Shown here: positions 1 to 26,166 of the stretch, piece after piece
Layout: each line of letters starts with the position of its first letter
Position numbering within the stretch: position 1 is the first letter of the stretch
Assembly (NCBI GenBank): GCA_045805065.1
Contig: JBJMMA010000248.1
Span: forward strand, 1-26,166
Direction: 5' to 3'
Source of the DNA: Bdellovibrionia bacterium
Lineage (GTDB): Bacteria > Bdellovibrionota > UBA1018
DNA: 26,166 nt
Notes under the pieces: generated by a model
Database searches by the model: none
What the model was told of the DNA's origin: nothing
The model's input: only the letters and a program-made list of their open reading frames with translations
Translations under genes and position numbers: made by a program

Positions 1-576
1 AAACTTAACGCGCTCTCTCACTGGCAGATCGATCTCATTGCTTTCCTGCTTTTGATTCAAGGCGCCGTCATCAGCATCGCACCGGAAGAAGTCGTCATTG
101 TAGCGTTGGGATTGCTTTGGGGACATGGGAAGATCACCTTTATCGAAGCAGTCATCGTAATTTTGCTCGGAATTCTTCCCGCCAATATCCTCCTTGTCCT
201 TTTCGGAGAAAAGTTTGCGAAGCGATTTGAGAAAAAACGCGCTGTGCAAATCGCATCCAACTACCTGCGTCGATATGGGGCGCTAGTCATTGTCCTCACA
301 CGTTTCACGCCGGTTGTTAAAGGTCCTGTCTACTTTTCAGTAGGAGCTCTGAGGTTCGGATTGAGCCGTTTTCTCTTAACAGATGTGCTGGCCGCTCTGG
401 TTCAAGTGCCGCTTCTTCTTCTGTTAGGAAAAACCATCGGTGAGAACAGCGAATCCATTGAACACGCGCTTAGAACCGTGGGCTGGATCGCTGGATCTCT
501 ATTGGCACTCTCCCTGGTGATCACAATCCGCCTTGAGTCGCGCCAGTATCTGGATCGCAAAAATACTTCGAGCTGA
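1..576 (+). CDS. DedA/SNARE-associated family membrane protein (5' partial)
   Basis: Frame is open from base 1 (KLNALSHWQIDLIAFLLLIQG...). Contains PEE...G and LTRFTPVVK (DedA RF.P..R-like) motifs and several hydrophobic helices. Confidence 0.85.
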   Translation, partial: KLNALSHWQIDLIAFLLLIQGAVISIAPEEVVIVALGLLWGHGKITFIEAVIVILLGILPANILLVLFGEKFAKRFEKKRAVQIASNYLRRYGALVIVLTRFTPVVKGPVYFSVGALRFGLSRFLLTDVLAALVQVPLLLLLGKTIGENSESIEHALRTVGWIAGSLLALSLVITIRLESRQYLDRKNTSS

Positions 577-579
577 CCT

Positions 580-1482
580 TCATTTGTAACTGCTCGCCTT
601 AAGCAAGGTCTCCAACCAGCTCATGAACGCTTTCACCCGTCGTGGGAGATGGCGTTGGTGCGGAAAGAGCAAATAGACCGGCATCGGCTTGGCCTGAAAT
701 CCTGACAAGACTTCGATGAGGGACTTCTGCTTGAGATGCTCTTCCAAACTTTCTTTTGGCGTCTGAATGATTCCAAGTCCAGCAACGCACGCTGCCGCGA
801 AGGCTTCAGCATTATTAACGGTAACCATCCCTTTCATGGGAACAGTTCGGTACTCCTGCCCATCATAATATTCAAAACCATCCGCCTTCTCGCCAAAGGT
901 TGAAACGTAGTGAACCATATAATGTTTTGAGAGATCAGACAGAGACTTTGGCTTGCCGTATTTCTTTAAATAAGAGGAACTCGCGCAGTTGATGATTTTC
1001 ATCTCGCCAATCTTTTTGGAAATAAGACTCGAGTCCTCTAGATCAGCAACTCGAACGACACAGTCATATCCTTCCCGCACAACATCGACTTCTCGATCCG
1101 TAGAACCTAGCTCGATTTCCACGCCCGGATGCTGTGAGAGAAACTCACTCAAATGAGGAATCACCCGAAGCCGCGCCATGCGACTAGGCATATCTACCCG
1201 CACTCGACCGACCAAGCCTGATGTCTTCTCATGAAACATGGTTCGAAGATCATCAAAATCAGCCAGCATGTCCTTGCAGCGTTCATAAAACTGGACACCA
1301 TCATGCGTTAATTGAACATTGCGCGTCGTACGGTAAAGTAAGCGGGTTCCAAGCTCGCTCTCGAGCTGCTGAATATAGGTCGATACGCTTGCCTTAGGCA
1401 GGCCAAGACTTTCGGCAGCCTTGGTAAAGCTACGCATCTCAGCAACTCGGGCGAAAATTTGCAACGACTGAAGTCGGTCCAT
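580..1482 (-). CDS. LysR-type transcriptional regulator (CrgA/DmlR-like)
   Basis: N-terminal HTH (F.RVAEMRSFTKAAESLGLPKASVS...LE.ELG.RLLYRTTR) plus substrate-binding domain ending PRRVKAF. ATG at 1482 follows a GGGGG RBS; the ORF track starts at 1494. Confidence 0.95.
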   Translation of the reverse strand: MDRLQSLQIFARVAEMRSFTKAAESLGLPKASVSTYIQQLESELGTRLLYRTTRNVQLTHDGVQFYERCKDMLADFDDLRTMFHEKTSGLVGRVRVDMPSRMARLRVIPHLSEFLSQHPGVEIELGSTDREVDVVREGYDCVVRVADLEDSSLISKKIGEMKIINCASSSYLKKYGKPKSLSDLSKHYMVHYVSTFGEKADGFEYYDGQEYRTVPMKGMVTVNNAEAFAAACVAGLGIIQTPKESLEEHLKQKSLIEVLSGFQAKPMPVYLLFPHQRHLPRRVKAFMSWLETLLKASSYK

Positions 1483-1496
1483 CGGGCCCCCCAAGG

Positions 1497-1519
1497 ATTG
1501 TTCGTCCTACGTGAACAGT
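1497..1519. promoter_or_regulatory. Putative LysR binding site in the divergent lysR/SDR promoter
   Basis: Inverted repeat ATTGTTC-N9-GAACAGT (1 mismatch) just upstream of the lysR start, the usual position of an LTTR recognition site. Confidence 0.55.
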
Positions 1520-1607
1520 ATGTCATAAAACTGGCCGATTATCCCGAGCGCTTTTTACGTTAAATTCGAATTATCAATTCAACCCGTTTTTGAAGGAGAT
1601 CTTAAGC

Positions 1608-2366
1608 ATGGAACGGAAAGTCGTTGTCATTACAGGTGCCAGCCGCGGGCTTGGCAAGAACATGGCTCTTCACCTGGCAGATCAGGGCCGGGATATCATT
1701 CTCACCTACCGCTCGAAAGAGTCTGAAGCAGCAGAGGTTGTTTCGCAGATCGAGAAAAAAGGAGGCAAGGCTCTCGCTCTTCAGCTGGATGTCAGCAAAT
1801 CATCCACTTTTGAGGGCTTTGCAGGCGCGCTACGATCCGCACTCCAAAAGAATTGGAGTCGAGATCAGTTTGATTATCTGATCAATAATGCCGGCATGGG
1901 AGTTTACGCTCCATTTGCCGAAACCACTGAGGCGCAATTTGATGAGCTTATGAACACGCATTTCAAAGGAACGTTTTTTCTGACTCAGAAGCTCCTCCCT
2001 TTGATCAAGAACGGCGGTCGCATCCTGAATGTTTCGTCCGGGCTGGCTCGCTTTGCGACTCCTGGATATTCTGCCTATGCATCCATGAAGGGCGGAATCG
2101 AGACTCTGACTCGCTATCTGGCCAAGGAGCTCGGGCCTCGCAAAATTTCAGTCAATGTTATCGCTCCCGGAGCAATTGAAACCGACTTTGGAGGGGGCGT
2201 AGTTCGAGACAACGCAGAGCTGAATAAGTTTATCGCTTCTCAGACAGCCTTAGGACGCGTCGGACTTCCGGATGACATCGGAGGCGCAGTCGCCGCTCTC
2301 TTATCCGATGATGTTCACTGGATGACCGGTCAACGCATCGAAGTCTCGGGAGGAATGTTCATCTAG
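1608..2366 (+). CDS. Short-chain dehydrogenase/reductase (classical SDR)
   Basis: TGASRGLG Rossmann motif, NNAG, catalytic YASMK, VN.IAPG. AAGGAG RBS precedes the ATG at 1608. Confidence 0.95.
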   Translation: MERKVVVITGASRGLGKNMALHLADQGRDIILTYRSKESEAAEVVSQIEKKGGKALALQLDVSKSSTFEGFAGALRSALQKNWSRDQFDYLINNAGMGVYAPFAETTEAQFDELMNTHFKGTFFLTQKLLPLIKNGGRILNVSSGLARFATPGYSAYASMKGGIETLTRYLAKELGPRKISVNVIAPGAIETDFGGGVVRDNAELNKFIASQTALGRVGLPDDIGGAVAALLSDDVHWMTGQRIEVSGGMFI

Positions 2367-2403
2367 ATTTCTGAAAACTAAAAAGTGGAAATGGATTTGC
2401 AGC

Positions 2404-2440
2404 ACCCCTCGGAAAACAGAACCATTCCGAGGGGTTTTTT
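2404..2440 (+). terminator. Intrinsic terminator after the SDR gene, overlapping the RBS of the next gene
   Basis: ACCCCTCGGAA-10 nt loop-TTCCGAGGGGT followed by TTTTT and then ATG 2441. Confidence 0.7.
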
Positions 2441-3562
2441 ATGCAGAAGCGAAAAAGACGCTTATTTGCAGGCGCTGCGAGCGCTGCAGTCATGAGCTGG
2501 CTTGCCGTAGCTTTCTTTGCGGTGCAGGCTCAAAGCCCTACTCCGCCGCCGGCTCCTGATATCGCCTCAGTGTCTGAAGAAGTGAATCAACACACTCACT
2601 CCATCACGCTATCTGACTCAGAGGTGGATGGACTGATTGCCATCACAGGCAATAATGATTCGGTCACTCTTCAATCGAGCCAAGCGTACAATGGCGACCC
2701 GAAGAATGGCTCGCTTCACTCACATCAACTCAGAATGGACAAGCAGCAGCTTCAGGTTTTGAAATCCACCGGCTCGATCGATGTCGAATGCGATGAAGCT
2801 GCGGGACATAAACATATCTTCAGATTTTACAAACCTCAGCCACAGCAGTGCACGATCATAACGTACCCGATACCTGGCACCTATGCGCCAAACTCTTGTC
2901 CTTACGGGGGTAAATGCACGTATCCGATGCCTTATCCAATGACATGTACGACTTGTCCAAAACCTTGCACGACTTGTCAGTACCCTTATCCTTATCCAAC
3001 CGTGTGCCCAACGTGTCCGCCTCCAAAGCCCTGTCCTACGTGTGGCCCACTGCCACCTCCGGGCTACACGCCAACTCCAACTCCTACTTCATCTCCCGGC
3101 GGCACAGGAACACCTTCGCCAAGTCCAAGCTTGAGTCCAAGTCCAAACCCAAGTCCTAGCCCAAGTGCTTCACCTAGCCCTAGCCCAAGCCCCAGCGCTT
3201 CGCCTAGCCCAGGTGGATCACCCAGCCCTGGAGCCAGCGGAGGCGCATCCCCGACTCCAAGCTTAAGCGCCTCGCCTAGCCCAACGACAAGCGCGGGAGC
3301 GACAGCATCGCCAACGTCAACAGCGACTGCGACATCAACTCCAACGAGCAGTCCTTCGTCTAGTTCGTCTCCCGGCGCGGCCTCACCTAGTCCGTCTCCG
3401 GTTTCGACATGCAGCATTCCGGGCACGGACTGCTATTGCGCAAATCCGCTGAACTTCAACAGCTCGGCATGTACAACGATCTGTCAGACAGCAGGATCAC
3501 CTTGTTACTGCGCTTCAAACCCACTCGATCCATCCTGCTTCAGCGGAAGAGAGAGCCGATAG
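2441..3562 (+). CDS. Secreted hypothetical protein: HxH domain, Cys/Pro/Tyr repeats, Ser/Pro/Thr linker, Cys-rich tandem C-terminus
   Basis: Signal peptide (KRKRRLF...AVQA|Q), three HxH motifs, four CxxC motifs, a long (SP)n tract and two CYC..NPL..C repeats. Confidence 0.8.
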   Translation: MQKRKRRLFAGAASAAVMSWLAVAFFAVQAQSPTPPPAPDIASVSEEVNQHTHSITLSDSEVDGLIAITGNNDSVTLQSSQAYNGDPKNGSLHSHQLRMDKQQLQVLKSTGSIDVECDEAAGHKHIFRFYKPQPQQCTIITYPIPGTYAPNSCPYGGKCTYPMPYPMTCTTCPKPCTTCQYPYPYPTVCPTCPPPKPCPTCGPLPPPGYTPTPTPTSSPGGTGTPSPSPSLSPSPNPSPSPSASPSPSPSPSASPSPGGSPSPGASGGASPTPSLSASPSPTTSAGATASPTSTATATSTPTSSPSSSSSPGAASPSPSPVSTCSIPGTDCYCANPLNFNSSACTTICQTAGSPCYCASNPLDPSCFSGRESR

Positions 3563-3586
3563 CGCATTAATACCGCGTTAAAAGGA

Positions 3587-3630
3587 ATCAGTGCCCAGGA
3601 ACATCTTCTTTGAAGATCCTGGGCACTGAT
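3587..3630 (+). terminator. Long hairpin, probable terminator of 2441..3562
   Basis: 14-bp stem ATCAGTGCCCAGGA / TCCTGGGCACTGAT with an inner TCTTC/GAAGA stem; T-tract weak (CTTT). Confidence 0.6.
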
Positions 3631-3642
3631 CTTTCGTAAAAT

Positions 3643-3704
3643 TATATGTGACCCCATATAATTTATCTGTTATTGAGTGCTCATATTATATGGGAACTCA
3701 TATA
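3643..3704. promoter_or_regulatory. Two palindromic MarR-type operators
   Basis: TATATG-N6-CATATA at 3643-3660 and 3687-3704, immediately upstream of the marR start. Confidence 0.65.
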
Positions 3705-3721
3705 TATGAGTCATAGCTATT

Positions 3722-4195
3722 ATGAATAATGGCGACATCCGAACCAGCATCATGGATTCTATTCGAAAGATCGTTCGCTCGCTCCGACTTGCGTCGAGTG
3801 CAGCAGAAAAAGATCTCGGATTGAATGCCGCGCAGCTCTTCGTGCTTCAACAACTGACCGAAGGCCAACGCTTGTCGATCAATGAGATCGCCGCCCGCAC
3901 TCATACGCATCAAAGCTCTGTTTCAGTTGTGGTTGGAAGACTGCACGATCAGGGACTCGTAAGCAGAGCCCCTTCTTCTGAAGACGGCAGGAGAATGGAA
4001 GTTTCGCTGACCACCAAAGGACGAAATCTTTGTAAAAAAGCGCCGCGCGCCGCGCAAGAAAACATGCTTGGAGCAATCAGCGCATTGACTCCTGAAGAGC
4101 AAAAGACTTTAGCCGTTTTGTTAGACAAACTCGTGCGTGGCTCGAGCTTCGATCGTGAGCCAGCCAGCCTTTTCTTTGAGGATGACAGCCCATGA
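3722..4195 (+). CDS. MarR family transcriptional regulator
   Basis: GLNAAQLFVL, wHTH S.SVVV.RL...GLVSR..S.EDGRR..V.LT.KG. Confidence 0.93.
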   Translation: MNNGDIRTSIMDSIRKIVRSLRLASSAAEKDLGLNAAQLFVLQQLTEGQRLSINEIAARTHTHQSSVSVVVGRLHDQGLVSRAPSSEDGRRMEVSLTTKGRNLCKKAPRAAQENMLGAISALTPEEQKTLAVLLDKLVRGSSFDREPASLFFEDDSP

Positions 4196-6051
4196 ATCAG
4201 CAAGCAGATCTGAAAAGCGCATCAACAACCGACGGTATCCCGCTGACCGAAGGGCTTGCGCCCGTTCTGGCTTCGGCAAACATCCGAGCGCACGCAAGCT
4301 TAGTGGACAAACGAGTCGTCCTGATCAGTGGCGTCGCCATTGGAATCGGTCTGATCTCAGGATTCGTCGCGCAGATTTTGGTGGCCTTGATCGGCTTCGT
4401 CACCAACCTCTTCTTCTACGGTCGCGTCTCCTGGGAGTTCAGCTCGCCAGCCAACAATAACCTGGGTCTCTGGGTGGTAGGAATTCCAATCATCGGTGGA
4501 ATCATTGTGGGATTCATGGCCCGCTATGGATCAAAAGCGATCCGCGGCCATGGAATTCCCGAAGCAATGGAACAGGTCCTCTTGAATGAGAGCAAGATTC
4601 CTGCTCGGATGATTTTTTTAAAGCCACTTTCTGCGGCTATTTCGATTGGAACCGGTGGCCCTTTTGGCGCGGAAGGTCCGATCATTGCGACCGGTGGTGC
4701 ACTTGGTTCGTTTTTTGGACAGATTTTAAGAACGACCGCGCACGAGCGCAAAGTGCTTCTGGCCGCAGGCGCCGCGGCCGGGATGACCGCCACCTTTGGC
4801 AGCCCTGCTTCTGCCGTGCTGCTGGCGATCGAACTTCTCTTGTTTGAATTCAGGCCGCGCTCCCTGATTCCGGTTGCGTTAGCTGCTGCAACTGCTGCTG
4901 GAGTGCGCCTGACTCTCGTGGGCTCAAACCCTGTGTTTCCAATGCCCGACATTACAAATGTTCAGGGCTCATCCATCGCGTTTTACATTCTGATGGGCGC
5001 GCTTATCGGTGTGGCCTCCGTCTATGTCACACGCCTTGTGTATTGGATTGAAGATATGTTCGAGCATCTTCCCATGCACTGGATGTGGTGGCCAGCCATT
5101 GGCGGCATCGCTGTCGGCGTCGTCGGCTATTTCCATCCGCTGACTTTGGGCGTGGGCTACACCAATATCGAGCACATTCTTTCCGGTGAACTCACTGGCA
5201 AAGTCATGCTCGTTTTCTGCGTCATGAAACTGATCTCCTGGTCCATTTCCTTGGGAAGCGGAACCTCGGGAGGAACGCTTGCTCCCTTGTTTACCATAGG
5301 GGGCGGACTGGGCGCGGCTCTTGGACTCGTGGGGGCGGCGTTACTTCCCCATCAGGGGATCGATCCAAGAGTCGCGGCCCTAGTCGGAATGGCTGCGATC
5401 TTTGCCGGCTCATCCCGAGCAATGTTGGCTTCTGTGATATTTGCCTTTGAATGCACTCGCCAACCACTGGGACTTTTGCCCCTCTTGGGTGGTTGCACGG
5501 CCTCGTATCTTGTTTCGTGCCTGATGATGCGAAACACGATCATGACCGAAAAGATCGTTCGTCGCGGCGTGGTCGTCCCATCTGAATACTCGGCCGACTT
5601 CCTGGAGCAGGTCACCGTTAAGAGTCATTGCACTAAAAATGTCGTGAGCCTGGCTGCATCCATGACCGTATCCGAGCTTCGAGAGCTGATTGAAAAAGAT
5701 CCAGCTCGTTTCTCGCACCAGGGATTTCCGATCATGAAGCGCTCAGGAGGAAATGAAACTGAACTTCTTGGCGTCATCACGAGACGAGACTTTCTCAATC
5801 CTTCGATCGATGGCGAACGCCAGCTCAGTGAGCTCATTCAACGTGCCCCAGTCGTGGTGAATGAAAACGATACGCTTCGTCACGCTGCCAACTTGATGAG
5901 TGTCACGGGCGTAGGTCGTCTTCCTGTCATGCAAGGTGGAAAACTCATCGGCATGCTCACCCGCAGCGACATTCTGAGCTCGCATCAAAGGCGATTGCGT
6001 GAAGCCTCAGCGAGCGAGCGAAGCTTTAAGATGAAGTCAAAGTCGGTGTGA
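4192..6051 (+). CDS. CLC-family chloride channel/transporter with C-terminal CBS pair
   Basis: GHGIPE, GAEGP, GAAAG and GTSGG.LAP CLC motifs; many TM helices; two CBS repeats (GFPI...GVITRRD; GRLPV...GMLTRSD). ATGA overlap with marR. Confidence 0.93.
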   Translation: MNQQADLKSASTTDGIPLTEGLAPVLASANIRAHASLVDKRVVLISGVAIGIGLISGFVAQILVALIGFVTNLFFYGRVSWEFSSPANNNLGLWVVGIPIIGGIIVGFMARYGSKAIRGHGIPEAMEQVLLNESKIPARMIFLKPLSAAISIGTGGPFGAEGPIIATGGALGSFFGQILRTTAHERKVLLAAGAAAGMTATFGSPASAVLLAIELLLFEFRPRSLIPVALAAATAAGVRLTLVGSNPVFPMPDITNVQGSSIAFYILMGALIGVASVYVTRLVYWIEDMFEHLPMHWMWWPAIGGIAVGVVGYFHPLTLGVGYTNIEHILSGELTGKVMLVFCVMKLISWSISLGSGTSGGTLAPLFTIGGGLGAALGLVGAALLPHQGIDPRVAALVGMAAIFAGSSRAMLASVIFAFECTRQPLGLLPLLGGCTASYLVSCLMMRNTIMTEKIVRRGVVVPSEYSADFLEQVTVKSHCTKNVVSLAASMTVSELRELIEKDPARFSHQGFPIMKRSGGNETELLGVITRRDFLNPSIDGERQLSELIQRAPVVVNENDTLRHAANLMSVTGVGRLPVMQGGKLIGMLTRSDILSSHQRRLREASASERSFKMKSKSV

Positions 6052-7465
6052 CCTTCAGTATGGCCTTAGGCTCTAGGTACTCTTCGAGCCCATAAACGCC
6101 ATACTCGCGTCCAATGCCGGACTGCTTAAATCCACCAAAGGGCGCGTAAGGATCATGTTCAATCCCGTTAATTGCCACGCGCCCAGCTCGGATGGCTGAG
6201 GCAACTTGCTGGGCTTTTGTTAGATTCGTCCCGCTGACGTAGGCGTGCAGTCCGTAATCGGTATCGTTGGCAATTGCGACGGCCTCTTCTTCTGACCGGT
6301 AAGTCAAAATGGAGAGTACGGGACCAAAAATTTCCTCACGCGCAATGCGCATATCATTGGTCACATCCGTAAACACCGTAGGTTTGACGTAGTTCCCTCT
6401 CTCCAAGCCTTCGGGACTTCCTGGACCCCCAATAAGCAGGGTAGCCCCCTCCTCCAAACCTAGACGTATGTAGACTTGCACTCTTTCGTACTGCTTGCGA
6501 CTCACGACTGGGCCCAGAGTATTTCGCGCCTCGCGAGGATCACCTTGTTGAACCTGTGCGACCACTGACTTCACTCGCTGTTCGATCTCACTTTTTTGAG
6601 AAAGAGGCACAAGAAGTCTCGTACCTGCAATGCAGGCCTGGCCATTGTTCATGAAACAAGCTGCGACAGCAATCGGCACCGCTTCATCAAGATTCGCATC
6701 TTCAAGAATAACAAATGGAGACTTGCCTCCAAGCTCCAAGGTCACTCTTTTCAGAGTATCAGCCGCGGTACGAGCAATGGATTTTCCAACAACGGTGGAT
6801 CCTGTGAATGATATTTTGGCGATATCGGGATTGCGAGACAGTTCTGCCCCCACTCTGTCGCCGCGACCATTTACGAGATTAAATAATCCGGAAGGAAGTC
6901 CCGCTTCATGAAAGCACTCCAGCAGAACTTGCGTTTGAATTGCACTCATTTCACTCGGCTTTACGACAACCGTATTACCGGCGGCTAATGCCATCGCGAA
7001 TTTGCTGCAGATAAATGAACTGCTTGCATTCCAAGGCGTAATGATTGCCGTAACTCCCACTGGTTCCAATGTCACTTGTGAGCGACTGACAGAGCGAACG
7101 AAGTCGAATTCGGAAAGTATGTTTTTCACATGAAGAAAGCTTTCCGCGCAGCGCTTTGCTGAAGCAGTCGCAAATTGATGGGTCCCACCATACTCTTCAA
7201 TCATTGCTCTGACATGATCATTGTGTCGCGCCTGAACTGCAGCGAAGAGTCGGTCAAGAATACGGATTCTCTCTTCCTTGGTTGTACGCGAAAAACTCTC
7301 AAAGGCCTTTTTTGCCGCAGCAATTGCTGCACGAGCATCTTCCTCATCGCCTAATACGACCTGACCGATGAGAGACTGGCTTGTGGGATCAACCAGGTCA
7401 AAGCGCTCGGTCCCGTGAGGTCTGACGAACTTTCCGTTGATATAGATTTGATCGATGGTTTTCAT
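6026..7465 (-). CDS. NAD(P)-dependent aldehyde dehydrogenase
   Basis: ITPWN, FTGST, LELGGKSP (catalytic Glu), NNGQAC (catalytic Cys), EEIFGPV, PFGGFKQSG. GGAGG RBS. Confidence 0.96.
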   Translation of the reverse strand: MKTIDQIYINGKFVRPHGTERFDLVDPTSQSLIGQVVLGDEEDARAAIAAAKKAFESFSRTTKEERIRILDRLFAAVQARHNDHVRAMIEEYGGTHQFATASAKRCAESFLHVKNILSEFDFVRSVSRSQVTLEPVGVTAIITPWNASSSFICSKFAMALAAGNTVVVKPSEMSAIQTQVLLECFHEAGLPSGLFNLVNGRGDRVGAELSRNPDIAKISFTGSTVVGKSIARTAADTLKRVTLELGGKSPFVILEDANLDEAVPIAVAACFMNNGQACIAGTRLLVPLSQKSEIEQRVKSVVAQVQQGDPREARNTLGPVVSRKQYERVQVYIRLGLEEGATLLIGGPGSPEGLERGNYVKPTVFTDVTNDMRIAREEIFGPVLSILTYRSEEEAVAIANDTDYGLHAYVSGTNLTKAQQVASAIRAGRVAINGIEHDPYAPFGGFKQSGIGREYGVYGLEEYLEPKAILKVTPTLTSS

Positions 7466-7510
7466 AATGCCTCCATACGATCATGATCGCTCGTGCAGAT
7501 TGTGTTTGCG

Positions 7511-7547
7511 ATGCCGGGACCTGCAAGAGACTTGCTCAATCCTGCAA
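7511..7547 (-). promoter_or_regulatory. Putative AraC-family binding site (direct repeats 21 bp apart) upstream of ALDH
   Basis: + strand ATGCCGGGACCTGCAA (7511-7526) and TTGCTCAATCCTGCAA (7532-7547). Confidence 0.55.
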
Positions 7548-8498
7548 GATTTCTGTGTGTCCCGAAAGCCTCAATCTCCTGATGTCTTGAATAGGAGGAG
7601 CGCCAAACAAACGCCGATACTCACGACTGAATTGCGACTGGCTCTCGTATCCCACCTGAAATGCGGCCGTGGACGCATCGACTGCGCCGGTCAGCAGTAG
7701 GCGTCTAGCCTCCTGCAAGCGAAGTTGCTTTTGATACTGCAAAGGCCCCATGTTTGTCACGGCTTTGAATTTGTGATGAAGACTCGATACGCTCATGTTG
7801 GAAGCCTTTGCAAGATTCTCAATATGCAAAGGCCGGTGGAAGTTCTCTTTCAACCAGCGCAAGGCCTTGCCAATCCCTAGATCTTGCTGGTGCTGCAGCA
7901 CATTCTGATAAATCTGAGGTCCGAACTCGCTTTTAAGCAATCGATAGATAATCTCGCGCTTGATCGCGCCAGCTAAAAACTTTGCATCCTCGGGAAGCTT
8001 GAGAAGTTTCAAGACTCGAAGCACGGCCTCCAGTGTCTCAGCATCTATTTTTCCCACAAAAGCGCCTTGCGAGGGGTTCTCAGACATGGAAAGCTGAACA
8101 CCAGCCTCTTCCGTTTCTAAAGCGATGGAGGCGATTTCCTTGGGATCAAGCTCAACCCGAATACCGAGGTATGGCGATGACTTCGATGCACCAATGACCT
8201 GGCCAGCAGCAGGAATATCGAGGGTAGAAATCAAATACTCTCCCGGGCCATAGTGAGTGATTTCGTTTCCCAAATGAACTTCTTTACGTCCCTGCGCAAT
8301 GACACAGAATGATGGCTTGAGTACACCTTGATTCAGCGAATTTGGACCGTCAAATCGAATGATGGAAAGAAACGGAATCGACGTCTCGTTTCTTCCGGTT
8401 TCTTGCGCAAGAACTCGCACGATCTTCTGGATGTCCGTGAGAACTGAGGTTAATACAGAAGATTGCTTCGACGAGCCCCTAGAACGAGCGTTTTTCAT
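7536..8498 (-). CDS. AraC family regulator, AraC_N/YqhC-like
   Basis: P.FCVIAQGRKEV.LG N-domain, REIIYRLL, and a C-terminal double HTH (MSVSSLHHKFK...PLQYQKQLRLQEAR...VGYESQSQFSREYRRLFG.PP). Confidence 0.94.
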   Translation of the reverse strand: MKNARSRGSSKQSSVLTSVLTDIQKIVRVLAQETGRNETSIPFLSIIRFDGPNSLNQGVLKPSFCVIAQGRKEVHLGNEITHYGPGEYLISTLDIPAAGQVIGASKSSPYLGIRVELDPKEIASIALETEEAGVQLSMSENPSQGAFVGKIDAETLEAVLRVLKLLKLPEDAKFLAGAIKREIIYRLLKSEFGPQIYQNVLQHQQDLGIGKALRWLKENFHRPLHIENLAKASNMSVSSLHHKFKAVTNMGPLQYQKQLRLQEARRLLLTGAVDASTAAFQVGYESQSQFSREYRRLFGAPPIQDIRRLRLSGHTEILQD

Positions 8499-8531
8499 GC
8501 TCAGATTTTACTACAAACTGCAAAGAACGAG

Positions 8532-8568
8532 TTGCAGATTTGTGCAAAGTCATTGCCTAATTCTGCAA
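8532..8568. promoter_or_regulatory. Inverted pair of the same AraC half-site upstream of the AraC gene
   Basis: TTGCAGATTTGTGCAA-agtca-TTGCCTAATTCTGCAA. Confidence 0.55.
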
Positions 8569-8571
8569 CCC

Positions 8572-8961
8572 TTAAATCATCGCTTGATGGTCTTGAAAGA
8601 TACAGTTCCCGGAGATGACCGTCATCCCAAGGGAACGGGCATGTTGCTCGGCCTCTGAGTTCTGCGCACCCGGCTGAAGCCAGAAAACGGCTGGCTTCAA
8701 TGGCTGCACTTCCTCAAGCAACGCAGGAATTGCGTCGGGTGACCGATAGACATTGACGATCTCAAGCGGTTGCGGAGCTTCTTCAATCGAAGCCACGACT
8801 GGAATGCCGGGAATCTTGGGAAGTCCCGGATTGACGCCTGTCACTTCAAAACCATGGTCTTGAAGATAACGGGCAATCCAATGACTTGGGCGAGATGGAT
8901 TGGCGCTGATCCCTACAACAGCAACCCGCTTATAACGCTTTAAAATGTCTGTTGTTTCCAT
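8572..8961 (-). CDS. CoA-binding protein (YccU-like)
   Basis: VAVVGISANPSRPS..IA.YL...G..V..VNP, V.VYR, WLQPG, C near the C-terminus. ATG at 8961 overlaps the upstream TAA (TAATG). Confidence 0.9.
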   Translation of the reverse strand: METTDILKRYKRVAVVGISANPSRPSHWIARYLQDHGFEVTGVNPGLPKIPGIPVVASIEEAPQPLEIVNVYRSPDAIPALLEEVQPLKPAVFWLQPGAQNSEAEQHARSLGMTVISGNCIFQDHQAMI

Positions 8962-9938
8962 TAGGGATGTTTGAATGCAAGTTGCGAGCACTCCGCAAAT
9001 GCAGGAGCAAAGGCCGCTCGCGCCTTTTCGTCCATATGCCTGTACAAATACGCTCGAGCCTCGCAAACCTGGATGGCGTGAGGATCTTTTGCCTGAAGCG
9101 CTGATGCCATATCGAGCTTTCCCACCGGAACCTGGCCCTGAGGGCATTCATACCAGATTGCCCAATCATTCCACTTGGCTCGTGTCGGCTGATTTCCGCA
9201 ATAAACGGTAATGAAGCGATCATTGGCGTTCAGATCCGCGGCCCTGTGGTTTCGAACCGTCATCGTGTCCTGCAAAACTGCAATCGGCTGAAAGAAGCCT
9301 TGTACGTCTGACATGTACCGAAATGGCGCAGCTGTAGAAACAGGCGCTGGCGCATTTTGCTGATGGCAGGCGCCACAGTGATTCGACTGACGAAACTGAT
9401 TTCGGATTGCTTCATTCGCTCGTGGATAAAAAAGCGCGACCAAGGCCTCACCTGCGGCAACGTCCGCAACATCGTCTTTGCGCGCCCACTCGTATCCTGC
9501 AAGCTGATGGTAATCGACTCCCGGCGCTGGCTCAAAGACATGGAAAACGGCACTTCCGTTCTCATCGATTCGGGCGCCTCGCACGTCACCGACGCCATAG
9601 ATCGGAGAATCAAACTCCACTCGATCCGCAATGGTGCCGGGTGGATAAACCAAGGTATACCGATCTTCTCGCGAATCATTGATTCGATAGGCTGTGATCT
9701 TCCGGTTTTCTGGGAGCTTCAACCAAACCTGAATAATGTCCGTGCCCTGACGATTTGAAGGAAGCCGTAAAGGCGCGACCATTTCAACAAAGCCGCTGTT
9801 CTTCCAGTAGTCCCGTTGGTTGGGCAAAGAAAGCAAGGGGCTCACTGGGCCCGCCCAAGCACTACCTCCTGCGAACAGCTCCGAAAGCACAAAGCTTAGA
9901 AACAAAGCGGCTCTGAGTATACACAGGTCCTGTCGCAT
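8961..9938 (-). CDS. Exported hypothetical protein with a single CxxCH (putative c-type cytochrome)
   Basis: Signal peptide ending AWA|G; CGACHQ motif; additional Cys residues in the C-terminal part. Confidence 0.65.
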   Translation of the reverse strand: MRQDLCILRAALFLSFVLSELFAGGSAWAGPVSPLLSLPNQRDYWKNSGFVEMVAPLRLPSNRQGTDIIQVWLKLPENRKITAYRINDSREDRYTLVYPPGTIADRVEFDSPIYGVGDVRGARIDENGSAVFHVFEPAPGVDYHQLAGYEWARKDDVADVAAGEALVALFYPRANEAIRNQFRQSNHCGACHQQNAPAPVSTAAPFRYMSDVQGFFQPIAVLQDTMTVRNHRAADLNANDRFITVYCGNQPTRAKWNDWAIWYECPQGQVPVGKLDMASALQAKDPHAIQVCEARAYLYRHMDEKARAAFAPAFAECSQLAFKHP

Positions 9939-10005
9939 GGGCTGCTCTCTTACCTGAGTTATGGCAGCTTTACAAAACTTTCCTCGTTCATTTGGGAGCC
10001 CTATT

Positions 10006-11886
10006 TTACTTACAGAAAGGCGCCGCCGGGTCTTTGGAACAAAGATAGACTTTCATCACCGCGTTTTCTTGCTCAAGTTTTTGGATTTGATCGCCATGAG
10101 TAACTATCTTGCGATAGAGCTCTTGAATTGCGTTAATCGCGGCCCAATGAATCGGATCCACGTTCAGTTCGAGATACCCGTCCTTGCGTGTACTCACAGC
10201 CTCGGGGATCACTTCACGCACTTCCTGCGCTATGAATCCTACCTTCTCGAAGTCCGATGGAAGGCCGAGGGCATTGTTCTTTTTGTAGTTATATTTCACG
10301 GTATGAAGTTTCAAGATTTCGGCGAGGCCTTTGTCGTAATCGCCGCGAATATCTTTTAAGCGAATATCCGATGCGTTAGTCCACGCAGTGCCGGTGCTCA
10401 GGCCTGCCGTTCCTACGACATGCAGATTGTAAGAAGGCGATGAGGTTCCTATACCGACGTTACCTGCAAAAAAGCTCGGAGCAGTAGCGTCCGAAGCATA
10501 GAGAGACCACTTATTGGTCGCCAAAATATTACCGATATTGACACCGTAACCAGTGTTAATCGGGCCTGTGCTGGCACTATTTCCGATCTGAAAGAAACCG
10601 CCAATTGCCGCGTTTATCGCGCCAGTGCCACTGTTTACGACCTGAAAGTAACCGGCGTTAGCCGAATTAATACTTCCCGGATTCTGAAAATTGACCACCT
10701 GGCCCTGAACACCGATTGCTGAATTCATAGTTCCGGAACCAGTATTTACCGAACTTCCGCTTACGCCGAGTGTATATAGCATCGTCGCAGTCGACTGGTT
10801 CTTCACATTTCCCTCCACCCCGTAAGCAGACTGAGGCGAGGCAGAAGATTCATTCCAATTCACTTGTCCAAGAATCGAATTGATCCCTCTCAGATTCGTA
10901 TTTGTTCCACCACTTCTGGCATTAACAAACATCGGAATAAACCAAGGACCGCTACCGGGAACATTGTCTACGGGCGGAGAGACCATCTGCGTGAGATTGA
11001 GAGTATAGGCATTTCCGCCTGAGGTATCGTTACGAGTTTCCTGAATATCCAGCTTAGTTGCAGGAGTTGAGGTTCCGATCCCAAGCTTGCCCGTGACATT
11101 ATCTTCAAAGATCGAACTCACGCCAAGCTGCGTGTTTGACGTCCATTTGGCCAAGTAATTTGCAGCTCCAAGGGTCGTCCCAGGAAACGGAACTCCAGTC
11201 GTCACGGACTGAGACTGATCTTTGAGAGTTAAGAGCCCCATACCTGGTGGAGGAGTGATGCCTGGAGCCTGAGATATAGTTAAGGTCACCGTAATAGAAG
11301 ATGCCTGAGCGCAGGTCGCCGCACCGTTCGAACACTTTGGAGTGAAGGCCGTAGTGACCAGAATCTGGCAATTCGCGTTCGGCGCTTGGAGCGATCGATT
11401 TGGACAAGGTGCCCCTGTGAGATCGTAAACGGCAGCGTTTGCATCGGAGGTAGTCGTATCTTTGGGCCCTGCGAGAGGGTTAGAGAATGAATCCGTTAGC
11501 GTAAACCCGTAGCTCTGCGGATTATTGCTTGCGTCCTTAGCCACACAGCCATTGGGAGGAGAGCCGTTCACGCATTTCTCAAACATCGTTGGCGTGCCAC
11601 CACCCGCATTCCCCGGAAAGCCAGCAGAGGTCGAAAACAACAAGCTGGCTTTTAGCGCATCCGAATTACCAGCCTCTCGACCAATCCTGGTCAAAAGCTG
11701 ATCTCTGGAAGCCAACGTCCTCGAGCCTCGAATGGAATGATTCACCGAGGTCATCATGCTGGACATGGAGAGCATCACCACCGCACCGACGGCAGCGGCA
11801 ATCATGACCTCGATGATGCCGAAGCCTTTTTCATCAAGAGAGACGCACTTCCTCAGGCCGCATTCATGTTCAGAGAAGAGAATCAT
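10006..11886 (-). CDS. Prepilin-type N-terminal domain fused to a tail-fibre-like trimer with peptidase S74 intramolecular chaperone
   Basis: KG|FGIIEVMIAAAVGAVVMLSM type III signal; GKLGIGTSTP..KLDI and GNVGIGTSSP..NLHV fibre motifs; Gly-rich 18-19 aa repeats; WTNAS-DIRLKDI...GFIAQEV..VIPEAV...AIQEL plus coiled coil. Confidence 0.85.
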   Translation of the reverse strand: MILFSEHECGLRKCVSLDEKGFGIIEVMIAAAVGAVVMLSMSSMMTSVNHSIRGSRTLASRDQLLTRIGREAGNSDALKASLLFSTSAGFPGNAGGGTPTMFEKCVNGSPPNGCVAKDASNNPQSYGFTLTDSFSNPLAGPKDTTTSDANAAVYDLTGAPCPNRSLQAPNANCQILVTTAFTPKCSNGAATCAQASSITVTLTISQAPGITPPPGMGLLTLKDQSQSVTTGVPFPGTTLGAANYLAKWTSNTQLGVSSIFEDNVTGKLGIGTSTPATKLDIQETRNDTSGGNAYTLNLTQMVSPPVDNVPGSGPWFIPMFVNARSGGTNTNLRGINSILGQVNWNESSASPQSAYGVEGNVKNQSTATMLYTLGVSGSSVNTGSGTMNSAIGVQGQVVNFQNPGSINSANAGYFQVVNSGTGAINAAIGGFFQIGNSASTGPINTGYGVNIGNILATNKWSLYASDATAPSFFAGNVGIGTSSPSYNLHVVGTAGLSTGTAWTNASDIRLKDIRGDYDKGLAEILKLHTVKYNYKKNNALGLPSDFEKVGFIAQEVREVIPEAVSTRKDGYLELNVDPIHWAAINAIQELYRKIVTHGDQIQKLEQENAVMKVYLCSKDPAAPFCK

Positions 11887-12359
11887 TTGGAATCGTTCTC
11901 CCCTTGTTTTTCGAGAAGGCTTTCCATCATTTCATTGAAGGAATGAGCGACCTCATGAAAATCATCTCCTGGCCGCAGTCGAATACGTCTATTGTGATTC
12001 CCCGAGCGAATTTCGTCGAAGATGCGCCTGAATCGATAGAGCGGACCAGCAGTTCGGTGGCTCAGAATGATAGAGAACAAACAAAGCATCGCGATCCAGA
12101 GAATTGAGAAGAAAACCATGGTCAATACGACCTGCCGAAGCTCGGAATAGAGTCGAAGCTCCAGTTCACTGCTCATGGGGACCATATTGATCCAGATGAG
12201 AAAATGCTCTCGGATAAAGACAACAAAGATTGCGACTGTTGCGATCACCATGAGGATCCCTGTCCCAGCCGTAAGTGCGACGCACTTCAATTGATAACGA
12301 GGACTAATCAGATAGGACCTGATTTGGCGACGGCGCTTGGTCTCAGGCTGTTCACTCAT
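11883..12359 (-). CDS. Two-TM membrane protein with C-terminal HAMP domain and no output domain
   Basis: RR...YLISPRYQLK, two hydrophobic helices, SHRTAGPLYRFRR.F..I..G....RI.LR.GDDF.EVA.SFN.M. ATGA overlap with the fibre gene. Confidence 0.85.
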   Translation of the reverse strand: MSEQPETKRRRQIRSYLISPRYQLKCVALTAGTGILMVIATVAIFVVFIREHFLIWINMVPMSSELELRLYSELRQVVLTMVFFSILWIAMLCLFSIILSHRTAGPLYRFRRIFDEIRSGNHNRRIRLRPGDDFHEVAHSFNEMMESLLEKQGENDSK

Positions 12360-12607
12360 GGCTCACCCTGGCGTGGACAAAACACACGGGTTGTCTGTTT
12401 GGATGCAAGTTCAGAAGTTGATAATATCTAAAATATTACACCGCTCATAAACCTGCAATGTGTCACAAGTAACTTAGTTTGATAATCAGCTAAGTAACTG
12501 AGTTTTATGGCTTATTTTTTCCAAGTGGCCGTTTTTCTACCTGAAGCACTCGGCGCAGGCAGGCGTACCCGGGGAAGACTTATACTTGAAGTATTTTTGA
12601 ACGCGGC

Positions 12608-13555
12608 GTGTTATGTCTACCCTCAGTGAATTCCAGAGCCAGATCCCCCTTAAAAGCTTCGTCCGACAAGTCGGGCCTGCATCCAAGAAATCGCCATCGC
12701 GGTCGGTATGACTTCGGCGCGCTTACCCGCTCTCTGCCAGAGCTCAATCAGTTCATGATCCGAACTCCGTATGGCGACGAATCCATCGATTTTTCCAATG
12801 CAGACGCCGTTAAAATGCTCAACCGCGCTATTCTGAAAAGCTTTTACGGAATAGATCACTGGGACATTCCGCAAGGGTATCTCTGCCCGCCCGTTCCTGG
12901 CCGCGCCGATTACATTCATCACATTGCCGATTTGCTAGCGAACTCCAACCGGGGCGAAGTCCCGACAGGATCTCAGGTCCGTGTCCTGGATATCGGCGTT
13001 GGCGCCAACTGCATTTACCCGATCATTGGCCACCACGAGTATGGCTGGAGTTTTATCGGGACGGACATCGATGCGCGCGCACTTGCCTGCGCGAAAACCA
13101 TCGCTGACGCAAATGCAGATTTGAAAGGCGCACTTGAACTTCGCCTGCAGAAGACTCCAGGCAAAATTTTTGAAGGCGTGATCAAGCCAGGTGAGAAAAT
13201 CGATTTATCCATCTGCAATCCGCCTTTTCACTCGAGCGCTGAAGAAGCACGTGCAAGCACTCAGCTCAAATGGAAGAAGCTAGGAAAAGACTCTCGAGCA
13301 GGCAGAAACTTCGGAGGCCAGAACGCTGAACTCTGGTGCCCTGGAGGCGAAGTAGAATTTATCGGGAGAATGATCCAGGAAAGCAAAAACTTCTCCACTC
13401 AGTGCCGTTGGTTTTCGACATTGGTTTCCAAAGTCGGCAAGCTGGACGACATTTATCGAGAGCTCAGAAACGCGAGAGTCGCCGACTACCGCGAACAAAT
13501 GATGTCTCAAGGACAAAAAATCAGTCGCATCGTCGCGTGGACCTTTCTCAAATGA
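12608..13555 (+). CDS. rlmF: 23S rRNA m6A1618 methyltransferase
   Basis: LHPRNRH.GRYDF, W.IP.GYLCPPVPGRADYIH, LDIGVGANCIYP, CNPPFH, NFGGQ..ELWC.GGE, M.QGQK.SR.VAW. True start may be GTG 12626. Confidence 0.95.
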   Translation: MLCLPSVNSRARSPLKASSDKSGLHPRNRHRGRYDFGALTRSLPELNQFMIRTPYGDESIDFSNADAVKMLNRAILKSFYGIDHWDIPQGYLCPPVPGRADYIHHIADLLANSNRGEVPTGSQVRVLDIGVGANCIYPIIGHHEYGWSFIGTDIDARALACAKTIADANADLKGALELRLQKTPGKIFEGVIKPGEKIDLSICNPPFHSSAEEARASTQLKWKKLGKDSRAGRNFGGQNAELWCPGGEVEFIGRMIQESKNFSTQCRWFSTLVSKVGKLDDIYRELRNARVADYREQMMSQGQKISRIVAWTFLK

Positions 13556-14004
13556 CCAATAATACGATCCTTCGGGGCATCCGTTACATTCTCAACGTCA
13601 GAGACGCAAAGCTTGTTGAAATCGCAGCACTCGGTGGCTGTCAGGTGACAGAAGCTCAGATCGTTTCTTATCTGACCAAGGAGGAAGAGCCTGGCTATGT
13701 GGAATGTCCACATGAAGTCCTGGCTCGCTTTCTGAACGGCCTGATCATCTTCAAACGAGGAAAAGATGACAGCCGCCCTCCTCTGCCTTTAGAGCTCCCG
13801 GTCACTAACAATACGGTGTTGAAGAAACTGCGCGTGGCTTTTGAATTAAAAGACACAGACATCATCCGTCTGATTGAAAAGTCAGGTGTCCTGAAAGTTT
13901 CAAAAACCGAACTCAGTGCCTTTTTCAGAAACCGCGATCACAGAAACTACCGCGAGTGTGGAGATCAGTTCCTGCGCAACCTCATGAAAGCCCTCTCACT
14001 ATGA
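13552..14004 (+). CDS. DUF1456 (YehS-like) protein
   Basis: MTNN.ILR.IRY, FLNGLI..KRG, TNN.VLKKLRVAF.LK, SK.ELSAFFR..DH.NYRECGDQFLRN. ATG overlaps the rlmF stop. Confidence 0.9.
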   Translation: MTNNTILRGIRYILNVRDAKLVEIAALGGCQVTEAQIVSYLTKEEEPGYVECPHEVLARFLNGLIIFKRGKDDSRPPLPLELPVTNNTVLKKLRVAFELKDTDIIRLIEKSGVLKVSKTELSAFFRNRDHRNYRECGDQFLRNLMKALSL

Positions 14005-15293
14005 ACTCATTCTCACTTTTAGAACTTCTGCCTTCGATTCAAGCCACCCTTGCCGAAAAAGGCCTGGTCAGACTGACCGAGATTCAGGCGAAAACCCTGC
14101 CTCTTTTGCTGGAAGGGAAATCCGTTGTGGGAGTTGCAGAAACTGGCAGCGGCAAGACTCTTTCGTATGTGCTGCCTGTCCTGCACCTTTTGAAGGCGCT
14201 TGAGAACGGCGGCGAACCAGTCAAAGCTGAAGCCCAGCCTCGCGCCGCGGTCATCGTTCCGACACGCGAACTCGGCGAACAGGTTTCCCGCGTCTTCAAG
14301 CCATTCACTCACACCACTCGCTTGAGAGTTCGCACTGTCCTTGGGGGCACGACCTTTGAGCAATCCAGGCGAAATATCGGTGGTCCTTTTGAAGTCTTGG
14401 TAGCTACGCCGGGTCGACTGGTGCAACTCATGGACAAGAACCTCATCAGCCTCAACGATGTTCGTATGCTGGTGATCGATGAAGCGGATCAGATGCTTGA
14501 CCAGGGCTTCATGGCCGACATCAGCCAGATCACGCGCGACTGCCCTTCGGATCGTCAAATGGTCCTGTTTTCTGCCACGGTTTCCCAGGCCGTCCAGAAA
14601 GTCATGACCGAGCTGTTCACTGATGCGGAAGTGATTCGGAGCACGGGAAGCAACAAGGTTGTCGCGACCCTGAAAACACTGAATCGTACCGTTGTGGACG
14701 GCAATCGAGTTCCACTGCTCGAGGCCGTGCTTTCTGAGCCTGTCCAAGGCGGCACGGTGATTTTCACCAACACCCGTGAGCAATGCGATGCCCTGGCTCT
14801 TGAAGTCGAGAAGCTTGGCCGCTCCTGTGTGGTCTACCGGGGCGAGATGGACAAGCTTGAACGCCGCGCGAATTTGAAAGCATTCAGAGACGGAAAGGTC
14901 GATCTTTTGATCTCGACTGACCTTGCCTCTCGCGGACTTGATGTTGATCACGTCGGTCGGGTCATCAATTATCACCTGCCCCAGCAGATGGAGAACTATC
15001 TCCATCGCGCAGGCCGCACGGCTCGCGCTGGCCGCGCAGGCGTTGTGATCAATTTTGTCACGAAACGTGATCAAGCTTTGATCGATCAATTGAACGGGGC
15101 ACCGCCTGCCCCCAAAAAGGCTAGCGGTCGCGCATTTCAAAAGCGTTCTGATCACCGCTCTGATCATCGTAAGCCTGATCATCGTAAAGATGACAGAAAG
15201 CGTAATGACCGCGGATCTAATGAACGCGGTAATTTCGGTCGTTCCGCTCGTCCCAAGACCAGCGGACCGAAATCCCGGTCGGGACGGAAATAA
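14001..15293 (+). CDS. DEAD-box RNA helicase with basic disordered C-tail
   Basis: Q-motif, AETGSGKT, PTREL, TPGRL, DEAD, SAT, RGLD, Y.HR.GRTARAG. ATGA overlap with DUF1456. Confidence 0.96.
   Translation: MNSFSLLELLPSIQATLAEKGLVRLTEIQAKTLPLLLEGKSVVGVAETGSGKTLSYVLPVLHLLKALENGGEPVKAEAQPRAAVIVPTRELGEQVSRVFKPFTHTTRLRVRTVLGGTTFEQSRRNIGGPFEVLVATPGRLVQLMDKNLISLNDVRMLVIDEADQMLDQGFMADISQITRDCPSDRQMVLFSATVSQAVQKVMTELFTDAEVIRSTGSNKVVATLKTLNRTVVDGNRVPLLEAVLSEPVQGGTVIFTNTREQCDALALEVEKLGRSCVVYRGEMDKLERRANLKAFRDGKVDLLISTDLASRGLDVDHVGRVINYHLPQQMENYLHRAGRTARAGRAGVVINFVTKRDQALIDQLNGAPPAPKKASGRAFQKRSDHRSDHRKPDHRKDDRKRNDRGSNERGNFGRSARPKTSGPKSRSGRK
15144..15192 (+). repeat. Imperfect 12/15-bp tandem repeat in the helicase tail (RSDH RSDH RKPDH RKDD)
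   Basis: cgttctgatcac cgctctgatcat cgtaagcctgatcat cgtaaagat. Confidence 0.7.
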
Positions 15294-16343
15294 TCACTTC
15301 TTGATCATTTCGCTGTAAGCACGCTTTCCAAAGCTGAAATACGTATCATACATCCGTGCCTCTTGTCGGTAGACGGGATACTGAAGAAGAAGCTGGTGCA
15401 TCCGCGGTAAATTATACTGTGGAACTGAAGGATAAAGATGGTGTGCAATGTGAATGTTGATATTGAGCGGAGCGACCGTGAGTCGCTCTAAAAGGCTCGC
15501 ATCGACATGTCTTGAGCGATTGAACTCGTTTTGACCCGGAAGATTGAGATGCTCCACGACGCTGCGGATCCGAACAAAGAGAGCAGCAAGAGTCGACATC
15601 GGCAACATCCAGAGCAAAAGAAAGTTGATCCAGTTTCCGGAAAGAGTCAGTCCCGTCGCAACAACCGCTAAATATCCATAGAGCGAAAGGCGCTCGGACA
15701 GAGGCAGGCGTGGTCCTGAGTTCTGAGATGAGGCCTGGTTGGAAAAATGATTTGCCCAGGGAGACCATCTGAAAAGTGTGGGTCCTAAATGGCTCATATT
15801 TAAGCTCAACAGATCCTTGAAAAACAGCCAGAATGCTTGTCCTTGGGTCTTTGGCCAGTACCAATGGGAATCAGCGTCCCAATCGCGCTTATAAGGATCG
15901 TTCTGCTCCATGTTGTACTGATGATGAAGCAGATGCTCGTATCGATAGCGAGAGACGGTCATATTGGTTGGAAACGCGCAAAAAATGTTTCCAAACAGGT
16001 CATTGGCCCATTTCTTTGAGAAAAGTCGCCAATGAGTTGCTTCATGCATGATGATCCCGAGAGCATGTTGGCGGGTCGAAATAATGAGCATCGCAATGCC
16101 GTAGCTCCACCACTGCTTGAAGGTGGTGGCAAATAAAACAGCTGCGGCAATTGCGGTCCATTGCCGGGCGATAGAAAAGGCGCCTTTGACATTGGAAACT
16201 TTGCTCAACTTCAAAAATTCGGCTCTCATCGCTTCGTTGCCTGGCTCTTTGAAGAAAGCCAGAATATCCCTTTTTTCGTTTAAACCGACTTCAGTAGAAG
16301 TTTCCCGATCATTGGTCACAACCGCTAATTGTCTAGCGCCCAT
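15294..16343 (-). CDS. Membrane fatty acid desaturase family protein
   Basis: His boxes HEATH, HLLHH, EH and HIAHH.YP.VP.YNLP; TM helices. ATG at 16343 (ORF track starts at 16355). Confidence 0.9.
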   Translation of the reverse strand: MGARQLAVVTNDRETSTEVGLNEKRDILAFFKEPGNEAMRAEFLKLSKVSNVKGAFSIARQWTAIAAAVLFATTFKQWWSYGIAMLIISTRQHALGIIMHEATHWRLFSKKWANDLFGNIFCAFPTNMTVSRYRYEHLLHHQYNMEQNDPYKRDWDADSHWYWPKTQGQAFWLFFKDLLSLNMSHLGPTLFRWSPWANHFSNQASSQNSGPRLPLSERLSLYGYLAVVATGLTLSGNWINFLLLWMLPMSTLAALFVRIRSVVEHLNLPGQNEFNRSRHVDASLLERLTVAPLNINIHIAHHLYPSVPQYNLPRMHQLLLQYPVYRQEARMYDTYFSFGKRAYSEMIKK

Positions 16344-16542
16344 ATAAACCCCCACCGTTCATCTGATTTGCTGAAAATGGCCAGAATGCAGATATCTATC
16401 GCCCCAACTCATTGGGGCCTTAACGGCTATGACCGAGTTCTGTTCTCTCACGTTCGGCCCAGCGCTTTAGCTCATAGACGCATCGCATTCAGGTGTGCTA
16501 CAACCTCTTCACTTCACCCCAAATAGATTCGCGGAAAGATTT

Positions 16543-18132
16543 ATGATCAGCACTTCAGGAGTCAGCCTTAGTTACGGAAGCCACAAACTTTTCGAGGACG
16601 TAAACATCAAGTTCGTCCCAGGAAATTGCTATGGGCTGATCGGTGCAAACGGCGCCGGTAAATCAACTTTTCTAAAAATTCTTTCGGGCGAAAACACATC
16701 CTACTCCGGAACGGTCACTATCACCCCCGGACAGCGCATCTCCTTTTTGCGCCAGGATCACTTCACCTTTGATGATGTCGAAGTGCTTCAGACCGTGATT
16801 CTGGGCCAGCCTCGTCTGAATGAAGTCATTCGAGAAAAAGACGCGCTTTACACGAAGGCTGACTTCTCGGAAGCTGACGGCGTCCGTGCGGGCGAGCTTG
16901 AGGCGCTTTTTGCTGAGATGGGTGGCTGGGAAGCTGAAAGCGATGCTGCAACTCTGCTTGCAGGCCTTGGTGTTTCCACTGAGCTTCACTCCAAGAAAAT
17001 GCGCGAGCTTCGCGATAATGAAAAGGTGAAAGTCCTGCTTGCTCAGGCCCTTTTCGGGAATCCAGACATCCTGCTTCTGGACGAACCGACCAACCACTTG
17101 GATCTGGCCGCAATCCGCTGGCTTGAGGAGTTTTTGGCCGAATATACCAAGACCGTGATCGTGGTCTCACATGATCGCCATTTTTTGAATCAGGTCTGCA
17201 CGCATATGGCCGATATCGATTTTGGCAAGATCCAGCTCTACACCGGCAATTACGATTTCTGGTACGAGTCAAGCCAACTTGCGCTCAAGCAGATGCAGGA
17301 AAAGAACAAGAAGTCGCAGGAAAAAGCGGAAGAACTCAAAGCCTTCATCGCCCGTTTCAGCGCGAATGCATCCAAGTCCCGCCAGGCCACTTCAAGAAAG
17401 CGGCAGCTTGAAAAGCTATCGATTGACGACATCAAACCGTCCTCTCGCAAGTATCCATTTGTCGCTTTCAAAGCGCAGCGTGAAGCAGGAGATCAGCTTC
17501 TTCGTGTCGAAAACCTTTCAAAGACCCTGGATGGAACGAAGGTCCTGGACCGCGTGTCCTTTTCGATCAAGAAGGGTGATAAAGCAGTTTTCATCGGAGA
17601 CACCGAACTTGCCGTCACTACCCTTTTTGACATCCTTTCGGGAGAAATGGCTCCAGACAGCGGAACGGTTCACTGGGGTGTAACGACGTCTCGGTCTTAT
17701 TTCCCAAAAGACAACTCCCGCTACTTTGATGGCGAAGATCTTTCGCTCATTGATTGGCTCAGACAGTATTCGCCGGATCAAAACGAGAACTTCGTCCGTG
17801 GCTTTCTGGGTCGCATGCTTTTCTCAGGCGATGAAGCCACGAAGAAAACAAAAGTCCTCTCTGGAGGCGAGCGCGTGAGATGCATGCTTGCACGCATGAT
17901 GCTCAGTGAATCCAATGTTCTGATCCTGGATGGTCCGACCAACCACTTGGACCTTGAGTCCATCACTTCGGTCAATAACGGCTTAATGCGCTTTTCCGGG
18001 ACCGTGCTGTTCTCTTCGCATGATCAGCAATTTATTCAGACCGTTGCCAACCAGGTGATCGAAGTCGGAGCGAAGGGCGCACTTGCGCACGATCGTCCTT
18101 TCGAAGAGTACGCTGCGGCTAAGCTGTCCTGA
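16543..18132 (+). CDS. ABC-F family ATPase (YbiT/YkpA-like ribosome-associated factor)
   Basis: GNCYGLIGANGAGKST, LLDEPTNHLD, VSHDRHFLN, linker F.ARFSANASKSRQATSR, second cassette LSGGERVRC. No TM segments. Confidence 0.93.
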   Translation: MISTSGVSLSYGSHKLFEDVNIKFVPGNCYGLIGANGAGKSTFLKILSGENTSYSGTVTITPGQRISFLRQDHFTFDDVEVLQTVILGQPRLNEVIREKDALYTKADFSEADGVRAGELEALFAEMGGWEAESDAATLLAGLGVSTELHSKKMRELRDNEKVKVLLAQALFGNPDILLLDEPTNHLDLAAIRWLEEFLAEYTKTVIVVSHDRHFLNQVCTHMADIDFGKIQLYTGNYDFWYESSQLALKQMQEKNKKSQEKAEELKAFIARFSANASKSRQATSRKRQLEKLSIDDIKPSSRKYPFVAFKAQREAGDQLLRVENLSKTLDGTKVLDRVSFSIKKGDKAVFIGDTELAVTTLFDILSGEMAPDSGTVHWGVTTSRSYFPKDNSRYFDGEDLSLIDWLRQYSPDQNENFVRGFLGRMLFSGDEATKKTKVLSGGERVRCMLARMMLSESNVLILDGPTNHLDLESITSVNNGLMRFSGTVLFSSHDQQFIQTVANQVIEVGAKGALAHDRPFEEYAAAKLS

Positions 18133-18159
18133 GCGTAATTTCGAGATTGAATGATAAGT

Positions 18160-19137
18160 TCAGTTCGGAATGTGTTTCAGTCGAAGCGTCAAGTCCTCGT
18201 GAATCTCCGGTAGCGGCGCGAACTCACCTCTGTACTCCGCAAAGACGTCGAAGCTTGTTGGAAAAGTCCATTGCCCGCTGTGGAGTTCAGCACCTGCGTG
18301 ACAGGCAGAGAATCCGGAACTCCACATCATGACGCTTTGAGCGATTTCGCCCGCATCAGGGCAAGTGATCATGAGGTTTTCGGTCGGCGGAGCGGTCAAG
18401 CTCATCGAAATTTTCACGCTGAATGGCTTCGAATGAGAGGACTTTCTCGGTGCGATGCCAGGTACCACGAGCGGCGTAAATTCGATTCCAGCAGTTTGAA
18501 GCATGAGCTGGCCAGAGTTTCCAGTTGCGGTGACTCTGCATTCGGACTGAGGCATCGCGAGCTTCGAGTAATTCAAGGTGACATCGCCCATGATCTTGAT
18601 GCGTCCCTGGCTATCCAACAACGTCGTAAGAGGAGATTTCCCGACGACGGTAAAAGCCGCAGTGCCAGCATCGGGAGTACGAAGCTCAAGAGAGCTTTCG
18701 AACTCGAGTTCAAATCTTGCGCAATGCTCAAGCGCACTACGTGCAAGCATCGGATCAAAACCAGGTGCAGAGAGAACCTCGGGCTTATTCACCGGCCACG
18801 CAACCCAAGCCTGCAAAGTTGCGATCTGGGATGCGTCCCGAGCTTTACAAAGATTTCCGGAGATTTTTACGGCAAGTGCCCAAGCTTGAGCGAGCTCTGT
18901 TTTTCCGGTGATCACATTACCGTTGAGCTCTCCGTAAGGAGCCGCGCGTAGGTTCCAATTCTTGAAGGCCAAATAGGCTGCGTCGATCTGATCTGAGTCA
19001 GCTATTGCCCCGATGAGCTGAGACTGCACCCCAGCCCACTCGGCACGCAATGCGTCTGAAACGGAATCCGCCTGCACGTAAGACGCCGAGAAACAGAGAA
19101 GCCAACCAGTAAACGCCAGAAAGGCAAGTTTTCGCAT
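18160..19137 (-). CDS. Secreted hypothetical protein
   Basis: Signal peptide MRKLAFLAFTGWLLCFSASYVQA|D; helical-looking N-half and beta-rich C-half with Cys residues; no family recognised. Start could be up to 19173. Confidence 0.7.
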   Translation of the reverse strand: MRKLAFLAFTGWLLCFSASYVQADSVSDALRAEWAGVQSQLIGAIADSDQIDAAYLAFKNWNLRAAPYGELNGNVITGKTELAQAWALAVKISGNLCKARDASQIATLQAWVAWPVNKPEVLSAPGFDPMLARSALEHCARFELEFESSLELRTPDAGTAAFTVVGKSPLTTLLDSQGRIKIMGDVTLNYSKLAMPQSECRVTATGNSGQLMLQTAGIEFTPLVVPGIAPRKSSHSKPFSVKISMSLTAPPTENLMITCPDAGEIAQSVMMWSSGFSACHAGAELHSGQWTFPTSFDVFAEYRGEFAPLPEIHEDLTLRLKHIPN

Positions 19138-19213
19138 GCGCCGCCGACTATCACGCCGCATATTATTGAGCAAGATGCTACTTGAAGGCTAAGTTCTTAA
19201 TCTTCGACCGCAA

Positions 19214-19327
19214 TTAGTCGCGCGGATAGCAGTTATGGCAATCCGAACACTGAATGCAAATCATGCGTTTGCAGGTTTCGCATTGTCTTTCGGCCGGTTC
19301 TCTTTTGCAGAAGAAGCACATGTTCAT
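19214..19327 (-). CDS. 37-aa Cys-rich microprotein (four CxxC, B-box/zinc-finger-like)
   Basis: MNMCFFCKREPAERQCETCKRMICIQCSDCHNCYPRD; TATCAT -10-like hexamer 6 nt before the ATG. Confidence 0.6.
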   Translation of the reverse strand: MNMCFFCKREPAERQCETCKRMICIQCSDCHNCYPRD

Positions 19328-19446
19328 GGCTTGATGATACCTAAAGCCGAAGGCCGGTAAAACAGAAAAGCCCTGCCAGGCCCTCCTCCAAGATTGACTC
19401 CGCGCATTGCGCGGGATACGACCTCGCACAGAAAGGCCCGCAAAGC

Positions 19447-20064
19447 ATGGAGAGACTCAAACCCTTAGCGAAAGTTGCATTTGAAAACTTCGGTCCGGTT
19501 CTGGTCTTCTACGCCGTCAATCATTTCTATGGCCTGAGGCCCGCTATTGCGGCCTCTGCATTGTACACCGTTGCCGAAATCATTTCGAAGGTTAGAAAAA
19601 AAGAGAAGCTAACGTCTCTTTTCAAGTTTTCTGCGATCATGACTCTGATTTTTGGCGCCGTGGATCTCTATTCTCAGCAAACCTTCATGTTTAAGTATGA
19701 AGCGTGCGTCAGCAACGTCTTTACCGGCCTGTTCTTCGGAGCATCTCTGCTCTCTGAAAAAACGGTACTTCAGGAATTCCGTGAGAAAAGCGGCAATCAT
19801 GGACCCGTCACTCAAGATCGCGTCGCCTATTTCAAGATTTTGACCGCTATTTGGGTGATCTACTTTTTCGCAAAAGCCGGTGCCTACTATTGGATGGCCT
19901 CTCACATGAGCCTGGAACAGGGCCTGATGCTTCGAACCATCCTGGGAAGCGCAAGTTTCTATGCAATGCTTTTCATTTCAATTTTCGGCAGCAAGAAAAT
20001 CTTCCCCCTCATGAAAAAGTGGAATCTCCTTCCGCGCTCAGAAGCCGAATCTTCACTAACATAA
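19447..20064 (+). CDS. YciB/IspZ (intracellular septation protein A)-like membrane protein
   Basis: E.FGP.LVFY, IFG...L...F.K....N, and LT..W..YF pattern; about 5-6 TM helices. Confidence 0.7.
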   Translation: MERLKPLAKVAFENFGPVLVFYAVNHFYGLRPAIAASALYTVAEIISKVRKKEKLTSLFKFSAIMTLIFGAVDLYSQQTFMFKYEACVSNVFTGLFFGASLLSEKTVLQEFREKSGNHGPVTQDRVAYFKILTAIWVIYFFAKAGAYYWMASHMSLEQGLMLRTILGSASFYAMLFISIFGSKKIFPLMKKWNLLPRSEAESSLT

Positions 20065-20231
20065 GCATTCCGACCCATTACAGGATCGTTCCGATACACT
20101 CGCGCAGTTTAAGATGTGTCAGGTGTGACAACATAAGAATCCAGCCTTGGCTGTGACTTTTATGACACATTTTACCAAATCACTGCGCGTGCCAAGATGG
20201 TTAAGTATCAAGCCTTTCCTTGGGGGAATTT

Positions 20232-21197
20232 ATGGGGAACATGAAAGCATTCGCAAGCATCTCTATTTCGTTACTTGCTCTCACGGGCTGCGAAACTGAC
20301 TTTGCGGTCACGAAAAATTACCATGAGGCTTCCAATCACGATGCGCTGACGGCGCCGGCAGCATCTCCGACTCCAACTCGGACTGCATCTCCTTCTCCGA
20401 CTCCATCGGCATCGCCTTCTCCATCTGCTTCTGCTTCGCCATCTCCTTCTCCGACTCAGGTTTGCCAAACTGTATTGCAACAGACCGCAAAGAATTTGCG
20501 CATTTTGTTCATGATCGATAACTCGGCCTCAACCGATCACTCGGACCCAAGCCAGTACTATCGGATCCAGACGTTGAGGAACTTTCTTCAAAACTATGGA
20601 TCCAAACCGAACTTGACCTACAGCTTTTCTTACTTCGGAACCAACACTTATACGGTCGACCCAGTGTCATTATCTGTTTTTTCATCCAGTAATCATCCGA
20701 TCACATCGAGTGACCATCTTTTTGGTAACTCCACCTTCTTGAGCCAGGCTCTGAGTATTTACGAGAAAAAGTCCGCAGAGCCGGGCACGCTCTATTTGAC
20801 TGCGCTCAGCACGCTTCAGAACATGATCTTAAATGATATGGCCCAGGATCCAAAATGGGACTACGTCGTTGTCTTCCTGTCCGATGGAGGCGCATCTGAC
20901 AACCATCTTGATAAAAACCCATTAAATAAAAAGGTCCAGGACCTCCGGACAATGGTAAGCGCCCACGGACATGAGCTTACTTTCAGCACGGTGTACTTCG
21001 GGGCCAAGGAGTCAGACGTGATCAAGGACCCAACCGCTTACTACGGATTCAACGTCTCGTACGCTGAAGTGGTTGGCAATTTGAAGAGCATGGCGACCGC
21101 AGGAAACGGACAGTTCCTCGACACCAACCTAAACAATGGATCGCTTGTGATCGGAGACATCATCACGGTTCCAGGCGAAGTCTGCACGACAAACTGA
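20232..21197 (+). CDS. VWA-domain lipoprotein with Ser/Pro linker
   Basis: Lipobox LTG|C, (SP)n linker, MIDAS elements ILFMIDNSAS...GT.Y..AL...VVFLSDG. Start at 20232 or 20241. Confidence 0.85.
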   Translation: MGNMKAFASISISLLALTGCETDFAVTKNYHEASNHDALTAPAASPTPTRTASPSPTPSASPSPSASASPSPSPTQVCQTVLQQTAKNLRILFMIDNSASTDHSDPSQYYRIQTLRNFLQNYGSKPNLTYSFSYFGTNTYTVDPVSLSVFSSSNHPITSSDHLFGNSTFLSQALSIYEKKSAEPGTLYLTALSTLQNMILNDMAQDPKWDYVVVFLSDGGASDNHLDKNPLNKKVQDLRTMVSAHGHELTFSTVYFGAKESDVIKDPTAYYGFNVSYAEVVGNLKSMATAGNGQFLDTNLNNGSLVIGDIITVPGEVCTTN

Positions 21198-21244
21198 TAA
21201 CGATCCAGAGCCGAAACTTCAGCGCAACTTATCAGCTCACTCAT

Positions 21245-21292
21245 GCGTAGAATTGTCCGACACATTGCTTCAGGACAATTCTACGCTATTTT
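21245..21292 (+). terminator. Hairpin terminator after the VWA gene
   Basis: GCGTAGAATTGTCC-14 nt-GGACAATTCTACGC followed by TATTTT. Confidence 0.65.
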
Positions 21293-21431
21293 CGTTCTAT
21301 ACTCTTTGTTGAAATAGTTTTCTCTATTTCACTCGAGTCAACTCCAGTCGTCGCAGACACAATTGAATATCTTTCATTCTGCCCGGCATAATAGATCTTG
21401 TTCGATCACTTGTTCATAATAAGGGGGAAAC

Positions 21432-23405
21432 ATGAACTCAACCAACTTCAAACCGAGATTCGGATTACCGGGTGCTGCGATAGCTATTGCGGCAACTCTA
21501 GTCGGGAGTAAAGCATTTGCCGTATCTCCCACGGTGCAAGGCGCGTGGCCGCCTGCCGCGTTTCCGTCTGATGCGGTACATTACTATGTAGCGCCCACTG
21601 GAAACGACGGTTCTAATGGATCTTCGTCGAGCCCTTGGCTCACCCTCAAGAAGGCATCCACTAGCATTGTGAGTGGATCCAAGCCTGTAGTTGTTCACGT
21701 TCGTCCTGGAACTTACAAACTACCAGCCTGCAGTTCTTCATCTGGCAATTCGATTTCCATGAGCAAAAGCGGAACCGCAGCAGCACCCATCACCTTCATC
21801 TCAGATTCTCGGTGGCAAGCAAAACTCGTTGGCGACCCGAGTTGCAGGAACCAATGGTACATTACGGGAAGCTACATCAACATCTGGGGCTTCGACTTCA
21901 CGGGCATACAGACGAGCAGCGCTCTTAACTCTGCCGTGATCGCGATGGAAGGCGCCAACGGAAACGTGGATGTTGCCTACAATCACATCCATGACCTGCC
22001 ATACGGCTTTGGTTCCGCCATCAGCATGGAGCCTTGGGGAAATAGCACTTACACTGGAGCTCCCTGCAGCGTGCATGACAACGTCATTCACGACATCGCT
22101 TTCAATACATCCGAGAATTTCAATAACTATGGGATGTATATCGCCTGCGGTAAGACCAGCTACATCTACAACAACTTGATTTATAATCAGGGCACGATCG
22201 GTATCCACCTCTGGCATGCTGCCAATGGTGTGAACATTTTCAACAATACGGTCAGCAGCAATAATACCGCCAGTGGGAATCAATCGATTGGTATTCTTGT
22301 TGGAACGGGAGACGGAGGCAGACAAACCGGAGCTGTTTACAACGTCAGCAATAATATCGTAGTCAATTCTTACTACGGAATTGTCGCGGAATATGGATCA
22401 GGCGCGAGCATCTCGACAAGCTCCGTTTTCAAAAATAATCTGATCTATAATAACAAGATCGATTGGTACTATAATGCCGGCGGCCAAAAAACGACCTTGC
22501 AGGCAATGGGCATGTCCGTCACTGGAATCGTAAACAAAGACCCGCGTTTTGTTTCGCCATCCAGTGCCAACTATCGGCTCTTGTCTGACAGCCCAGCAAT
22601 CAATGCTGGTAGTGCTACGGGTGCTCCTACCCGAGACTTAGAACTGGCATTGCGTGCCTTGCCGGTTGATATCGGAGCATATGAGTTCGGAGGCGTCAGC
22701 CCATCACCGTCGCCATCTCCAACTCCTTCGCCTACGCCATCGCCATCGCCATCACCTACTTCATCACCTAAGCCGGTGCTGAGTTTGTCGGCAAGCTCCC
22801 TGAACTTTGGCAGCGTGCTGCTTGGTTCGTCGGGCCCTGCACAGGTGCTGACGCTGAAAAACACTGGTAATGCGAATCTCTCAATCACCTCGGCCTTCGC
22901 ATTTAGCAGTGGCTTCAACGGATCCGGCAACTGCCCTGTAGGCATTGTCGCCCCTGGTGCAAGCTGTACTGTGAACATCGTGTTCAAGCCTGCGGCAGTG
23001 GGATCGGTCTCCGGATCGATGTCAATCGCGACCAACGCGTCAGGTTCACCTGTCGTGGTGAAACTCGCGGGCGTAGGAGCCTCTCCTGCGGCGCCGGTTC
23101 TGAACCTGTCCGCAAGTTCTCTGAACTTCGGAAGCGTCACCGTCGGCAGGACCAGCCCCGCACAGGTGCTCACACTGAAGAATACGGGCAATGCGAATCT
23201 GTCAATCACTTCGGCATTCGTGTTCAGCAGTGGCTTCAGTGGATCCGGCAACTGCCCAGTGGGTACGCTCGCTCCAGGCGCAAGCTGCTACGTGAACATC
23301 GTGTTCAAGCCTGCGTCGAAGGGTACGAAAACCGGAAGCATTCAGATCTACACGAATACTTCCACTTCTCCAAAAGCCGTTCCGCTCTACGGAACCGGCA
23401 AGTAA
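21432..23405 (+). CDS. Secreted right-handed parallel beta-helix protein (DUF1565/pectin-lyase-like) with Ser/Pro linker and two Ig-like (ASPM-SPD2-Hydin/choice-of-anchor D) domains
   Basis: Signal ending AFA|V; YYVAPTGND...S.PW.T...; V.VRPGTY; Asn-ladder repeats; DPRF....NYRL...SPAINAG...DIGAYE; two L.FGSV...LKNTG.ANL.I...C.V.I.F.P domains. Confidence 0.88.
   Translation: MNSTNFKPRFGLPGAAIAIAATLVGSKAFAVSPTVQGAWPPAAFPSDAVHYYVAPTGNDGSNGSSSSPWLTLKKASTSIVSGSKPVVVHVRPGTYKLPACSSSSGNSISMSKSGTAAAPITFISDSRWQAKLVGDPSCRNQWYITGSYINIWGFDFTGIQTSSALNSAVIAMEGANGNVDVAYNHIHDLPYGFGSAISMEPWGNSTYTGAPCSVHDNVIHDIAFNTSENFNNYGMYIACGKTSYIYNNLIYNQGTIGIHLWHAANGVNIFNNTVSSNNTASGNQSIGILVGTGDGGRQTGAVYNVSNNIVVNSYYGIVAEYGSGASISTSSVFKNNLIYNNKIDWYYNAGGQKTTLQAMGMSVTGIVNKDPRFVSPSSANYRLLSDSPAINAGSATGAPTRDLELALRALPVDIGAYEFGGVSPSPSPSPTPSPTPSPSPSPTSSPKPVLSLSASSLNFGSVLLGSSGPAQVLTLKNTGNANLSITSAFAFSSGFNGSGNCPVGIVAPGASCTVNIVFKPAAVGSVSGSMSIATNASGSPVVVKLAGVGASPAAPVLNLSASSLNFGSVTVGRTSPAQVLTLKNTGNANLSITSAFVFSSGFSGSGNCPVGTLAPGASCYVNIVFKPASKGTKTGSIQIYTNTSTSPKAVPLYGTGK
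22773..23402 (+). repeat. Intragenic tandem duplication of the Ig-like domain (321-bp offset)
   Basis: Copies begin at 22773 (PVLSLSASSLNFGSV) and 23094 (PVLNLSASSLNFGSV); shared AQVLTLKNTGNANLSITSAF. Confidence 0.9.
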
Positions 23406-23423
23406 GAGAAGCCTAAAGAAACG

Positions 23424-23477
23424 AAACGCCTCATCGGATTCCCTTAGGGGATCATTCCGATGAGGCGTTTTGCTTTT
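23424..23477. terminator. Probably bidirectional terminator between convergent genes
   Basis: AAACGCCTCATCGGA-17 nt-TCCGATGAGGCGTTT, then TGCTTTT; A-rich on the left side. Confidence 0.75.
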
Positions 23478-23510
23478 GAATGGAGCTGAAAATAAGCTAC
23501 CTACGGAAAT

Positions 23511-24350
23511 TCAGGTCCGTTTTTTTCGAAAGACCTTCTCCACTAGCTTCCTGGTCTGTCGAAAATAGATGTACTCCCTCGTCTTGAGCTCCTTACGGAT
23601 TTCCTTCTGCAATCGTGCCTGACAATCGCGTGCGAGTTGCTGAAGTTTGTCGGGATCATGAAGCACGTCGGCGTACTCAGTGGAGTCGATGGACGGAAGG
23701 ATCCGGATCTTCCATTTTGCAGGGAGAGGAACAGGGTTCACGGGAAACGGAATTCGTATCCCCTTGATGAACTTTGAAAGGTCGACATTGCCGAGATTGA
23801 GGCTCGCCTCTTCGGCTCCGATGATCACACAGGGAATGATCGGTGCGCGATTCGGAATCGCCATTCGAAGGAAGCCCGTATGAAACGGCTGAAGCTGGTA
23901 ACGTTTGAACGTCGGCTTGAAGTTTCCAACCTCGCCTTCGGGAAAGAGAATCACAAGCCGCCCCTGCTTCAGCATCTCCTGGCCACCAGTCACGGTTGCC
24001 TTGCGAAGGCCAAAACGTTCGGCGACGGCTTTGAGTGTTTTTGAAAAATCAAAAAAGGCCCGATGAGCGAGAAGCCGCGCCCGCCTCCGCGTCTCGCGCT
24101 TGATGACGTGCGCGAGGATAAGCGCGTCGGCTCCTGCAAACCCTGAGTGATTGGGAATAATGATCGCCCCGCCCTTGCGAGGAATATTTTCGAGTCCCTC
24201 AACTTCCACCCGGAAGTAACCTCGGAGAAGCTGAAGCCAGATGCGGTTGAGAGTCTTGAAACGGCGGTGCTTGACGAGTTCGATCAGATCCACGTTCCAA
24301 GTATAGTCCGACATTGGGCAACAGAAAAGAATTGGGTGTATGCGCCTCAC
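23511..24350 (-). CDS. Lysophospholipid/1-acylglycerol-3-phosphate acyltransferase (PlsC family)
   Basis: VEGLENIP, NHSG...D, FPEG, GF.RMAI...APIIP. GTG start overlaps the upstream stop (alternative ATG at 24314). Confidence 0.9.
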   Translation of the reverse strand: MRRIHPILFCCPMSDYTWNVDLIELVKHRRFKTLNRIWLQLLRGYFRVEVEGLENIPRKGGAIIIPNHSGFAGADALILAHVIKRETRRRARLLAHRAFFDFSKTLKAVAERFGLRKATVTGGQEMLKQGRLVILFPEGEVGNFKPTFKRYQLQPFHTGFLRMAIPNRAPIIPCVIIGAEEASLNLGNVDLSKFIKGIRIPFPVNPVPLPAKWKIRILPSIDSTEYADVLHDPDKLQQLARDCQARLQKEIRKELKTREYIYFRQTRKLVEKVFRKKRT

Positions 24351-25351
24351 TTACAGGCTTCAACGAAATCGATACCCATCATCCGATCGAAGGCTTTTGC
24401 GAAATAGGCGTAAGTGATGATGCCGGCAACCCCGGTTGAAAGGTCCTGCCAATCCGTACGAATGCGATCGCCCGTCACAGCGTGGTCTAAGCCCATATAA
24501 ACTTCATAGTGGACGTTCATCAGGAAATCGATTCCGAGAGCTGCCTTGAGAATATTTGCCGCTTGTCCGGGCGCCAGAGTTTTCAGGCATTGGTCAAAAG
24601 TTGCCATCGCATAGAGACCCATCATGAAGTTGGAATTATGCTCCGCGATCCAGTAGCGCAAAGTCCCATCCGGCTCGCGGTTATGACGATACTCGGTCAA
24701 CGCATCTAAGGGCTCGATGAATTCAGTCACAAGAAAAGAGGGCAATGCGCAGCCTGCGACATAGCGCGTGGAGAGCCTTAAGAATTTTCTTTTGACGGTT
24801 TTGACGTTTTCTCGACGTAATTTTTTCATGACCTCTTTGAATAGAGGGTTGGATCTCATCGCTCTGAATTTAGGACATACAGACTGCTTGAGACGCGAAA
24901 GATCAACGACGTTTTTTGAAGATCCAGGCGTTGACTGAAGCAGTCGTTCCTGAGTTTCCGGGGAAAGTTCACCTTCCCACGCGTAAAACTCCACATTTGG
25001 CTGCTCCGGATCGATCAAGTGAGAACGCTTTTTGGCATCCGATAAAACAATCAGCGGATAATCCGGCAAATCACGGTTTTCAGAAACCTGCCCCAAAAGA
25101 TAAGTCAGCTTTCCGTCTTTGCCTTGAACTCTTGCCAGAACCGGATCGTGTCTTTTTGAAAGCACTCTTTGATAAAGGTCGTTTGATTCGAGCTTTTGAA
25201 AAGAGGTCAGATCGACTTCGGTAGAAGCATTGAGCTGCAGCACTTTCACAAGTCCATCTCGCAAACAGCTACTCGATATCCGCCCGTTCTCGCCCATTGC
25301 GGTGCCAATAGAGAAAAAGCACAAAAGTGCCAGGTAGACGGAAACCTTCAT
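24347..25351 (-). CDS. Hypothetical protein with signal peptide and hydrophobic C-terminal region
   Basis: MKVSVYLALLCFFSIGTAMG signal; C-terminal hydrophobic segments carrying H/N/E/D residues. Confidence 0.7.
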   Translation of the reverse strand: MKVSVYLALLCFFSIGTAMGENGRISSSCLRDGLVKVLQLNASTEVDLTSFQKLESNDLYQRVLSKRHDPVLARVQGKDGKLTYLLGQVSENRDLPDYPLIVLSDAKKRSHLIDPEQPNVEFYAWEGELSPETQERLLQSTPGSSKNVVDLSRLKQSVCPKFRAMRSNPLFKEVMKKLRRENVKTVKRKFLRLSTRYVAGCALPSFLVTEFIEPLDALTEYRHNREPDGTLRYWIAEHNSNFMMGLYAMATFDQCLKTLAPGQAANILKAALGIDFLMNVHYEVYMGLDHAVTGDRIRTDWQDLSTGVAGIITYAYFAKAFDRMMGIDFVEACK

Positions 25352-25544
25352 ATTTTCATATCGGCATATCAAGCGATGGCCTTAAAGGCTCTTTGAAGAA
25401 CCGGAACGCGCTCGAACCGATTCACATTCCCAATTAAACCTGGAACTGATAAGTTTTTGTCTGTGAATTAAGCTGCTTCTATCGAGTCTGTGGGTATCCT
25501 GCCCAAATTCTCCTTAGTGCCTCTTAGCGTCAAAGGAAACATCT

Positions 25545-25739
25545 ATGGGCCAACCTAATCGAGCCACTCAAGGCAAACGAAACCGAGAAAAAGCCAAGCA
25601 GGAAAAACAAGCGGAGAAGCGCGACGACCGAGCAAGGCGCAAAGAAGAGCGCGGGAATCGGGCTCAGCAGATCGAGAACGGCGAGGATCCAGATATCGCT
25701 GGAATCATTCCTGGACCGCAGCATCCTCAAGAGGACTGA
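25545..25739 (+). CDS. Small basic Lys/Arg-rich hypothetical protein
   Basis: AAGGAAA RBS; highly charged helix followed by EDPDIAGIIPGPQ tail. Confidence 0.8.
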   Translation: MGQPNRATQGKRNREKAKQEKQAEKRDDRARRKEERGNRAQQIENGEDPDIAGIIPGPQHPQED

Positions 25740-25761
25740 AAGAGGACTGAAAGAGGACTGA
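25729..25761 (+). repeat. Perfect 11-bp tandem repeat x3 (AAGAGGACTGA)
   Basis: Copies at 25729, 25740 and 25751; the first supplies the stop codon of 25545..25739. Confidence 0.95.
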
Positions 25762-25813
25762 ACCCTGTCAGGGGTCTGCAGATCCTCGGCGTACATCCCA
25801 AAACTTTTAAAAT

Positions 25814-25849
25814 AAAAAAGCCCCCGACTGTGAAGTCGGAGGCTTTTTT
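25814..25849 (-). terminator. Intrinsic terminator downstream of tRNA-Ala (potentially bidirectional)
   Basis: AAAAAAGCCCCCGACT-gtga-AGTCGGAGGCTTTTTT; the single mismatch becomes a G-U pair on the minus strand. Confidence 0.85.
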
Positions 25850-25853
25850 AAAA

Positions 25854-25929
25854 TGGTGGACCTGAACGGGTTCGAACCGATGACATCCAGCTTGCAAAGC
25901 TGGCGCTCTACCAACTGAGCTACAGGCCC
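25854..25929 (-). tRNA. tRNA-Ala (anticodon TGC)
   Basis: GGGCCTGTAGCTCAGTTGGTAGAGCGCCAGCTTTGCAAGCTGGATGTCATCGGTTCGAACCCGTTCAGGTCCACCA: 76 nt, cloverleaf, G3:U70 identity pair, encoded CCA. Confidence 0.98.
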
Positions 25930-26031
25930 ACATCAGTTAGGTAGGTACTCTTATTAAGTTAAGCCGAGGCGAATGGCAAGAGGGTAAGTCATAGATTTGT
26001 TCATTTTTTCCTGCTAGCCATTAAGAACACC

Positions 26032-26166
26032 ATGTCTTTAACCGCTGAGAACTACACTAAGGGCTTTTTAGTCGATGAAGAATTGATGGGAGGGGTGACC
26101 ACCTCCCCTGAGCAGCCAGGCGTCCCAAGCGTTTACGTCGCCTACGTGCTCAATCATCTGACTGGA
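26032..26166 (+). CDS. Hypothetical protein (3' partial)
   Basis: ATG 26032 is open to the window end: MSLTAENYTKGFLVDEELMGGVTTSPEQPGVPSVYVAYVLNHLTG. Confidence 0.5.
   Translation, partial: MSLTAENYTKGFLVDEELMGGVTTSPEQPGVPSVYVAYVLNHLTG

Follow-up and report, generated by a model that had tools for sequence, protein, structure and literature searches.

The 26-kb window, which is the whole stretch of 26,166 nucleotides that was analysed, carries a gene (P0001) in which four parts follow one another in a single open reading frame with zero internal stops in its translation. These are a prepilin-type leader, a module with a predicted pilin fold, a phage-tail-fibre-like body, and a terminal Peptidase_S74 chaperone domain (Table 1). 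The source organism is apparently uncultured. The first-pass annotation had proposed the order of prepilin signal, pilin-fold head, fibre and S74 chaperone, and this order is supported. The coordinates and motifs that it gave (the prepilin site KG/FGIIE, the GIGT motifs, SDIRLK with its serine at 10369-10371, and GFIAQEV) were all correct.

Table 1. Features of the pilin-fibre locus, in nucleotide positions of the window (the slash marks the predicted cut).
Feature	Positions	Strand	Basis and remarks
Downstream CxxCH gene	8961..9938	(-)	ORF list; 325 aa; N-terminal hydrophobic stretch and CGACH (CxxCH) motif
Pilin-fibre gene P0001	10006..11886	(-)	ORF list and translation; 626 aa, stop codon included in positions
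Peptidase_S74 intramolecular chaperone (putative), residues 506-626	10009..10371	(-)	Pfam PF13884; SDIRLK; pLDDT; 7dc3 and 8jov matches
Phage-tail-fibre-like body, residues 236-505	10372..11181	(-)	phrog_1980; Bd3182-tip alignment; MAT structure matches; trimer model
Pilin module (predicted fold), residues 22-235 (214 aa)	11182..11823	(-)	AF2 model; VIA-align; conservation; Atlas clusters
Leader peptide (predicted), residues 1-21 (ends at Gly21)	11824..11886	(-)	KG/FGIIE at residues 20-26; conserved Gly-1
Upstream HAMP gene	11883..12359	(-)	158 aa; hydrophobic segments; Pfam HAMP, E 3.6e-07; without output domain

The stop codon of the HAMP gene overlaps the start of the pilin-fibre gene by 4 nt (ATGA), and in P0003 the HAMP protein appears to be joined in frame to a pilin-fibre homologue. 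A conserved partnership of the HAMP protein with the pilin-fibre was considered and rejected, since in three relatives the genes around its paralogues (3-6 matches per relative) are unrelated, with the exception of one paralogue in the relative genome G004 that lies ~0.8 kb from a 965-aa pilin-like gene. No HAMP homologue was found within 7 kb of the other three pilin-fibre copies in the genome. On the downstream side, the 325-aa gene follows on the same strand after a gap of 67 nt, and no terminator-like site was found between the two genes. Its product matched no Pfam, NCBIfam or PHROG family, and its membership of the pilin-fibre unit is uncertain. The terminator and promoter scans gave no excess over the shuffled expectation.

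The N-terminus of P0001 has a class III signal peptide (KG followed by FGIIEVMIAAAVGAVVMLSMSSMM), in which a hydrophilic leader runs to a glycine and is followed by a hydrophobic stretch of ~21 residues with Glu at +5. The prepilin-peptidase cut is predicted between Gly21 and Phe22 (nt 11824/11823), which places Glu26 at +5. Taken alone, the prepilin motif of P0001 is borderline, as Pfam N_methyl scored 20.3 bits on the whole protein, just below the cut-off of 21.2, and 21.9 bits on residues 1-290 alone, while TIGR02532 scored 10.3 against a cut-off of 16.3. The signal was also followed through 64 aligned proteins that bear the module. Gly-1 is kept in 61 of them (the other three have gaps), Phe+1 in 46 and Glu+5 in 51, and N_methyl was matched in 34/64 at E <= 0.001. 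The genome encodes two prepilin peptidases (Peptidase_A24 genes) and many pilins, and gave nine T2SSE-family ATPase matches over the cut-off. From its sequence, the leader of P0001 is likely to be cleaved by a prepilin peptidase.

The AF2 model of the pilin module (mean pLDDT 86.6) consists of a 49-residue helix (24-72), hydrophobic at the N-terminus of the module, and then a beta-sheet head. Conservation extends over this head, and its cysteines 105, 114, 161, 173, 185 and 192 are kept in 63, 64, 64, 64, 64 and 62 of the 64 aligned relatives, respectively. When the model was compared with 48,161 chains by VIA-align, the best matches were EpsI, S. sanguinis PilA, GspI, XcpV, ComZ and TTHA1218 at Z 5.1-4.2; the tool warns that values of 5 or less can arise by chance. 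The best 20 were mostly pilins, with GspI-type pseudopilins and minor pilins in the top rows (Z 5.1-3.5). CofB reached a Z of only 2.9, and a Foldseek search of the model against the PDB gave zero matches at E <= 0.001. Among the Atlas clusters, those nearest to the module consist of Bdellovibrionota proteins that bear N_methyl, including one automatically named PilV family. The Atlas score against the PilV-shufflon cluster (0.78) is a lead only, and Shufflon_N was matched in 1/64 of the module relatives. Taken together, the models point weakly to a pilin-like fold. The module forms a family that has no name and no Pfam model beyond N_methyl, and whose members come chiefly from this bacterial family. 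Stand-alone proteins of this module exist (218-400 aa), and a 251-aa pilin in this genome has the same cysteine pattern.

This genome harbors four pilin-fibre genes whose bodies and caps differ, and one relative has three such genes in tandem. No orthologue was found in G001, a genome of the same genus (best match 35% identity, E 9.6e-16), so the gene is dispensable. Related loci were found neither in the genome contigs, with a fragment query or an alignment query, nor in the metagenome contigs with the alignment query. P0002 and P0003 are the closest homologues, and the P0002 query gave one distant S74 match in the metagenome contigs. One protein, P0004, had a weak Peptidase_G2 match (E 0.0091; 15.9 bits against a cut-off of 25). 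This stays a lead, because the only match of a profile of the eight non-S74 relatives among the PDB sequences was to a pilin helix, with an E of 0.43.

Pilin genes away from the machinery are common, and linkage to it is not strictly a defining feature. No pilus, secretion-machinery or minor-pilin genes were found beside the four pilin-fibre loci of this genome or beside four loci of three relative genomes. Collagen-repeat S74 fibres that have no pilin start are encoded next to two of the four copies. In addition, the S74 cassette of P0001 is ~88% identical to that of P0015, a MAT-like fibre with an ordinary signal peptide, and the alignment of the two proteins begins only at residue 211. These orphan loci, their fibre neighbours, the shared cassette and the GspI-type T2SS pseudopilins in the best fold rows would all suit a protein whose pilin-like N-terminus is only a cleavable anchor or export signal. 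The fibre would then stand on the cell surface, or a T2SS-like or short pseudopilus piston would push it out a single time; it would function in the manner of a MAT fibre and at no time belong to a long retractile pilus. We regard this as unlikely, though well worth keeping in mind. The whole 214-aa six-cysteine head is conserved beyond the helix, and a plain anchor needs neither this head nor Glu+5, a residue important to filament assembly that most of the 64 relatives keep. Moreover, to leave a diderm cell, a fibre with its anchor in the inner membrane has to pass through a secretin on a filament.

The body of P0001 is bounded by two GxxGIGT capping-loop motifs (GKLGIGT, 266-272, and GNVGIGT, 475-481). 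Residues 467-506 align to the solved tip of the Bd3182 fibre (8ojn), residues 474-497 also align to its first loop, and VIA-align matches residues 241-290 to four MAT fibre structures (Z 3.8-4.1). The link to the MAT fibres made in the first-pass annotation is therefore real. By sequence and model, P0001 appears to carry a MAT-type trimeric fibre with the capping-loop motif and an S74 cap. The tail fibre family phrog_1980 matches residues 246-612 (E 5.2e-18), and 17 PHROG families match this region, 13 of which are tail families. Such matches would be expected of a leftover phage or tailocin tail-fibre gene with a prepilin-like start by chance. This reading, or the related one in which the S74 domain is a true protease effector on a pilin, seems to us highly improbable. 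The pilin module has no PHROG match, and the module and its signal motif are conserved across the 64 proteins. The Pfam search found no phage genes in the window and the GC content across it is flat, with no shift in composition; a prophage origin of the pilin-fibre gene was rejected on the same grounds.

A monomer model of residues 236-626 had a pLDDT of 69.1, with most of the body below 65 and the S74 domain above 93. When three copies of residues 294-626 were modelled, the ipSAE was 0.90 against 0.00 for the best control, and the controls were passed; the mark for this score, calibrated on two copies versus the three modelled here, was reached by 20 of the 30 proteins whose solved structure is a pair of one chain and by 1 of the 23 solved as single chains. 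At least 91% of the contacts agreed between runs, the partner pLDDT was at least 86, and the interface spans residues 337-615. The pass may reflect the memory of the model for solved S74 fibres or likeness to them. This prediction and the S74 homology agree with the trimer proposed in the first-pass annotation, and P0001 is probably a homotrimer.

The S74 domain was recognized by Pfam PF13884 on residues 506-564 (E 1.4e-12; 48.2 bits, with the cut-off at 22), and its region has sequence matches to MyRF (7dc3) and to a tail fibre (8jov). SDIRLK occupies residues 506-511, with the Ser506 codon at 10369-10371 and the Lys511 codon at 10354-10356, and GFIAQEV occupies residues 550-556. A long C-terminal helix is modelled at ~576-618, and a Cys616/Cys625 pair lies at the C-terminal end. 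SDxxxK is kept in all of the S74-bearing proteins among the 64 relatives (19/19). In the excerpts of the survey by Raynaud et al. (PMC8179133), the IPR030392 (S74) module is read as 'peptidase activity', which would agree with a protease effector. The excerpts of the MAT paper (PMC10769870) argue against this, as they describe the S74 domain of Bd3182 as both chaperone and protease, one that cleaves itself and secures trimerisation. The conserved dyad and the Bd3182 experiment make self-cleavage of the S74 domain likely in P0001 as well. Processing at both ends, as first suggested, is thus likely by homology.

We suggest, with slightly more belief than doubt, that P0001 is a modular minor pilin whose processed trimer primes a type IV filament and displays the fibre at its tip. 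Its class III signal peptide would insert the precursor in the inner membrane, and a prepilin peptidase would cut off residues 1-21 between Gly21 and Phe22. On the periplasmic side, three chains would come together through their C-terminal S74 domains, which would wind the body (~240-505) into a phage-type triple fibre of intertwined chains. The S74 domain, of 13.8 kDa, would then cut itself off at the Ser506/Lys511 dyad, leaving a trimer of 3 x 49 kDa with three pilin helices that hold it in the membrane. This trimer would prime a type IV filament and come to lie at its tip, as the trimers of CofB and TcpB do in type IVb pili. The freed end of the fibre would bind a surface structure, most likely on prey cells because the organism is Bdellovibrio-like, and the four copies, which differ in body and cap, would provide a small set of alternative tips. 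We infer both cleavages, the incorporation into a filament, the machine used and the ligand.

The placement on a pilus tip, which the first-pass annotation had also proposed, goes further than the results do, as all copies lie outside pilus operons, the four loci here and the four in the relatives have no pilus or secretion neighbours, and the fold match is weak (best Z 5.1). We keep the tip location as an inference. Also counting against the tip, the three pilin heads of a C3 trimer have to be staggered before they fit a one-start helix, with only a short linker (~232-243) available.

The fold and naming leads to the PilV/GspI class, and the other minor-pilin-like genes of the genome, also agree with P0001 being one subunit of a heteromeric minor-pilin tip complex. 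In such a complex, the canonical PilV or GspI would give way to one PilV/GspI-like module of the trimer, with PilW/X-type or GspJ/K-type partners next to it, and P0001 would not be a self-sufficient CofB-like cap. All three hydrophobic helices of each trimer would need to be buried, however, and partner genes are linked to no copy, and we consider this arrangement improbable.

On the preferred reading of P0001 as a self-sufficient trimeric tip pilin, a wider proposal can be made, which we offer tentatively and with more reservation than the reading itself. Bdellovibrio-like predators may mount swappable phage-type fibres directly on a retractile type IV pilus by means of a dedicated six-cysteine, PilV/GspI-like carrier, of which every genome would have a few versions (four in this one and three, in tandem, in a relative). 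The bodies and the caps, S74 or non-S74, would be swapped as cassettes with surface MAT fibres. A fibre with a pilin anchor would give a concrete link between prey recognition and pilus-driven invasion in Bdellovibrio-type predators. In its excerpts, the MAT paper (PMC10769870) leaves the cell-side anchor of the MAT fibres unidentified and singles out how they interact with type IV pili as a matter of interest. If the reading is true, recognition of the prey and pulling would be joined in one filament, like a phage tail fibre on a winch. The N_methyl-S74 architecture could then be understood mechanistically, with S74 as the chaperone of a trimeric tip rather than a protease, and the principle of a homotrimeric initiator pilin, known from CofB and TcpB, would extend beyond the type IVb pili.

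Several known systems resemble P0001. Phage S74 fibres and tailspikes, such as the K1F endosialidase and the T5 fibre, have the S74 domain, the Ser-Lys motif and the triple-beta-helix logic in common with it. They attach by the N-terminus to the virion baseplate, whereas P0001 is chromosomal, has a pilin module at this end and has no phage neighbours. The processing motif of Tad pilins differs. The PilV tip adhesins of IncI thin pili and the KilN/TadG tips (PMC12075869) follow the same idea of one pilin carrier with exchangeable C-terminal recognition parts. KilN of the predatory Tad pili also has many disulfides, and paralogous tips occur in a predator (PMC12075869). In the Kil tips, different minor pilins form heterotrimers, in contrast to the S74 homotrimer that we propose here.

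CofB of the ETEC CFA/III pilus and TcpB of the V. cholerae TCP combine a pilin domain with homotrimerising beta-rich domains, and the same is predicted for P0001. The excerpts of the CofB report describe a trimeric initiator at the pilus tip (PMC6048534). The trimers of CofB and TcpB prime assembly, sit at the tip and bind a ligand there. They are a direct precedent for three helices capping a filament, so this part of the first-pass annotation is not a new principle. CofB and TcpB are encoded inside a pilus operon as its sole minor pilin and have neither an S74 chaperone nor autocleavage, whereas P0001 is an orphan with Phe at +1. PDB searches gave no sequence match of P0001 to CofB or TcpB, and the operon location of type IVb pili is absent. 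P0001 may work like these proteins without being a member of their family.

The modular pilins with N_methyl and S74 have the same domain order as P0001, with the class III signal and pilin at the front and S74 at the end. Raynaud et al., in the excerpts of their 2021 survey (PMC8179133), listed 29 proteins of IPR012902-IPR030392 and 4 of IPR012902-IPR008640-IPR030392, and they expected modular pilins to expose their modules at the tip. In these excerpts, the N_methyl-S74 proteins are counted and no member is studied; P0001 adds a distinct six-cysteine pilin family. A Patescibacteria example (P0108) shares only the S74 end with P0001 (41% identity over 21% of the query). Our literature search for a characterisation of pilin-S74 fusions gave only this survey listing and the MAT paper, whose main text does not contain the word 'pilin' (PMC10769870). 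In answer to the question raised in the first-pass annotation, such fusions are thus catalogued and uncharacterised, and the idea is not new in kind. The closest likeness is to the S74 subgroup of the MAT fibres of B. bacteriovorus (Bd3182), which share with P0001 the GIGT-type capping loops, the SDxxxK S74 end and the mosaic exchange of tips. The MAT family has a beta-rich domain, ~130 aa long and conserved, directly after a Sec signal peptide (Caulton et al. 2024), which is absent from P0001. In its place, P0001 has a prepilin signal and a module modelled as a pilin-type helix on a sheet, and this pilin module in place of the surface-anchor domain of the Bdellovibrio MAT fibres is what is specific to P0001.

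The first-pass annotation had read P0001, the 626-aa protein under study, as a type IV pilin fused to a phage-like trimeric fibre with an S74 chaperone, and every feature that it listed was found in its place by motif mapping (table). In Pfam, Peptidase_S74 matched residues 506-564 (E 1.4e-12; 48.2 bits vs a cut-off of 22). N_methyl matched residues 19-41 of the full protein with 20.3 bits, slightly below its cut-off of 21.2, and reached 21.9 bits when residues 1-290 were scored alone; TIGR02532 stayed under its cut-off (10.3 vs 16.3).

Features of P0001, its gene neighbours and its paralogues in the same genome (residue numbers refer to P0001)
Feature	Position	Strand	Description
P0001	window 10006-11886	-	626 aa, uninterrupted ORF (ORF list and translation); module and fibre, S74 cap
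KGFGIIE	residues 20-26	-	Gly21|Phe22 boundary nt 11824/11823; Glu26 = +5; motif mapping
Six head cysteines	residues 105, 114, 161, 173, 185, 192	-	motif mapping
GKLGIGT	residues 266-272	-	motif mapping
GNVGIGT	residues 475-481	-	motif mapping
SDIRLK	residues 506-511	-	Ser506 codon 10369-10371; motif mapping
GFIAQEV	residues 550-556	-	motif mapping
Two terminal cysteines	residues 616, 625	-	very end; motif mapping
HAMP protein	window 11883-12359	-	158 aa, hydrophobic segments, no output domain; upstream, 4-nt overlap with P0001 start
325-aa protein	window 8961-9938	-	N-terminal hydrophobic stretch, CGACH (CxxCH, haem-c-type); 67 nt downstream of P0001 gene
Paralogue	C152 30219-31838		539 aa; different body, S74 cap
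Paralogue	C259 63435-65510		691 aa; non-S74 C-terminal domain and coiled coil
Paralogue	C129 11297-13294		665 aa; non-S74 end, same kind as on C259

Judging from sequence conservation, the N-terminus of P0001 is a conserved pilin module rather than a chance motif. The first homologue search retrieved 210 proteins at E <= 0.001, and in the 13 nearest (alignment A1) residues ~15-275 were common and almost colinear; beyond residue ~275 their bodies and ends differed. An exhaustive search with residues 1-290 gave 462 proteins at E <= 0.001, 54 of them at E <= 1e-10. From the best 150 of the 462 matches, the 59 in which the match covered the module at the protein's own N-terminus were kept; nearly all of the 91 left out matched query ~214-290 alone (the fibre-start motif), and a few were partial. 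With four more proteins from the first search and the window fragment, alignment A2 comprised 64 sequences. Each of the six head cysteines is kept in 62-64 of them, Gly-1 in 61 (the remaining three are gaps), Phe+1 in 46 and Glu+5 in 51. N_methyl matched 34 members and Peptidase_S74 matched 19, all 19 of which keep SDxxxK. The members are 218 to 779 aa long, and therefore the module also occurs as a stand-alone, pilin-sized protein; an example from the genome of the window is a 251-aa protein on contig C28 with the same Cys pattern (23% identity, pairwise E 7e-12). One module relative carries the source-given name PilV. Among the matches listed from the representative library, giant proteins as long as 7185 aa contained up to 25 copies of the fibre-start motif, LAKW...GxxGIGT.

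With A2 as input, AlphaFold2 modelled residues 1-290 confidently (mean pLDDT 86.6, pTM 0.74), showing a helix of 49 residues (24-72) seated on a beta sheet, as in the 'lollipop' of pilins. Foldseek of the module model against the PDB gave no match at E <= 0.001. VIA-align, run exhaustively against 48,161 chains, placed EpsI (Z 5.1), S. sanguinis PilA (4.9), GspI (4.8), XcpV (4.8), ComZ (4.2) and TTHA1218 (4.2) in the top rows, with numerous further pilins lower in the ranking; these values are within the tool's possible-chance range, so that the evidence on fold, though coherent, is weak, and the model weakly suggests a pilin-like fold. As leads only, the ESM Atlas neighbours were N_methyl-bearing Bdellovibrionota clusters, one auto-named 'PilV family' (scores 0.93-0.90), and by structure the module was set beside GspI clusters (TM 0.36-0.40); the nearby taxa, which include Bdellovibrionota, are a lead to a Bdellovibrio-like organism.

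The rest of the protein resembles the mosaic adhesive trimeric (MAT) fibres of Bdellovibrio bacteriovorus. Residues 241-290 aligned in VIA-align with the solved fibres Bd3182, Bd1334 and Bd2133 (Z 3.8-4.1) and Bd2439 (Z 2.9). Residues 467-506 align with the end of the crystallised tip of the S74-capped Bd3182 (8ojn; E 8.9e-08), up to the residue preceding the cleavage Ser, and residues 474-497 also with its first capping loop. In the PDB sequence search, the S74 part matched MyRF (7dc3) and a phage tail fibre (8jov). The monomer model of residues 236-626 was poor (mean pLDDT 69.1), the S74 domain (>93) excepted. Three copies of residues 294-626 gave an ipSAE of 0.90 (runs 0.89, 0.90, 0.91; best control 0.00), with contacts agreeing to at least 91% between runs, partner pLDDT of at least 86 and an interface spanning residues 337 to 615. 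In the calibration, which used two copies against the three modelled here, 20 of 30 proteins whose solved structure is a pair of one chain attained the mark, as did 1 of 23 whose structure is a single chain; similar complexes are already solved, so the pass is a likeness and no proof of binding. Phage tail-fibre families of PHROGs matched residues 246-612 (top phrog_1980, E 5.2e-18), and none matched residues 1-245. Raynaud et al. (2021, PMC8179133) interpreted the S74 module of N_methyl-S74 proteins as peptidase activity, and Caulton et al. (2024, PMC10769870) reported self-cleavage of the Bd3182 S74 domain at S782, which S782A stops. That P0001 is a phage remnant, or its S74 a true protease module, seems to us very improbable. 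By analogy with Bd3182, cleavage at Ser506 would split off the chaperone (13.8 kDa), and the mature chain, residues 22-505, would have a mass of 49.1 kDa.

We lean towards a route like that of the homotrimeric type IVb minor pilins CofB and TcpB as the most likely one for P0001. The protein would be inserted in the membrane, lose its leader and trimerise in the periplasm, driven from the C-terminal S74 domains; the cap would then remove itself, and the three pilin helices of the trimer would prime a filament with the fibre shown at its tip. GspK-type tip subunits are not known to carry Glu+5, and its absence from 13 of the 64 A2 relatives would be in keeping with a place at the extreme end of the filament, though this is only a hint. 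Membership of P0001 in a heteromeric minor-pilin tip complex we regard as improbable. For the homotrimeric route, CofB is reported as a trimeric initiator that sits at the tip and binds CofJ (PMC6048534), and modular pilins are expected to be tip-exposed (Raynaud et al. 2021, PMC8179133).

None of the four module-plus-fibre genes in the genome (4.22 Mb, 262 contigs, 94% complete) stands beside pilus or secretion genes, and four loci from three relative genomes are likewise orphan. A plain anchor or export role of the N-terminus, with display on the cell surface, is a possible but doubtful reading of P0001. Outside the module loci, the same genome holds two Peptidase_A24 genes, 9 T2SSE matches over the cut-off and ~16 pilin-type N-termini. 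On contig C35 (14966-21416), ~5 kb separate a match to Peptidase_A24 from one to T2SSE that falls within an 814-aa ORF, an arrangement that recalls the TadZ-TadA fusion of B. bacteriovorus, in whose tad loci no canonical TadV is reported (2026 preprint, 10.64898/2026.07.08.737194).

The P0001 gene is surrounded by genes for the small HAMP protein, the secreted 325-aa protein, regulators and metabolic genes. Pfam, NCBIfam and PHROG gave no family for the 325-aa protein, and the stretch that separates its gene from that of P0001 showed no terminator-like site. In the homologue P0003 (779 aa), the HAMP protein and the pilin-fibre form a single reading frame, which would give a prepilin with a ~170-aa HAMP-containing leader and Asp, not Glu, at +5; this fusion may be genuine or an assembly error. 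Two of the paralogues directly adjoin collagen-repeat and S74 fibres of 749-771 aa (C259 63435-67761, C152 30219-40464; L011, L013), and on C152 SUEL-lectin and ricin-lectin proteins come after these fibres, so that candidate adhesins are clustered there. In two genomes (C259 61319-63201, and C24 of the relative G004, L036 6576-8131) a pilin-fibre gene is preceded by a DUF4423 HTH protein and a 248-359-aa protein, which may form a conserved pair of regulators for this paralogue. The relative G007 has three tandem module and S74 genes of 502, 504 and 551 aa (C9 30901-35470; L035 8890-13470), with no pilus genes near.

The genome carries eight Peptidase_S74 genes in total. As counted on the printed alignment, P0001 (residues ~470-590) and P0015 share ~88% identity in their S74 cassettes; the remainder is ~30% identical. 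P0015 is a fibre of 1039 aa that starts with a signal peptide of the ordinary kind, and, as read from these sequences, the likeness is cassette exchange among fibres with differing anchors. The non-S74 relatives (P0004-P0011 and the C259 and C129 paralogues) share a conserved ~170-aa end domain (GADFAEWV...) with a coiled coil. Its sole match was a sub-threshold one to Peptidase_G2 (E 0.0091), a PDB sequence search with P0004-P0011 gave none for this domain, and it could be a second type of folding cap.

At E <= 0.001, a search of 60 relatives detected the module in 11 of 36 same-family genomes; of the 24 from elsewhere in the order, 4 gave a match, and only a weak one (E 8.9e-5 to 8.8e-4). 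A same-genus genome is without a P0001 orthologue (best match 35% identity). The best named S74 match of P0001 is P0021 of Bdellovibrio bacteriovorus, a further lead to a Bdellovibrio-like organism.

Caulton et al. (2024, PMC10769870) described a conserved beta-rich domain following the signal peptide in every one of the 21 HD100 MATs, whereas in P0001 the pilin module occupies that place; the main text of that paper does not contain the word 'pilin'. The pilin-S74 architecture is already in print as a database count: Dataset S1 of Raynaud et al. (2021, PMC8179133) gives IPR012902-IPR030392 in 29 proteins and IPR012902-IPR008640-IPR030392 in 4. Our literature searches on pilin-S74 fusions found no experimental study. 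What is new is the family formed by the six-Cys carrier module, the use of this module in place of the MAT anchor, and a repertoire with both S74 and non-S74 caps.
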